Assembly (NCBI GenBank): GCA_036867785.1
Contig: CP145425.1
Span: forward strand, 62,001-126,000
Direction: 5' to 3'
Length of the DNA: 64,000 nucleotides
DNA from: Plasmodiophora brassicae
Lineage: Eukaryota
Numbering within the stretch: position 1 is the stretch's first letter; every line of letters starts with the position of its first letter. A program made the position numbers and the translations under genes. Positions 1 to 64,000 of the stretch are shown one piece after another. The notes beneath the pieces were generated by a model. It was not told the origin of the DNA. It saw nothing but the letters and a program-made list of their open reading frames with translations, and searched no databases.

Positions 1-310
1 CAAGCTGCGTGGGATCATGTCGAACGGGATGGTCATGTGCGCGTCCAACGCGGACAGGACCGTGGTCGAGCTGATCTCCCCGCCCGAGGGCGCCGTGCCG
101 GGCGACATCGTCACCATCGCCGGCGCGAACGTGCCGCCTGCTCCGCCGGCGCAGGTCAATCCGAAGAAGAAGGGCAACGCGTGGGAGACGAGCGCCCCGC
201 TGTTCAAGACCAACGCCGAGCGCGTTGCCACGTTCGCCGGTGCGCCGCTTCAGGTGATCGGCAAAGGCTGTTGCACGTCGCCGTCCTTGCCTGCTGCTAC
301 GATCAGCTAG
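1..310 (+). CDS. 3' end of a tRNA-binding (EMAP II/Arc1p/MetRS C-terminal-like) OB-fold protein; partial at window edge
   Basis: KLRGIMSNGMVMCAS...VELISPPEGAVPGD...NPKKK matches the tRNA_bind domain; the frame is open from the window start. Confidence 0.85.
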   Translation, partial: KLRGIMSNGMVMCASNADRTVVELISPPEGAVPGDIVTIAGANVPPAPPAQVNPKKKGNAWETSAPLFKTNAERVATFAGAPLQVIGKGCCTSPSLPAATIS

Positions 311-392
311 AAAACTACACGACGCGGACCGACATTGTCGACACAGTTCACGACGTGTTGATGCATTCTAAAACGTCGCGGGTGGGGCGCGA

Positions 393-1606
<1,214 letters not shown>

Positions 1607-1896
1607 CGCGTTTGTTCACGACTGGGCGCGTCCGGGCGATGGATGGCCCCGCGGACCCACCGTCCGTGACTGGGACGGTCCGACCTGTCCCAAAACCAAA
1701 GCACAAAACGAATCACGAAGCCACTGCACGGCACGGGCCGCCGACCTGGCCCAAAATATCACGCGATGTGCCACTGCATGGCGCGCGTTCCGACGGGGGG
1801 CTGTCACGGCGCGTCGTGTCATGCCGAGGTGAGCAGCGGACCTCGTGACGGGCGTCATTTTGATTGTGGCTGCCGTCTGGCGGGTTGTCCGAGGAG

Positions 1897-3621
1897 ATGG
1901 TCGACGGCGACGGCGCTCGCGTAGTACCGTATGAGTGCAGCGTGCTGGTCGATGGGCGCCCGGTGCAGTGCCGGGTCGATGCCGATCAGGTCGTGGTCGA
2001 TGGCGAGGCGCTGGCGCTGGCGGACGGGTCGTTCGTTGTTGATCGGGGCGCGGACCTGACGGTCTCGCCGTCGGCGTCGACGTCGATCCAGGTGTCCTGC
2101 GCGGATTCAACCGACCATGCCGGCCTGGTCGCAGCTATCGTCAGCGCAATTCGAACCGCGGTCCCGACAGCAGATCGGCATGAGGTGGGGATGGAACCCA
2201 GAACGCCAGTTTTGTTTACGACGCTCGGCCTCACTCACCTGCCAGATCCTTCGGGGCACGCTACACTCAGCATGTTTCTTGAATGCCACCGAGGAGTTCA
2301 ACAGGCTGTTGAAGGAGACGCCTTCGTTTTCCATCGATAGGCAGTACGTGCTGCCATGGTTGGCGTCTGCGCTCCACGAATCTGATGACATTTGGTGATG
2401 GTACGTAGGGACGAAGACGGACGCACCGCGCTGCATATAGCATGCGCGAAGGACATCAAACCCATGATCCAGATGCTGGTCGATGCGGGTGCTGACCCGG
2501 CTGTCGCTGATGGCAACGGGCGCACGCCGCTGCATGTATCCTGCTCCCTGGGTCATGCGAACACGGTCGAGTACTTGCTGGCGGCCGGTGCTGTTCTGCC
2601 TGGAGAATTTGAACAGACCGACCATTCGTCCCCTGTATGGGCCGCTGCGTCCTGTCAGCAGGGCCGACCTGCTGCCGTCGTCGCTGCGCTCGTCCGCCAT
2701 GGGTTCTCTGTCGATGTCAAGTTCGACGATGGTTCGTCACTATTGCATCGCTTGGTCGACCTCGGAAACGCCGATGTTATCGAAACGATCTGCTCAGCAT
2801 CGCCCTCTCCTGATGTCCGATTCTTTTCAAGCTCTGGCCGGACTGCATTGCACGACGCTGCGGCCAAAAGCGTGCATGTCAATATCGTCAACCACCTGCT
2901 GCGCGCTGGCGCGTATCCGAACGCCCCGACCAAGGATGATCGCGCCGACACTCCTCTTCATCTGTGCACGTCGGAACAGATCGCCATGGCCCTTGTCGCT
3001 CATGGCGCTCGCCCGGATCTGGTCAATGCTGTTGGGCAAGTCGCGACGCACCAGCTTGTCGACAGCGCCGTTCGGCGCCTATCATCGACGTCCGCTGCCC
3101 GATGGATGCTTAAACGTGATGTCGCCGTTTCCAACCTGACGAAGGTTGACTTCAGGGAAGGTCCGTCGTGCGAGCTGTGTGGCAGCAACTTTCTTCCAAT
3201 CATCGGACGCAAACATCATTGCAGACTGTGCGGGGCGCTCGTCTGTGACTCGTGCAGCCTGAAGCGCGCTGTCTGCTCCAGTGAATCTCACCGCGTTTGC
3301 GATGCCTGTTTTAATCGTGCCGTCGAGGCCGTCGTCGCCTCCAACGCATATGAACTGCGTTCGTCGCCCGCATCCGGAACAGGGCAGCTTGTCGAATCCC
3401 CTGAACCATCTCCTCAAACAAAGGCCCATCCCGGACCTGATGTCCCGCCTGTTGATATGGGGGATGGATCGACGCCGGGGTCGCAGGCGCTCGCCGCCCT
3501 GCAGCAACGTGGTCAGGCCATCGACGAGCTCGGCGATAAATCTGCTCGGGTGCGTGACGATGCGGCGCAGTTCGCGAACCTTGCTGAACGGCTAGCTGCG
3601 AAGTTCGGTGCGCCTCCATAG
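1897..3621 (+). CDS. Ankyrin-repeat + FYVE zinc finger protein with C-terminal R-SNARE-like coiled coil; introns near 2185-2244 and 2344-2408
   Basis: Ankyrin motifs GRTALHIAC, GRTPLHVSC, GRTALHDAA; FYVE RKHHCRLCG...RVCDAC; C-terminal LQQRGQAIDELGDKSARVRDDAAQFANLAERL. Confidence 0.88.
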
Positions 3622-3872
3622 CCACGTAGCCCTCTGCTGCGCATCTACTACAGTATTCAGGATATCCGGTACTGTCGGCGACCCGCATTCGCGGCCTGTA
3701 AAAGAGGCCGTGGAAGACCGGTCACCCGCGAAGAGTCCCCGCTGGTATCACTGTATCAGTCGTCTGGTCCTGCGGACAAGTCCGAGGTGCGCCGACTGGG
3801 GCGGGCCGGACCCGGGGCCCCCTCCCAAGGGCGGTGGCCGTCGTGCATTGCGGACGCGGGAGTGGACGTGAC

Positions 3873-5334
3873 ATGGGGGTCGAGGGCGCGCGCGCCCTGC
3901 TGGAGGCGACCGGCGTCCTGGGCCGGTCGCATCGCGACCTGCGCGTGTTCCTCGACTGGTTCGTCTACGTCGTCGCCCCGTGCGACCTGCTGCGCGTCCT
4001 GCTCGATGACCTCCTGGAGCACCCTCCGGTCATCCTGTTCAAGGCGGCGCTGCTCGCTGAACAACGGTCCAAGGTACCGGGGGGGCGACGGGTTTCGTCT
4101 CGTCATCTGGGAGGATCTCATGGGACTGCAGCGCTCGCTGGACGCTCCCGTCGACCTGCTTGCCGATTTGTTCCTCACGCGCAACCTGCAAATCCTGTCA
4201 TTCGTTGAGACGTGGGCCGCCTGCTATGCCGGCGACTTCACTGGTAGGCCCGCTCTCGTCGTTCGGTGGACGCCCCCATCTTGACAGGTTGTTTCGGACC
4301 GTGCCGCAGGCCACGAGATGGAGCTGACGACGTGCCTTCAGCATTATCCGCCCGCGTCCTGGTCCATGCTCGAACGGTTTCTCGCCGTGGACCTGTCCGG
4401 TCTGGAGGTGAGGGCGCAAGCCTGCCTGGCGGTCGCCGAGGACATGTTCGTCATCAGGGACAAATGTGGGGAGGGGCGCCGCCGCATTGCACGCCTGCGC
4501 CGGCCGCCTCGCCGTCTGACCACCACGTTCTTCGCAGACGAACGACCTGTCGGTTCGCCCAACTTCCTGTGGATGCCGTCGTGCCGGTTCCTGTCCAGGC
4601 GGTACGCGTTCGACCGGCTGCCGGCGGGCGTCATCGCCGACCAGATGTGTGTGCACATGCGCGCCAGGCTGTCGGAGATCACGCCTCGCGACCTGATCGG
4701 TCCCGGCCGCCTGCAAGCGTTCGCCAGCATGTCGGACCGCATCGTCATCTGGGTCGCCAGCGAGATCCTCCTGCGCCGGTCACGACGACAACGACGCCGG
4801 GCGGTGTCGAAGTGGGTGGCCATCGCCATGCACTGCCTGCGTCGGTGCAATTTCCATTCGGCGTGCGAGATCGCGGCGGCGCTGACGGTGCACCCGCTCC
4901 GGCGCCTTCGTCGCGAGCTGTTCGAGACGTTGCCCGGTCGGCGCTGGCGACAATTCGTCCAGCTGCAGCAGCTGATCTCCGACCACGACAAGTTTGGCAC
5001 GTACAGGCGTCTGTATGCGCACGCGCAACCGGCCCGATTTCGGATCCCCTGCATCGCCAGCGTCGTTCGGGACATCCGCGTCCACGAGGACATGCTCGTC
5101 TCCGGGCAGGACGTCGTGAAGCGCTGTATCGTCGGTCAGCACATCGCCCGCCTGGCCCTGGACGCGTTACGCGTTTGCGAGCAGGATGACTACTGGATCA
5201 AGCCGGACCGCGACGTTCAGTACGCGCTCGGGTGCCGCCGGCTCGCCTCGGCCACGTCCATCGCCGACCTGATGGAGCGGTCCATGTCCATAGAACCCAT
5301 CAAGCGACCCGCCAAATGCAAACCGCCTCTTTGA
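3873..5334 (+). CDS. RasGEF (CDC25-homology) domain protein, intron-containing 5' part
   Basis: WVASEILL...SKWVAIAMHCLRRCNFHSACEIAAAL...QLISDHDKFGTYRRLY...IPCIASVVRDI fits the RasGEF catalytic domain. Confidence 0.85.
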
Positions 5335-5358
5335 TGAACAGTTATCCTATTCGCACGT

Positions 5359-5510
5359 CGTCGCCATGTTGGAACGCGACGTATCGTGTTAACAAACCTG
5401 GGCAGCTATGAGGGTATCAGGGACAGGTCGTCAGTGCCCGACTGGGCGGCTGCGTCGGTCTTCTCTGCCGGCTCGGCCGGCGGATCCTCCTTCGTCGGGA
5501 TCTCCTTGGA
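5359..5510. repeat. Diverged direct duplicate of the FtsH gene 3' end and 3' flank (copy of ~6657-6809)
   Basis: gtcgccatgttggaacgcgacgtatcgtg...cagggacaggtcgtcagtgcccg...tcctccttcgtcgggatctccttgga occurs at both positions. Confidence 0.93.
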
Positions 5511-5645
5511 TGCGCCACTGTCCGGATGTCCAGCTGCATCCTGGCCTCATCAAGTTCTGGCCGGCGTCCATCACAGAACACCTCGTGCATTTCGATCACG
5601 TCATGGTCTCCAAATGCCTGTCGTGCATCGGCTTGTCGCGGACCG

Positions 5646-6140
5646 AGCGACAACACGCACAGCCGGTGCCGACCTTCCACATGTCGATGTTTGGCCCACC
5701 CTCCAGGACCGTGTCCGTGAAGGACCTACTGGGGAAACTGCCCAGTTCTGAGCACGACATGGTCTGCTCGACCTGCTCACAACAGACACGGCACACGCGA
5801 GTAGTGGTGTACACCAGCTCGTTGGCAGCCCGCTGGTGCGGTACCGTCGTCATAGGCCGCGTCACTTTGCCGTTTTCGATCGATGCAAGCGTTGGCTTAC
5901 CTTCAGGGCGTTCCCTGAATTGTCGTCATCCCATTGCATTGCAATAACGACGGCGGGCTGCCATCGAGCTGGTGTACACCACTACTCGCGTGTGTCGTGT
6001 CTGTTGTGCGCGGGTCGAGCAGACCATGTCGTACTCAGAATTGATCAGTGTCCCCAGTAGGTCCTTCACGGACACGGTCCTGGAGGGTGGGCCAAACATC
6101 GACATGTGGAAGGTCGGCACCGGCTGTGCGTATTGTCGCT
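5646..6140. repeat. Long inverted repeat: arms 5646-5833 and 5953-6140, spacer ~119 bp
   Basis: Arm 2 is the reverse complement of arm 1 (~10 mismatches by eye over 188 bp); both encode QPVPTFHMSMFGPPSRTVSVKDLLG in opposite orientations. Confidence 0.96.
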
Positions 6141-6703
6141 TGCCGTGCAGAACGTCTTTGCCAACTAACATGTTCTCGCCGTGGTCGTCTCGGCCGGGTC
6201 ATCGGACAAGTCGTCGTCGAGCGATGACGATCCGGCCGACGTGCCCGTTTTCGACCTGGGCACGCTTCCGTCGCCGCTTCGCGTTGATATCGCGATACGG
6301 GCACCGGTCACGCCCAGCGCGTCCCAGACGGTCCCGGCCGTCCCGGCTCCCAGGTGTAGGAAGACTCCCACCTGCAGATCCTGCACGCGCTTCACGACAT
6401 CGTGCTGCGTCTTCGGCGGGCGGCGTACACGTACTACATGATCTGGCGGCGCGCTCTATCGCCCGTATGCGTGCATCGGGTGCGTCGCACCGCCATCTGC
6501 CCAAGCGACCACGAAGCGCTTCCCGATACAGCAAAGCGTACTCCTGTTCAGCACGGTGGCCAGCCACCCACGGACTAGCCACGGACCATGGCCCGGTCCA
6601 CTGCAGTTGCGGACTTGTGGGTGTTCGCCATATCCACCGTGCTGACTGCAGCTGGCGGTCGCCATGTTGGAACGCGACGTATCGTGTAATGAACGGGGGG
6701 CAG

Positions 6704-9255
6704 CTATGCGGGCTTCAGGGACAGGTCGTCAGTGCCCGTCTGAGCGGCTGCGTCGGCCTTCTCCGCCGGTTCGGGCGGCGTATCCTCCTTCGTCGGGATC
6801 TCCTTGGACGTCTCCTCGACGTAGTCGATGTACTGCTGCGACTTGTACGGGCGTTCGCCCAGCACCTCGACCAGGTCCTTGTGAGTGACGGTCTCCTGCA
6901 CCAGCAGGCGCGCGGCGAGCGCTTCGATCAGGACGCGCTTCTCGGCGACCAGCGCCAGCGTCCTGTCGTACAGCTGGTCGACCATCGAGCGGACCTCCTC
7001 GTCGATCAGCTCGGCAGTCTTCTCCGAGTACGGCTTGTAGAACGCCGGGTTGCCGCTGGATTCGTCCAGCGGGAAGCTCAGGTTGCCGACGCGCTTGCTC
7101 ATGCCGAACAGCGTCACCGTCGAGTACGCGATACGCGTGATCTTCTTCAGGTCGTCGGCGGCGCCCGTCGACACCTCATCGAAGAAGACCTGCTCGCTGG
7201 CCCGGCCGCCCAGCGCCATGCACATCATGTCGCGGAGCTGGTCCTCCGACATCAGGTTTAGCTCCTTGGGCAGGTACTGGGCGAAACCCAGCGCCGCCGT
7301 GCCTCGCGGGACGATCGTCACCTTCAGCAGCGGGTCCGCGTGCCGGAGGAACCAGCCGACGACGGCGTGCCCCGCTTCGTGATGGGCGACGAGTTCCCGT
7401 TCCTGCTTGGTCATGATCTTGTTCTCCTTGGCGAGCCCGCCAATGACACGGTCGACGGCGGCCTCGAAATCGACCAGCTCGACCGCCTGCTTGTCGGTCC
7501 GGGCGGCGATCAGCGCCGCCTCATTGCAGATGTTGGCAATGTCGGCGCCGGAGAACCCGGGCGTCAGCGACGCCAGGCGCCGCGCGATGTCGTCCACCGG
7601 GTTAGCGAGCGACAACGGCTTCAGGTGCACCTTGAAGATCTGCTGGCGGCCCTTGATGTCGGGCAGGTCGATCGCGACCTGCCTGTCGAATCGCCCGGGA
7701 CGAAGCAGCGCCTTGTCGAGGATGTCGACGCGGTTCGTCCCGGCTAGGACGACGACGCCGGACTGGGTGGAGAACCCGTCCATCTCGACCAGCAGCTGGT
7801 TCAGCGTGTTCTCGCGCTCGTCGTTCCCGCCGCTGAACCCGCCTTTGCCGCGGGCGCGCCCGACCGCATCGATTTCGTCGATGAAGACGATGCAGGGAGC
7901 CGCCTCGCGCGCCTGCGCGAACAGGTCGCGAACTCTGGATGGGCCGACGCCGACGAACTATGTAACCAGGAGGGACGGTGAGCACAGGCGCGTGGGACGC
8001 ACGACGGTGCACACACTGACCATCTCGATGAAGTCGGACCCGGAGATGCTGAAGAACGGGACGGACGCTTCGGCGGCGGTCGCGCGCGCCAGCATGGTCT
8101 TGCCGGTGCCGGGCGGGCCGACGAGCAGGGCGCCCCGAGGGATCTTGGCGCCCAGCTGCGTGTACTTCTTCGGGTTCTTCAGGAAGTCGACGAACTCGGA
8201 CACCTCGCGTTTCGCCTCGTCGAGGCCGGCGACGTCCTTGAACAGGACCTTGTTCTTCGCGTCCTTGCCGGCGCGGACCGCCGGCGCCTTCCCGATCTGG
8301 AAGATGTTCTTCATGCCGCCGCCGATGCCGCCGCCCGACCCGACGGACGATGACAACCCGCGCATGATGAACAGCCAGAAGCCGATCAGCAGCAGCGTCG
8401 GGCCGAACTTCAGCAGCTCCTGGCCCCACGACGTCCGGTTGACGTACTTGATCTGGGCGGGGACGGCGCGTCAGTTCGGCGGGGGGTGCACACAGGCAGA
8501 GACAGAGCGCCTTACCGGAACAAAGTCGGTCGGGCTGACGCCCATCTCCTCCTGGACGCGGTTCAGGCTGTTCTCGAACGTTTCAACGCTGCCGATCGTG
8601 AAGTAGTACTGGGCGCGGGGCGCCTGCAGGTCCATGAGCGCCGCGTCGTCGGGGAGCGACGCTCGCCGCGCCGGGGCGGCGTCCTCGGCGTCGTCCTCGA
8701 ACCGGTACCGGTCGGTCGGCGTCGTCGTGCGCGACGGCCGAAGGTAGACGCGCGCCGTCTGCTTGTTCATGACGACTACGCGACAGCAACCTCAGCACAG
8801 ATGCATCGAGAGCGCGCATGGAGGCGCCGATGCCCACCGATGCGATCGACGAGCCCAGGCTCGAGCAGGCGTTTCCGGAACTCCTGAAACGTAATCTCGC
8901 GTTCGCCGTCTGTTATCCTCGACGACGACAGCGTCAGGCCGAGGGCGGTCAGGATGGCCAGCGTGAGATGAGTTTCCCAGTTCGGCCACGGCGATTTGTC
9001 GTTCCCGCCGCCGGGCTTCTCATGGCTCGAGCGCCCGGACGACGACGACGACGACGACGGGTCGTTCTTGCCGTCGCCCTCCTTGGCGAGCTCGGGGGCC
9101 CCGTCCGGGAAGAACCGCCGGAACCCGTACGGGATTTTCGACGCCCTGACAATGGCGGGCGATACGGCCCAGAGACGCTGGTAGGCGCTGGACCGGGCGG
9201 GTGCCGCCGCCAGTGGCGACACCAGGCGCAGGCGTGACGCCAACGACCGCAACAT
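6704..9255 (-). CDS. Mitochondrial m-AAA/FtsH ATP-dependent zinc metalloprotease (AFG3/paraplegin family), 4 exons
   Basis: Presequence-like N-terminus [10 protein letters not shown]; Walker [37 protein letters not shown] zinc motif; GFAQYLP. Confidence 0.96.
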
Positions 9256-9754
9256 GACGACAGGCCACACCGCGGGCGCGGATGGTCGCTCCGGCGGTCC
9301 GCGGCCACTCCACAAAAGAACGCCGCAATCTGGTGACGCGCCGGCCCGGACCCGCGTGTTTGTTTTTTTGCTTTGGCATGCACTGCTTCTTCTATTTCGG
9401 TGCCACGTGCTGACTGCAGACGGGCCGGGTCTCTGTTGACACACCACGAGGGTATGTAGACGTGTTGTCTGTTGTTTTTGCGTATCGTGGCCGGCTGCAG
9501 ACATGAACACGTCGCCCCAGGTCAGTCGAGTACGTCGACGCCCACATGACGCGGAGAGCTGCCGGACGATGGGTTTCATCGCGCCGAGAACGGACTCGCT
9601 GCACCTGTTCGAGCGTCTGCAAGGCGCACCGGTCCCATCGGCCATCGCTGACATATAACGTTAACCCAACCGAAAGCTGTGGTAATCGCGTTTGAAGTTT
9701 GAGGACGCTTTCGAGCGGGTGGCGGTGGAATGAACAGCAGCTAACAGTCTCAGT

Positions 9755-10717
9755 TCATTCATCGGCGTCGCCGGCGACACGGCGCGCCTGCCGCTTGGCG
9801 TACCCGAACTCGTTGCGCCACAGATCCTCAAACCGGCGAAGGCTGATGACCGGAATGGCAGCCACAGGTGCGCCTGCCGCCAGCGAAAGCTCGTACTGCC
9901 GCGTGTACTCCAGGTCGATCTTCTTGAGCACCTTCAGCCAGATGACCCGGACGGTGAACGACGCGGGCAAAGAGATCGTTGCCTTGGCGTGCCGACTCTG
10001 GTAGTGGGACGGTGTGCCGTGCTGCTTGATGATGAGAAACGCCTCCTCCCGCACCTGATCGAGGACTTCGGGATCGATCCGATTGCGGACGACGACACTG
10101 CTTGCGCCGCGACGATCGCTCCCGCCGATGACGTCGCCTGGCACTTCGAACGGGTCGTGGTGTCGGCCAGTCATGCGCGCCCTCGTCGTGTCCATCTTCT
10201 TCTTTGAGAATCCGTACACATGCTGGAACATTTGGCGGCAGATCTGCTGCTCGACGTTGTCCTCCTGGGCGCGGAACCAGTAGGTGAAACGGTACGATAC
10301 GCTGTCGGCGACCTTCGAGCAGCGCATGCGGGCGGTGAGGTGGGCGTGCTGCTTCTCGAAAGCACGTAGCTTGGTGTACTCGAGGCGCTCGGCATGAACC
10401 ATGTCGGCGGTGATGAAGTCGTCGCACTTGAGCGTCGTGCACTTGCAAGGCAGGAACGGTTTCGGCGCCATCGTGAGCTTCTTGCGAGCGTCATTCTCGG
10501 GGTGTCGCGCCCGTTTCGCCGGTCGCGACACGACCTCATGCGTTGACTCGTCCGGCACCCGTTGTTGATGAAGGACGACTTCCGGAACGGGGCGGTCGAC
10601 AATGACGTGGTCCACTTGCGCGGCAGTGGACTGCTGTACGCGACGCGCCCGTGGCGCTGCGCCACCTCGACCGCGACCGCGGCCGCGATCTCCGCGAGAT
10701 CCACCGCGCCCAGACAT
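9755..10717 (-). mobile_element. Intronless gene derived from the N-terminal half of a Sola-like DNA transposase; no catalytic domain seen
   Basis: CKCTTLKC...RFTYWF...ICRQMFQHVYGFS...PSHYQSR...LPASFTV...SLRRFEDLWRNEFG pattern as recalled for Sola transposase N-termini; RGG-rich start. Confidence 0.6.
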
Positions 10718-10795
10718 TCTATACCAATTTTAGCGGCTCGCGCAAACGTCCGTCGACCTCGCTCTGCATCGTGTTCAGGCAGCGTCGACCGCCCC

Positions 10796-11398
10796 ATGGG
10801 GACCATGATCCGGATGGCGACAGGGTCCGGGTTGCATATTGCCGCCCGGAACCCGGCGCTCCTGAAGCACCTGCTGGCAACGAAGGGCGGCGCCCAGGTC
10901 AACGGCGTCGACCCCGACGGGCAGACGCCGCTGCACAGGGCCGTCGACCCATCCCATTTCTTCGACCACACGCTGACCAACGCCGGCATCGTCCGTATCC
11001 ATCAGGAGATGCCCGACGCCGTCCGCTTGCTGCTGGAGGCCGGCGCCGACCCGAACGCCGCCGACAGGAACGGGCGAACGCCGCTCCATGTCATCGCGAA
11101 CCTGCCGCGACGGAAACGGGTCGGCACCGCGCACACGTCGTTCGTCCAGGGGTTCAAGGCCGTCAACGGCATGCGGGGCCGCCGCGTGACCTCGTACGAC
11201 CTCGTCCTGACCCACGAGAAGCTGCTCGGGTGCCGGTTCGACGTCATCCGGCAGCTGGTCGAGGCCGGCGCCGACCCCAACCGGCGCGACCGTAGGGGCG
11301 ACACGCCCATCGCCCTCGCCCAGAAGCAGACCGAGGACAAGGACATTGTCCGGTATCTCCAGACCGCGTCATCGCCCTCGACAGGGTCGCCCACTTAA
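10796..11398 (+). CDS. Ankyrin repeat protein (tandem paralogue 1)
   Basis: GQTPLHRAV, LLLEAGADPNAADRNGRTPLHV, LVEAGADPNRRDRRGDTPIALA. Confidence 0.9.
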   Translation: MGTMIRMATGSGLHIAARNPALLKHLLATKGGAQVNGVDPDGQTPLHRAVDPSHFFDHTLTNAGIVRIHQEMPDAVRLLLEAGADPNAADRNGRTPLHVIANLPRRKRVGTAHTSFVQGFKAVNGMRGRRVTSYDLVLTHEKLLGCRFDVIRQLVEAGADPNRRDRRGDTPIALAQKQTEDKDIVRYLQTASSPSTGSPT

Positions 11399-11471
11399 CA
11401 AACGACGAACACGTTAACGACCGGCCGTGATGACGTCGAAATAAGCGCCGCATCGTCATAGCGGGTAGGTA

Positions 11472-12113
11472 ATGCCGGGGACGATCCATCGGGCGGGCGC
11501 CGGCGCCCTGCATTTGGCGTCGCGGAACCCGGCGCTGATCAGGCACCTGCTGCAGCGCGGCGCGCCTGCCGCCGTGAACGCCGCCGACAGCATCGGGCAG
11601 ACGCCGTTGCACTATGCGGTCAGCCCGGCGACGTACTTCGACCCGATGCTGACGGAGATGGCCATCGCGCGCATCGCCAAGGACACGCCCGAGGCCGTCC
11701 GGTTGCTGCTGGGCGCCGGCGCCGACGTGAACGCGGCCGACAGGCACGGGCGCACGCCGCTGCACGTCGCCATGGACCTGCCCCGGCAGAAGAAGCTGGG
11801 GACGATCTGGCGGCCGTTCACGCAGGGCATGAAGACCGATGTCAAACGCAAGGGGCGCAGCAAGCACGTCGTGGCGACCACGGTCGTCCTGACGCATAAG
11901 GGCCTGCTCGGGTGCCGGTTCCGGTGCGTCCAGCTGCTCGTCCAGGCCGGCGCCGACGTCCACCTCCCCGACGCCGGCGGCGTCACCGCCCTGGCCCTGG
12001 CCAGGAAGCAGTCCGCCGACAAGGACATCCTGCAGTACTTCCTGGGCAATCACGGGCGGGCAGCAGGCGGCAGCGACGATGGCGATGCGCCTGGCGACCT
12101 TAACGCAGACTAG
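11472..12113 (+). CDS. Ankyrin repeat protein (tandem paralogue 2)
   Basis: Collinear with paralogue 1 (RNPALIRHLL, GQTPLHYAV, LLGCRF, DKDILQY). Confidence 0.9.
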   Translation: MPGTIHRAGAGALHLASRNPALIRHLLQRGAPAAVNAADSIGQTPLHYAVSPATYFDPMLTEMAIARIAKDTPEAVRLLLGAGADVNAADRHGRTPLHVAMDLPRQKKLGTIWRPFTQGMKTDVKRKGRSKHVVATTVVLTHKGLLGCRFRCVQLLVQAGADVHLPDAGGVTALALARKQSADKDILQYFLGNHGRAAGGSDDGDAPGDLNAD

Positions 12114-12237
12114 TGTACGCAAGCTGGAACCCTGCGTGATATGTTTCCTGTTCATAGCTGAGGTACCCCCTCACAATGCTAGATATCATCCTATCGGGGT
12201 GGATATCGTGGGACGATATCTGTTGGGCGGCGTCTTG

Positions 12238-13878
12238 ATGTCAGGAACGCCCGCCCAGAGGCGCCTGCGACGGATCGCGCAGGCGGCTCTGGGACGCTGT
12301 CGGCAGAATGTGATCGTGAACCGGCTGAGCGAGACGCGGTCGACGCAGAAGGAGAAGGCCCTGATCGAGAGGAGCCTGGAGAAGTTCTCGAATCAGGCGA
12401 GCCTGCGGTTCTCCGGATTCGAAGACGAAACCATCAAAGGGTCGACGCCGTCGAAGGTCGTCTCCCGGCTCGAACTATCGCCAAACGACCAGAAGCGAAC
12501 GCGAACGATCCTGGCGCGCAATGGACCCGCCCGGTCGTTGCCGGACGCTCTCCACATTGTTGCTATTCTTCGAAAGCTCCATGTGCCCGTCCTGTCCGAC
12601 CTGACCGACCCACAGCTGACCTGGCTGGCCACCTGCGTCACCGGCCTCCATGTCGACCCTGGCACCGACGTCTTCCGATACGACGACGTTGGCACTCTGT
12701 TCTACGTGGTCTGCAGTGGTTCCCTGGGCGTGTTCGTGCCGGTCGCCCCGGGCGTGGATCCGTCACAAGACGCCAACCTGACCCAGGTCGGGGTGCTGTC
12801 GTCAGGTCGCGGATTCGGCGAACGTTCGCTGCTGGACGGTGATCCGCGTAAAGCGACGGTTCGCGCCCTGCAGCCGTCGCTGCTGATCTGCATGGACCGA
12901 ACGCAGTTCCTCTGGATGATGAGGACGCTGTTCGATCGGCAAGTATCGGAGAAGTTGGCGTTCTTCACGTCGATGCCGATGTGCCGTCGATGGTCCCGTC
13001 GCGACCTTCTCAGGTTCGCCCTGCCGTTCGAACGGTCCCAGCTACGGCGCGGGGCGATCGTTGCCCGGCAGGACGAAATCTGCAAACAGGTCATGGTGGT
13101 TGCCGACGGGTACCTTGTCGTTCAGCGACGCGTGGAGTACAAGTCGACCGGCGTGCGCATGCTGGTTCAGATCTGTTCGATCGGGCGCGGGTGCATCGTC
13201 GAGGTGAACGAGGTGCTGAAGGGGCTGCCGATAAGGAACTCGGTGGTCAGCCCGTTGCAGTCAAACGTCGACGTGTACAGTGTGGCGCTAGGGGACCTTC
13301 TGTCCGCGTTGAGGGCGTCACCCAGGACGATGGAAGCGCTTCTGACGCACGCAGAAGTGTCCGGCGAGCTGAGCGAATCGAACTTCGAGAGTGCCGCCAC
13401 GGGAACCATCAAGAGGAACCTGAAGTTCGCGGGCTTGGCGGTGGCCGCCACCATCAAGGAGCGCAAGCACATCGCCGAATCCCAGATGCAGCAGGTCCCA
13501 CCGCTCAGCCTCGCTCAGCTGGAACGACGTCACCGGGGCGAACTGGAACAGTCGCCGCGTCCGGCTGTGAAGACGCCCAGAGGTCGAACCGGGTACAGCA
13601 AGGAATTACGTCACCCGAAAACGGTTCGGTTGCCAGCACTGATGTCGTCGTCGAGAGGCAAACGCGATGGCAAACTCTGCTGCAATGTCACCTCGGCAGA
13701 TGACCGGCGTCAAAATACTGGCGATACCGGTGCAACACTGCCAAAGCCACTTCAGTTCGAAGACATCCAGTATGACAAATGGCTGAAATCGCAGAATAAC
13801 GATGCGGGCGCAACACGACCTGAAGATGCTCCGGCCGCTAGCGCAACGTCAGAAAGTGGTTACGACACGGAAGAGTAA
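12238..13878 (+). CDS. Protein with two cyclic nucleotide-binding domains
   Basis: VFRYDDVGTLFYVVCSGSLGV...GRGFGERSLLDGDPRKATVRA; a second, degenerate CNB domain follows (IVARQDEICKQVMVVADG). Confidence 0.85.
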   Translation: MSGTPAQRRLRRIAQAALGRCRQNVIVNRLSETRSTQKEKALIERSLEKFSNQASLRFSGFEDETIKGSTPSKVVSRLELSPNDQKRTRTILARNGPARSLPDALHIVAILRKLHVPVLSDLTDPQLTWLATCVTGLHVDPGTDVFRYDDVGTLFYVVCSGSLGVFVPVAPGVDPSQDANLTQVGVLSSGRGFGERSLLDGDPRKATVRALQPSLLICMDRTQFLWMMRTLFDRQVSEKLAFFTSMPMCRRWSRRDLLRFALPFERSQLRRGAIVARQDEICKQVMVVADGYLVVQRRVEYKSTGVRMLVQICSIGRGCIVEVNEVLKGLPIRNSVVSPLQSNVDVYSVALGDLLSALRASPRTMEALLTHAEVSGELSESNFESAATGTIKRNLKFAGLAVAATIKERKHIAESQMQQVPPLSLAQLERRHRGELEQSPRPAVKTPRGRTGYSKELRHPKTVRLPALMSSSRGKRDGKLCCNVTSADDRRQNTGDTGATLPKPLQFEDIQYDKWLKSQNNDAGATRPEDAPAASATSESGYDTEE

Positions 13879-14449
13879 ATATATAGACGCTACGTACGCA
13901 ACCAGTATGGCCTTGAAGCGAATGTCGAGCACTGACGTCGAAGACGAAACGCGGCTGCAGGCCCATTGCAGGCGGAAGGAATGCTGCGAGGATGGATGTG
14001 GAGAACAGCACCGAAGAGACTAACAGCACACGTTGACACCAACCAGGTGGTCGGGTCGACACAGCAGGCTACAGCGAAAAACATGCACGTACGTCTGCAT
14101 GCGCGCCAGGAGAAGAGATCAAGCGGCGAGGAGTAATCCGACATGTCCCGAGCGGATCAGTACGCCAATTAATACAAGAACCTCACATCCATGCGACGAC
14201 CCTGACTGCACGAACATACGACTACGGCTAAAGGGTACGGTGTCGGTTCCTCGACCGTGTCGGCCAGACCATTCCCAGGTGCCGGCGTGATAACGGAGAG
14301 TTGTAGTTCAATTATGTCCTAGGCTCCCGCCATTCTTTGTTTGTTGCTTCGTGTTTCCCAAATTGACGGAATTTGCGGACTGTTGGGGCACGAAAGTCCG
14401 TCGCGGAGTCCGTCGCGGTGTGTCCACGGCAGAACCCGTAGGAAGTCCA

Positions 14450-15393
14450 ATGGTCGCCTACGACATTGACGCTGGGTTGCTGACCGTCAGCACGTTCGAT
14501 GTCCTGGATACAAAGCGCGTCGGGTCGAGCGACGAACGAGAAGCGTATTTAAATGCGATTAGCAGTGATGGCGTGCAACATTTGATGAACACGCTGTTCG
14601 AACTGCCTTTCGAGAGGGTTGAGGATGGGCGAATTGTCCAACTGCCAGAGCCTGAGCTTCGCCTGCCTCGTGAGAAACATGTACGGCATGTTTCCGATAC
14701 CTTACCGCTATCGTGTGCTGATGATTGCTTGTCCCGCTTCAGATCCCCAAAGGACCCGTCATGTCTACGTGGCAGAAGTTCGCGCAACGCAAGGGCATCA
14801 AGAAACGCAAGCGCGAGCGGCTGCAGTACGATGAGTCCAACGAAGACTGGCGCCCACGATACGGGTCACACAAGGCGAACAAGGAGTCCGACCAATGGGT
14901 CGTGGAGCACAATGACCGCGACCACGCTGAGGTGGATCCGTGGGCGAAAATGGCTCAGGACAAGGCCGCTCGTGTTGCCAAGAATCGTAAACAGCAGGTC
15001 AAGAATTTCGAAGCCGCTGAAGGCAGACGCGTTCCCGGTCAGATCAATCTGGCCGCTGTCAGCAACCGCAAGAACGCCAAGGACAAGGACGGCCATGTTA
15101 AGGCCGCGTATGACATGGCCTCGAAATCAACCGCGTCGATGGGCGCCTTCGACAAACGCGTCAACAATCTGGAGCCGGCTAAGGACAAGACCCAGCGCGT
15201 CAAGGCGCAGACCGTACGGCAACAACCCCGCACCAACATCAAATCGGAGAAGGACGCCAACCTCAAGCTCCTGTCGCGGATCCTCAACACCAGCGCCGAC
15301 GACCGCCAGAAAGGCGCCCGCTTGGACAAGGACAAGGCCGCCAACCTCGAGTCCGACCGATCGCAGCGCAAACGCGCCCGCACATCTAAATGA
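14450..15393 (+). CDS. RRS1: Ribosome biogenesis regulatory protein RRS1 (intron 14681-14742)
   Basis: LPREKH|IPK...TWQKFAQRKGIKKRKR...YDE...WRPRYG; STASMGAFDK. Confidence 0.93.
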
Positions 15394-15585
15394 AGCCCTC
15401 AGCAGTGATACAATCGTCAGTCGTCAACAAGTGTAGCTCCGCCAGTCGTCTCAACTGCGGCTTCGCCAGTCGTCGCAGGTGCAGCTGCGAGTGCCGACTC
15501 GGCAAAGGTGGTCGACTGCGGCATGTGCAGTTCCCAGTGCAAAATAATGGCCGTCGCCGTCGGCGCGTCATTCGGTTAATTGGTG

Positions 15586-17865
15586 ATGGCGTGGGTGGTG
15601 CACAAGTTCGGCGGGACGAGCGTGGCCGATGCGGGTTGCTATCGGCGGGCGGTGTCGTTGCTGGGCGACGATATCGGGGCCGGGCACGGCGTCGTCGTCG
15701 TGGTGAGCGCGCAGGGCCGGGCCCGGGACGCGCACGGGGCCATGACGCACGACAAGGTCACGTCGTTGCTGATTGAATGCGCGTCCCGAGCCGCCCGCCG
15801 CGATTCGTCATATGCCGACGTGCTTCGCGCGGTTGTCGATCGCCATGTCGCCGCGGCACACGACCTGATCGACGACGACACCGAACGCGATGCGTTTCTC
15901 CGACGACTGAATGCCGATGCAACGGATCTGCACCATATCCTCAAATCCGCGTGGTTGGGCCGGCGCGCGTCGTCTGATGGTTCGCCCTGCCCATGGTGGA
16001 CGGGATACGGCGAGCTGTGGTCGGCCCGCCTCTTCGCCATTCATCTTCGTGAATCGTTACCCGACGATATCGCTGTCGAGTTCATTGATGCTCGTTCGCT
16101 CGTCGTCGTTGGGGAGGGCGGGTACCCGGACATGGCCGAAACGTCGACTCGATGGCAAGCATGGCGCATCAAACACGACGACGTGCGCGTTGCCGTTCTG
16201 ACCGGGTTCATCTGCGCGACCCACGACGGTACGCCGAGCACGCTCGGACGTGACGGCAGCGACTATTCGGCGTCGATCGCGGCTGCAATGATCCCGGCTT
16301 CGTCGCTGACCATCTGGAGCGACGTTGATGGTGTGTTCAGCGCGGATCCGACAATGGTACCGGGCGCTGTCGTCCGCAATGAGATGACGTACAACGAGGC
16401 CATGGAGCTGGCGTACTTTGGCGCCAAGGTCCTCCATCCGAAAACGATGTCGCCGCTGCTGAACCTTGACATTCCGATTCGCATCCGGAACACGTTCCGG
16501 CCGGACATTCCAGGGAGTCGTATTGTAGCGTCGCGGCTAGCGGGCAGTGCCGATATCGTGATTCAAGGGTTCTCGACGATCATGGACCTCATGCTGATCA
16601 ACGTCGAAGGGACTGGGATGATCGGCGTCTCCGGCATTGCCCATCGTCTGTTTGGCGCGATTCATCGAGCGGGCAGTTCGGTGATACTGATCACCCAAGC
16701 GGGATCGGAGCACAGCATCTGTCTGGCACTGCCGTACGCGCAGGCGTCTGCGGCCGTCGATGCCATCTACGCTGAGTTTCGGGTCGAGCTTGAAGCGGGT
16801 GACATCCAGACCGTCGACTGCCTGGGGCCGTGTGCCTGCCTAGCGGCTGTCGGCGATGGCATGCGCCACGCGACTGGAATTGCTGGGCAGGTTCTGACGG
16901 CGCTCGGTCGGGCGAACATCAACATACGCGCGATCGCACAGGGTGCCAGCGAGCGGAACATCTCTGTCGTCATCGATCAAGTCGATGCCAGCGCCGCGCT
17001 GAACGCCGTCCATGGCCAGTTCGTCAGTAACGACGCCAATCGGATCATAGCATTGGCGACGTACAACTGCTGCGACCGCGTCCAGCGACTTGTCGACTCC
17101 ATCCCGGACCTGTGCGTGTCGTTGTGGAATGGCGAAGTGCCTCCGCCATCCAGCATCGTTATCGACTGCTCCGGCGACGATACGGTCGATTACGTCCCGG
17201 CCCTGAAGTCCAACTGCCACGTTATCACGTGCAACGTGTTCGCGGCCGCGCGGGCGTCACCCTCGTCGAACCTGTGGACCCATGGGATTACGGACGCCAG
17301 CGTTCCATTCCAGGCGACGGTCGCTGCCATTCACGATTCCGGCGACACTGTTGAGCGCGTTGTGCTCGCTCTTCCTGATTCGGTTTCTAATACCGCTGCG
17401 TCGGACAATGCCGATGCCTCCGTTGGCGAACGTGACTGTAAGGAACGTCTGCCATCGCGGTCGGCACACAGGGGGCGCTGTCTCCTCGTCGTCCTCAGCA
17501 ACGCCATTGGAATGCCGATCACGCTGGACGATATTGTTTCAGACAGCGAAACCGAACTTGACGCAGCCGATGAGGAATGCGATTCTGCGCGCCTGCAGCG
17601 AACGGAAGGCAAATCGGAGGCCCACGCTATGCACGTCTGGGAGCTGGACCTGATTACTCGAACCGCCCGATCGGGTCTCTTGCAGACGAAGCATATGCAC
17701 GCAGATTCGCGTCGGTTGTCGGTAGAGATCTACACGAGGCGGCGAGGTGGCAGCGACCCCATCGCCTTGTCAGGTCCTGCATCCGTGAACGACGACGTCA
17801 TTATAGGACTTATGCAGTCGCAGCTGACACGCGTTCTCCGGCAAACGAAATGTCCAACAAACTGA
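15586..17865 (+). CDS. ThrA-type aspartokinase with two ACT domains and a degenerate homoserine dehydrogenase remnant
   Basis: HKFGGTSV, TLGRDGSDYSA, WSDVDGVFSADP, EAMELAYFGAKVLHPKT, QAGSEHSIC, AIAQGASERNIS. Confidence 0.92.
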   Translation: MAWVVHKFGGTSVADAGCYRRAVSLLGDDIGAGHGVVVVVSAQGRARDAHGAMTHDKVTSLLIECASRAARRDSSYADVLRAVVDRHVAAAHDLIDDDTERDAFLRRLNADATDLHHILKSAWLGRRASSDGSPCPWWTGYGELWSARLFAIHLRESLPDDIAVEFIDARSLVVVGEGGYPDMAETSTRWQAWRIKHDDVRVAVLTGFICATHDGTPSTLGRDGSDYSASIAAAMIPASSLTIWSDVDGVFSADPTMVPGAVVRNEMTYNEAMELAYFGAKVLHPKTMSPLLNLDIPIRIRNTFRPDIPGSRIVASRLAGSADIVIQGFSTIMDLMLINVEGTGMIGVSGIAHRLFGAIHRAGSSVILITQAGSEHSICLALPYAQASAAVDAIYAEFRVELEAGDIQTVDCLGPCACLAAVGDGMRHATGIAGQVLTALGRANINIRAIAQGASERNISVVIDQVDASAALNAVHGQFVSNDANRIIALATYNCCDRVQRLVDSIPDLCVSLWNGEVPPPSSIVIDCSGDDTVDYVPALKSNCHVITCNVFAAARASPSSNLWTHGITDASVPFQATVAAIHDSGDTVERVVLALPDSVSNTAASDNADASVGERDCKERLPSRSAHRGRCLLVVLSNAIGMPITLDDIVSDSETELDAADEECDSARLQRTEGKSEAHAMHVWELDLITRTARSGLLQTKHMHADSRRLSVEIYTRRRGGSDPIALSGPASVNDDVIIGLMQSQLTRVLRQTKCPTN

Positions 17866-17890
17866 GGCAATAATGTGCCGAACGTTGTGC

Positions 17891-19348
17891 TTATAGGTTC
17901 GACTTCACCCTGAGTTCCTCCAGGTTGTCGTATTCGATGAACGCCTCTTGTGCGACGCTGACGACGAGTTTCCCGCTGCTGTCGAAGATGTTCCCGAATG
18001 CGACGCCGCGCCCGTTGCTTGTGCATGGGGAATGCGTTTCGAACAGCATCCACTCGTCGGCACGGAAATCCTCTGTGGTCGGACATGGATCAGCACAGTC
18101 CAGCGCACACACGCGCCGGTAACGCACCATGGAACCAGACAGAATGGTCCAGGCTGGCCGTTCGTAATCGCTTATCGGTGAACGAAATGCCATGCGGCCT
18201 GCACACTAACCCATGAGACCGTCGACATGACCTGCGTGGGACGTTGATCCGGACTGACCGTAGCAGCGTTCCAACCATTGCCGAATCGGAAGCATACCTA
18301 CACAGGCAGCTCTGTCAGCATCGTACGATGTTGCGGCGGTGGGCACTTACGCCAGAACGCAGTGATGAACCAGGGGATCCTTCGAGAGTCTCCCGTAGGA
18401 ACGCATCCATTGAACCATTGACGGTTCACGTTTGTCAGGGAAGAACAAATCTGCCCGTCACGCTTAATCCATGCCATACCAGCGTCGCACAGCCGACTGA
18501 CGAGATGGGTCATGGCGTCTGATCTCCATGGCGAACGGCATTTCGCTTGCCCTGACGAGCGCATTGCGAACCTTCTCCGGTAGTCGTTCATCCTTACTCA
18601 TAGCCCTGTACCGTTCCGCGTCGTTGGGAACAACCATCGGCGACGGCGCGGGCGGCATTGGGATATGGTGTGACAATCCGCCCAGCCCGATATCCTGGAA
18701 CGACACCGACATGAAGAAGCAGACCGTTCCCTGTCAGACTGGCACTGTCACATAGCAATCCGGCGTGTACGCGGGCGGCTCCGTACGTCTTGGGTCGCAC
18801 GAACATGGCGATTGGCGAACCGCCGTGTTTCCTTCATGCGCTCCACCTAATCGAAAAGGTTTCATCAAAGGCCACTGGATCATGTCCGGCTGAGGTTACG
18901 CGATAGATTATGGGTTTCTTGGTGTTGCCAGGGAACAGAAAGTTGCAGTGCAGCGAATGTACCTATACGTACAGGGTCGCTGTGAGGGCGGATAGCCACA
19001 AGCACGCCGTGTGCGGGCGCCCTGTACGCGAAAGTTGTTCGTGATCGTCTTGTACGCCGCTGCCAGCGCCTGTGCGCAGAACTGGCCGCCATAGACGCGC
19101 GGGTTGAACCGCGTTTGCGGTGAACGTCCGCGGTAAATGCCGGCATCGATCTCTACCAGGCATCCAATGAGCGTCAAGGGCGCCGGATGCGGTCCTAGTA
19201 GGGCCCCACCTTCGAGCTTCAATATCGTCTCGATATACGTCTGCGCGTTCGACGCCGGATCCATCGACGACACGTCGATGTCGCTGTCGCACGCCTCGGG
19301 ATACAACGGCTTGCCGATGAAGTTTCTCAGTGCAGGGTTCCCTGCCAT
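17891..19348 (-). CDS. Acyl-CoA thioesterase II (TesB/ACOT8 family), multi-exon
   Basis: RVYGGQFCAQALAAAYKT, SLDHSVWFH, FRADEWMLFE, GRGVAFGNIFDSSGKLVVSVAQE. Confidence 0.92.
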
Positions 19349-19481
19349 ACACTACCGACCTACTTGCCCTGGCGACGCCACCAGCGCGTGGGTCCGGGCG
19401 GCGGACACCCGGAACGTTCCTTTTACGATACGTGTCGTCAAAACGAAGCCGCCCAAAGCCTATTCCTGGGCCGGGGCGCAT

Positions 19482-19856
19482 CCAACGTATCGGACGAGGC
19501 CAGCACCCGCTGCCATGCACAGGACGACCATCCCCGTATCACCATCTCCTCCTGCGGCCATCAGACGACGGCCAAAGTCTTGCCACGTGGGAATAGCCCC
19601 CCCCCCCCCCGCGTTCAACGGCACCCCACGCCATACTCTCGTCGTGATCATGTCGATCATCACAGGGGACGGCGCTAACGCCAACGTATCGGACGAGGCC
19701 AGCACCCGCTGCCATGCACAGGACGACCATCCCCGTATCACCATCTCCTCCTGCGGCCATCAGACGACGGCCAAAGTCTTGCCACGTGGGAATAGCCCCC
19801 CCCCCCGCGTTCAACGGCACCCCACGCCATACTCTCGTCGTGATCATGTCGATCAG
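19482..19856. repeat. Near-perfect tandem duplication, two ~176 bp copies with ~199 bp period
   Basis: ccaacgtatcggacgaggcc...gtgatcatgtcgatca at 19482 and 19681; the copies differ mainly in poly-C length. Confidence 0.96.
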
Positions 19857-20087
19857 CGGTATAGCATGGTAATGTGCACCCACATGAACAAGAATCGTAC
19901 GTCTCAACTGGTGAGGTTCGTACCCCCGGCTTGCGCTTGTCAGAGCACCATGCTCACCAACAACCTGCCCTAGGGTTTGACCGGGCCTTGTGGCGTGCCT
20001 CTGCCGCTGACATGTCTATCCGCTGGCATGACAGCTGAAGAACGCTGCCCGTTGCATGCACGTCAGTGTTTATTGTGTTGTAAACCG

Positions 20088-21293
20088 TTAGTTCGTCGTC
20101 GAAGACTTGGGGAACCCAATAACAGTGACGAATGGAGCCTGGTCGGCGGACGTGGCAGGTGCGGCAGTCGACGGCATCATGGTTGCCGTTGGCATCATGG
20201 TTGCCGTTGGCATCATGGTAGCCGCTGGCATCGCCGTCGCCGGCATCGTGCTGTTCGTCGCGTTGGTCGCGTTCGACATGCTCGGGTTGATTGCGATGCC
20301 CGTTCGCGGACGCGTTTCGTTCACCGGGTGCGGCTTCTGCAGGTGACCTGTCGTCGCGAACTCAACTCCTGGCGTCGAGGTACTCGTCGACGAGGCAGCA
20401 GGGGCATCCCCAGCAGGCACTGCTTTTGCTGGTACCGAACCAACAGGGGCCGGCGCCGTTGCCGTCGCTGGCGCTGCACCCGCTGCAGAAGGTGCCGCAC
20501 CCGTTGCGGAAGGTGCCGCACCCGCAGGAGCAGGTGCCGCTGCTCCGGCGGCAGGTGCTGCACCGGCACCCGCTGGGGTCGTCGATCCTGCAGCAGGTGA
20601 CGCCGCTGGGGTCGACCCGGCAGCAGGCGACGATCCTGCAGCAGGTGACGCCGCTGGAGTGGACGACCCGGCAGCAGGCGACGATCCTGCAGCAGGTGCC
20701 GACGTGGGTGCCGGCGTCGTGGCGCCTCCTGGCACGCAGATGTTGTTCGAGCAGGTGGTGCCGCTGGGGCATTGCGAACAGCTGGGCCCGCTGACATAGG
20801 GCAGCTCGCCGACGTAGTTGCCGGGCGGGTCGTACTGGCAGACCCAGGCGTCGACCTTCGGGTTGCCGAACAGGTTCTGGCAGGCCATCTTGCCGCACCC
20901 GACCTTGGTGCTGTTCGACCAGACCAGCTGCGTGTAGTGGTTGCAGACCTTGCTGTTGACGCAGGCGTTGCTGGCGAACGAGTACGCGGGCTGCTCGTTC
21001 GTCCATTCTTTGACCGCCTGGGCGGGCGTCATCGTCGGCCATCCCCAGGACAGGTTCTCGCCGTAGCTGGGGTTCCCGGAATGCTTCGTCGGGCACGTGT
21101 TCGCGTACGCCTGCGCCGACGCGGCAATCGTGTTGTCCCACTGCAGCGCCATCATGTTCGCCGCTGTCGGGGAGACGACGCCGCGCGCCTGGTTGTGCGC
21201 CGACAGGATCGCGTTGATGTCGTCAGGAGTGAGCTGGGCCCGGGCGGCGCTGACCAGAGCGACCGCCAGGACGATAGACTTGGCGCCCAGCAT
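20088..21293 (-). CDS. Secreted CAP/SCP (PR-1-like) protein with Cys-rich hinge and Ala/Pro/Thr/Ser repeat tail
   Basis: Signal peptide MLGAKSIVLAVALVSAARA; HNQAR, YGENL, HYTQLVW, CQYDPPGNY; PAAGSS and ATMMPT repeats; TATA-like TATAAG ~30 bp upstream. Confidence 0.95.
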   Translation of the reverse strand: MLGAKSIVLAVALVSAARAQLTPDDINAILSAHNQARGVVSPTAANMMALQWDNTIAASAQAYANTCPTKHSGNPSYGENLSWGWPTMTPAQAVKEWTNEQPAYSFASNACVNSKVCNHYTQLVWSNSTKVGCGKMACQNLFGNPKVDAWVCQYDPPGNYVGELPYVSGPSCSQCPSGTTCSNNICVPGGATTPAPTSAPAAGSSPAAGSSTPAASPAAGSSPAAGSTPAASPAAGSTTPAGAGAAPAAGAAAPAPAGAAPSATGAAPSAAGAAPATATAPAPVGSVPAKAVPAGDAPAASSTSTSTPGVEFATTGHLQKPHPVNETRPRTGIAINPSMSNATNATNSTMPATAMPAATMMPTATMMPTATMMPSTAAPATSADQAPFVTVIGFPKSSTTN

Positions 21294-21774
21294 GATTAAC
21301 GTCGACCGCTGCAGCGCACGCTTATAGAAACGCGGTGTCCCACCTGGAGACAAGTATTTTGAATGAGGGTCTACAACCGGTTCACGTGTCGGCATGACAC
21401 CACTGTGCGACCGGTCGTTCAGGGTCGTGACGTCAGCCGCCACGAACCGTCTTTGACCACTCTGGCGCTGGGGTCACCACCGGCGATGACGTCATCGTTC
21501 GTTGGCCGCCTCCGTACGCGACTTGACACATGCGTCCCCGGTTCCCAGTGAAGGGACTCCAGTAGGGACCCCCCTAAACGGTAGAAAAATTATCTGGCGT
21601 GAAGAATATACGTCCAACGTTCTGCACACCATTGGGGCTCGACGTTGGCGGCGTGTAGTTCGTACTGGACGGTGGAGAGAAACTGCGTCGCTGGCCACGG
21701 GCTGTGTCTGCACAGTGCAGCTGTGCGAATTGCGTCCGTCGGGGAGGTGGAACGATCGAGGGGGGCGAACAACC

Positions 21775-22467
21775 ATGCCGATCGTGTTGAAGAATTCGCA
21801 GGTCGCCGCCGTCATTGACACGTGGCTGGCGCGGCGGCAGCTGTCGGCCATCCTGGACGCGGTCAGGTGCCCGGACTACGACCTGGCCGTCTGGTTGACG
21901 ACGGACAGGCGGATACGCCTCATGAACAACTCGTTCCGGCGGGTCAACAAACCGACGGACATCCTGTCGTTCCCGACGAACGAACATCTGACGCCCGGCA
22001 CGATACCCGACCCACAACTGAAGGTCGAACCGCGCCACCCCGTTTCCGTCTTGTACCACGTGTCGCTCATGCGGGTTTACATTCGTAGGCGTTAGGCGAT
22101 ATCATCATCAGCGTCCCGTATGTGATACGGCAGGGATTCGACGTCAAACACAGACTGCCAGTATTGTTCACACACGGCGTATGCCATCTGCTAGGTAGGT
22201 TGGGGGCTGGCCATGTCGCTCCCCACAATCAGGCCAGGCACTGAGCGATTCCGTTCAGGGTACGATCACGAGACCGATGACGATTACGACAAGATGAAGG
22301 CGCGCGAAGATGCCATCCTGGAGCGCCTGGCCGAACTGGATCTCGTCGATCGAGAGCGTATCAGGGACGAGCCGATCATCGAATCGCCATCGGACATGTA
22401 TGTCGACCGGGAGAAACTTCGGCACCCGCGCGAGACGGACGATCTCCCCAAGGTCCTCAGCAGTTAG
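21775..22467 (+). CDS. ybeY: Endoribonuclease YbeY, 3 exons
   Basis: NNSFRRVNKPTDILSFP, LGDIIIS, HGVCHLLG|YDHE zinc motif split by an intron. Confidence 0.93.
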
Positions 22468-22514
22468 CGTATATAATGTCACATTTGCGTTTAATAAAAG
22501 TAAGCTGACGCTGT

Positions 22515-24645
22515 TCAGTAGCCGTTCTTGCACAGGTGCACGCGGGAGAAGACCCGATCCACGATCGGCTTGGACGTCTGGCGGATGGCAGCAACGACAT
22601 CTGATAAGGGGATCGTGGAGCCCAGATCCCAGATGAGGTGGTATTGATCGTCGATCCACGTTCCAAGCAGAAGCAGCGAACCCTTCGCCGTCATGTTCAC
22701 CGCCATGGCAACGTCCTGGTTGATCCGGTCGAAGTCGATCCCGTACTGGCGGGCCACCTGGTCCGGCGTGTCGGGACGGTACCGGGTACCTGACGTCAAC
22801 CGGAACGCCACAATCGACCAGTCCTCTAGCAACCTGAACAACGCCGCCCTCCCGTCAGCTAGAGTTGCACAGATCCACACGCCCCGGCCCGACTGTTTCG
22901 CACAGGGGCTGCCCGATATCGCAAAGTCGAGGTCGGATGCAATGACAGAAAGCGAATCAAGTGGTGACTGCGACGGTCGTGATGGTTGGCAGGCATCTGT
23001 TCACCGTCAACAGCTGCGATATTCAAGAGCGAACGAACGTCGTACGTTGAAGAGAGGACGCGATGGCGGAAACATCCAGACTGCCGGCGATAAACGCCAG
23101 GGACACTCGGGGAGGGCCTTGCCAGACATCAGGGGCGCCCACATGGTACCGTCGGTTGCCACTCAGGTGGACCTCTCGGAACGTGGACCGCTCAAAGTCG
23201 AACCACAAGAACCCTGTTGCAATCGGTTAGGGAGATCTCCCGCGCAGACTCTACGAACGAGGACGGGCCACCTTTCATTCGGGCAACGTTACTGGGCATC
23301 TGGTGATGAAGCCAGTCCTGGAATGCCGCAAGACGAAGCGGGTCGTTCGATTCGAACACGAAGCTCTGCATGTTGTCGTCGGCGGTCGGATTCCTTGTAG
23401 GGACTTGTCCGGCGGGAACGCGATCCGTCCTGCGAAGTGCACCGCCGGCTGACGACATGGCCAGGGGACGCTGCGCCAGCCGCCCTGACTCATGCGCGAC
23501 AACCTGACCTGTCAGCGATCCCTAGTTAGCGTGGACGAACGGTCATGATCAGACGCACAGGTGGATACCTGATGGGTTCACATCGCGTTCGATATCGAGA
23601 AGATCGTGAAGTGGAACGTTGCCGAATGTCGCGCGCAACGTTCGCACACCAGGAACCATCTCGCGGACGTATCGTTCGACAGCGCTCGCCCTACAATGCT
23701 ATGGCGTTATCGCCAGTCGATAAGCGTGAATGATGCACCCAACTGGTCGTCGTCGAGTAGGTCCGTCTTGTTAAGGACGACAACGTCTGCGGCTAGCAGT
23801 TGACGTTCTTGGGTCCAGGACCGCGTTGCAGACGAACCCGACGATAATCGCTCTGACAGGACATCCGAATCGACAACGGTGACCACTGTAAGGTGGCTCA
23901 GGGTGGACGCCCCCCTTCAGGCCCGGGTCGGAACGTACCGCAGTCAAGGCGGCACCTGGTCATCGGGCCGTACCTGCGTTCCAGTCGAGCAATAATGTGG
24001 ACAGGGTCAGTGACGCCACTGCCTCCCGTGCGACACGTTCAGATGGGTTTGCATCGGCGAGCTGTGGCAATGCTTGTACCTGGTCTCGATGATGATGGCA
24101 TCTGGAGGCACGTGCTCGCAGTCGTCGGACGACTTCAAGATATGCCCGACAACTTCCTCGAACTTCCGCTCCACGTCGCCCACACAGCACATGCCTGTCG
24201 CTCGGCGGGTGACTCTTCAGGTACGACCCGCAGTCGCTACGTGGCGTACATCCATTCGATAGCTCAACGATGGTCGTGTCCGGGATGGGCATCGATGACG
24301 ACCGAATCGACGCAGCATCGACGTTGAGGGCGGCAAAGTCGTTCACGATGGCAACGATCCGCAGGTTCCTCTTGTTCCGCAGCACATGCTTCACCAGCGT
24401 CGTCTGAAACGCCCTCATTCACCGCACACGACACAGCCGGACGGGTCAACAGTCGAACCTTGCCGCCGCCGAGTTCACCCTGTGTGGGACGACGCGGCGT
24501 TAGTCGACAACGACCACGGGCGACAGTACGGGACGCCGACCGTGATCAGCGTGACCGGGCACATGGGCTTCTTCCTGGAGTCGGCAAAGATGACCGTGTT
24601 CTCGAACCGATTGAACAGGTTGACGGACGCGCACTCGAGATCCAT
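22515..24645 (-). CDS. CobW/ZNG1 (COG0523) metallochaperone GTPase with C-terminal extension, multi-exon
   Basis: Spliced PVTLIT|GELGGGK|TTLVKH, IVNDFAALNVDA, ELSNGCMCC, IIIETSGVTDP, VVLNKTDL, NVARMKG. Confidence 0.88.
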
Positions 24646-24785
24646 GGGGGCGTTGGCCGCAAACGCGCCCCCCTCCGGCGACGTGCGCAACTGCAAACGG
24701 GTCGACTGGCGCACGCGTTACACGCGCGTGCGTGGGCGCAGTCGACAGTCGTCCCGATTGCAGCGCGCGGCGCGGAAATCCGGAC

Positions 24786-25258
24786 ATGATCATGACCAGC
24801 AAGGTGCACTTTGAGGTGTTCGGTAAAGTTCAGGGTCGGTGTCGTGGCGACTATGCGTGTGATTGGTGCCGGCGTTGCTGACGGCTAGGCCATGCGGCCA
24901 GGCGTGTTCTTCCGTCGCGACACGCAGGCCGCAGCGAAACGGTTGGCACTTGAATGCGTGTTTGGTGCATGCCGACCCGGGTCCTTGATTGTCGGTGATG
25001 GGCAGGCTGGGCGTGACCGGATGGGTTCGTAACACGCCGGACGGCACCGTCGAGGGGGAGGCCTTCGGTGATGCCGCGTCCGTTGACCAATTGTCTGTTT
25101 CGCGTGATTTCCCGTTGATATGGGTTCCCCTAACGACTCGCGTTAGCAAGAAGTGGGTGTCGACGGAAGGTTCCAAGAAATCCAGGATTGACCGCTGCGA
25201 ATTCTCCGACAACATTGTCGACGGAACCCATTCGGCATCGTTCGACGTTGTCCGCTAG
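24786..25258 (+). CDS. Acylphosphatase, 4 exons
   Basis: FEVFGKVQG|VFFRRDT...LGVTGWVRNTPDGTVEGEAFG. Confidence 0.92.
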
Positions 25259-25496
25259 GCTTTGCGACACATCATCGTTCGTGCGCTTCATACACGTTTC
25301 CGGGGCACATGCCCGAGTGGATAACAGAGCAATGCCCAGGTTGGATGTTTCGTTATACGCGACCAGCGACGTACCCCACCGTCGCGAACTGCAGCGTGCC
25401 CGGTGACTGGTGAGCGTCGGGCCGGACGACTGCGGGACCGGGGGCAGTTTATTTCGGGAGCGTCGCGTTGGGGAGATCGTCGTCGATGGGGTCGTG

Positions 25497-28400
25497 ATGG
25501 GCGAGCGCCCGGAGGACGATGGCGACGGCGGCGGCATCCCCGACCTCGGCGGGTACGTCGACGAGGTCGACCTGGATCCGCGCCTGCGCGACCTCGATGT
25601 CGACGCGATCGCCGACGAAGACGCGCTGATCCCGTATCTCCCGGATCTCGACGCCGAATTCTCGGCGGCCTTCTCCTTTCGATCCGGTGAGCGTCGTTGT
25701 CGTCCGCCCTACTGTGTCGTTGCCGATTTGCCAACGCTGTTACGCAGAATCCCGTCGTCTTGCACGACCGAAATCCCTGGATCCGATTTCGCTGAAGAAC
25801 GCGGCGCTCGCCAGGCATCGGTACGCGGCCCAGACGGATGCGGAGGACCGCGCCCAGCTTGTCGATGCGATCCGGCTTGGGTTGGCGGCGTTCTCGCCCT
25901 GGATCAACGTCCAGCTCAAGGATGGGTCGGGGAACCATCGATCTGTTCGCCCTGAGCAGGTCCACAAGGAACTCACCCGCATTGCCGAACAGTGCCATGT
26001 GGGTCGCTGTCGCCCTGCGTTGCGATTCATTGGTGTAACGGTGCCGTTAGGCATTGCTTGCACGGGAGGCAACGCTGCTGAAGTTCGTGTACCGCAATGG
26101 TACCAGTGCGATCTGTCGGCATCGGGAGTTCGCTCGACGAGCGTTCTTCGTTGTCTGGCGTCTCAAGAGCTCGGCATGTGTTCTGTCGTATAGCATGGCG
26201 TGCCACCTGTATCGGTCCCATGCGCTGAAGGTTAGCAGCTGTCTGGCGTAATGTGACTTGTCGACAGCTGACCATGGAGGCAGCGTGCCTGGCGGTCGTG
26301 GTGTGCGGCAAGATCCTTCACCGAAGATCGACGCCTTCTCGACGAATATGCGTTCGCTATGCACTCCCGACGTATACGAAGGGATGCGAAACTGTTACTT
26401 CAACGCTGGCGATTGACTTTACGACTTCACAAGTTGCATTCGTCGACCAGGTAATCGTGACGCTACAATGACTGCCTGATGTCGCTGAATCGCGATTTCA
26501 GGCGCACCCGAGTCCTGTCCCGTTGCCTCCGACAATGGGCACGGGCCCTGTCATTTCGACAATCCCGCAAGCTGATGTCCCGGGCAACCGCCGATTTCGA
26601 CGAAAGCAAGCGGGCTCTTGACGAGGCACGCGCTGTTATCGCTATGGAACGCCAACGTCAAATGCGGGCCCGTGTTCGGTCGGCGTTCAACACCTGGATG
26701 TCTCGGGCTCGTCGGTCGAAATGTCTGCAGGCGTTCCGGGAGCGGCGTGATCGTCGGTACAAATCGTTGGCCCTTTGGAAGTCAGTCCTTCGGTTTCCCG
26801 CGCGTGCTCTTGAACGTGCTCATGAACACTGTGTGCAGATGGGCGTTCGTTACGTCCGCGTTATCAGCCGGTGTTAAGCAGAAGCGAATTTTGCATTGCG
26901 CCGACTGTGGGTCAGTCATGAGGCAGTTCTGGTATGAGGACGACACGAATACTGGCGCCGCTGTCTCTTCGCATCAAGAACCTTCCGAGGACCTGCTGAA
27001 GCGTTTGCAGGACACTGAAGCTCGGGAAGCGGAAGCCAGGGAGAACGTTCGACGATTAGAGCGCACTGTTGCTATGCTGAGGGATCAGCGCGACAGCCAG
27101 GCGCCCGCGAGGCGCCCGTCATTGACGTCTTGTGAAACGCAGACGGACTTCGGCGAGCAACCCCAGGCGAGCGCTTCCGACTCGGAAGAAGTCGCCGAGC
27201 TCCGTCTGTCCCTAGAGCGCGCCGTTAACGTTTGTAACCGCCTCAAGAAGATCGTTATACAGCTGTCGTCTCCGACGATCCATCAGAGGTCGCAATCAGC
27301 GGCGCAATGCTGGGACCCGTTACCGCCGACGCATCCTTCTCGACATTCCGAACCCATGATCTGTCATCCTGACGGGCAACCACAGGCCGAGAGAGCCGTG
27401 AACCGGTTTCGCCGCCTTGCTTCTCTCATCGTTCGCGTGTTTCCCTCAATTGGATTCGATGATTCGCTTTTGGATTCGGAGGAATCGCAGGAAGCTTTCT
27501 GCCACACCGTCGATGACCTGTTCAAGTCGTTTGGTGTCCGCAACGCCATGGTGACCTCGAATGAACCGCTCCTGTCCAGTGTCCCCGTTCGGGCGTTGTC
27601 CATCTCGGGCCTTCCCGCATTATCCGACGATGCCAAATTCTCCCGAAACGAGAACAGTGGCTCGCTCCCACCGTCTGGTCCGTCGTTCGCTCGGATGGCG
27701 TCGTCGGATCATTCTGTCGCATCGAGCGGATCTTCTTCCAGCTCGCCTGGTCACTCCGACTCGCGTACTGCGACCGCGCCGGTCTGTCGCTCACTGTCTC
27801 GGTCCTCTCTTGGCGCTTCGTCTACGGAATTTGCTCAGACGTCCCCTGGAAAGGAAGCTGGGACTGCCGCTTCACATCCCGCCAGTGATGAAGCTCATCC
27901 ATCGGAAGACAAATCTGTTGCAGCGTATCCGTCTGCCGTTGAAGTTGAACCTACAGACCTGGTCGTCGTTAACCCCTCGGAACAAGCGAACAAGGTTATC
28001 GATCCGGGCCCTGCTTTGTCGGATGACGCGCCGGCCCCATTGCTGGCTCCGCCTACATCGAGTAGCCAACCGGTCTTGTCCTTATCTGGCGGCAACGATT
28101 TGGGTCAGCACACTTCGCTACCGAGTGAATCCGTTGGCGACATCGTCCCAGGACATTCAAGCACATCCGAACCTGTCTCGTTGCAGAATCTCTTAGAGGA
28201 ACCGTCGCTGTCGTCACGACGTGTTTCCGCAAACGTTGACATACCCTCTGTCTGGGGCACCGATGTGGTTCTAGCTCCATCAACCGAAACGTGGGACATG
28301 CCTGCGGCTACCGAGCCAATTGGATTATTTCAGAGCCCCAACGATTACCAACAGTGTGCTCCTGTGGTCGTTGAACCTTCACAAGACAACGGCGCAAATG

Positions 28401-30694
28401 TCCTTGCCGCGCCTGCGGAGCCTGCTCTGCCAAGAACCGTTTCGGCATCGTCGCCTGAATCAATTACATCACCTGCGATAACTCCTCATAATCACATAGA
28501 TGGGGATAGACATGCTGCGATCGACAACAACGAGAAGATGTCGGGTGGCAAGCCTACCGGTCCAGGTCCCTTTCTGTCGAAGGGTTCGCCTGACCCTGCT
28601 TCCTATAACGAGCCCATGAAGTCATCACAGGACCCTGCAAGTGTTGACCAGCGTGATCCGGTCCCGAATGAACTCAGTCAGGCCAGCGCGTCAAGTTGTC
28701 CAAGTGTGCCTGTTATACCTGCGTTACCAGGGTCTCTGCCGGATTGTGTCACTGAGTCTCGCTTCGCACGCCCTAAAGATGATGATCGAACTGGCCGACC
28801 TACTTCGAACGACGTCGAGGCAGCATTGGGCGCCACTGTCACTGCACGAGAACCAGATTTCAGTCAGGTCACCGCGTCAGGTCGTCCAATTTTACCTGTT
28901 ATACCTGCGTTGCCAAGACCTCTGCCAGAACGTGTCACTGAGCCTCGCTTCGTACGCCCTAAAGATGACGATCGAACTGGCCAACCGACTTCGAAGGACG
29001 CCGAGGCAGCATTGGGTGCCACTGACACTGCACGAGAACCAGAACTCAGTCAGGGCAGCGCGTCATGTCGTCCAAGTTTGCCTGTTATAGCTGCGTTGTC
29101 AAAGCCTCTGCCGGAGCGTGCCACTGAATCTAGTTTCGCGCGCCCTAAAGATGACGATCGAGCTGGCCAACCGACTTCGAGCGACGCCGACGCAGCATTG
29201 GGCGCCACTGTCACTGTACGAGAAGCAGACGTGATTGATTCGTCACGAACCCAGTGTACTGAGCCACGGCAGTCGACCTCGGACGATCTGCCTGACCAAA
29301 CATCGACAATCGGTCGCCATCCTTCTCCAGGCGTTTTGTCTGTATATGATTCAGAAGCGCCAACAAACGTGCCGCAGGGTTCATCGCCAGAACGGCTTAG
29401 GGGAGCGACGTCCAATCGAGATGCTGTTGACCCATCCGGGCCTCCATTGGCGACCACGACATACCCTTCAGCGTCTTCGCGTGTATCGTCCTGTGAATTC
29501 GACGCCGCGTCGTCGATGGCGCTGGTATATTCCAGCTTTCAGGCAACTGCGGGTGGAACAGGCCGCGTTAGCCGTTCTGCGCTCAAGGCTGCTCTTGGGC
29601 AGATCATCGGCAACCCATTATCCTCTGCCGACCTCTCGTCCTGGTGTCGCGTCCTTCTGCCTCTGGCCGACGACAATGCGAACCGGGTCAATTGGCAACC
29701 CCTGTTCAGTGTTCCCACACAGGCTTTTGTGGCCCGCCGTGCCCTTCTCGACATCGTATCTGATCTGCGTCTGTCGGCTCTCCGTCTCCGGTGCCTTCGC
29801 CGTGCAATGACGGTCTGGAGGCGCTCCTTTCTGCGCCGTTGCCGTCTCGCGGATGCTGCCAACTCGGTTGAGCGTCGCACCGAATCAAGGCTGCTGTCGA
29901 CAGCGTTCTCCACATGGCGCTCGCGATGCCGACGAATCACCAAGGCGCAGCAGACCCTTCTCCGCGTGTTCTCCTCCGTCTCTCGTCGTCGTATGTCCAG
30001 TGCGTGGCATCGATGGCGTCGTTCATGCGAACCGACGATCGAACCTGCAACCGTTCCCGCAGAACGCGCCGTCCCTGCCCGGACGGTCAACCGTCTGTAC
30101 CTCCATCTGTACTGGCTCGGCTGGCGCCTAGCGTTCTGTCTCCGGCGCTCCAGGGCCGACGACGATCGTCCGGTCGTTGTGGCGTTCTCCGCTCATCGGC
30201 AACAGCGTGCGGCATACTTCTTCAGATGGCGATGCGCTGCTCTCGTCCGCTGGCTTGGCGAGGCCCAAATGCTGGAGCGCATCCAGTCATCGACGTATGC
30301 CAGACGGTTGGCGTTGACGTCGATGAAGAGTGCCGTGCGTCTGCACGACGTCATCGATCTGCAGTCCAGGACGAGTGCTCGTCGTCGGTTCTTCGCTGCG
30401 TGGTACCACCATTGGCACATCGTCCGCCTGCGACGATTGCCTCTCGTCCGACTCGTCGACCACGCTCGCATTCATCGCCTGCGCCGCGCATGGAGCATAT
30501 GGGCACGACGTCCTATCCCGGCGGCCGCCGCTGAGGCGCCCGCCGACGACGACGGCGCCGCTGCGGCTCTGGACCAGGTCCTGGTCGAGGTTCGAGCTCT
30601 GAGGCGACGAGTCCTGCTGAGGCGGGCGATGACGGCGACCCGGGAGGTCGACCCTGCTGGCGTGTTCGCACGCGACCTGCTGTCGCCATGTTGA
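25497..30694 (+). CDS. Large protein with Sfi1-like Trp repeats, coiled coils, a disordered core and three 62-aa tandem repeats; 5' exons uncertain
   Basis: Long ORF 26618-30694; repeated motifs RRAMTVWRR, STAFSTWRSR, SSAWHRWRR, RRAWSIWAR; upstream exons with the same RxxxxW pattern. Confidence 0.6.
28669..29226 (+). repeat. Three in-frame 186 bp tandem repeats (62 aa, ...RFARPKDDDRTG...AALGATVTARE)
   Basis: Anchor actga at 28751, 28937 and 29123 gives a 186 bp period. Confidence 0.95.
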
Positions 30695-30725
30695 TTCTGT
30701 AAAGTTTATGTACTGCCGTCCACCG

Positions 30726-32089
30726 TCATGACGCGGGCGCCGGCGCTGTTCGGCACCGCATCTGCGCCAGGCCATCGTCGCCGACGTTCCACACGCAGAC
30801 GAACGCGTTAGCGCACCCGGAATATATCTGGTCGGGCCTGGGGGTAAGGGCACGCATCACGTTCAGATTCGCATTCGGTCGCCGCGTGACGCTGTGCCGG
30901 CCCGACCGCGTCATGTCGGCCGCAATGCAGGTGGAGTACGACGCATCTGGGATCGTCTGGGTCTGGGCTGCGCCAGCTCCATCGTCGAGGTTCCAGATCC
31001 GCAACGTGCTATCTGCAAGGCGGTCCCGCGTCGTCGTCAGCACCTGCGAGGGTCACATCCAGAAAGACCGCCCTATAGACCTTTGCCTGTGGAAACGGCT
31101 CTGCTCAAACGACCGTTAGACATATTCACGCGCGTGTGCCGGCGCCCTGGTCGTGATGGCCGACCTCGGTACTGTCCCGGGAAGGAACGCGCACGAGCGG
31201 ACGGACTGCTCGTGGCCGGTGAACGTCGCCAGCAGCGACATCTTGCGAAGGTCCCACAAGCGCAGGACGCAGGCGTCCTTGTTGAACCCGTTGTATCCGG
31301 TGATGGCCTGGTAGCCGTTCCTCGAGACGTCGCAGCACAGCTGACAGTGCGTTCCGTTCAGCGGGGAGGGCCACACACACACACACGCGCCCATCGATGA
31401 AGAGGAACCCACCGCGAAGTCGGTCCCGCCGGGGAACTTCTGCGCCAGCTTCCCTGTTCGCGAATCCCACACGCGCACGAGGAGATCCTCGCTGCACTGC
31501 AGGACGCTGGCCGAATCCGGGATCCATTTCACGGCCGTGACGACGTTCAGCTCGGTCTCGTTCGTCGTCAGGCGCCGGCAGGTCGCCAGGTCCCAGAACG
31601 ACACGTTGTAGTCGCGTGCACCGCTGCAGACGAACGTTTGCTCCGGGTTAATCGTCAGCCCGGTCACCGGTAATCGATGGGCGTCTGCCACGGTTGAGAC
31701 CGCGTCCGCCTGCCCCGCCCTCCAGACGCGTATCGACCTGTCTCTGGAGCAGGAGATCGCCCTTCTCAGTTGGTTGGCGTACAGCACCTGCAAAGGGGCG
31801 CAACGTTAAGGGACCCGTGCCCAGCGATCAACGCGCGAGCCGTTACCTTGCTGACGGAAGATGTGTGGCCCTTCCAGCGATCCAGGAGACGGTCCTCGGC
31901 CCAGTTAAACCTGGCGATCGTGGCGTCGTTGGATGCGGACAGGAACACGTCCGGGTCCTCGGTGGCGCACACGTCGACAACGATGTCGTCGTGGACCTGC
32001 GTCCCACATTGCGCGGTGGCGGGCGGTCCCGGCGGCGTCCCCTGCCGCTCCCTGTACTGCCCACGCTTGGAGCAGCATGTATTGCCCAT
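30726..32089 (-). CDS. WD40 repeat protein (WDR31-like) with N-terminal MGxxCC acylation motif
   Basis: MGNTCCSK; SCSRDRSIRVW, SGARDYNVSFWD, QCSEDLLVRVWD, LRLWDLR, FTGHEQSV. Confidence 0.85.
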
Positions 32090-32202
32090 TGGTAACCGAC
32101 GACGACGACTAACCTCACCGGGTCGACGGGGGGCGTACCTGTCGATCTGCTCGTTCAGGGACGACCTGTGGCGACTCCACATTGTGCTGCCGCGCCCAGC
32201 GT

Positions 32203-32679
32203 TTATTCGGGGTCTTTGCTTAGATAGGAGAGGATCCGTGCTTCAATGGCGTGCTTATCGTTGTCCTTGATCAACGGCCGAATCGTTGCCGCCTGCAGTT
32301 TGCCGATAAAGTTCTCATTGACCGCGCCGTTGAACGTTCCCCGCTGGGTAATGCCGATCGTGTTGCCTCCGTTTGTAAGCTTGCCCGCAAAGGTGCACCC
32401 GGTTAGACGACCGTGCAGGATCTTTCCGTTGAGGATAAGTGCATTGGCGATGCTTCCGCTGTAGAACGTCCCTTTGAGGACGCCGTTGTTGATCTGCATC
32501 GTGATGGTTTCCCTAGCAGGCCCAGGCGGGCACGGATCAGTAAAGTACGTATCGTTGCCGCCGTTACTGATCTGGCCGGCGAATGTCCCGTCGACGTGGA
32601 CGTTCACGATGGTGCCCGTAAAGAGACCATCACGATCGACGGTTCCATTCAGGACACAGTTGCTGATTGTGTCCGGCAT
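32203..32679 (-). CDS. Gly/Thr/Asn-rich hypothetical protein with internal duplication, possible beta-solenoid; start uncertain
   Basis: Protein-like ORF; GTFAGQISNGGNDT and CTFAGKLTNGGNTI repeat. Confidence 0.55.
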   Translation of the reverse strand: MPDTISNCVLNGTVDRDGLFTGTIVNVHVDGTFAGQISNGGNDTYFTDPCPPGPARETITMQINNGVLKGTFYSGSIANALILNGKILHGRLTGCTFAGKLTNGGNTIGITQRGTFNGAVNENFIGKLQAATIRPLIKDNDKHAIEARILSYLSKDPE

Positions 32680-33068
32680 GTTGCTGTTCTTCGCGAAGCG
32701 CCAATACCAGGTGCCGTCGCCCGGTCGTTATTGCAATGACACGAACATTGGCACGCGCTCACACCGAAGGACTGTTCTCCAGCTGGCCACCAGGTGGACT
32801 TGACACAATAGCCGATGGCACGCGCTATGTACGACCATACCGAACTCGATGCCAGGATACACACCCGGACAGCCAAGTTACGGGAGCCTCGCTGGGCGTT
32901 CCACTGGAGCGCGTCGGGCGACCGTCCTGTCCGATAATAGACAACAAGGCGCGAGCGAGCATGGGGATCCATCTGTCACTGTAGTGATACTGTCTGCCTA
33001 ATCAGGGTGGGTGTGTGTGTGTGTGTGGGGGTAGCGGTCGGCGACAATCCAGACGCGTGTGACGGCTA

Positions 33069-34011
33069 CTACCGCTTCTTCGTGATCGTCTCGACGGTCT
33101 GTCGCAGGACGCGCGGGACCGACTCGAGGCTGATGATGTCGACGGCGGCCAGCGTGAACACGGTCACGCCGGCCACCAGGGCCGCCAGGGCGACCGCTTT
33201 GGCGAACCCGTCCGCCTTGCCGCCTGCCGAGTGACGCGACCCGGCCGCCCGCTTGGGCGATTTGACGCGCGCACCGCTGGCCGGCGCCGCGTTCGCCTTC
33301 TTCTTCGCCGGCTCCTTCGTGGACGCCGGCGCCGCCGTCGCCTTCTTCGCCTTCGCAGACTGCGTCTCTGTCAGCGCAGCGCCAGTCAGAACGACGACGA
33401 CGCCAAACGACGATCAGCACCGCGTCATACGCTTCTGTTTCGGTTCGGACCCCTTGATGTAGACCGTCTCGTCGACGACGGCGAACTTGTCGGCCTGGCT
33501 CTCGACAAAGTCGCGGATCGTCCCGAATTTGCTCCTGGAGCGACACGCCCTCGGTCAGACCGGCCAGCACGACAACAGATACCGAGGCCGCCCCCTACTT
33601 GAATTTCTTGTTCCACGACGACTTGGTCGCCTGGAAGATCTTCTCGCCGACGCCGGCCAGCGGCAGCGCGTTGCTGGGCGGTGGCGTGTTGACGATCAGC
33701 GACCGAATGAATCCGGCCATCTGCTCGGGGGTGGACAGCGGCGCCGGGCCGGCCGGCTTGGCGGCGGCCGCAGGCGCCTTTGCCGACGATTTCTTCGCCG
33801 CCGACTTGGCGTTATCCGGCGACGGTTTCCTATCCGGCGCCGGGGCCTTTGGCGGCGACACCGACCGCGAACCCTGTTTCTTCTCCGCCTGCTGCTGCGT
33901 CTGCTTCTTGGACGGCTTGGCGGACGCGTCCGACGCGGCGCCCTTCGTCGACGGCCTCTCCTTCTTCTTGCCCTTCGACTTCACGGTCTGCCAGTCGTCG
34001 TTGCCGTTCAT
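33069..34011 (-). CDS. Lys-rich protein with a winged-helix (OST-HTH/LOTUS-like) segment and a C-terminal transmembrane helix, 3 exons
   Basis: LAGVGEKIFQATKSSWNKKFK|SKFGTIRDFVESQADKFAVVD; AVALAALVAGVTVFTLAAVDII followed by a basic tail ending KKR. Confidence 0.65.
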
Positions 34012-34358
34012 GGTTCGATGTCCGGCGTCCGACACACACACACGCTAGCGCAGGCTGGGCGAGAACAGGCAGCGCTGGCGGTCAGTCGACGTCGTCTTCG
34101 AGAAAGAGGCGCTGGGCCCGGTGGCGGCAGACAAAAAGTCCGGGCCCAGTCGCGCGTCGCGCGTGTTTTTTTTGGCGTTCGCCCGACTGGCGACTGCAGC
34201 CACGTGGCGTGGCACGCGTCCGGCGCCGACTGCCGAGAGCTGCCGGGTGTCCCGGACACACGCGCAGAATCCCCGCGACTGCAGCCCTGACGGGGAAACA
34301 TGCCGCGGCACCAACCTGGCGCCCTCTCGATCGTCGAGCATAACGGCGATGGTCTTAT

Positions 34359-35047
34359 TTATGGTTTGAAGATGGCCATGGTCGTCATGATGGAGTGCCG
34401 CCAGAGCGTCATGACGTTGCAGACGTACATGCCGCTGGGGATGGCGCTCAGCGCCGGGTACAGGCCCGAGTCCGGGTTCTGGATGCGGGCGAGCATGGGC
34501 AGCCAGATGTCGGCGACGTGCTTGTTGCGGACGGGGACGTGCGCGCGTTCGCCACCGGGGCCGGGCAGGCTGGCGTCGCCCAGGCCGTTCCGGTAGTGCG
34601 TCGCGATCCAGTTCGCCTCGAAGACGGCCCGGTCGGTCTGCTCGACGGGCGGCAGACGCTTCTGCCACTTCATGAGCAGGTTCGGCGTGTTCTGGCAGAT
34701 GACCTCGGCCTGGGCCGGCAGGTCGGGCAGGTACTCCTCCAGGATCCGGAACGTCTCGTCCCCGTACACGCACGGGATCAGGAACCACTTGTCGTCCAGG
34801 TCGTCGACGTGGCATCCGACGCGTTCGACGCGCGCGCGCACCTCCTGCATGATCCGGTTCGTCCTCTCGATCAGCGCCGCCCGCTTCTGCCACCGCGTCG
34901 GTGGCCTCTCGATCGCTACAGGGCAACCCACCCGATCAGACACACACGCGCACCGGCAGTGCACATACGGGACGCATTACGCGCCGTCACCGTCACCGAG
35001 CGCACGCCCGGGCGCACCGCCCGACCCAACCGCGCCCGCCACGCCAT
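34359..35047 (-). CDS. Hypothetical protein with a mitochondrial-presequence-like N-terminus, 2 exons
   Basis: MAWRARLGRAVRPGVRSVTVTARNAS spliced (GT..AG) in frame to ORF 34359-34964. Confidence 0.7.
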
Positions 35048-35461
35048 TGCCCGCGACGGCAAACGCTGCGTGCGGTCCTAGATAAATACAGGAAGCTTGA
35101 TGGACGTGTTCGCGTTGGAGCGGGTAATAGGAGGTACGAAGGGAGGGGGTGATGTCCTGGCGGGTGCGGCCTCCTGGCCGATGGGCAACGAAGTGACGGT
35201 CGTTGTGCTGCACACGTCGTTGTGCGTGTTTTTTTTTGGTGAATATATGGGTTTTCGTGTTTGTTTTTGGGGATCGATGGCGACGTGACGTGACGGCGGG
35301 GCGCGTTGGGGCGGGCCGTCGCCTTTTTTTCGGAGTGCGCGAACCGCCGCCGCCGTCGGGAGCGTTGGAGCGCCCGGCGCAGCAGCAGCAGCAGCAGCAG
35401 GCTGGCGTCGTCGCTGGCGGACGGGAGCGGTGCGCGCCCCGACCGGGGCTCGTCGTCCCCC

Positions 35462-37118
35462 ATGCCCTTCATGACGGTGACGTCGGACGAGGTCAACTAC
35501 CTGGTCTACAGGTACATGCTCGAATCCGGGTTCGTGCATTCCGCGTTCAGCTTCGGTAGGGGCGCGTTTGGTTGCGATGATGCCACGCGCGATCGTCCGA
35601 ATATGTGACGCCGCGCGTCTCCAGGGCACGAGAGCCACATCGCCAAGTCGAAGATCGGCGGGGGCGACGTGCCGGCGGGCGCCCTGGTCTCCTACCTGCA
35701 GAAGGGCCTGCAGCACACCGAGATCGAGTGCCACATCAACGAGGATGGCACCGAGACGCTCTGCGATGCGGCCTTCTCCCTGCTGACCCGGCACCAGTGC
35801 AGCGTGCGCTCCAAAGTCAAGCTGTTCGATCCGGACGGTGCGTGACGCGCTCCCGCCCCCTCCTCCCGTCTGACCCGCATGCGACAGTGCCGATCGACGA
35901 GGACTTTGGCGTGCTGGAGACCTCCCGGGATGCGATCTGCCATTACAGAGGCCACACGGACGTCGTCTTCACGTGCGCGTTTAATCCCGAAGGCATGTAC
36001 TGGGGGGACGCGCGCGATCTCGCCCGCGCGTCGTTCGCTGACGACCGCACGCAGGGACGCTGCTGGTGTCTGGGTGCCAGGACGGGACGGCGCGCCTATG
36101 GCTCAACGTGGACGATCCGTCTGCGTCGTCGACGTCGTCGCTGGCCCTGCTGGACAGGACGCCGTCCGCCAATGCGATCCTGCTGTCGGCGTGGAGCCCC
36201 GACGGGTCCATGTTCGCCCTGGCGGCCGTGTCCGGCGAGGGCTGGATCTGGACGGCCAAGGGGTCGCTGGTCAGCGCGCTGTCGGGCCATACGGGCCCGG
36301 TCTCCGGCCTGCGATGGGCGCCGTCCAGCGCCCTGCTGCTGACCTGCTCGCTGGACGAGTCCATCAACGTGTGGACGGCCAGCACCGGCAAGTTGCACTC
36401 AACGTACAAGACGCACGCGGGCGCCGTCCTCGACTGCGACTGGAACCCGTCGGGCGCCTCGTTCCTGTCGTGCTCGGTCGACACGACCATCGCCCTGCAC
36501 GAGACCCGGAACGGCAGCGGTGGGCACCCGACCGCCAGGCTGTTCAAGGGGCACACGCGCGACGTGAACTGCGTCAGGTGGAGCCCGGACGCGACGTTGT
36601 TCGCGTCCTGTTCCGACGACACGACCGTCAAGATATGGGATCCGAACGCGGACGACCCCGTTCACGACCTGCACGGCCATGGTCGCGACGTCTGTACGCT
36701 GGCATGGGTACGTGCGTCGTCGGCGCCGCCCGCCCGTTCGTGCGTGTCGGGTTGCTGATGCTCGTCGTGCCAGGCGACGACGACGACGACAACGCATGAC
36801 GGTACCAGGGCGTTGATCCTGGCGAGCGCCAGCTTCGACTGCACGGTCAGGATATGGTCGGCGGCGCGGGGCACGTGCCTGCTCGTCCTGTCGAAGCACC
36901 TGCACCCGGTGACGTCGGTGTCGTTCACGTCCGGCGGCGAGCACCTGGCGGCCAGCTCGCACGACCGCGTGTTCGTCTGGTCGGTCGGCGACGGCGCCCT
37001 GGTCAGGACGTACAAGGCGACCGGCGGCGTCAACTGCCTGTCCTGGCACGCGTCCGGCGAGCGCCTGGCCGTCGCCTGCGCTAATAATTCCCTCATAACA
37101 CTACGAGTCCGATCATAA
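35462..37118 (+). CDS. TBL1/Ebi/Sif2-family LisH + WD40 protein, multi-exon
   Basis: [51 protein letters not shown] and multiple WD repeats. Confidence 0.93.
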
Positions 37119-37215
37119 ATGCCCCAGTACAACAACCAGCCGCCGCCCCTGCCTGCCTGCCTGCGCTCGCGAACAGCACACAGACGGGCGATGGCGTTCG
37201 CCCAGGTGCCGCCTT

Positions 37216-38956
37216 TTAATCTGCCAGGGCGACCGACGACGACGGCGCCGCTTCCCGCTTGGTGAACACAGTGTCGCGAACGGACTCGAACACCTGTAGG
37301 CGTGCGAGTGTTCCGCGTCAGGCCCTGCTCTGCTGGGCCAGGCGCCGCTCCATATACCTTTTGTACGTCGTCGCCCGAGATGGCCGTCGTGAAGTACGTC
37401 GACAGCGTGCGCTTGCCGGGCGCGTCGCCCAGCTCCGCGAAGCAGGCCTGGCCGGCGTTCGTGTACTTGGCGGCCATGAACCGGCAGACGGAATCGGCGG
37501 ACCCGTTCCCGATGTAGTCGGTGACGTACTTGGAGAACGGGCGCGCTGCAAGCTTCTTCTCCAGCAGGTCCATCTTGTTGAAGAAGATGACGATCTACGT
37601 AGGTAGGGGCGGTGCCCCCCCAGGCATCAGGGGGCGGGCGCGTGGGCACTCACGCGAACGTCGGCGTACCCGTGCGTTACGAAGCGCCGGCGACCTGCAA
37701 ATGTCCTGGAACACGCGGAACGACTCCAGCCATCGCGGGACGTTGTTGTCCTGTGTGTGTGTGTGCATCGCCGGCCGGTCAGGACGAGCGCGCGTCCACG
37801 ATGTACCGCTGTACCTCGTAACACATGACGTCGTACTCCGCCAGCGACACGACGAAGATCACGACGCTCGCCTTCTCGAACTGCGATATCCTGGGCAACA
37901 ACGGTCCACGACGTCACTCCCGGTGGCAGAACCCCAGCAACGGTCGGTCGTTATGCAACCATTTCTTTCGCTCGGAGCGCTGCCCGCCGACGTCGACCAT
38001 TCGCAGCACTGCCGCCGGGCCGTCAGATTCGCACGATGGCACGACGCGTTCCCGCATCGCGCGTACCGTTGCCGTCGAACTCGATCTCCTGCTCGATGAT
38101 GCCGGTCGTCTTGATGCGCGCCCGCACGATGTCGTCGTCGGTGGGCTCCCAGCCCGGTTTCGCGATCGTGTCCAGCTGGCCGAAGAAGTACTCGCAGTGG
38201 TCGCCTAGGGCCCCGCTCGCCACCGTCAGTGCACCTCGCCGTCGCCGTTTGCGGTGCTGACACCGCTCACCCAGTTGCATCAGGTGCCGAACCTCCAGCA
38301 GCTGGGCACACACACACACAGAGTCAATGCCCCCGCCCCATGAGGACGTTGCCCCAGATGGTACCTTCGCGGTCAACGGGTCGTTCCAGATGAGTCTGAT
38401 GACGTCGAGCGCGTCGGCCCACAACTGGCCGTCTGGCGCGACGGGGTCCACGTTGGCACTGCTGCTGGCGTCGCCCTCGGGCGGGAACGGTTTCCTGGCG
38501 AGCAGCGTCGACAGGGACGCGCCCTGCAGGATGGCGCTGACCTTGTCGGACCAGACGAGGGGCTGGTCGGCGCTGCCCGTGATGGCGGCCGCCACCGACG
38601 GCAGCGCCGCGCCGCGTACGATCGTCATCGTGTCGTTCGCCAGCATCGCCATGATGCTCTCCCGCCAGACGTGCCGGTCGTGCGGCGAATGCGCAATGTG
38701 GTGGATCTGCTTCAGCGTCTTGAACAAGGTGCTCTGTGCGACCGGTGTCAGCGGACAAGGCGGCGCGTGCGACGACGACCACCATCAGCAGCCGGACCTT
38801 GCCGGATTCGCCGCATCCCAACAGGACGATCAGGCGCTGCTTCTCCGCTTTGGCTCTCTCGGCGGCGATCTGCTCGTCGACGGCCAGCTCGTGGACGCCG
38901 CTGGCCGGCGCCGGGTGCACCTGCGACGTTGGCGCGCCGCTGTAGCAGCAGTGCAT
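37216..38956 (-). CDS. Heterotrimeric G protein alpha subunit (paralogue 1), many introns
   Basis: LLGCGESGK|STLFK, RARIKTTGI, DVGGQRSERKKW, FFNKMDL, YFTTAI. Confidence 0.93.
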
Positions 38957-39115
38957 GGCGGCCCCAATGGCTACGTTGGCGGTGACGCGCCCGCCGCGAC
39001 GTCCAGATATTCACTGATCGTCGTCGAGTAGGTACCACCCCCCGCTCCAGGTGGTATACACATACACTGGGTAGGCATGCATTGCAGATATTCCTGGACC
39101 CGCAGGGGCGAGAGG

Positions 39116-41313
39116 CTAGAGGCATCGGCGCTCGACGACGCTCTGCAGGACGCCCTGCAGGGTCGGTTCGTACTCCTTGAGGGTGACGGACCCGTCCGCG
39201 TGCAGGAACGTGTTGCACTGGACGAACACCTTGCGCGGCTGTTTCTTGCTGAGGACGACGTCGCGGATGGGGAACCAGCACGGGTCGACGGCCGTCGCCG
39301 ACGTGTAGAACTGTGTCCCCCCGACGGCATCGGCGGTTGCTTTGTAGACCTGGAGCTTGCTGAGGAACGACGCCACCGCCGGGGCGCCGTGCGTCGCGAT
39401 CCGGTCCCGGTGCACGGTCAGCAGCAGGTCCGCCTCCTTCTCTAGGTGCTTGAGTTCGGCCAGGCCCGCCTCGAGGAACACGCGGAAGATCGCCCAGCGG
39501 GCCTGCATGTGCGCCTGGCCCCACTTCGCCGACGCCGGGTCGTAGAACTCCAGCGCGCTCAGCCCGGCCTTCGCCATCGACAGGAACCCGACGTACGACA
39601 CGTCGTCGCCATCCCGGCCGCCGTGCCCGAATATGCCCAGGACGTCCCTGTTCGACATCAGGTGCATGGCGACCGTCTCCGCTCGGCACTCCTCGTAGCT
39701 CGACGACAGGCCCTTGAAGGCCGACCCCCAGGTCTCGCCCGGCTTGTACCAGGTCCGCACCGGGCGCCCGTCGATCGGGTTCACCGTCGCCCGATCAAAG
39801 TTGAACGTCCCGATCGGGTCCTCCGTCAGCAACTTGCCGGATCCATGGCCGAGAAGCTCGTGGAGGCCGACCTGGATCTCGAACGCCGCCCCGCGATGCT
39901 TCTGGAACAGGGCCTTGTCGGCCTCCGACAGGAAGAAGACCTTCTCGGACGGGCTCGACGCGTTCAGGACGTTGCCGAGCGACACGTTCTTGAAGCCGAC
40001 CGTCTGGCGAATGTCGTCGTAGTTCGGGATGTTGATGCCGGCGGGCAGGCCACCCGTGGCGAACGACAGCACTTCGAGCGACGTGAAGTCGGGGCGGTGG
40101 AACACGTCCTTCTCGAAGGCGCGCGGCCAGGGCATCATCGCCAGGAACCGCTGGGCGTTCTCGACGAGGACGGCGAACTTGGCGGTCATGTCGGCGTTGA
40201 CGACGGCGACGAAGCCCTCCCATTCGGCGCGGACGCCGGCCGGGTCCCGGTACGTCTCGATGAAGCCGATGTTGGTCTCGACCGGCGGGCCGACGTCGCG
40301 AATCCAATGCACCTGCGACTGCTTGTGGTCGTCGATACTCCCCGACCGGAACGACTTCACGTAGCACTCGCACATGAGCCGTTCGTTGTCGTTGCCGGCG
40401 AACTCGACCGCCTGCTGCATCTCGCTGACGATGTCCGCCATCTCCTTGGCGAAGTCGCCGTACTGGACGCGAACGCTGATGCTGTTCCCGGTCAGCGTCT
40501 GATCCGGGCGCGTCTCCGCCGACGCGACGCGAAGGTCGAACGCGTTCGGACCCGCCCGGAACAGGCGCGTGTTCAGCGCGGATATGCCACTGGCGTCCAG
40601 CAGCGTCTGGACCGCCTCGACATCGGAACGCGACACGTCCGACGAGTAGAACCCGCTGACGTGGCCGTCGGCGGGGAACCCGATGCGGCGAATCGGTTCC
40701 GGGTCCAGCGAATAGATCACGGATTTCAGGCGGGCGAACGCGTCGCGGGCGGCGCCCGACCCCGACGCCGCCACGACCTTCTCGAACGAGGCAACGGGCA
40801 GGCGCGGCACGAACTTGGTGTCGCCGAACGACTTGTACGGGCCGAGGTTGGACAGCGTGCAGACGGCGTACTCCAGGAACCACTGGAACTCGCCGGCGGA
40901 CACGCCGCTGCAGTCCCGCAGTTTCGTCAAGTCGCGGCATGCGCCGGTCGGCCCGGTGACCGCGTCGACCAGCATGCGGCAGATCGCGGGCGATTCGTGC
41001 GACAGCTGCGCGGCGACGACCCTGTTGGGACAGAGAGCGTGTCAGTTCGCGCGCGCTGGCCGCCGCCCGGGACTCGCATCACAAACCGCGCTCCGTGCCA
41101 GGACGCCCGCGCCAGATGGTGCGCGTACCGCTGCTGCCGCGGCGTCAGCGACGCGAAGTGCTTGCCGACCGCCAGCTGAACAACGGGCACGTTCTCATCC
41201 GCCAGGTACTCCGTCATCGGGCGGGCGACGCTGATCGACGAGTAAGCCCGGCGACGTCGGCCTAAAATAGGCAAGGGACGCGACGACAGCAAGGCGCGCG
41301 CGCGCCAATGCAT
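39116..41313 (-). CDS. DPP3: Dipeptidyl peptidase III (peptidase M49); second in-frame ATG at 41217
   Basis: HELLGHGSGKL, EECRAE, GFIETYRDPAG, AGINIPNYDDIRQ, WGQAHMQAR. Confidence 0.97.
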
Positions 41314-41482
41314 TTTGCTTCGGAGCAATGGGCGCCGCCCCGCGCACCTGATACAGTCACGCCCGCGTTTGTTTTTAGCCGCACCGTCTTGGCCTACGAC
41401 GTACACCAGTCGCAACTGCACGGGAGGTGGCACTGGCGTGGTGGTACGTCGACGGTGTAACAGCCATTCGGGTTTTGGCTGG

Positions 41483-42356
41483 ATGGCGACGCGGTCGTCG
41501 GCGTTGGCGGATGACGTCGTCGGCCGGGCGTTGCAGGGGGCGGCCAGCGTTGCGGAGCAGCGCGCCGGCAGCATCGGGCGCCTGCGGCGGCGGGCGTCGC
41601 GGTTGGAGAAGCAGGCGGACGCGTTGCAGGCGGAGACCGATGTCATACGCCGGGGCAATGACCGCCTGATGCAGGTCGTTCGCGGCGGGGTGGACAGGAT
41701 CGCAATGACCAGGGTCGAGATCGACGCCGAGTACGGGCTGGCAGGGGTCGCCGACGACCTGCAGCGCGCCATCGACGAGGCCGACCGCGTCCTCGCCGAT
41801 GCCGAAACGAGGCTTGCGTCAGAACGTCACCAGCTCGCCCTGCAATCGTCGACGCACGACGAGCAGGTCGCTGACGCCAAGGGCGCTGAGATGAGCCGGG
41901 TCGCCCATCTCGAGGAACTCAAGCGCAAAGGTGATCTGTGCGACGATTATTCTATGTTGTGGAGAGGGTTTCTTGACAATCCCCCCCTTGCCTGATCCGC
42001 GCAGTGGCCGCCGTTACTGATGAGATCGCTGCCGTCAAGGCGCAGAACAGTAAAGACCTACAAGACATCAGCGGCGAGGTGCGGCAGCGCCGTGCGTTCG
42101 TCGTGTCGGAACTTATATGCTGACAAACTTGGCGGGAACGCAGTTTCAGAAGCGCATGCAGGACATCGAGCACGACATGGTGTCGTTGTCCGGCGGTGCT
42201 GAACTCCAGCTGCGCCGCAAGCTGATGGCGCTGACCAAGGAGAACCAGCAGCTCCAGTCGCAGATCGCGTCGCTGACGTCGAAGATCGACCATGCCAACC
42301 ACCATCCGGCACCGCGGCGTCGTAAGCGCCCGCTGACGGTCACCGGGAGCCTATAA
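41483..42356 (+). CDS. Coiled-coil hypothetical protein, 3 exons
   Basis: Heptad-rich ORF segments joined by short GT-AG introns; basic C-terminus RRRKRP. Confidence 0.65.
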
Positions 42357-42426
42357 CGACCCGCCCCACACGCCACACGTCGCTAGCGAATGACGCTGCG
42401 TAGTGGTCGAACCTGCCTGCGACGAG

Positions 42427-44406
42427 CTACGAGTTTGGATGATGTACTGATTCGTCGACGAAACTGGTCACAATCCCTGGCCATTGCCGATCCATGGATG
42501 CGAACGCTCTTTGGCGGCCGATCACGGCACCAACCAGGTCGGCCGTGTCGGATCTCCTTCTCGACCGCTCCGCGGGTCGCTGCACGGCCCTGACGATATC
42601 GTCCACCAACGTCCGCGCCCGGTGAGCCTGTTCGTCGTCAGCGGCCGGCAGGATCATCGTCGGCGGGCAGAACCCCTGCACGCGTCGAATGCTCTCGGTT
42701 TTCCACAGCGATTTCAGCGGTTCGAACCGCGCTAGGGCGTGGCTGCGCGTGTCGGCCGCGACCGCGTTCCCATTGGTCCGCTCCAGCGTTGGGACCCGGA
42801 ACAGCAAATACTGACGGTAGTTCGGCTGCTGCTCGACGATCGGATTGAACGCGATGTCGATATCCGTCAGGTTGGCGAACACGGACAGCGTGTCGAGCTG
42901 GTAGAACGTGTGCAGGTCGTTGTTGTGGAACAGCAGCGACCGCAGCGCTGGGAACGCGTCCCGAACCGACGCAAAGTACGCCGCGCATTCGTTGAAGTCG
43001 ACGTAATGGAACGCGATCGCCCGCACCGTCGAGCACCTGTTCGTGATCAGCGCGTCCAGGCACGGGCCGTACAGGCTCAGCTGCGTCTTCTTCGCCAGCA
43101 CCTCGTGATAGACCGCGTCCGGGCGCCGGTGCGTTCTCTGGTTCCACGCCGCCTTCACCGCCTGGATCAGATCGCCACGTTCGACGGCAAGCGGGATGGA
43201 AGGCGCCTGCCGCGATGGAGGCGGCGGTTGGGCCGCCTGCAGGAACAGCTGCCGGTACTGGTCGCCGTTGGACGCACCGCCGGATTGGACCTGCGGTGCA
43301 GGCGCCTGCGCTGGCCGCTGTGCGCTCATCAGCAACTTCATCGTGGAGAACATTCGCCGCTCATCCGGCCCGATCCGCTTGCCGTCCAGGATGCGCAGCG
43401 CGGGGAACTGATCCAGGACCATCTGCCTGTAGAACGGGTTGCTGTCGTCGGCGACCGGGTTGCCATCGAGCGACAGCTCGGTCAGCGACCGCAGACGGGA
43501 CAGGATCTCGATCGACGGCATCGACGACAGGTTGTTGTGCGACATGAAGACACGGGACAGGGCCTGCAGCGCCAGCAGGCTGCCGTCGAGCACCTGGATC
43601 CGGTTGCGCCGCAGGTTCAGCTCCGTCAGCGACGTCAGCCTGGCGATGTTGTCGACGACCTGGATGGCGTTGCCGGCCAGGTTCAGGACGCGCAGGTCGC
43701 GCAGCGCGTCCAGGCCGGACATCTCCTCGACCAGGTTCGAGTGCAGGTCCAGGACGTCCAGCTTCAGCAGCGTCGACAGGTTGTCGATCCGCCGGATGCG
43801 GTTCTTGCCCAGCATCAGGACGCGGAGCGTCGGCAGGCAGTCCAGGCCGCCGATCTGCGCGATCTGGTTGTTGTACAGGTCGAGGAAGATCAGGTTCGTC
43901 AGCGTGTGCAGGTTGCTGATCTGCGTGATGGCGTTGTTCTCCAGGTTCAGCAGGCGCAGGCGCGATTCGTCATGCAGGATCGGGCAGGACGTCAGGTTCC
44001 GCCGGTCCAGGTTCAACCGTTCCGGGTTCGCCTCGCGGACGCCCGCATGGCGGAACACGAGCGTGCAATGCGGGCGCTTGGGGTCGGCGGCGATCACGAT
44101 GCCATCGGCGGGCGGCGCATCGCCCGTCGGTTCGGCGGCGCACGACGGCGTTGCCGGACGCTGGCTGGCGCCGGACGAGGGGCGCGAAGGCGGTTTCGCG
44201 GGGCGATTGCGCACGGCGGCCATGGCGGACGACGGCCGAGGCGGGCAACTGCCCAGGCGAGGGCGGGCGCGGGCGCCGCCGCCGGGCGGCGCCGGGGCCG
44301 CCGTGCGCAGGGCGGACACGACGAGCCAGTCATTGCCCCAGACGGATATGTCGCGGGCGCGGCGACCCGGGCGCGATCCCGACGACGACGACGGCCGCGA
44401 CGACAT
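42427..44406 (-). CDS. LRRC49: Leucine-rich repeat protein LRRC49-like (SDS22-type LRRs)
   Basis: RLNLDRRNLTSCPIL...LIFLDLYNNQI...LRVLMLGKNRI...LDVLDLHSN; second LRR cluster at the C-terminus. Confidence 0.85.
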   Translation of the reverse strand: MSSRPSSSSGSRPGRRARDISVWGNDWLVVSALRTAAPAPPGGGARARPRLGSCPPRPSSAMAAVRNRPAKPPSRPSSGASQRPATPSCAAEPTGDAPPADGIVIAADPKRPHCTLVFRHAGVREANPERLNLDRRNLTSCPILHDESRLRLLNLENNAITQISNLHTLTNLIFLDLYNNQIAQIGGLDCLPTLRVLMLGKNRIRRIDNLSTLLKLDVLDLHSNLVEEMSGLDALRDLRVLNLAGNAIQVVDNIARLTSLTELNLRRNRIQVLDGSLLALQALSRVFMSHNNLSSMPSIEILSRLRSLTELSLDGNPVADDSNPFYRQMVLDQFPALRILDGKRIGPDERRMFSTMKLLMSAQRPAQAPAPQVQSGGASNGDQYRQLFLQAAQPPPPSRQAPSIPLAVERGDLIQAVKAAWNQRTHRRPDAVYHEVLAKKTQLSLYGPCLDALITNRCSTVRAIAFHYVDFNECAAYFASVRDAFPALRSLLFHNNDLHTFYQLDTLSVFANLTDIDIAFNPIVEQQPNYRQYLLFRVPTLERTNGNAVAADTRSHALARFEPLKSLWKTESIRRVQGFCPPTMILPAADDEQAHRARTLVDDIVRAVQRPAERSRRRSDTADLVGAVIGRQRAFASMDRQWPGIVTSFVDESVHHPNS

Positions 44407-44770
44407 GGGCTTGACGGGGGCCGATCGGTTCACCGGCCCATCATATAGACGGGTGGGCGTACGGCAGCGCTCCCGAGTCGGACTGTGGGGACAACAGCGG
44501 CTGCTGTTACATGCGACTCGACACGTCCCGTGAGCGACGAAAAATGGGGCCACCCCACACACACACGCACAATACACACACACACGCCACGTCGTCCAAC
44601 CCGGATTTTGCCGACACCAAAAACGACGGTTCGCAAACCGGTTCCACTGGACCTACCCAGTAAACCGGTTCGAACCGGTTTGCTCGAACGTCGGCTCACG
44701 GTTGCTGGCTGGAAACCAAACCGCTCCCCGGTACCTCCATACTACGCGGTGATTCAAGGAACCGATGTCT

Positions 44771-45784
44771 TTATTCGTCGACAGTCAGTCTCCACAGGCG
44801 GATCCGTTTGTCGTAGAAGGAGCAGGACGCGATGAGGTCGGGGGTGGTCGGGTCCCTGCACCAGTCGCACCCGTAGGCGATGCTGTCGTCCCGTTCGCGC
44901 AGGCTGGCAACTGGGCGAATGCGGGCGCCGGTTGCGGAGACGACGGCGAATCCGTTGTGCATGTTCGCGCACAGGAGCAGGTCCCTGAACTCGTCGATGT
45001 CATACGACGGGTGCCATTTCAGGCACCAGACACCGCCGCCGGCTTCGTATGACGCCATCGGCCCCTTCATGCTGCGCGTATCCCACAACCGGACCGTTTC
45101 GTCGTACGACCCGCTGGCGAGCACGTTCGGCCGGCATGGGTGGCTGGCGAGGCTCGTGACGCCCATGGTGTGCCCCGTACAGTGCAGGACGCAGTCAGGG
45201 GCGCGGACGTCCCACGAGCGCAACGAACAGTCGTCCGCCCCTGAATAGACAACACACTCGTCATGCTTGTCGAAAGCGCACGTCCACGCTTCCAGGTCAT
45301 GGGCACGCCACTGTCGCTGCTCGGCCAGGGTGGGCCAATCGAGTACCGATACGCAGCCGGAACTGGACGCGCAAGCAAGGCGATCCCGGCGGATGTCAAC
45401 GGAGGTCGCCATCGCATCGGAACAGATCCGGGCCGACCCTCTCCGCGTGGCATTGTTCCTCGAGTAGACGTGGACGTGACCGTCGGTGGCAGCCTCGACA
45501 ATGGACTGGCCGTCGGGCGACCACGCCAGGTCGAAGACGGCGGACGACGATGCCCTCCAGACGCGCGACAGTTCGACGGGTCCGGCGTCGTCGTCTTCGG
45601 ACGACGTGTGGAATGCGAACCGATAGGTGCCGCCATGGCGAGTGCCGTCCTTCTCTAGCTCGTACGTCCCACACGCCAACACGGACACGGGGTCCCCCTC
45701 ATCCCAGGGCGCGAACGCGATCACGTCCGTACACAGATCCGCGTCGATCTGCACCAGCGGCAACGCGTTGCTGGCAATCGGCAT
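44771..45784 (-). CDS. DPH7: Diphthine methylesterase DPH7 (WDR85)
   Basis: ACGTYEL, AHDLEAW, YSGADD, SGSYDE, GGGVWCLKWHP, MHNGF, SIAYGCDW, SCSFYD. Confidence 0.93.
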   Translation of the reverse strand: MPIASNALPLVQIDADLCTDVIAFAPWDEGDPVSVLACGTYELEKDGTRHGGTYRFAFHTSSEDDDAGPVELSRVWRASSSAVFDLAWSPDGQSIVEAATDGHVHVYSRNNATRRGSARICSDAMATSVDIRRDRLACASSSGCVSVLDWPTLAEQRQWRAHDLEAWTCAFDKHDECVVYSGADDCSLRSWDVRAPDCVLHCTGHTMGVTSLASHPCRPNVLASGSYDETVRLWDTRSMKGPMASYEAGGGVWCLKWHPSYDIDEFRDLLLCANMHNGFAVVSATGARIRPVASLRERDDSIAYGCDWCRDPTTPDLIASCSFYDKRIRLWRLTVDE

Positions 45785-46046
45785 CGCGCTATTTCTGTTC
45801 TTGCCTGTTCCGTCCCGCGTGGGCGGCACCCGAGTCGATCGGCGACGGGTCGACCGCACTGGCTGCTGGTGGAGCCGATGCACCGACTGCGAACCGGAGC
45901 AGTGACACTAACGCTGGCAAGGATAGGCTTGTACCACTGCGTTTCCAGTCGACACCGAGGCCTTGCGTGCTGCGTGAACAGGACAGATTGTCCGCCGCGG
46001 ACTTCGTCGCGGTGTCGCACACCACCAGACGGCATCGTGGTCGTCC

Positions 46047-46511
46047 ATGAACTTCTGTGCGGAATGGTCTGGGCCGCGTCAGGTGACGGATGGCGCCCGC
46101 ACGCTGACGGGTGCACGTGTGTGTAGTAATAACCTATTGTATCCGTACGAGAACCGGCGCGAGCGCCAGCTGCAGTACCGATGCAAGCACTGCCAGCACC
46201 TGGAGACGGCGTCGACGAGCTGTGTGTACTCGAACCATATCGCGACAAAGAACGCAAGGTTAGGGAATCGCGCTGGCATCGCGGATCGGCAAGTGACGTC
46301 TGACCCGCGTTCACTGTTCCTGTACAGTGTTACTGTCAATCGCGACGTTGTTCAGGATCCGACCCTCCCGCGCCTGACGGATGTATCGTGCCCGTTCTGC
46401 GCCTACACCGAAGCGGTGTACATGACCGCCGGTACGGGCCGCGATGACGCCATGAAGCTCATCCTCGTGTGCTGCAATCGGGACTGCGGCCGGGCGTACA
46501 CCCAGTATTAG
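46047..46511 (+). CDS. RPB9: RNA polymerase II subunit RPB9, 3 exons
   Basis: MNFCAEC|NNLLYP..CKHC; DPTLPR..CPFC..EAVY..MKLILVCCNRDC. Confidence 0.95.
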   Translation: MNFCAEWSGPRQVTDGARTLTGARVCSNNLLYPYENRRERQLQYRCKHCQHLETASTSCVYSNHIATKNARLGNRAGIADRQVTSDPRSLFLYSVTVNRDVVQDPTLPRLTDVSCPFCAYTEAVYMTAGTGRDDAMKLILVCCNRDCGRAYTQY

Positions 46512-47119
46512 TCATGTCGTGTGCAATATATGCTGCTGCACAGCATTGCCCCAATGCGTCCGCGGGTCAGCTGGTTGATCAGGCGCCCGCAGCACCTCGA
46601 ACCTTGTGCATTAAGAACATGCAACGGGGACACCGCGCATTGGCAACGATTTCAGCCGGCATCCAGGGCACCGGCGGCGCCCAGCGGTTTTACCTGCTTC
46701 GAGTTCACGACTGCGCATGACATCGCGCCCCACATCGGGCGCTTCCGAAGGCAGCGAACGTTGGCCGAGACATGGGCAATTCGCGTGTCCACGCGTCGAA
46801 ACGTTTCCCAGCGGTCACGAGCTGGCGAAACCGCCCACCCGAGATGTCAACGCGTCGTAACAGACACCGGGCCAACGGAATCGGTTGCCGTCAAGCGCAC
46901 TCGTCCAACGTTGTCGACAGCGGAAACGGTGCGCATTGTGGCTACCTTCGCTTCGCACAACTGGATACGGCGAGTGCTCCCACAGCGATTGTGGCATCGC
47001 GCGGCAACTAGATTCTAGCATTGACGACGTCAGCGCGGAGCATGCTCAATGAGGAGCTCGGTCAAGAAACAGGTCCAGGGGAACCGCACTGCCAATCGAC
47101 GGTGCGAGAACTGTGTTCA

Positions 47120-48599
47120 TCAGGCGCGTTCATGACGAGCCCGGTACAGGCGGGCCACCGCATGCAAAGGCAACGCCGCGGTGGCATTGATCCGAGCCAG
47201 GAACTCTGGCGAGAACTTGTCCTGGTTCACGCTAACGCCTTCGACGAACTTGTAGGCGGTGAACGCCATCATCCAGGCAACCAGGCGTCGTCGTTTCCTG
47301 GTCGCATGAGACGTGTGCCGCCCTTTGATGTGAAGCGTGTTGGTGAAAGTTGCCTGCAGGTAACTGTAAAACTGCCCTGCAATACCGTCCAACTTGCGGC
47401 CGCTGGCGTGCACCATGTTGAGCGGCGTGTACTGCCCGTCGCGCAGATCGTCGTCGATGCCCGTCAGGTCGTTCAGTAGCTGGGCGACCGTCCCGAAATG
47501 CGCCGCGAAACTCGCCTCGTTGTCGTGGACGTTGCCCAGCGTTAGGTAGGCATCGCACAGGGCCGACAAGGCGCCTTTCCGCATGGTGACCTCCCATACG
47601 GCCCGGAAACCAGGCACAGGCGCGCCGTGACGCGGCCCGCCGAATTGCACCTGGGAATCCTTCTGCGCCTGCAACAGCTCGCCCATCACTCGGTACGTGA
47701 CCGGGAACCGTGCACGCGGCCAGTCCTGTTCTATCAGGCGGAACATGCGCCAGACCTACAGATGAAGCGCAACGTTCAGGGGAGGGAAAACGGCTCCGGT
47801 GAATGTGGTCGCGTACGTCCACTTCGTAGTCGAAGATTGGCGTCGAGTCGCCTTGCGATACCTGCCTGGCGAAACGCTGCAGGAAGGATTTCCGCTGCGA
47901 CGCTGGCAGCGCCGTGCTGTCCACGATGTCGTCGGTCAGCGGGTACAGCAGGCTGAAGGCGGCAACGGAGCGGGTGACGCGCATTGGGACCCCGGCCAGC
48001 GCCTGCATCCACAACATGGACCTCGCGTTCATGCCCGCACGACGCAGGTCGCTAGCCGACATGGTCGGGACGAGCGCCTTGGCGATCCTGTTGAACTCTT
48101 CCGTCTTCTGCGTCATCTCGACGCCCAGGTCCATCGCGACGGGTTCGCGACGGGCGCGACGCTGGCTGCGGGATGCAGGAGCCGGCGCCGGGCGCGTGAA
48201 CAGCGTCGTCAGAACTGGGCGGATCGCCTCCCACGCTTCGTTTCCGCTCCTGTTGCTCGCGGAACCGGATTGGACGGCAATGTTAATCTTCGCCATGACG
48301 GCGTCTTGGTCTGACGGCGACAGATGGCTCTGCGTCCAGGGCAGGTGCTGGCCAGGTACGACCCCGCCCGAGCAGTAATCACCGGACGGCTCGAGCAGCG
48401 GGATGGCCACGATGCCACGATCCCCGAGCATCCTGGTCGGCGACGTGAACGTTGACCGCAAATCGTGCCCCTGCGGCGCTGACGAAAGGTAGGCGGGCGG
48501 CCCCCACACAACGTCGGCAGCGGGGGCACCTCGCGCGCCAACCATGCAGATGCATACGATCGCGCAGACGGCCGCGCGTAACCCCATGGTCGTACCCAT
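47120..48599 (-). CDS. Predicted secreted class I isoprenoid/terpene synthase-fold protein (intron 47756-47816)
   Basis: Signal peptide MGLRAAVCAIVCICMVGARG; FSLLYPLTDDIVD (DDxxD); KGALSALCD; QLLNDLTGIDDDLRDG. Confidence 0.75.
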
Positions 48600-48828
48600 C
48601 CGCAGCACGTTCACACGGAGGCTCGCAGCGCGGTCCGGTCGCTGCTCGACTATTGCTGGAGGACGACGACGCCGTGCTGTTCCCGGGGACACGCCCAAAT
48701 GCAGCTCCTGGAGCCGCGCACCACGGCAGTTCCATAGTTGGACCAGCAGGCAGCAGCGGGTACCCTAGCCGAAGCACGCCGGACGAACGCGTACAAGTCG
48801 TCGGCAGGCTGTATTCAGCGTCAGGTGC

Positions 48829-49236
48829 CTACGCTGGGAGCGTCCTCGAGCGACGACCGGCTGGACGGACGACTGGGCGGTCCAGGTGCGGCAATAACGT
48901 CTCCGCACCGGTCGTCGCACACGTCGCTTCCGACTGGTTCTCGGCGGATGCTTCCTCGGGCGACGCGTCCGACACGACCGCCAGGCGTCGTTTGCTCTTG
49001 ATCAGAGCCATGGCGTTAGGGGCCGTCAGTGGTCCCGACAACATGGCCGGGTTCAGGTTCAGGCGCGCCTGCAGGTCGGCGATCTTCCCGCTGGGCTTCT
49101 TCATCGTCAATGACGACGACATCTCAGTCTGTTTCGGTGGCTGGGCTGTGGTGACGACCGTGGTCTGTTCTTCTGACGATGCCTCCGACTTGACAATGGC
49201 CGATACGACGAATAGAGGCCGTGTAGTGTCGGCCAT
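48829..49236 (-). CDS. Small disordered CapZIP/FAM21-like protein with a capping-protein-interaction-like motif
   Basis: KIADLQARLNLNPAML followed by LPHLDRPVVRPAGRRSRT. Confidence 0.55.
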   Translation of the reverse strand: MADTTRPLFVVSAIVKSEASSEEQTTVVTTAQPPKQTEMSSSLTMKKPSGKIADLQARLNLNPAMLSGPLTAPNAMALIKSKRRLAVVSDASPEEASAENQSEATCATTGAETLLPHLDRPVVRPAGRRSRTLPA

Positions 49237-49386
49237 TGGCCAACCCACGACTGCGCAACAATGAGCGCCATGTCGGCATCCAACAAGGCTAGCAGCGTCT
49301 GCCCAAACGGGAGAGGCTTATACGCGCGCTCCCGTCGTCTGGCCGTTATATGTGTATGAAGCCGTCGCGGATCGCCCGCGCATGCT

Positions 49387-49778
49387 GCCGGTCCTGCCCG
49401 ACGGCCCAGATCACGCGCTTCTCCGCAGGGACGTCGCACATGCAGGTCTTTCGGGAGGCTGAGGCTTGCCGGCCTCCATGTACCGTGCGAACGGTGCAAG
49501 AGCGTCGGCACCATCCGAAGTAGATACTCGCCGGAGATGTTCGCCTTGCAGCAGCATGCTGGCGAGCTCTCGTAACCTGCTGGCAGCTTATCAGCCCGCA
49601 AGTGTGGCTGGGCAGGCTTCGGGTCCGGTGCATGAGCACAGAGGTAGCGATATCCGTCCATGGCCGTGGGCTCGGAGCCGACCCGCGTGCGAACGCAGGC
49701 CGGCATCCTCCGCCGCCCGAAAGACGTGCATGTGCGACCCCTGGGGGAACATTGCCTGGTCAGTCTGGCAGGACCGGC
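49387..49778. repeat. Imperfect inverted repeat (49387-49475 / 49697-49778) enclosing scrambled copies of the 51.2-51.6 kb sequence
   Basis: gccggtcctgcc...gtcgcacatgca.gtctttcggg...gccggcct and its reverse complement. Confidence 0.85.
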
Positions 49779-49847
49779 GCCTGCGGTTCGCCGGTGACGG
49801 CAGCAGCACCAGACGCCATCCGCGACGGATCGACCAGACCAAAATCA

Positions 49848-50120
49848 CCCAGAGGACCCGCGAGGGTCTTAGGCCATTCTAATGTATTCACCCGTTGTTC
49901 AGGCGGCGAATAAAGGCTGGGCAACGCCCGGCGTCGATTGGGAGCGATGCCGGGTCAGCGGCGCAGTGCGTACCATCACCTTCTGCCCGTGGCGACTGGT
50001 CATCGCCGTCGACCCGACATCGCTCCCAAGCGACGCCGGGCGTCGCCTAGCATTCATTCGCCGCCTGAACAACGGGTGAATACATGAGAATTGCCTAAGA
50101 CCCTCGCGGGGTCCTCTGGG
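49848..50120. repeat. Inverted repeat/hairpin, arms 49848-49963 and 50004-50120, ~40 bp loop
   Basis: cccagaggacccgcgagggtcttagg...atgtattcacccgttgttcaggcggcgaat pairs with attcgccgcctgaacaacgggtgaatacat...cctaagaccctcgcggggtcctctggg. Confidence 0.95.
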
Positions 50121-51154
50121 AGGTTCTCTGCTGAAGGGACGCAGCGTGCGGATGGAGCGGTCCCGGGCACCGCGCCCGGGCGCCGCGCCGCGCTCTGCCG
50201 ATCGAGATCCGCCCGCGGGTCCCGCGTCAGATATCTCGTGTGGGAGTCGAGCGCAACGACGATCTGACTGACGACCACTGCTCCACGGACTCCGTGAAAC
50301 AGCGTGCTTCTACTATTAGGACGAGCTCCATAGATTTCTACGGGCGCCCGCTCCATCTACTCTCCAAGACAATGACATACTGCTGAGTATTGAGTCGGAG
50401 GCGGCCGACTCGACGACGCTGCCATGCATCATGCCGACCTGGCAGGATCCAACCTTCCGGTTGTCCGATCGCCAGCACCGGTGAATGCACGTGCTGGGTA
50501 CGGTGATCCGGGCAACCGTTGCCAAGTGCCTGCGCGGGGTGTCGTTGTCGATTTCGGCCCAGCGCCGCTGGCCGGCCCGGTCTGCACTGATCTGCAGAAC
50601 GAGCAGGACAACCAGGCTGCCGCCGTCGCCGTCGCCGCTGCCGAAGCCGTTGTCGAGCTAGTCCGCGTCCAACATGATGGGGACCGCCGCGTCGACCTTC
50701 TGACCAGGCTGGTGCCGACCGCCCTGCTGTTGATGCTCATCTCGTTCGTCGCGGACGAGCTCGCGCCCACGCCAGGCCCGCATCGACGCCGCCGAACCGG
50801 ACCGCCATGGTCCTTCCCGCTGCCAAATACGGCGACAACGCGCAAGGTCAGCCGCCGCCCGGCCGCGGTGGCACCCTCCGTCGTAAACGCCGCTACCTCA
50901 AGCCGTTCCCCCACGCCCCTCAACCACCGGCGTGCTGCGCCGCGCCCGGGCCCACGTCCCCCTGTGACGGCGCCTCTATCCGACGCAGCACGGCGCCTAT
51001 CGCCTCGGGCACCCTGCGTGCGCGCCGAGCACCGCACCGGCACAGTGCGTATCATCCATCACGTGCTCATTGCGACCGGCATCGCCTGTCGCCCTACGCT
51101 GCAGCGTCAGCTGTGCCAGGTGCTGTCCAGCGTTGTTTATTCTCGAATCTGCCG

Positions 51155-51647
51155 CGCCGGCGAACCGCCCCCAACGGTCCTGCCCGACCGCCATCATGCG
51201 CTTCCCTCCAGGGTCGCATATGCCAGGGTTCAGGGCGCCCGAGGTCGCCGGCCTGCAGGTACCGTGCGAACGGTGCAAGCGGGTCGGCACCGTTCGGCTC
51301 GCCTCCGAGCCGAAGGCTCTGGACGGGTACCGGTACCTGTGCGCACACGCACCGGACCCGAGCTCGCCCAGCCGCACTTCCGGCCCGCCGACCTGCCGGA
51401 GGGCCTCGAGCGCTCGCCTGCAGCCTGCTGCAAAGCGAAGCGCTCCAGCGAGCACTGCATGTCATGGGTCGGTGAACCCCGAAGCCTTGCTCAGGAAGCC
51501 ATGACATGCAGTACTCGCTGGAGCGCTTCGCTTTGCAGCAGGCCGCAAGCGAGCGCCGGAAGTGCGGCTGAGCGAGCTGCGGGTCCGGCGCATGCACGCA
51601 CAGGTACCGGTATCCGTCCATAGCCTTCGGCTCGGAGGCGAGCCGAA
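51155..51647. mobile_element. Degenerate transposase zinc-ribbon fragment (Merlin/IS1595-like) folded into a hairpin, arms 51293-51467 and 51499-51647
   Basis: VPCERCKRVGTVRLASEPKALDGYRYLC...CCKAKRS with a frameshift; the second half is repeated in reverse orientation. Confidence 0.5.
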
Positions 51648-52429
51648 TTGCGTTGGATCATCGGCTGCTCGATTGTCACGACACGTCGGCCTAGCTCATC
51701 AATCTTGGCCTCAAGCGCCGCAACACGAGCTGTCGAGTCGGCCTCGGGTACGTCTCCATCGGCCGGGTTTCGCTGGCAGAGGGTCGGCCGCGTCGAGCCG
51801 GGCGTACAGGTCCTGGATCATCTGACGCAGTTCAGCGTTCTCGGCTTCGAGTGCCGCGATACGTGTTCGTAGTCCGTCATCGCTGCTGTCTCCTCGTTTG
51901 TCGTCAGGTGGGACATCCTCCGCCTCGTCCACTGGGCTTTTGTTCGTTGCCTCGGCCGCGCGCATGCATCGCGGCCGACTTCTGCTTCCTCGCCTTCGAC
52001 GGCTCCAGCCACTTCGCCGCCAGTTGGGAGCCCAGTCGGATCAGCTCCGGGCCACGCGCTCAGCTCCGACCTTCTTGCCACACGCGTTCGTTGCACATGT
52101 ACCGGGGGGGGCGTCTTCGTACCCGGCCTCGGTCCGGATGTCGAGGCGGCCGACGGCGCCGTATGACGCCTGCACGCAAATTGGGTGCAACCCGACCTTG
52201 TTCGCGACCTGGAACGCGAACATGTGCGTGTCCATCGCGTAGTGCGACTTGTGACTGCTGCAGAGTGTTCCGCCAGTGGAGGCTCCCGGGCACGTTCGGC
52301 GGCTCGCGGTGGTAGTGGCATCGATGGATCTTCGACGTCAGGCTGGGCCCCCTCCTTGATCCGTGACTCGGGTGCTCCCTCGGCTTCAATCGGCTTGCCG
52401 GCGTCAAGGTCCTCGATAATGGCGTGGTC

Positions 52430-52816
52430 GTCTTCGACTTCCCGTACGGGCGACGACGTCAGGATGACCACCGAAGTGTCAGACTTGTCGTCGCCTTCCT
52501 GCGCACGGTCGTTCTGCCACATTGTCAGGTGACGAACCACGTGATCCAGCGGGGCATACTGCCGGAAGGGACGAGGTTCGTCGTATTCGCCCGGGCACAT
52601 TTCAAGTGCCCAACACGCGTCGCGTACCTGATTTCAGGCCTTGAACCTCGCCAGGAAGTCGGGCGGCACCGACCGCAGCTTCTCGGCGCCCGCGGCTGCA
52701 CCGGGCCTCGCGGCGTCCAAAGACGTCGGTTGGCGTCGGCCGCCGGCGGCCTTGACCGGGGGCTTCGGCATCGCCCCGCCGCGCCCGACCGCCCTTGTCC
52801 CAACCTACTTGACGTA
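52430..52816 (-). pseudogene. Inverted partial duplicate of the 5' end of the dsRBD gene (copy of ~53883-54320)
   Basis: 52640-52816 is a near-identical reverse complement of 53883-54059; RQYAPLDHVVRHLTMWQND..VILTSSP matches RRYAPLDDRVRHLMLWENE..MILTSSP. Confidence 0.9.
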
Positions 52817-53872
52817 AGTGTATTTACACACGTTAATGCGGCGAATGCAACGAACTGGCCGTTGCGGCTGCAGCTGGATCAGTGATCCGGCGCAGGGGAC
52901 GAAGGTGAGGGCGGTGCTTGATCACGGACGCGCTCCGTGGCGGCCGCTATTTCAGGGCGGATGCCATCTCGGCGACGACGGCGCTGTGGGCTTGGGCACG
53001 TCGATGATGCAGCGCGCCGGCGATGCCGCCTCGTCATTGCCGGGCACCGTCGGTGCAGCCAGCTTTGTGACGGTATCGCCAGGCGCGTACGTCTATCCCG
53101 CCGCGGCGACGCATCTGGCGACGGCGTCCAACACGATCGTCCTCGCCAGCTGGTAGGTCGCACGGCTGGTCGCAGCTTGCCTCGCTTCCTGACGGCGTCG
53201 TTGGTGCAGGGTACGGGACGGGTGCGACGGGCGATCCGGGCGCGTGCTTTGCGTGGCCCCGCTTGGACCGGCCGGGGGCGCTGTCACGATCGGCGTCGGC
53301 GGCATCGCGTTCCTGCTCAATGTCCTGCTCGTCACGGCCGCAGGCGCGGTCGGCGCCGTTCGCCTCGGCGGGCGCTCCGCTCTGCTGCTGGTCCTGGGGG
53401 TCCACCGGATGCTCCTCGTCGTGTTGCTGCTGGTCGACACCGGGCTGGGCGGCGGCTGACGCGCTGTCGGTCTCCGCGTGCTCGATGTCGTTCATGTCGG
53501 GGCCAGCTGCGCCTCCTTCGATACACTCGACCTGCTCCTGCATGGCTCGCTCGGCCGCCAGCACGGCCGTTCGCGCCGCCTGATTGTCCGGGTCGCCCAT
53601 CAGCGGGGCCGTTGTCCAACGCGGCCCGGCCGCCGAACGACGCGGGGGGGGGGGGGGGACTTGTAAAGTGTATTAACACGCTGAAGCGCCGAGCGCAACG
53701 AACCGGTCGTTGTGTCAGGAGCTGGATCGGCGATCCAGCTCCTGACGCAGCGACCTGGTCGTTGCGTCCGCCGCCTCAGCGTGTTTAATACACTTTACAA
53801 GTCCCCCCCTGCAACGACCAGCTCGTTGCACTCGTCGCGTCAGCGTGTTAAATACACTTAACAAGTCCCCCC
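52816..53872. mobile_element. ~1.06 kb non-autonomous TIR-type element with repeated terminal units and an internal acidic ORF (53034-53600, minus strand)
   Basis: Unit GGGGGGACTTGT(A/T)AAGTGTATT..ACACGCTGA forward at 53652, inverted ending 53809 and 53872, truncated forward at 52816; central hairpin caggagctggatc-ggc-gatccagctcctg. Confidence 0.65.
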
Positions 53873-53927
53873 CTGTAATCCCTACGTCAAGTAGGTCGGG
53901 ACAAGGGCGGTCGGGCGCGGCGGGGCG

Positions 53928-56387
53928 ATGCCGAAGCCCCCGGTCAAGGCCGCCGGCGGCCGACGCCAACCGACGCCTTCGGACGCCGCGAGGCCCGGTG
54001 CAGCCGCGGGCGCCGAGAAGCTGCGGTCGGTGCCGCCCGACTTCCTGGCGGGGTTCAAGGCAGCGCAGCGCGAGGGGAATCGCCCCACGTGCCCGCGCTT
54101 CCTGACATCAGGTACGTTGATGCTGGACCAGCGTCGGTCATTGGAAGGGCGCTAGGGCGAGCACCAGCCGCATCTCAACCCGTGCCGACGATACGCACCC
54201 TTGGACGACAGGGTTCGTCACCTGATGCTATGGGAGAACGAGCGTGCTCGGCGGGCGCTTGAACGCGACGACGAGTCGGGACATATCAGTGATGATCCTG
54301 ACGTCGTCGCCGGAACACGGAGACGGATACGACCAGAAGAAGGCTGAAGGTACCGACGCCAATGCGATCATGGAACACGAACGGCCGGCCGGAGACGCCG
54401 CCCAAGAAGGATTCACGACCCCGATCGCCGACGACCCGCCGTCGGGAGCGACAGCGCGATCACACGAGTGGTTCAGTCGCCCACGGACTGCGCGGTCTCG
54501 CCCGGTGTCTCTGGTCGAGTCCGCGTCCCGTTCAACGGATGGTACAACCGTCGATGCTGACGCCGACCGGCGACGCCGTGCGCAGCGCGCTGGTCGCGCA
54601 GGTACGCGCGAAGCAAATCACATCGGTCAGGCTGCGGGACGGATCACTGTCGCGGCGCGTCACCTGACATCCCCTAGCAGGCGTTCGCTCTGCTGCATGC
54701 CTACACGCAGCTGCATGACAAGACGTCGGCCGTGTTCCAGTACACGATGGTCGACGGCCTGCACTGCGTGTCGATCATCGTGAAGGGCGCGGTCTGCGCG
54801 TCGGCCACAGCAGCGTCGAAGAAGCAGGCGAAGCTGATCGCCACCGAGAACTTCCTGCGGCAGGCCTGCCCCGAAGCGCTGGCGCTTCTGCAGCCGGCCT
54901 TGTCCCTGGCGTCGTCCAGTCCCGAGCCGCAGACCGGGTCTCCCGCCCCGGACGCGTTGCCAGCGGCCCCGCCACAGGTGCATCGATTCCGATGGCACCC
55001 TGTGGAGCCGCTGCGCCAGTCCACCCAGGTCGTGCACGATGCCGCACGTGGGGACCCGCTGGCCCCCATCGCACACGCCGTCGACATGGGCCACATCACA
55101 TCGCTATCCGACGCGCTGGACGACGTTGCCATGCGCCTTCACGGCTGCCTGCCGACGTTCGACGTGTCCCGGAGCGACGACGGCGACGAGTTCATCGTCC
55201 AGGTCCACGTTCGTGGCGTCCCGTTCGGAGCGGGTGCCAGCGCCAGCCGCGATCGCGCCCGGTCCCTGGCGATCGAAACCGCCCTGCGACAACTGGCGCC
55301 CACGATCGCCGCCCAGCTCGGCAAGCGCAACCGGGAACGTCGCCAGCAGGCGGCGTTGCCTGATGGGCGTCCCGTCGGGCGCTTTGCCCCAATGAACGGC
55401 GACGGGCGACCATCGGATCGTTGCGTTGACGGTGGGGCCGCTGATCGTTTCGCGATCGGTCACGTCGTGCGCCCCGCGCCCTGGTCCAATTTCTCGTCGA
55501 CGAACAAGTACGATGCACCGATCCGGTCGACGCTGGACGCGATCGGTTACGATCAGGGGCGCCGGTACGCCCAGGAGGACGCCCCCGCTGACCTGCCGAC
55601 GCGGGACCCGAAGCGGATCTGTCAACGCGTCCACGAGCCGGACGCGAACGCCTGCTCGCCGTCGCACGACCTCGGGCCATGGAATCCCCGACGTGGTGCG
55701 GTTAACGCCGATGGCAACGACGACGAGGATGATGATGTGCCTGACTGGGTGCGACGGGCTCCCCGGTATCCACCAGACAGCAGCAATGGTGCGATCGCAC
55801 AGGGCCCGCCGGTCGTCGTTCCTGTCGGTTCCGATGCCGACGACGCCAACGTGGACAAATCCGTGCCGATGACGCTCGACAGGTACGCGGCGCTCGACGT
55901 GGACTCGCTGGACCCCATCCTGCTCCAGTCCGACCTGCCGTTCGACCTTGGACCCGACGTACGGCACAAGACGCCCGTGTCGGCGCTTGGCGAGTTGCAC
56001 GACAAATTGTACGTCGCTCGCCGACTCGTTCATTCCCTGTAGACGCTGACCGTGTTTGGAACAGCATGCCCGCTGCATCGCTGTCGTACCGGGCGTCGAA
56101 CTCGGTGAGCTCGGCGCTGTCACGTCAGTTCACGTGCGATCTGGACCTCGGCCACCTGCACGTATCGGTAGGGTTCGCACAGTGCCGGGCGTCTCGTGAT
56201 GGCAGCGTTCGCTGACGATCCGCAGGCGTCCGTCAGCACGAACTCGAAGCACGCCAAGCACCATGCCGCCCAGAAGATGATCCAGCGCCTGTTGCCCAGC
56301 TGCACCAAGTACATCGACGTCATGCGCGTGCTGTCGAAACGATCGACCGTGGCGACGCTGGAAGGGTGGAGCGTGCCCGATAGATGA
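53928..56387 (+). CDS. Protein with three dsRNA-binding domains, DGCR8/Pasha-like; 5' exon structure uncertain
   Basis: LLHAYTQ...ASATAASKKQAKLIATENFL; PTFDV...FIVQVHVRGVPFGAGASASRDRARSLAIETAL; KTPVSALGEL...NSKHAKHHAAQKMIQRLLP. Confidence 0.8.
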
Positions 56388-56525
56388 TCGCGGTCCACAT
56401 TGCGCCATTGGCCGCGTAGCAGGGACGATACGCCCCCAGGTGCATCCTTGTGTAGACTTACAACATTATTTATGCGCTGTCAATACATCCAGTAAACGTG
56501 GGCTGGTGACGGTAACAATCGCGGT

Positions 56526-59500
56526 TCATTCGTCCTCCTTCTCGTCGAGGGCCGTGTGAATCGACACCATCTGGGCGTCGTTCAGCTGGCTGGAATCCGT
56601 TCTCAGGACCGAGTACGGCAGCGTGTCCTCCAGCTGGCTCAGCTCGAGCGAACCCGCAGTCGTCACGAACTGTGGAGAGCGGACAGTCAGACCGAGAACC
56701 AACACAGCACCTACACATGCGTTCAACGTACGTAGCGAATGAACAGACGAATAGACGGCAGGTGGTGCGACGGGAAGGCCGCCTCCCGTTGCTTCATGTG
56801 GAAAACGGAGTAGCTGGCGAACCGCAGGAACGCGCTGAGCTGGTCTTTGATCCGCAACGAGACGTCTTCGACGGACAGCGACTCGTTCTCGATCGGCAGG
56901 TGCTGGAACGCACAGGTCAGGGCCCGGACGCACTCGGCAATGCAATGCCCATTGTTCGAGTGCGCCGACAGCGACAGGTCGAACACGGCCGACGACCACG
57001 ACTCGCAGATGAAGTGCAGGCCGAACAGGCACGGCATCAACGACCACAGCGAATCGTCCTCGGCGTTCAGCTTCAGCTGCCGCAGCGCGTTCTGAAGGTT
57101 CAGGTCGTTCTCGTTGCCGTCGGCCTTGAACGCACACCCCATCTCATGGGCAAGGTACTGCATGGTTTGCTCCCCAGGGGCAGGCTGCCCTGGGTCCACA
57201 TTCCACTCTTCGAACCGCCGAACCTGAGACAACCTTGCGTTAACCACCACCGGGAGCCGTTCGCTGACAACCGGACCGACATACCTGCTGGACAGCAGAC
57301 TTGAGAAACGGGATACGCGACTGGAGCGTTTGCTGCAGAGCGTGATAGAGGATTCGTCGCAGTTTCAGGATCGACCCGATCAGCACGGCGTGCCTGAAGA
57401 GGTCGTCCAGGCCGGTCAGCTTCTTGACCGCTTCCAGCCAGGCGGTCGGCTGCGCCATGCGACGCGACACCTTCAGCAGCGTGGCGCTGTTGTTCGACAG
57501 GCAGCGTTTGATCTCGAGCGCGGATTCCTGGACCTGGCTCAGCAGGCGACTTTCCAGAGCGCGCACGCCATGTGCGCCCGCAAACTGGCAGAACGCCTGG
57601 AGTTCGTTGATCTCCAGGTAGTCATGGGCCAGGAGACTGGCCGAATCGGTGGTCGTCGTAGACGCCTGATGCCCCTGAGAAGGCATCAGTTGACGCGATT
57701 CCAGATACTGTATACCGCAGACCTTGTCGTTCAGGCATCTGGTGTTGCTCAGGAACGCCATCGACGTATCCGAGTAGACCAGCTGGCCCTGCGACACCCA
57801 CTTCACGAACCCGGATGAGAAGAAACGCAAGAACAGGCCCCCGCATGTCTTCATGTCCATGTCCGACGATGCAAGTTTCGAGACAGGGTTGACACGGCCG
57901 GGCGCTTGTGATGGACCCATGGTGACGTCGCTGAATTCCTCGAAGAGCACTATCGTCACGAGAGCGGTTTCAGAGACGCGCCGTCCACATCGCACTGGAG
58001 CACTGACCCTCTTTCAGCAGGCTCTCCATACCGATGTCAATGTGAGCCTGGACCTCCTGCGATGGCAAAGTCAGGACCCGGATCCATACACGTAGCGTTT
58101 ACTCGAGTACCTGGACAGCTCGTAGAATCAGTTTGCACTTGATGAGGAACTTGGTGGGTCGTTCGAATTTGCCGTTGCTGGTGGCGGCTCCTCGAAGGAC
58201 TTCCTTAAGGGCCGCCTTCAGGGCAGCAACAAGGTATTGACCTGACCAGCATATAAGACGCAACGAACGACTGCAAGCCGGACGAGCAGGCGCACCTGGC
58301 CACAGCTGCTGATCGTACACCTGAATGGTTTGGTTGTCTCGAAACGCCGAGCAGATGTTGCCACAGATCTGCCGGGTATACTCGATACGTCGAGCAATCT
58401 GGTAGAAAGGCGACCCTTCCGGTAGGCCCGTCGTCCGCCCAGCGGGACACCCGCCCTAACAGGTCCAGTAATTCAGACGTCAACATGAGGGCCTCCTTCG
58501 TCGGTCGGCAGACCATTGCATAAAGCTGCAGCATGTCAGCATACAGAACGCGGAAGGCGTTGCCGACGTGGGCGCATATCGCCTGCAGGTTCTTTTCGGC
58601 CAACGCCACCGACTCTGGACACGACGTGGTCAGTCGAATGCGATTGCACGATTGGCGGCAGCGACACCTGTGGCGATCGTAGGCTGTTCTTCCGGGCACA
58701 GACGGTGCAGGTTCTGTTTGGCGGAGAAGTACAGGCTGACAAACGAGAAGCAGTATCGTGGAATATGCCCGCGGCAGTGCAGGCTTCGCACGAACGACTC
58801 GGTGACCTCGTTCGTGAAGTAGAACAGGTCGGCGAGCGATGCGAACTGGCGCAGCTGGGCCGGCAGACCGTCGATGCAACGCGACCGGAAGCAGACCGTG
58901 TTCAGGTGCACGACCAGGTTCTTGGCGGCCGCGGTTCGGCTGCCTCCTTGCGCCGAGATCAGCATGGCCGATAACCTGTAGCAGTTCATGCGCAGCCCTT
59001 GCAACGATTCCGAATCGGTGGCGACGTCGGCCACGCTGAGCGACTGCAACAGGAGCCGCCCGTGAGCCGACGCGCGGATGTCTTTGGCCAGTTCCTCGAC
59101 CAGCTGGACCGTGCCGGCCATTGACGTGCGGAACGACTCGACGTAGTACGCCTTGATGACGTCGTCGTGCGTGGCAACCAGGCCGCTGAGCTGGTCGACC
59201 AGGAAGAACAGCTCGCTGATGTAGTCGTCTTCGAACGACTCCTCGGTCGTCCACTTCTTCCAGTCGCGCGCCAGCGGCTGCCGGGCGCACAGGTGGTTGA
59301 AGTACCACATGATCTCCTGGCGGCACAGCGACAGGATCGCGAGGACGATCGGGAGCTTTGGGGCGACCAGGCCGGGCACTTCATGCAGGAGCGAGCAGAG
59401 GACGGAGGCCTGCGCACGCAGGAAACGACGTGCGTCGGCGTGTTCGGAAACGGATTCGTTGACCGCGTGCAGACGAGCCGCCTTCGTCAGCTCCTTCAGC

Positions 59501-60544
59501 TTCGGCAGCTTGAGCTTCTTGGCGAATGGCGAGACGAGCAACGCGTCGTACTGGTCGTGGATGCAGAACGTCACGTTGCGGAATATGGAGACGACGAGGC
59601 CGTGCTGGAGAGCGAGGCGAAGGATGTCGCGCGTGTCGTCGTTCTGGAGCTCGGTGGGGCAGACGAGGAAACCGTACAGGACCCATAGGCAGAAACGACC
59701 CAGCAGTTGCAACTCGAAGTAGACGTCGGAGCTGGCGGGCCGCGTCAGCTGATCCGGGTTGTCGAATATGCTGAGGTAGCCCTTCTCCCTGATGACCGCC
59801 AGCTGCCCGTTCTCCGAGAACCGGTGCCCCATCGCCAGCAGAATATGCCCGACGCGATGCGACAGCTGCTCACAGTCCTCCTGCAGCTGGCGAATCGGGT
59901 TCGCGTAGTCGATCAGGAACTTGGACACTCTGGCAAGGACGACGTCAGAACGGACCGGTCCCATGCCATGCAGCGAACAGGGCGCTCCGTTACTTTTGAT
60001 AGCTGGGCTCGAACGTCGACTGCGTGCAATTGTACGCATGGGCGAATATGATGCAGAAGTCCTTGCGGTCCTGCAGGCTGTCGACCAGCAGCAGCAGCTG
60101 CGTCAGGCTGGTCAGAAGGTCCATGAACCAGATCGTCAGGTCCCGCACGATATCGAACTGCGCGCGACAACGTTCAATGCCTCGAAAGGGACGCGCGTCG
60201 AACGACAGACTCACCTGCAAATCCAGGATGTCGGTCGCGACATCGTTCAGGAGTTTCGTCGTTTCCTCCTTGAACTGGCAGACATCGACGAGCGTGTAGT
60301 AATACGGCGCCAGCGCGTCGTGGATGTCGCCCGCATGCTGCTTGAAATAGTTGAACGACGGGCCCTTCTCGATGGCGTTGGCCTGGAATTCCGGGAACTT
60401 CTTCACGAACTTCTGGCAGATCTTGTCCATGTTGCTGTCGAGCACAGCCGGGCGCTTGAACGACATCAGCAGGTGGTGGCAGCGCGCCATCAGCCCCGCG
60501 CACGCATCGTTCAGCAGCAGCAGCCGCTCGGCGACCTTCGCCAT
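56526..60544 (-). CDS. NCKAP1: Nck-associated protein 1 (Nap1/Hem), WAVE/SCAR complex subunit, multi-exon
   Basis: KVAERLLLLND..GLMAR, KFVKKFPEF, LAPYYYTLVDV, APKLP...EIMWYFNH, LHRLCPEE, AHSNNGHCIA, LEDTLPYSVLR. Confidence 0.93.
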
Positions 60545-60967
60545 GGTCCCGCTCGGTCGTCTGCCGCGACGAACCCGATGGCCAACCCTGTCCTGGAATC
60601 GACCGACTCCGTTTCGGTTTCGAACAATCAACGGGTGGGTCGAACTATTTTTGGAACCTCCAAAAAAAGGTCGTACTTAGGTAGGTACTCGTTTTATGGA
60701 ACGGACCAGTGGCCCCTGATGCAGTCGTTGCACGTGGCCTGGTTCCTGGTACGTTTCGGTTGCGTTCTGTGAGGGCGTCGCCGTTCATGGCCGTCGATAG
60801 GTCGTCGTCGTCGCAGCAGAGCGTATCTTGTCCGACTGGGAGAGGACGCGAGTCCGGCCGCACGTGCTGTGACTTGTGACCGCCTGCCGACAGTCAGGCT
60901 CGGTCTGCTATCACAGGTGTCGGTAGGCGGGAGCGGCGGCGGGCGTGGACAGGGCCGGCGACCACCG

Positions 60968-62565
60968 ATGACCTGTCTGCCATGCCTGGCCTCGCCCGAG
61001 GTCGTAGGGGACAGGGCGATCACGAAGAAGATCACCGTGGAAGCCGCCGCCGCGTCTGTTCCGGTCGTCCTGTTCCTGGGTACTCGATCGAATCTGCCCG
61101 CAATGCCCTGACGTCCAACACGCACATGCCTATAGGGTCCGGTGAAAGTGGCAAATCCACCTTCTTCCGTCAGCTGCGTCTATGTTGGCAATTGGTGAGG
61201 GTGCTCGTTTCTGTCAGCTTCTGACGAGTGTCGGTCAGTGCACGGCGGAGGATATACCCCTCAAGAACGCGAACAGTACGCGCCGTGACACAGTGTTGTG
61301 CCCGCGATGACGGAACCTCGAATAGGTTCCAGCAACCTATCAGACAAATGATCATCCATGATATACACGCGCTGATCGTGGCACTGGATCGGCCGGAAGT
61401 CGTTGCCGCGCTGCAAGGCGGGCCGCCGGTGCTGCCAAGTTCAACGATGGAAGCGATGCGGACGATATCGGAATACGCGCGTGCAGGTAAGACACCCATC
61501 CTGCCATCGTTCGCAACGATGGCGAATCAAGTCGAATTTGGCCCAGGTTGCCCGAATTGCGATCTGACCACTGAGATGGCCGGGCTCATTGCCATGGTCT
61601 GGACCGATTCCAGCATCCAGCAGGTTCTCCATTGCCGGGCACAGATACCTTGTTATGTCAACGCCTGAGTCGATCACAGGTTTATGAACTGAAGCGCTTA
61701 TTCCACCTTGGCGAGCACGCCGCCTATTTCTTCGGCAAGGTCCATGAGATCGCCAAAGCCGATTGGATGCCTAACGATCAGGACCTTGTCACGTTTCGTG
61801 TGCGGACCACAGGTAGTGGACCGCTTCACCTGAAACAGGAACGCTCATGTTTCTCGCAGGCGTTTGCGATCAGAAGATTGTGCTGTGGGACAACGTCTTT
61901 CGCATCGTCGATGTTGGCGGTCAACGCAGCGAGAGAAGAAAATGGTTTGGCGGGCCCCTTCGCGAAACACCTAATGTGCACAGTCTCATCCGCCCTAATA
62001 GGATTATGCAGTTCTCAGGTGTGGCTGCCATTCTTTTCGTTGTTGCTACGTCCGAATACGACCAGACCTGCCTTGAGGTGCGCAAGGTATCGAGCTTCGT
62101 TGAAACGCCCCTAACATCACTGCGTTATCAGGATAATGTCACAAACCGCCTGGACGAATCCTTGGGTGTCTTCGTGGACGTCTGCAGGAACGAAGCTGTG
62201 AAGAACAGTGGCATGATCGGTATGGTCTGCACATAGGAGCCTGCGACCTGGCTGTGCTCTTTTACTAATGCGTGTCGTCAGTTTTCTTCAATAAGACCGA
62301 CCTGTTCTTGAAGAAACTGCCGGTCGTTCCGTTTGGGAACTTCATCAAAGACTACACAGGGGACGGGTCACCGAAATCAGTGTCGCTGTACATTGTCGAC
62401 CTGTTCACGCGGAAGGCGAACGACGCGTTCAAGGAGATCAGCGCGAACAAGCGAATCTACCCGCACTGGACAACGGCCATCGACAGAGGCAACGTCAAGA
62501 AAGTGTTCGATTCGCTGAGGGACATAATATTGCGTTTACTGCTCAGTTCGGAGAACTTGCTGTAG
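60968..62565 (+). CDS. Heterotrimeric G protein alpha subunit (paralogue 2), many introns
   Basis: LFLG|SGESGKSTFFRQL, FRVRTTG, DVGGQRSERRKW, FFNKTDL, HWTTAID, KVFDSLRDIIL. Confidence 0.93.
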
Positions 62566-62823
62566 TCAACATACTGCATAAAACTCAACCCAGAAAGGTC
62601 TTTGTCGCACAAATTCGTATGAGCGGTGTGACCTTCAGCATTAGGGCCTTCAGCCTCGCTTGGTAGGTCCTACATCGAAGCCCAGACGACGACCAACATC
62701 GCGACGCATCACAACACGAAATCAAACCGAGGGAAAGACCGGCTACATAATCTGACATAGACCAGGTGAAAGAGGAACAACAGGCATCGGGCGGAGGACC
62801 TGAAAAGCAAAGTCTCGGCGGCA

Positions 62824-63544
62824 GTGGCCGAGGCCAGCCAGATAAAAACAGCCCGCACGGTGTCCGCGACGGAGTCCGTAACGACAAAGTTGTCGGGAGC
62901 GTCGACTGATGGGTGCCCCTGTCGACACCGGTGCCGTACCACGTCGCCTACGGAAGCGCCCGAGGAAGGGCGTCGGACCGCAGAGCCGCGAAACTGTTGT
63001 GGACAGCCTTGTCAAGCAAGGTGGGGGGTCCGCAGGATAGTCTTTTGGTGTACCTTTACTTACTGTACGATAGTGCTTGCGGAGGGCACTTCCGTTTCTA
63101 CTGGCAATCTGCTGCATTCTTTCTTGAAACGGGTTCACAACTCAGCACCGATCGTCGATTCACAGCGTCAACCCGATGGTTCGTTTACGGCTACGGTATC
63201 GTCCAATTGTACGGTTGTCGGCCGAGGATCGTCAACAGTGCATCCGTCGGAAGCGAAACGTGCCGCTGTCCTCGATGCGTTGTCGAACCTTTGCCCTGAG
63301 GTTACCGATGCACTGTCTCGCGCGTCTACCCAAACGACGCCATGCAGTCAGCCGTCCGACATGGTAAGCGTCGATTTGAAGTTACTACGCGGTCGACGGT
63401 CACACTTGCTGATCATAGGCCTGGCTATTCGACGAGATTAAACGTGCGATCAAGGAAAAAAGGGCATCAGGCATGTTTCCGAGCGATGGCCGTGTGCACC
63501 ACTGGCCAAACGACGAAGATTCGCGATTGCCTGCACCGATATGA
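62824..63544 (+). pseudogene. Second dsRBD paralogue, apparently truncated or degenerate
   Basis: NLLHSFLKRVHNSAP...FTATVSSNCTVVGRGSS...EAKRAAVLDALSNLCPE; no clear ATG, early stop after the intron at ~63364-63418. Confidence 0.6.
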
Positions 63545-64000
63545 TCGTCTTGACTTGTGCACAACGATAGACGAATTGCCAATTCTGGATGCGATGGGCC
63601 GCTCGGCACGACCTCAAAAGCATCATATCCCCTCCGAAGGGTACCGACGGACAGACGTCTACCGTAATAATACTACCACCATGGGAACATGAAATTGCAT
63701 AACGGTGACGAAATTTTTGCATAGCGGGGACATAATTTTTGCATGACGGGGAACAAATTGAAGGATGGCGAGGAACAATTGAATGGATCGCAGGGAAGAA
63801 ATGCGTGGATGAGTGGCCCAAAATAAATGGATCGTCTCCGTGCAGGCGAGATGGGCGAAGGTGAGGCCTCTTCATCTTCCGTTGCAGAACAACGTCACCT
63901 GAACAATAGCGGAGACACAGCCGACAACGATACGTGTGGAAAACCGTATCGCTGACGTACGTACCGTACCTTAAGGTATTCTGACTTCATATTCCGCGGC

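What the first reader, a model, noticed from the sequence alone, without database searches (positions are those of the whole stretch)
49340..54320. Five-kb cluster of nested fold-back repeats directly upstream of the dsRBD gene: candidate hairpin-RNA/small-RNA locus
Seen: at least five separate inverted repeats in 5 kb (49387-49778, 49848-50120, 51293-51647, 53652-53809 and 52640-52816/53883-54059), with ~80-180 bp imperfect arms and no convincing host gene between them. The rest of the window is packed with genes. Inference: transcription would give long bulged dsRNA made of transposon and gene fragments, like hpRNA/endo-siRNA loci, next to a gene whose product could bind such RNA.
Basis: partly seen in the sequence, partly recalled or inferred. 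Interest (0 to 1): 0.8.

Follow-up and report, generated by a model that had tools for sequence, protein, structure and literature searches.

The report
Hairpin microRNA cluster in clubroot parasite

Summary
All five inverted repeats are real and lie at the stated coordinates. They fold far better than shuffled sequence (z -7.6 to -23). They account for 9 of the 10 long inverted-repeat pairs in the whole window.

The window is Plasmodiophora brassicae. Table S8 of Zhang et al. 2026 (PMC13547706) lists Pb-miR198, Pb-miR199 and Pb-miR200 on Ctg_15. Their sequences match the window's minus strand exactly, inside three of the five fold-backs. Each lies in a well-paired stem of the minus-strand RNA.

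Contigs containing spliced RNA, from three studies, cover much of the region.

The palindrome at 49848-50120 and the 179-nt, 98% repeat pair at 52638-52816/53883-54061 are not in the paper's tables.

I found no transposase or gene-fragment origin. The two largest hairpins are diverged tandem copies of one older palindrome.

The neighbouring gene encodes a protein with three dsRNA-binding domains. Its long 5' leader seems to reach into one repeat arm, but no functional link is shown.

Verdict: a hairpin small-RNA gene cluster, largely already annotated.

The parts
49379..49803 (-). Fold-back A1, precursor of Pb-miR198. The outer stem is 49379-49475 with 49697-49785. The interior is homologous to the right arm of A2.
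   Evidence: With offset 61626, Table S8 precursor Ctg_15:111059-111383 maps to 49433-49757.
49433..49453 (-). Mature Pb-miR198, 21 nt, starting 5'-CGA. It lies on the 3' arm with 20 of 21 nt paired.
   Evidence: Exact match of its reverse complement on the + strand; fold of the minus strand.
49848..50120 (.). Palindrome B, with 107-nt arms 91% complementary and a 40-nt loop. It is not listed as a small-RNA locus. Diverged relatives exist elsewhere in the genome.
   Evidence: z -23.4. Absent from the Ctg_15 rows. Loose ends at 50031 and 50075 in X8 and X20.
51149..51292 (.). Segment 'a' of A2. It is homologous (78%, direct) to the left arm of A1 but lies outside the A2 stem.
51293..51647 (-). 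Fold-back A2, precursor of Pb-miR199. It forms a stem of about 150-175 bp per arm, and 8 of its 10 arm mismatches are G-U on the minus-strand RNA.
   Evidence: The S8 precursor Ctg_15:112922-113524 maps to 51296-51898.
51497..51517 (-). Mature Pb-miR199, on the 5' arm next to the terminal loop, with 19 of 21 nt paired.
52425..52865 (.). Left arm of inverted repeat C. The core 52638-52816 is 98% complementary to 53883-54061.
52920..53643 (.). Segment R in the loop of C. It is transcribed, shows 3-base periodicity, and has a second diverged copy elsewhere. Coding strand and function are unresolved.
   Evidence: (variant contigs, loose ends at 52920/52970/53643, adapter at 53632). No homologue of the minus-strand ORF.
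53652..53809 (-). Hairpin D, precursor of Pb-miR200. It consists of two inverted copies of a 64-78-nt unit. A third copy follows at 53811-53874 and a fourth lies at about 52808-52880.
   Evidence: The S8 precursor Ctg_15:115219-115488 maps to 53593-53862.
53689..53709 (-). Mature Pb-miR200, on the 3' arm with 18 of 21 nt paired.
53811..54335 (.). Right arm of inverted repeat C. From 54021 rightwards it is contiguous, in RNA contigs, with the spliced mRNA of the dsRBD gene.
48832..49236 (-). Annotated small protein gene (135 aa here). A1 lies 143 nt upstream of its ATG on the strand that gives Pb-miR198.
   Evidence: P0006: 134 aa, P. brassicae, 95% identical. RNA contigs 47740-49859 (X1) and 48791-49853 (X4) bridge the coding sequence and the hairpin.
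54539..56300 (+). Gene for a dsRNA-binding protein. GT..AG introns lie at 54625-54679, 56009-56064 and 56167-56224. It continues beyond 56300.
   Evidence: P0004: 557 aa, P. brassicae, 97% identical.

Best explanation
The region is a cluster of hairpin small-RNA genes of Plasmodiophora brassicae.

Shown:
- Five fold-backs lie in 5 kb.
- The region is transcribed.
- Three published 21-nt RNAs (Pb-miR198, -199 and -200, all beginning 5'-CGA) match the minus strand. Each lies inside a well-paired stem of fold-back A1, A2 or D.

Taken from the paper:
- The organism has no Dicer and no RNA-dependent RNA polymerase.
- Its Drosha-like RNase III, PbDRL, cuts long dsRNA into 21-nt pieces.
- Two Argonautes mediate silencing.

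Inferred:
- Minus-strand transcripts fold back on themselves. PbDRL dices the stems in 21-nt steps, and the products are loaded into PbAGO1/2.
- Without an RdRP, encoded inverted repeats such as these are the cell's way of making dsRNA.
- A1 and A2 are diverged direct tandem copies of one older, longer palindrome, and each has lost a different part. They now yield different mature RNAs.
- D is built from a short unit that is repeated four times locally.
- B and C are most likely further hairpin substrates, weaker or unlisted, of the same kind.
For: Identity of the organism: the neighbouring protein is 97% identical to a P. brassicae protein, and the small gene is 95% identical to another.

Table S8 of PMC13547706 (supplement read) gives the three miRNAs on Ctg_15 in the same order and spacing as A1, A2 and D. 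Their reverse complements match the window + strand with 0 mismatches at 49433-49453, 51497-51517 and 53689-53709. Chance expectation is 0.00-0.01.

In minus-strand folds, 20, 19 and 18 of the 21 nt are paired.

The same coordinate offset (61626) puts the paper's PHAS21-133 onto the only other long inverted repeat of the window, 5646-6140.

In A2, 8 of the 9 transition-type differences between the arms are G-U pairs on the minus-strand RNA (binomial p 0.039). The minus strand also folds 27 kcal/mol better.

Runs X1, X4 and X8 come from three studies. Their contigs skip three GT..AG introns of the dsRBD gene, so they contain spliced RNA. Those contigs cover all of A1, 51607-52678 and 53728-54050.

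Paper sections 2.2, 2.4 and Discussion report 21-nt phased small RNAs with 5'-C, PbDRL activity and the absence of RdRP.
Against: I saw only the paper's tables, not small-RNA reads. The miRNAs were called by ShortStack with a relaxed strand cut-off. The paper's northern blots were for Pb-miR002, -041 and -045 only, not these three.

B and C are in no table. If the offset is exact, the miR200 cluster ends at 53862, 21 nt short of the C core. This hints at few small RNAs from that arm, but the reasoning rests on my recollection of how ShortStack merges reads.

A1 folds 20 kcal/mol better on the + strand than on the miRNA's own strand. G-U asymmetry is absent in A1, B, D and C.

Pb-miR198 has no predicted target. 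The targets of Pb-miR199 and -200 are sums of weak miRanda sites.

Contigs cannot show the strand, the ends or the level of an RNA.
Confidence: 0.78

Rival explanations
1. The fold-backs are inert debris: decayed MITE-like or fold-back repeats and local rearrangements in a gene-poor gap. Any small RNAs are by-products of an RNAi system that dices whatever dsRNA appears, with no regulatory role.
For: Unit u of hairpin D occurs four times locally. B and segment R have diverged relatives elsewhere (loose ends). No convincing targets are predicted. A1 and C show no strand-specific G-U bias. The outer parts of the C arms have decayed to about 70%.
Against: No transposase domain was found, and I saw no target-site duplication at B by eye. 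A2 shows a G-U bias on the miRNA's strand. The 179-nt core of C is kept at 98% while its flanks are about 70%. This suggests conversion or constraint on pairing.
Confidence: 0.17
2. The palindromes are assembly or amplification chimeras.
For: De Bruijn contigs break inside A2, C and D, so those centres are not bridged by the pieces listed. Run X20 may be the sample the window came from.
Against: A DNA-type contig of X20 (no intron joints) runs through all of A1 and across the centre of B. RNA contigs of three other studies contain A1; one of these runs (X8) is of a diverged isolate, with 14 other letters and a 10-nt insertion in 49279-49880. The paper's PacBio assembly has hairpin precursors at matching spacing. 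It cannot be excluded that the window is that same assembly.
Confidence: 0.02

Closest known systems
Pb-miR198, Pb-miR199 and Pb-miR200 of P. brassicae isolate PbJS (Zhang et al. 2026, PMC13547706, Table S8)
   Same: They are these very loci. The mature sequences match exactly inside A1, A2 and D, in the same order and spacing on Ctg_15.
   Different: The paper lists them only in a supplementary table. A search of its main text for cluster, palindrome, inverted, hairpin, polycistron and Ctg turned up nothing about this locus. The clustering, the A1/A2 paralogy, the two unlisted fold-backs and the neighbouring genes are not described there.
Drosophila hpRNA / endo-siRNA loci (recalled from memory, no call)
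   Same: Long genomic inverted repeats are transcribed into hairpins with stems of a hundred or more base pairs and diced into about 21-nt RNAs. A2 has a stem of about 150-175 bp per arm, and C has a 179-bp core.
   Different: Here the nuclease is a Drosha-like RNase III, not Dicer-2 with Loquacious (paper). A dsRBD partner is not known.
Young plant MIRNA genes born by inverted duplication (Allen et al. 2004 model; recalled)
   Same: The hairpins are long, nearly perfect and lineage-specific with no relatives. The arms of C copy neighbouring sequence that is transcribed together with the dsRBD gene.
   Different: No founder or target gene was found for A, B or D. No small RNAs are shown for C.
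Drosha cleavage of hairpins in the DGCR8 mRNA leader (recalled)
   Same: A hairpin lies in the leader of an mRNA: A1 sits 143 nt upstream of a small gene's ATG, and the neighbouring gene encodes a dsRBD protein.
   Different: It is not shown that hairpin and coding sequence share one transcript. Pb-miR200 comes from the strand opposite to the dsRBD mRNA.
MITE-derived miRNA hairpins (recalled)
   Same: D is two inverted copies of a short repeated unit set back to back.
   Different: No target-site duplication was found and no family was shown beyond the local copies.

Membership tests
miRNA gene (hairpin-derived small RNA) | The mature RNA lies in the stem of a single-stranded fold-back with few unpaired bases. 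| tested here: met
   20, 19 and 18 of 21 nt are paired in minus-strand folds of A1, A2 and D.
miRNA gene (hairpin-derived small RNA) | Precise small-RNA reads are present, with a miRNA/miRNA* duplex and 2-nt 3' overhangs. | not testable with these tools
   I have only the paper's ShortStack call and Table S8. No small-RNA run was offered.
miRNA gene (hairpin-derived small RNA) | The fold-back is short (plant criterion of about 300 nt or less; recalled from memory). | tested here: not met
   D is 158 nt and meets it. A2 is 355 nt (listed precursor 603 nt) and A1 is 425 nt with a large interior. Those two look more like hpRNA loci.
miRNA gene (hairpin-derived small RNA) | Production depends on the RNase III enzyme (PbDRL). 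| not tested
   The paper shows this for Pb-miR002 only.
hpRNA / endo-siRNA locus | A long inverted repeat with highly complementary arms of about 100 nt or more. | tested here: met
   A2 91-95%, B 107 nt at 91%, C 179 nt at 98%.
hpRNA / endo-siRNA locus | Both arms lie on one transcript. | tested here: inconclusive
   RNA contigs pass through A1. They break inside A2, C and D, as assemblies do at palindromes.
hpRNA / endo-siRNA locus | Many phased siRNAs arise from both arms. | not testable with these tools
   The paper shows phasing genome-wide. No PHAS row falls in 49-54 kb.
MITE / fold-back transposon | Terminal inverted repeats are flanked by a target-site duplication. | tested here: not met
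   I saw no duplication at the ends of B by eye. The ends of D are hidden in a G run.
MITE / fold-back transposon | Many dispersed copies exist in the genome. | tested here: inconclusive
   No genome is held. There are no other copies in the window. Loose ends show at least one diverged relative of B and of R.
Autonomous transposon | A transposase or reverse-transcriptase domain is present. | tested here: not met
   0 of 39 ORFs in the gap reach a Pfam cut-off.

The most novel reading that the evidence does not exclude
The hairpins also act in cis. A1 sits in the leader of the 134-aa gene's mRNA. The D/C-right region sits in, or antisense to, the long leader of one of the organism's two three-dsRBD genes. 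Cutting by the Drosha-like enzyme would then both release a small RNA and destroy the message. That would give the RNAi machinery feedback control over a dsRNA-binding protein, as Drosha has over DGCR8 in animals.
Probability: 0.12. Interest if true: 0.6.

Novelty: already known. Interest (0 to 1): 0.3.

Why it matters
P. brassicae is a major crop pathogen with an unusual RNAi system: a Drosha-like enzyme, no Dicer and no RdRP. The 2026 paper says it remains unclear how siRNA precursors are made.

In this window, the three miRNA loci and the one PHAS locus that the paper lists wholly inside it each coincide with an encoded inverted repeat. This fits the simple answer that genomic fold-backs supply the dsRNA.

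The cluster is a compact test bed. It holds three listed hairpins, two unlisted ones and a tandem-duplicated pair whose mature products have shifted, all next to a dsRBD gene. The existence of small-RNA hairpins here is already in print.

Tried and rejected
- No whole genome is held for the window, so I could not count genome-wide copies.
- No RNA holder is listed on record. All 24 runs are Logan contigs and no small-RNA run was offered. I take X1, X4 and X8 to hold RNA only because their contigs skip GT..AG introns.
- Parts without cover (for example X4 bins 50110-51042) were given no meaning. Contig depths were not used to rank expression or to count copies.
- Look-ups by sequence in earlier findings, for D, B and R, found nothing.
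- Pfam on 40 ORFs gave only sub-threshold hits in the gap. The ORF in the left arm of C (P0003) has no homologue. The minus-strand ORF of R has none among 1.84 billion representatives.
- Rfam gave only mir-B6 on hairpin D, at 39.8 and 35.3 bits against a gathering score of 89. I treat that as a palindrome artefact. No tRNA was found.
- I first read the Table S9 'Tot score' values of 181-198 as near-perfect targets. I rejected that after Pb-miR212 showed scores stepping through about 185, 275, 380 and 460, which are sums of weak sites.
- I tried to decide whether the dsRBD gene is Pb09092 or Pb07475. No primers for either gene turned up in the search. Pb-miR063, listed against Pb07475, has no site with 3 or fewer mismatches in the window. 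Both results are uninformative.
- The header of the codon-periodicity table was mislabelled. I redid it and dropped the frame inferences made before that.
- The coding strand of R is unresolved. A low-depth + strand intron restores a 132-aa ORF. The minus strand holds a 188-aa acidic ORF in the same periodicity.
Full report
**Observation.**
- A1: 49379-49475 pairs with 49697-49785.
- B: 49857-49963 pairs with 50004-50110 (107 nt, 91%).
- A2: an outer pair 51293-51360/51580-51647 (91%) and an inner pair 51410-51467/51499-51556 (95%) form one long stem.
- D: 53652-53729/53731-53809.
- C: 52638-52816/53883-54061 (179 nt, 98%). It extends at about 70% to 52425-52865/53811-54335.

As RNA they fold far better than dinucleotide shuffles: z -7.56, -23.36, -20.44 and -18.37, with 0 shuffles as good in each case. 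In a scan of the whole window, 9 of 10 inverted-repeat pairs of 40 nt or more lie in 49.3-54.4 kb. D lies in the loop of C, so 'nested' is right.

**Organism and setting.** The window is GC-rich and eukaryotic; it carries Nckap1, a THOC3-like WD40 protein and peptidase M49. Earlier notes of this scan named the genome as Plasmodiophora brassicae. I confirmed that. The dsRBD protein next door is 97% identical to a P. brassicae protein of 557 aa. A small gene on the other side is 95% identical to another. No whole genome is held.

**What the fold-backs are.** Zhang et al. 2026 (PMC13547706) describe RNAi in this organism. I read the abstract, sections 2.2, 2.4, 4.5 and the Discussion, and parts of supplementary file 1. 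Their main points:
- The small RNAs are 21 nt, phased and 5'-C-biased.
- The paper lists 234 miRNAs and 435 phasiRNA-like (PHAS) loci.
- The organism has a Drosha-like RNase III (PbDRL), two Argonautes, no Dicer and no RdRP.

Table S8 lists Pb-miR198 (Ctg_15:111059-111383), Pb-miR199 (112922-113524) and Pb-miR200 (115219-115488). The reverse complements of the three mature sequences match the window + strand without mismatch at 49433-49453, 51497-51517 and 53689-53709. The chance expectation is 0.00-0.01. So all three are read from the minus strand, and they lie in A1, A2 and D.

In minus-strand folds, 20, 19 and 18 of their 21 nt are paired. An offset of 61626 maps the listed precursors to 49433-49757, 51296-51898 and 53593-53862. 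The same offset puts PHAS21-133 (67189-67801) on the only other long inverted repeat of the window, 5646-6140. That cross-checks the mapping.

B and C appear in none of the 26 Ctg_15 rows of Tables S6-S8.

**Transcription.** The runs offered were all Logan contigs, guessed to be RNA. Contigs of X1, X4 and X8 come from three studies and skip three GT..AG introns of the dsRBD gene, so they contain spliced RNA. X20 shows no such joints and reads through the introns, as DNA does.

The RNA contigs cover:
- 47740-49859 (X1) and 48791-49853 (X4), which bridge the small gene's coding sequence and all of A1;
- 49279-49880 (X8, a diverged isolate with 14 other letters and a 10-nt insertion);
- 51607-52678 (X1);
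- 53728-54050 (X1);
- the dsRBD mRNA from 54021 onwards.

Contigs of X4 and X8 begin at 48791 and 48788, where the DNA run goes on. That is a weak hint of a transcript end there. Contigs give neither strand nor level. The minus strand is inferred from the miRNA sequences.

The X20 contig 47000-50075 runs through A1 and across the centre of B, which argues against a chimera. Whether X20 or the paper's assembly is independent of the window I cannot tell.

**Origin.** I found no transposase or other domain: 0 of 39 gap ORFs reach a Pfam cut-off. The ORF in the left arm of C has no homologue, and neither does the minus-strand ORF of the C loop.

A1 and A2 are paralogues. Direct matches run 49389-49512 to 51175-51291 (78%) and 49596-49685 to 51556-51645 (80%). 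A weaker inverted match covers 308 nt at 68%. The simplest reading is a direct tandem duplication of one longer palindrome, after which each copy lost a different part:
- A1 keeps the outer stem. Its interior carries sequence homologous to A2's right arm.
- A2 keeps the inner stem. Its copy of A1's left arm lies unpaired outside it.

The mature RNAs come from non-homologous places. Neither miRNA has a site with 3 or fewer mismatches in the other copy.

In A2, 8 of the 10 arm mismatches are G-U on the minus-strand RNA and 1 is G-U on the plus strand (p 0.039). The minus strand also folds 27 kcal/mol better. This fits selection on the RNA of the miRNA's strand. The other hairpins show no such bias, and A1 folds better on the plus strand.

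D is two inverted copies of a 64-78-nt unit. Two further copies form the inner ends of the C arms. The C core differs at 4 of 179 positions while its flanks are about 70% alike. That suggests conversion or constraint on pairing.

**Neighbours.** A1 lies 143 nt upstream of the ATG of an annotated 134-aa gene, on the strand that gives Pb-miR198.

On the other side, the dsRBD gene (the annotated relative P0004 starts with MVQPSML, which the window encodes from about 54539) has at least two Pfam-detectable dsRBDs. By eye the annotated protein has a third at its C-terminus. The paper says the genome has two proteins with three dsRBDs each, Pb09092 and Pb07475, and that neither bound PbDRL in yeast two-hybrid. 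This gene is probably one of them, but I could not tell which.

RNA contigs continuous with its spliced mRNA reach 54021, inside the right arm of C. The leader may therefore be 500 nt or longer and include repeat sequence. An overlapping minus-strand transcript would give the same picture.

**Mechanism.** Minus-strand transcripts fold. PbDRL dices the stems into 21-nt RNAs, and these load into PbAGO1/2. The fold and the mature sequences are shown. The enzyme steps are taken from the paper and not tested for these loci.

Targets are unknown. Pb-miR198 has none predicted, and the predictions for Pb-miR199 and -200 are sums of weak sites.

Because the organism lacks an RdRP and the paper calls the source of siRNA precursors unclear, encoded fold-backs are a natural source of dsRNA.

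**Novelty.** Hairpin small-RNA loci in this organism are published, and three of these five are in the paper's table. The paper's text says nothing about this cluster, and two literature searches found no other paper on P. brassicae miRNA loci. What is new is the clustering, the paralogy, the position of A1 just upstream of a gene on the miRNA's strand, and the two unlisted fold-backs. These additions are modest.

I score the finding as confirmed, correctly interpreted in its core, and largely already known.

Noticed in passing
window 5646-6140: This is the only other long inverted repeat in the window (188-nt arms, 95%, 119-nt loop). With the same coordinate offset it coincides with the paper's phasiRNA-like locus PHAS21-133. 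At least this 'phased' locus is therefore a long hairpin, which fits an organism without RdRP.
   Followed up: partly
window 52920-53643: Segment R has a second, diverged copy elsewhere: two variant DNA contigs cover 53319-53467, and contigs run on into unlike sequence at 52920, 52970 and 53643. RNA contigs cover it. One RNA contig ends in sequencing adapter at 53632. A low-depth + strand GT..AG joint (53153-53209) restores a 132-aa ORF that looks to me like a membrane protein.
   Followed up: partly
window 48832-49236 (minus strand): This small annotated protein shares the motif KKPSGKIADLQARLNLNPAM with a 216-aa relative (P0007, 52% identical). In all four runs, contigs that share 49040-49102 run on into unlike sequence, so a paralogue exists elsewhere. 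There is a weak sub-threshold Pfam hit to CAP-ZIP_m (E 0.0017).
   Followed up: partly
PMC13547706 Table S8, part 4: All three miRNAs of this locus begin 5'-CGA. Counting by eye, 21 of the 179 rows shown in that part do so, several times more than a 5'-C bias alone would give. This may point to a preference in cutting or loading.
   Followed up: no
window about 63555-64000: With the same offset, PHAS21-134 (Ctg_15:125181-126030) starts here and runs off the end of the window. The part held contains no long inverted repeat.
   Followed up: partly
window 52638-52816 / 53883-54061: The 98% core of C carries a short ORF (MPKPPVKAAGGRR...) on the strand of the dsRBD mRNA. All 4 differences between the arms are transitions.
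   Followed up: no

What the first reader, a model, noticed from the sequence alone, without database searches (positions are those of the whole stretch)
53928..56387. DGCR8/Pasha-like multi-dsRBD protein in an apparently non-animal protist
Seen: three dsRBD-pattern segments and no RNase III, helicase or deaminase domain. The last segment (YAALDV..DPILL...KTPVSALGEL...NSKHAKHHAAQKMIQRLLPSCTKYIDVMRVL) and the first (LLHAYTQ...ASKKQAK...L..ACP) resemble my recollection of the two DGCR8/Pasha dsRBDs, including the helix after the second domain. Established: Pasha/DGCR8 is the Microprocessor cofactor, known mainly from animals and their holozoan relatives. Inference: this may be a Pasha-like hairpin-RNA processing cofactor in a distant lineage. 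No WW domain was seen.
Basis: partly seen in the sequence, partly recalled or inferred. Interest (0 to 1): 0.85.

Follow-up and report, generated by a model that had tools for sequence, protein, structure and literature searches.

The report
DGCR8-like dsRNA-binding protein of clubroot pathogen
This is a real, spliced gene of the clubroot parasite Plasmodiophora brassicae for a protein with three double-stranded-RNA-binding domains, the first of which looks more like that of the animal microRNA factor DGCR8/Pasha than like any other solved one, but it lacks the other hallmarks of Pasha and a published test found no binding to the parasite's Drosha-like enzyme.

Summary
The three dsRBD segments are real (Pfam dsrm E 1.1e-12, 3 stretches). 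The gene is expressed and spliced: RNA-like contigs of three studies lack three GT..AG introns that a DNA-like run keeps. The coding start is 54539, not 53928. The spliced product (559 aa) is letter for letter an NCBI 'DRBM domain-containing protein' of Plasmodiophora brassicae.

HMMER over 1.84 billion representatives found relatives only in P. brassicae and Spongospora subterranea. A three-sequence family profile ranks the four DGCR8 sequences of the PDB first (E 1.1e-7 to 2.9e-6). The next dsRBD is PACT at 0.0053. The Spongospora protein alone repeats this. The match is the first dsRBD to DGCR8 dsRBD1. The match of the last dsRBD's helix to DGCR8 dsRBD2 is collinear but not significant alone.

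There is no WW domain and no long C-terminal tail. A 2026 paper (PMC13547706) reports a Drosha-like RNase III, no Dicer, and two three-dsRBD proteins that did not bind it in yeast two-hybrid. This gene is very probably one of those two.

Verdict: a phytomyxean dsRNA-binding protein with DGCR8-type dsRBDs, probably a small-RNA-pathway cofactor. Pasha orthology is unproven.

The parts
54539..54625 (+). Coding exon 1 (29 codons, start ATG 54539). It encodes the helix before the first dsRBD.
   Evidence: Annotated proteins P0001 and P0009 start here. The spliced translation equals P0009. It is the first ATG after 54370. RNA-like contigs run 54478-54624 into the joint.
54626..54680 (+). Intron 1, 55 nt, GT..AG. 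A minor alternative acceptor at 54677 adds one CAG codon.
   Evidence: The joint 54624>54680 is in X1, X2 and X5. The joint 54624>54677 is in X1 only. Neither is in the DNA-like run X15. Splice-site context.
54681..56008 (+). Coding exon 2. It holds most of dsRBD1, linker 1, dsRBD2, the 206-residue linker 2 and helix alpha1 of dsRBD3.
   Evidence: Pfam dsrm on this frame: E 4e-7.
56009..56064 (+). Intron 2, 56 nt, GT..AG, inside dsRBD3.
   Evidence: The joint 56008>56065 is in X1, X2 and X5 and not in X15.
56065..56167 (+). Coding exon 3 (strands beta1 to beta3 of dsRBD3).
56168..56225 (+). Intron 3, 58 nt, GT..AG, inside dsRBD3.
   Evidence: The joint 56166>56225 (cut +1) is in X1, X2 and X5 and not in X15.
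56226..56387 (+). Coding exon 4: alpha2 of dsRBD3, the following helix, a 19-residue tail and stop TGA 56385-56387.
54566..54911 (+). Extended dsRBD unit 1 (residues 10-106, across intron 1): a0-a1-b1-b2-b3-a2-a3. This is the DGCR8-dsRBD1-like unit.
   Evidence: AF2 pLDDT about 84, with elements H9-23 H30-42 E47-53 E56-63 E66-73 H76-91 H93-106. Profile hits to DGCR8 dsRBD1 at 24-30 bits per domain. VIA alignment to 2yt4: Z 9.7, 83 residues, rmsd 2.8. Coordinates.
55062..55349 (+). Extended dsRBD unit 2 (residues 157-252), a diverged copy of unit 1. It is followed by the basic patch KRNRERR (residue 244 onwards).
   Evidence: The unit-1 HMM scores it 32.3 bits. AF2 pLDDT about 82. Its best PDB hits are DGCR8 dsRBD1: 1x47 at E 0.17 and 2yt4 at E 0.69. 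Basic patch.
55968..56327 (+). dsRBD unit 3 (residues 459-540, across introns 2 and 3). It is a different dsRBD type, with a helix after alpha2.
   Evidence: Best Pfam dsrm stretch is 478-526. The unit-1 HMM gives only 2.5 bits. PDB profile hits: PACT 2dix E 0.0045, DGCR8 2yt4 E 0.016. Secondary structure is a-bbb-a-a but pLDDT is below 50.
53850..54538 (+). Transcribed, unspliced stretch upstream of the CDS. It is either a long leader or a separate transcript.
   Evidence: Contigs of X1 (53850-54494), X2 (53850-54480) and X5 (53870-54500) are colinear. All three break at 54478-54500, where the DNA-like run goes on. Depth in X5 is 5.5 upstream against 68 downstream. ORF lengths.
53883..54061 (+). 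Right arm of a head-to-head inverted duplication (left arm 52638-52816, 98% complementary). Weaker similarity continues to about 54335.

Best explanation
The locus is an expressed four-exon gene of Plasmodiophora brassicae. It encodes a 559-residue protein made of three extended dsRNA-binding domains joined by long Pro/Asp/Ala-rich, probably disordered linkers.

The family is confined, as far as HMMER sees, to the plasmodiophorids P. brassicae and Spongospora. It is built from one to four copies of an N-terminal unit type plus, in this protein and its Spongospora relative, a distinct C-terminal dsRBD. Each N-terminal unit is a dsRBD flanked by an extra helix on either side, with a proline right after alpha2. 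Among solved structures this unit type is specifically closest to dsRBD1 of DGCR8/Pasha.

Inferred mechanism. Unit 1 binds A-form RNA duplexes or hairpin stems. It carries SKKQAK at the start of alpha2 and a His in the b1-b2 loop; that these are the RNA-contacting motifs is recalled knowledge. Unit 3 (SKHAKH) probably binds as well, and unit 2 (SRDRAR) less so. The flexible linkers would let the protein clamp or measure long stems. In an organism reported to have no Dicer and no RdRP, but a Drosha-like RNase III and two Argonautes, the most likely role is a dsRNA/hairpin-binding cofactor of the small-RNA pathway, in substrate choice, cut-site fidelity or hand-over to Argonaute.

What is shown: the gene structure, its expression, the domain content, the restricted distribution and the preferential similarity to DGCR8. 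What is inferred: RNA binding and any role in small-RNA biogenesis. Direct binding to the Drosha-like enzyme is not supported by the one published test.
For: Spliced transcripts in contigs of 3 studies. The product is identical to NCBI protein P0009. Pfam dsrm E 1.1e-12 with 3 stretches.

The AF2 model has two confident a0-a1-bbb-a2-a3 units, with VIA Z about 10 to dsRBDs.

Only 4 proteins reach E<=1e-3 among 1.84 billion representatives, all from P. brassicae or Spongospora.

Between two P. brassicae strains there are 13 substitutions and a 2-residue indel: 0 in unit 1, 2 in unit 2, 0 in unit 3 plus tail, and the rest in the linkers. This fits selection on the domains.

Preference for DGCR8:
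- Profile A4: 4 of 4 DGCR8 sequences are ranks 1-4 of 21 hits, at 29.5-34.1 bits, against 18.7 (PACT), 18.0 (Thermotoga RNase III) and 16.7 (ADAR2).
- The same holds with profile A2.
- Spongospora P0002 alone: DGCR8 takes ranks 1-4 of 6, E 8.5e-4 to 0.016.
- Unit 2 alone: 2 of 3 hits are DGCR8 dsRBD1.
- Foldseek: DGCR8 chains take ranks 1-4, and 5 of the 9 matches at E<=0.001.
- ESM Atlas structure rows: Pasha and DGCR8 clusters have the highest TM by query (0.64 and 0.63 over 93 and 91 residues, against 0.53-0.59) for residues 1-110, and 0.66 for the C-terminal part. These are leads only.

Context from PMC13547706 (abstract, section 12 and passages of sections 8, 9 and 28 read): no Dicer or RdRP, a Drosha-like PbDRL needed for 21-nt sRNAs, and two Argonautes.
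Against: - The same paper reports that PbDRL did not interact in yeast two-hybrid with either of the organism's two three-dsRBD proteins (Pb09092, Pb07475), and that PbDRL alone cuts dsRNA into 21-mers in vitro. That one of these is our gene is my inference, because I found exactly two such proteins (P0009 and P0007). Figure S12 and the tables are supplements I could not open.
- No RNA-binding or small-RNA data exist for this protein.
- Single-sequence searches with the window's own protein are weak. The whole protein hits only DGCR8, at E 2.1. dsRBD1 without its leading helix has no PDB hit at E<=10.
- The paralogue P0007 alone hits no dsRBD in the PDB.
- VIA Z-scores do not separate DGCR8 (9.7-10.1) from mitoribosomal mL44 (10.6) or bacterial RNase III (10.3).
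- The PDB is a narrow sample of dsRBD diversity, so 'closest solved' is not 'closest of all'.
- dsRBD3 is modelled with low confidence.
Confidence: 0.5

Rival explanations
1. It is a true, much-remodelled Pasha/DGCR8 homologue that works with the Drosha-like PbDRL as a Microprocessor-like complex. This could arise by ancient common descent with loss elsewhere, or by transfer. The yeast two-hybrid negative would be a false negative, for example because binding needs RNA, a dimer or the native context.
For: Unit 1 matches DGCR8 dsRBD1 over its full length, 11-15 bits above any other solved dsRBD. There is a collinear second match of the last dsRBD's alpha2 plus the following helix to DGCR8 dsRBD2 plus its C-terminal helix. 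The proline right after alpha2 is shared by all 11 family units and, in the HMMER alignments, by both DGCR8 dsRBDs. The helix before dsRBD1 aligns with DGCR8 residues 495-510 in VIA (model 7..99 to chain 495..583). A Drosha-like enzyme is reported in the same organism (PMC13547706). Several ichthyosporean Pashas also lack a detectable WW domain yet were accepted as Pasha (PMC6206976, passages read).
Against: No WW/Rhed domain. No tail comparable to the Drosha-binding C-terminal tail: only 19 residues follow the last helix, and no alignment runs beyond about DGCR8 residue 702. There are three to five dsRBDs with long linkers rather than a compact two-dsRBD core. The second match is not significant alone (i-E 14 to 540). 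The core of dsRBD3 prefers PACT. Yeast two-hybrid was negative and PbDRL is active alone (PMC13547706). I ran no phylogeny and could not fetch PbDRL.
Confidence: 0.18
2. It is a lineage-specific general dsRNA-binding protein unrelated to small-RNA biogenesis. Possible roles are Staufen-like mRNA transport or stability, masking or sensing of viral or convergent-transcript dsRNA, or ribosome or RNA-helicase assistance. On this reading its likeness to DGCR8 dsRBD1 reflects retention of an old dsRBD subtype or convergence.
For: It has only dsRBDs and no pathway-specific domain. Long disordered linkers are typical of multi-dsRBD scaffold proteins. Structure alone does not separate it from other dsRBDs. 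Yeast two-hybrid with PbDRL was negative (PMC13547706). The second paralogue, P0007, has lost any PDB-detectable similarity, which shows fast drift in the family.
Against: The DGCR8 preference is reproducible in two species and two profiles. Staufen hits are weak (E 0.2-0.5) and no Staufen_C domain was found. The organism has a working small-RNA pathway whose dsRNA-binding helpers are unknown (PMC13547706).
Confidence: 0.3
3. It is not a functional gene: a pseudogene or an annotation artefact.
For: The stretch upstream of the CDS is a broken partial duplicate of the neighbour's 5' end, with a stopped frame.
Against: The four coding exons give an open 559-codon frame with GT..AG introns that are removed in contigs of three studies. 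The domains are unchanged between strains while the linkers vary. A Spongospora relative keeps the same first and last domains.
Confidence: 0.02

Closest known systems
DGCR8 / Pasha (Microprocessor cofactor of animals and ichthyosporeans)
   Same: It is a dsRBD-only RNA-binding region. The first dsRBD, with its flanking helices, matches DGCR8 dsRBD1 best among all solved chains (24-29% identity). A different last dsRBD is followed by a helix that aligns with the helix after DGCR8 dsRBD2. It is found in an organism with a reported Drosha-like RNase III (PMC13547706).
   Different: No WW/Rhed domain and no C-terminal Drosha-binding tail. There are three dsRBDs (five in Spongospora), 50 and 206 residues apart, instead of two about 40 residues apart (the DGCR8 spacing is read from the chain ranges). 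No interaction with the Drosha-like enzyme was seen in yeast two-hybrid (PMC13547706). The organism has no Dicer, so the enzyme makes mature 21-mers itself.
TRBP / PACT / Loquacious / R2D2 (three-dsRBD partners of Dicer)
   Same: Three dsRBDs joined by flexible linkers. The core of the last dsRBD scores best with PACT dsRBD (2dix, E 0.0045-0.0053). A role as helper of an RNase III or in Argonaute loading is plausible.
   Different: No Dicer is reported in P. brassicae (PMC13547706). The first two units do not prefer these proteins: TRBP, Loqs and R2D2 hits have E 0.65 or worse. The extra helices and the post-alpha2 proline are not part of those matches.
HYL1 / DRB proteins of plants
   Same: dsRBD-only cofactors of hairpin processing in non-animals.
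   Different: Weak matches only: HYL1 at E 0.39-0.45, 12 bits. Domain number and flanking helices differ.
The second P. brassicae three-dsRBD protein (P0007, 331 aa) and Spongospora subterranea CRZ09742.1 (P0002, 855 aa)
   Same: True family members. They share the unit-1 type, with its leading helix and post-alpha2 proline. P0002 also shares the C-terminal dsRBD, the conserved motif before it and the last residues.
   Different: P0007 has three type-1 units and no C-terminal-type dsRBD. P0002 has four type-1 units.

Membership tests
dsRBD proteins (Pfam PF00035 dsrm) | Significant match to the dsrm profile | tested here: met
   E 1.1e-12, 48.8 bits against a cut-off of 23, 3 stretches. E 4e-7 on the window's exon-2 frame.
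dsRBD proteins (Pfam PF00035 dsrm) | alpha-beta-beta-beta-alpha fold | tested here: met
   Units 1 and 2: AF2 pLDDT 82-84 with that order of elements, and VIA Z 8-10.6 to many solved dsRBDs. Unit 3 shows only the secondary-structure pattern, at pLDDT below 50.
DGCR8 / Pasha | dsRBDs closer to DGCR8/Pasha dsRBDs than to other dsRBD families | tested here: met
   This holds among solved structures only. DGCR8 takes ranks 1-4 with both family profiles and with the Spongospora protein alone, driven by unit 1 against DGCR8 dsRBD1. A phylogeny over all dsRBD families was not run, because no DGCR8/Pasha sequences could be fetched as objects.
DGCR8 / Pasha | Second dsRBD with its C-terminal helix, forming a compact two-dsRBD core | tested here: inconclusive
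   There is a collinear alignment of alpha2 plus helix, but the domain i-E-values are 14 to 540. The core of unit 3 prefers PACT. Models of unit 3 are low-confidence.
DGCR8 / Pasha | WW-containing Rhed (haem-binding dimerisation) domain upstream of the dsRBDs | tested here: not met
   No WW or other family at E<=10 in Pfam. Only 9 residues precede unit 1. Some ichthyosporean Pashas also lack a detectable WW (PMC6206976, passages).
DGCR8 / Pasha | C-terminal tail that binds Drosha | tested here: inconclusive
   The protein ends 19 residues after the last helix. No alignment to DGCR8 beyond about residue 702 appears. A short conserved C-terminal motif is shared with Spongospora, and its role is unknown.
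DGCR8 / Pasha | Physical and functional partnership with a Drosha-type RNase III | not testable with these tools
   No genome is held and PbDRL could not be fetched. The literature reports yeast two-hybrid negative for the two three-dsRBD proteins (PMC13547706, sections 9, 12, 28). Which of them is this gene sits in supplements I could not open.
TRBP / PACT / Loqs type Dicer partners | Three dsRBDs, the last serving Dicer binding, with Dicer present | tested here: inconclusive
   Three dsRBDs: yes. The last one hits PACT dsRBD best. Dicer is reported absent (PMC13547706). Orthology was not tested.
Staufen | Staufen-type dsRBDs and the Staufen_C domain | tested here: not met
   No Staufen_C in Pfam. 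Staufen chains reach only E 0.2-0.5.

The most novel reading that the evidence does not exclude
Plasmodiophorids (Rhizaria) carry both halves of a Microprocessor-like module: the published Drosha-like RNase III, and this Pasha-type dsRBD protein (DGCR8-dsRBD1-like first unit, DGCR8-dsRBD2-like end). If so, the Drosha/Pasha pairing is either far older than Holozoa or was transferred between supergroups. In this Dicer-less organism it would have been remodelled to make mature 21-nt RNAs in one step. The yeast two-hybrid negative would reflect an RNA-dependent or otherwise conditional contact.
Probability: 0.18. Interest if true: 0.85.

Novelty: new variant of a known kind. Interest (0 to 1): 0.6.

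Why it matters
The Microprocessor (Drosha plus Pasha/DGCR8) is regarded as an invention of animals and their closest unicellular relatives (PMC6206976). A 2026 paper reports a Drosha-like enzyme that makes all small RNAs of a Dicer-less rhizarian crop parasite. It leaves open how that enzyme picks and measures its substrates, after finding no two-hybrid contact with the organism's two three-dsRBD proteins (PMC13547706).

This report shows that one of those proteins is not a generic dsRBD protein. Its first domain is specifically DGCR8-dsRBD1-like, in two plasmodiophorid genera. That gives a concrete, testable candidate for the missing helper, and a data point on whether Pasha-type dsRBDs predate Holozoa.

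My literature searches found no paper holding both 'DGCR8' and 'Plasmodiophora', and none with the locus tag PBRA_002046. The only paper holding Drosha, Pasha and Rhizaria that treats this organism is the 2026 paper.

Tried and rejected
Rejected: the frames do not join, and the RNA-like contigs are colinear there.
- My guessed donor at 54602 and my guessed last intron 56105-56171. Replaced by the observed joints.
- Whole-genome search for an RNase III partner: no genome is held. I did not scan the window itself for RNase III beyond 14 long ORFs; none of those had it.
- The look-up of sequencing runs listed no holder on record as RNA.
- Word-index protein searches found only the protein itself: 1 of 7999, 1 of 8000 and 1 of 46 candidates scored. 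A max_evalue of 100 was out of range.
- Complex prediction of unit 1 plus unit 2 against the C-terminal part, a test for a DGCR8-core-like packing: no verdict, scores 0.27 and 0.24 under the mark of 0.34, controls not run.
- AF2 of the C-terminal 133 residues alone: pLDDT 42.5. This is too poor for a fold search, so none was made.
- ESM Atlas feature searches: best named hits scored 0.86-0.87 and were generic dsrm clusters, so they do not discriminate.
- Rfam over 51500-57000: no family at gathering score.
- Pfam on the neighbour's frames: nothing significant.
- A dsRBD phylogeny and a reciprocal search with DGCR8 were not possible, because no DGCR8/Pasha sequence could be obtained as a usable object.
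Full report
WHAT IS THERE

The window is GC-rich eukaryotic DNA, 53-67% GC in 2-kb steps. Its genes include Nckap1, a DPP3-type M49 peptidase and an aspartokinase with ACT domains.

The frame 54678-56042 carries Pfam dsrm (E 4e-7). A word-index search with exon 2 found one protein, P0001 (557 aa, 97% identical). NCBI calls it an unnamed product of Plasmodiophora brassicae and UniRef calls it DRBM domain-containing. Its cluster also holds P0009 (559 aa, NCBI 'DRBM domain-containing protein [Plasmodiophora brassicae]').

Joining the window's ranges 54539-54625, 54681-56008, 56065-56167 and 56226-56387 and translating gives P0009 exactly.

GENE MODEL AND EXPRESSION

No run is on record as RNA. 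I laid the contigs of three RNA-like runs from three studies (X1, X2, X5) and one DNA-like run (X15) on 53850-56650.

All three RNA-like runs carry contigs that skip 54626-54680 (55 nt), 56009-56064 (56 nt) and 56168-56225 (58 nt), each with GT..AG ends. X15 has one contig running straight through 54021-56650 with no joint. The intron-less forms therefore exist as transcripts. X1 also has a minor joint to 54677, a NAGNAG alternative that adds one codon.

Two of the three introns lie inside the third dsRBD. This is why that domain looked broken in the raw frames.

Upstream, contigs of the three runs are colinear with the genome from 53850/53870 to 54480-54500, and new contigs begin at 54478-54490. 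The DNA-like run goes on across this point.

It lies in the right arm of a head-to-head inverted duplication (52638-52816 against 53883-54061, 98%).

THE PROTEIN

Pfam finds dsrm three times (E 1.1e-12). Nothing else appears at E<=10 except DSRM_2 at 1.9. There is no WW, RNase III, helicase or deaminase domain.

AlphaFold2 with the four-sequence alignment gives two confident units (residues 10-106 and 157-252, pLDDT 82-84). Each has an extra helix before alpha1 and another after alpha2. The linkers and the third unit are low-confidence; the third unit still shows the a-bbb-a-a order. Folding the C-terminal 133 residues alone did not help (pLDDT 42.5).

The linkers (50 and 206 residues) are rich in Pro, Asp and Ala. 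A basic patch, KRNRERR, follows unit 2.

Between the window's protein and P0001 (another strain) there are 13 substitutions and one 2-residue indel:
- none in unit 1
- two in unit 2
- none in unit 3 or the tail
- one in linker 1
- ten plus the indel in linker 2

THE FAMILY

HMMER against 1.84 billion representatives found four proteins at E<=1e-3. By name they are:
- a Spongospora subterranea protein of 855 aa (P0002, 35% identity)
- a fragment of the query itself
- two fragments of a second P. brassicae protein, whose full form is P0007 (331 aa)

An HMM of the first unit finds 2 such units in P0009 (the second scores 32 bits), 4 in P0002 and 3 in P0007. It gives the C-terminal dsRBD of P0009 only 2.5 bits and does not detect that of P0002. 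The family is therefore built from a repeated 'type-1' unit plus, in P0009 and P0002, a distinct C-terminal dsRBD. That last domain is preceded by a conserved motif and followed by a conserved helix and end. All 11 units have a proline right after alpha2.

IS IT DGCR8-LIKE?

Results for:
- The clean profile of P0009, P0002 and P0007 against all PDB sequences returns 21 sequences at E<=10. Ranks 1-4 are the four distinct DGCR8 sequences (2yt4 1.1e-7; 6v5b 1.1e-6; 1x47 1.7e-6; 6lxd 2.9e-6; 29.5-34.1 bits). Next come PACT 2dix (0.0053, 18.7 bits), Thermotoga RNase III (0.0086) and ADAR2 (0.022).
- An earlier four-row alignment gave the same order.
- The match is unit 1 against DGCR8 dsRBD1 over the whole domain and a few residues beyond alpha2 (domain score 24-30 bits).
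- The Spongospora protein alone gives DGCR8 as ranks 1-4 of 6 (8.5e-4 to 0.016), then PACT.
- Unit 2 of the window's protein alone gives 3 hits: DGCR8 dsRBD1 twice (0.17, 0.69) and a phage portal protein that I take as chance.
- Foldseek on the full model puts DGCR8 chains at ranks 1-4 (1.8e-5 to 3.9e-5). The margin over MLE (5.8e-5) and TARBP2 (1e-4) is small. The best single-domain hit is DGCR8 1x47 (29% identity, rmsd 2.4 over 66 columns).
- In VIA-align, the DGCR8 rows have the longest single-domain alignments (78-83 residues, 24-26% identity, model 7..105). These include the leading helix.
- ESM Atlas structure rows put Pasha and DGCR8 clusters first by TM. These are leads only.

Results against or neutral:
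- The window protein's dsRBD1 without its leading helix finds nothing in the PDB at E<=10.
- Whole P0001 finds only DGCR8, at E 2.1.
- P0007 finds no dsRBD.
- VIA Z-scores are tied among mL44 (10.6), RNase III (10.3) and DGCR8 (9.7-10.1).
- The C-terminal profile ranks PACT first (0.0045) and DGCR8 second (0.016). The DGCR8 match is confined to alpha2 plus the following helix, with domain i-E-values of 14 and 37 in that search and 70 to 540 in the whole-family profile searches. It is collinear and suggestive but not significant alone.
- The PDB is a limited sample.
- I could not run a phylogeny or a reciprocal search.

CONTEXT FROM THE LITERATURE

PMC13547706 (Adv Sci 2026; I read the abstract, section 12 and passages of sections 8, 9 and 28) reports the following for P. 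brassicae:
- abundant 21-nt siRNAs and miRNAs
- two Argonautes
- no Dicer and no RdRP
- one Drosha-like protein, PbDRL, with two RNase III domains, a dsRBD and a predicted 'Bump' helix; it is needed for small-RNA production and cuts dsRNA to 21-mers in vitro

[quoted passage not shown] They saw no yeast two-hybrid interaction with PbDRL (Figure S12, a supplement I could not open).

I found exactly two such proteins (P0009 and P0007), so this gene is very probably one of them. That identification is an inference. In the passages I read, the paper does not compare these proteins with DGCR8.

PMC6206976 (passages read) states that Drosha and Pasha were known only from animals until they were found in Ichthyosporea. 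It also states that only three of the ichthyosporean Pashas showed a WW domain.

Searches for 'DGCR8' with 'Plasmodiophora' and for the locus tag PBRA_002046 found no paper.

HOW IT MOST LIKELY WORKS

Shown: an expressed protein of three dsRBDs, with domains conserved and linkers free to vary, restricted to plasmodiophorids, and with a DGCR8-dsRBD1-type first unit.

Inferred:
- Unit 1 binds RNA duplexes. It has SKKQAK at the start of alpha2 and His in the b1-b2 loop; that these are the contacting motifs is recalled knowledge.
- Unit 3 (SKHAKH) probably also binds.
- Unit 2 (SRDRAR) may serve more as a spacer or a protein contact.
- The long linkers allow binding along extended stems.

In a Dicer-less, RdRP-less cell with a Drosha-like enzyme, the most economical role is helper of small-RNA biogenesis or loading. 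I give this 0.5. A true Pasha homologue partnering PbDRL gets 0.18. A general dsRNA-binding role outside the pathway gets 0.3. A non-functional gene gets 0.02.

NOVELTY AND SCORE

The gene is annotated. As one of two three-dsRBD proteins it was very probably already tested once as a Drosha-partner candidate, with a negative result. What I did not find in print is the specific, reproducible likeness of its first domain to DGCR8 dsRBD1, and the two-type architecture of the family.

I rate it a new variant of a known kind, with interest 0.6. It would interest workers on microRNA-machinery evolution. But membership in the Pasha family fails on the WW domain, is open on the tail and the partner, and rests on best-hit evidence only.

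Noticed in passing
window 52638-52816 and 53883-54061 (weaker similarity to 52425-52570 / 54180-54335): Head-to-head inverted duplication. The arms are 98% complementary and 1066 nt apart, and each holds the same ATG and first about 45 codons. The left copy has a 40-nt deletion and a stop. The minus-strand neighbour (frame 51818-52633) shares only this 5' part, has no dsRBD and has no Pfam family.
   Followed up: partly
window 53650-53810 (and direct repeats 53747-53810 / 53811-53874): Near-perfect palindrome of about 160 nt between the two divergent copies. As RNA it folds to -175 kcal/mol, z -18 against shuffles. It is flanked by a 64-nt tandem repeat, and its 22-nt end motif occurs 3 times in the window, all here. 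If transcribed it would be a long hairpin. I did not test whether small RNAs come from it.
   Followed up: partly
window 54478-54500: Contigs of all three RNA-like runs break here, with overlaps of only 3-14 nt and different depths on the two sides (X5: 5.5 against 68). The DNA-like run continues. This is a weak hint of a transcript start for the dsRBD mRNA and of a separate upstream transcript.
   Followed up: no
window 56388-56723 and beyond: The gene converges on an Nckap1-like gene on the minus strand (Pfam Nckap1 on frames 56723-57364, 57240-58013 and 58630-60102). Single RNA-like contigs of 5.2-5.4 kb run from the dsRBD gene across the short gap into that gene. The two 3' ends therefore abut or overlap, a possible source of natural antisense dsRNA in an organism reported to lack RdRP.
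   Followed up: no
window 51293-51647: Two further inverted repeats: 68-nt arms 219 nt apart at 91% complementarity, and 58-nt arms 31 nt apart at 95%. They lie in a region whose translated frames repeat between about 49100 and 51650. This looks like a repeat or foldback element.
   Followed up: no
window 26576-30694 (+): An open frame of 1372 codons with no Pfam family at E<=0.001.
   Followed up: no
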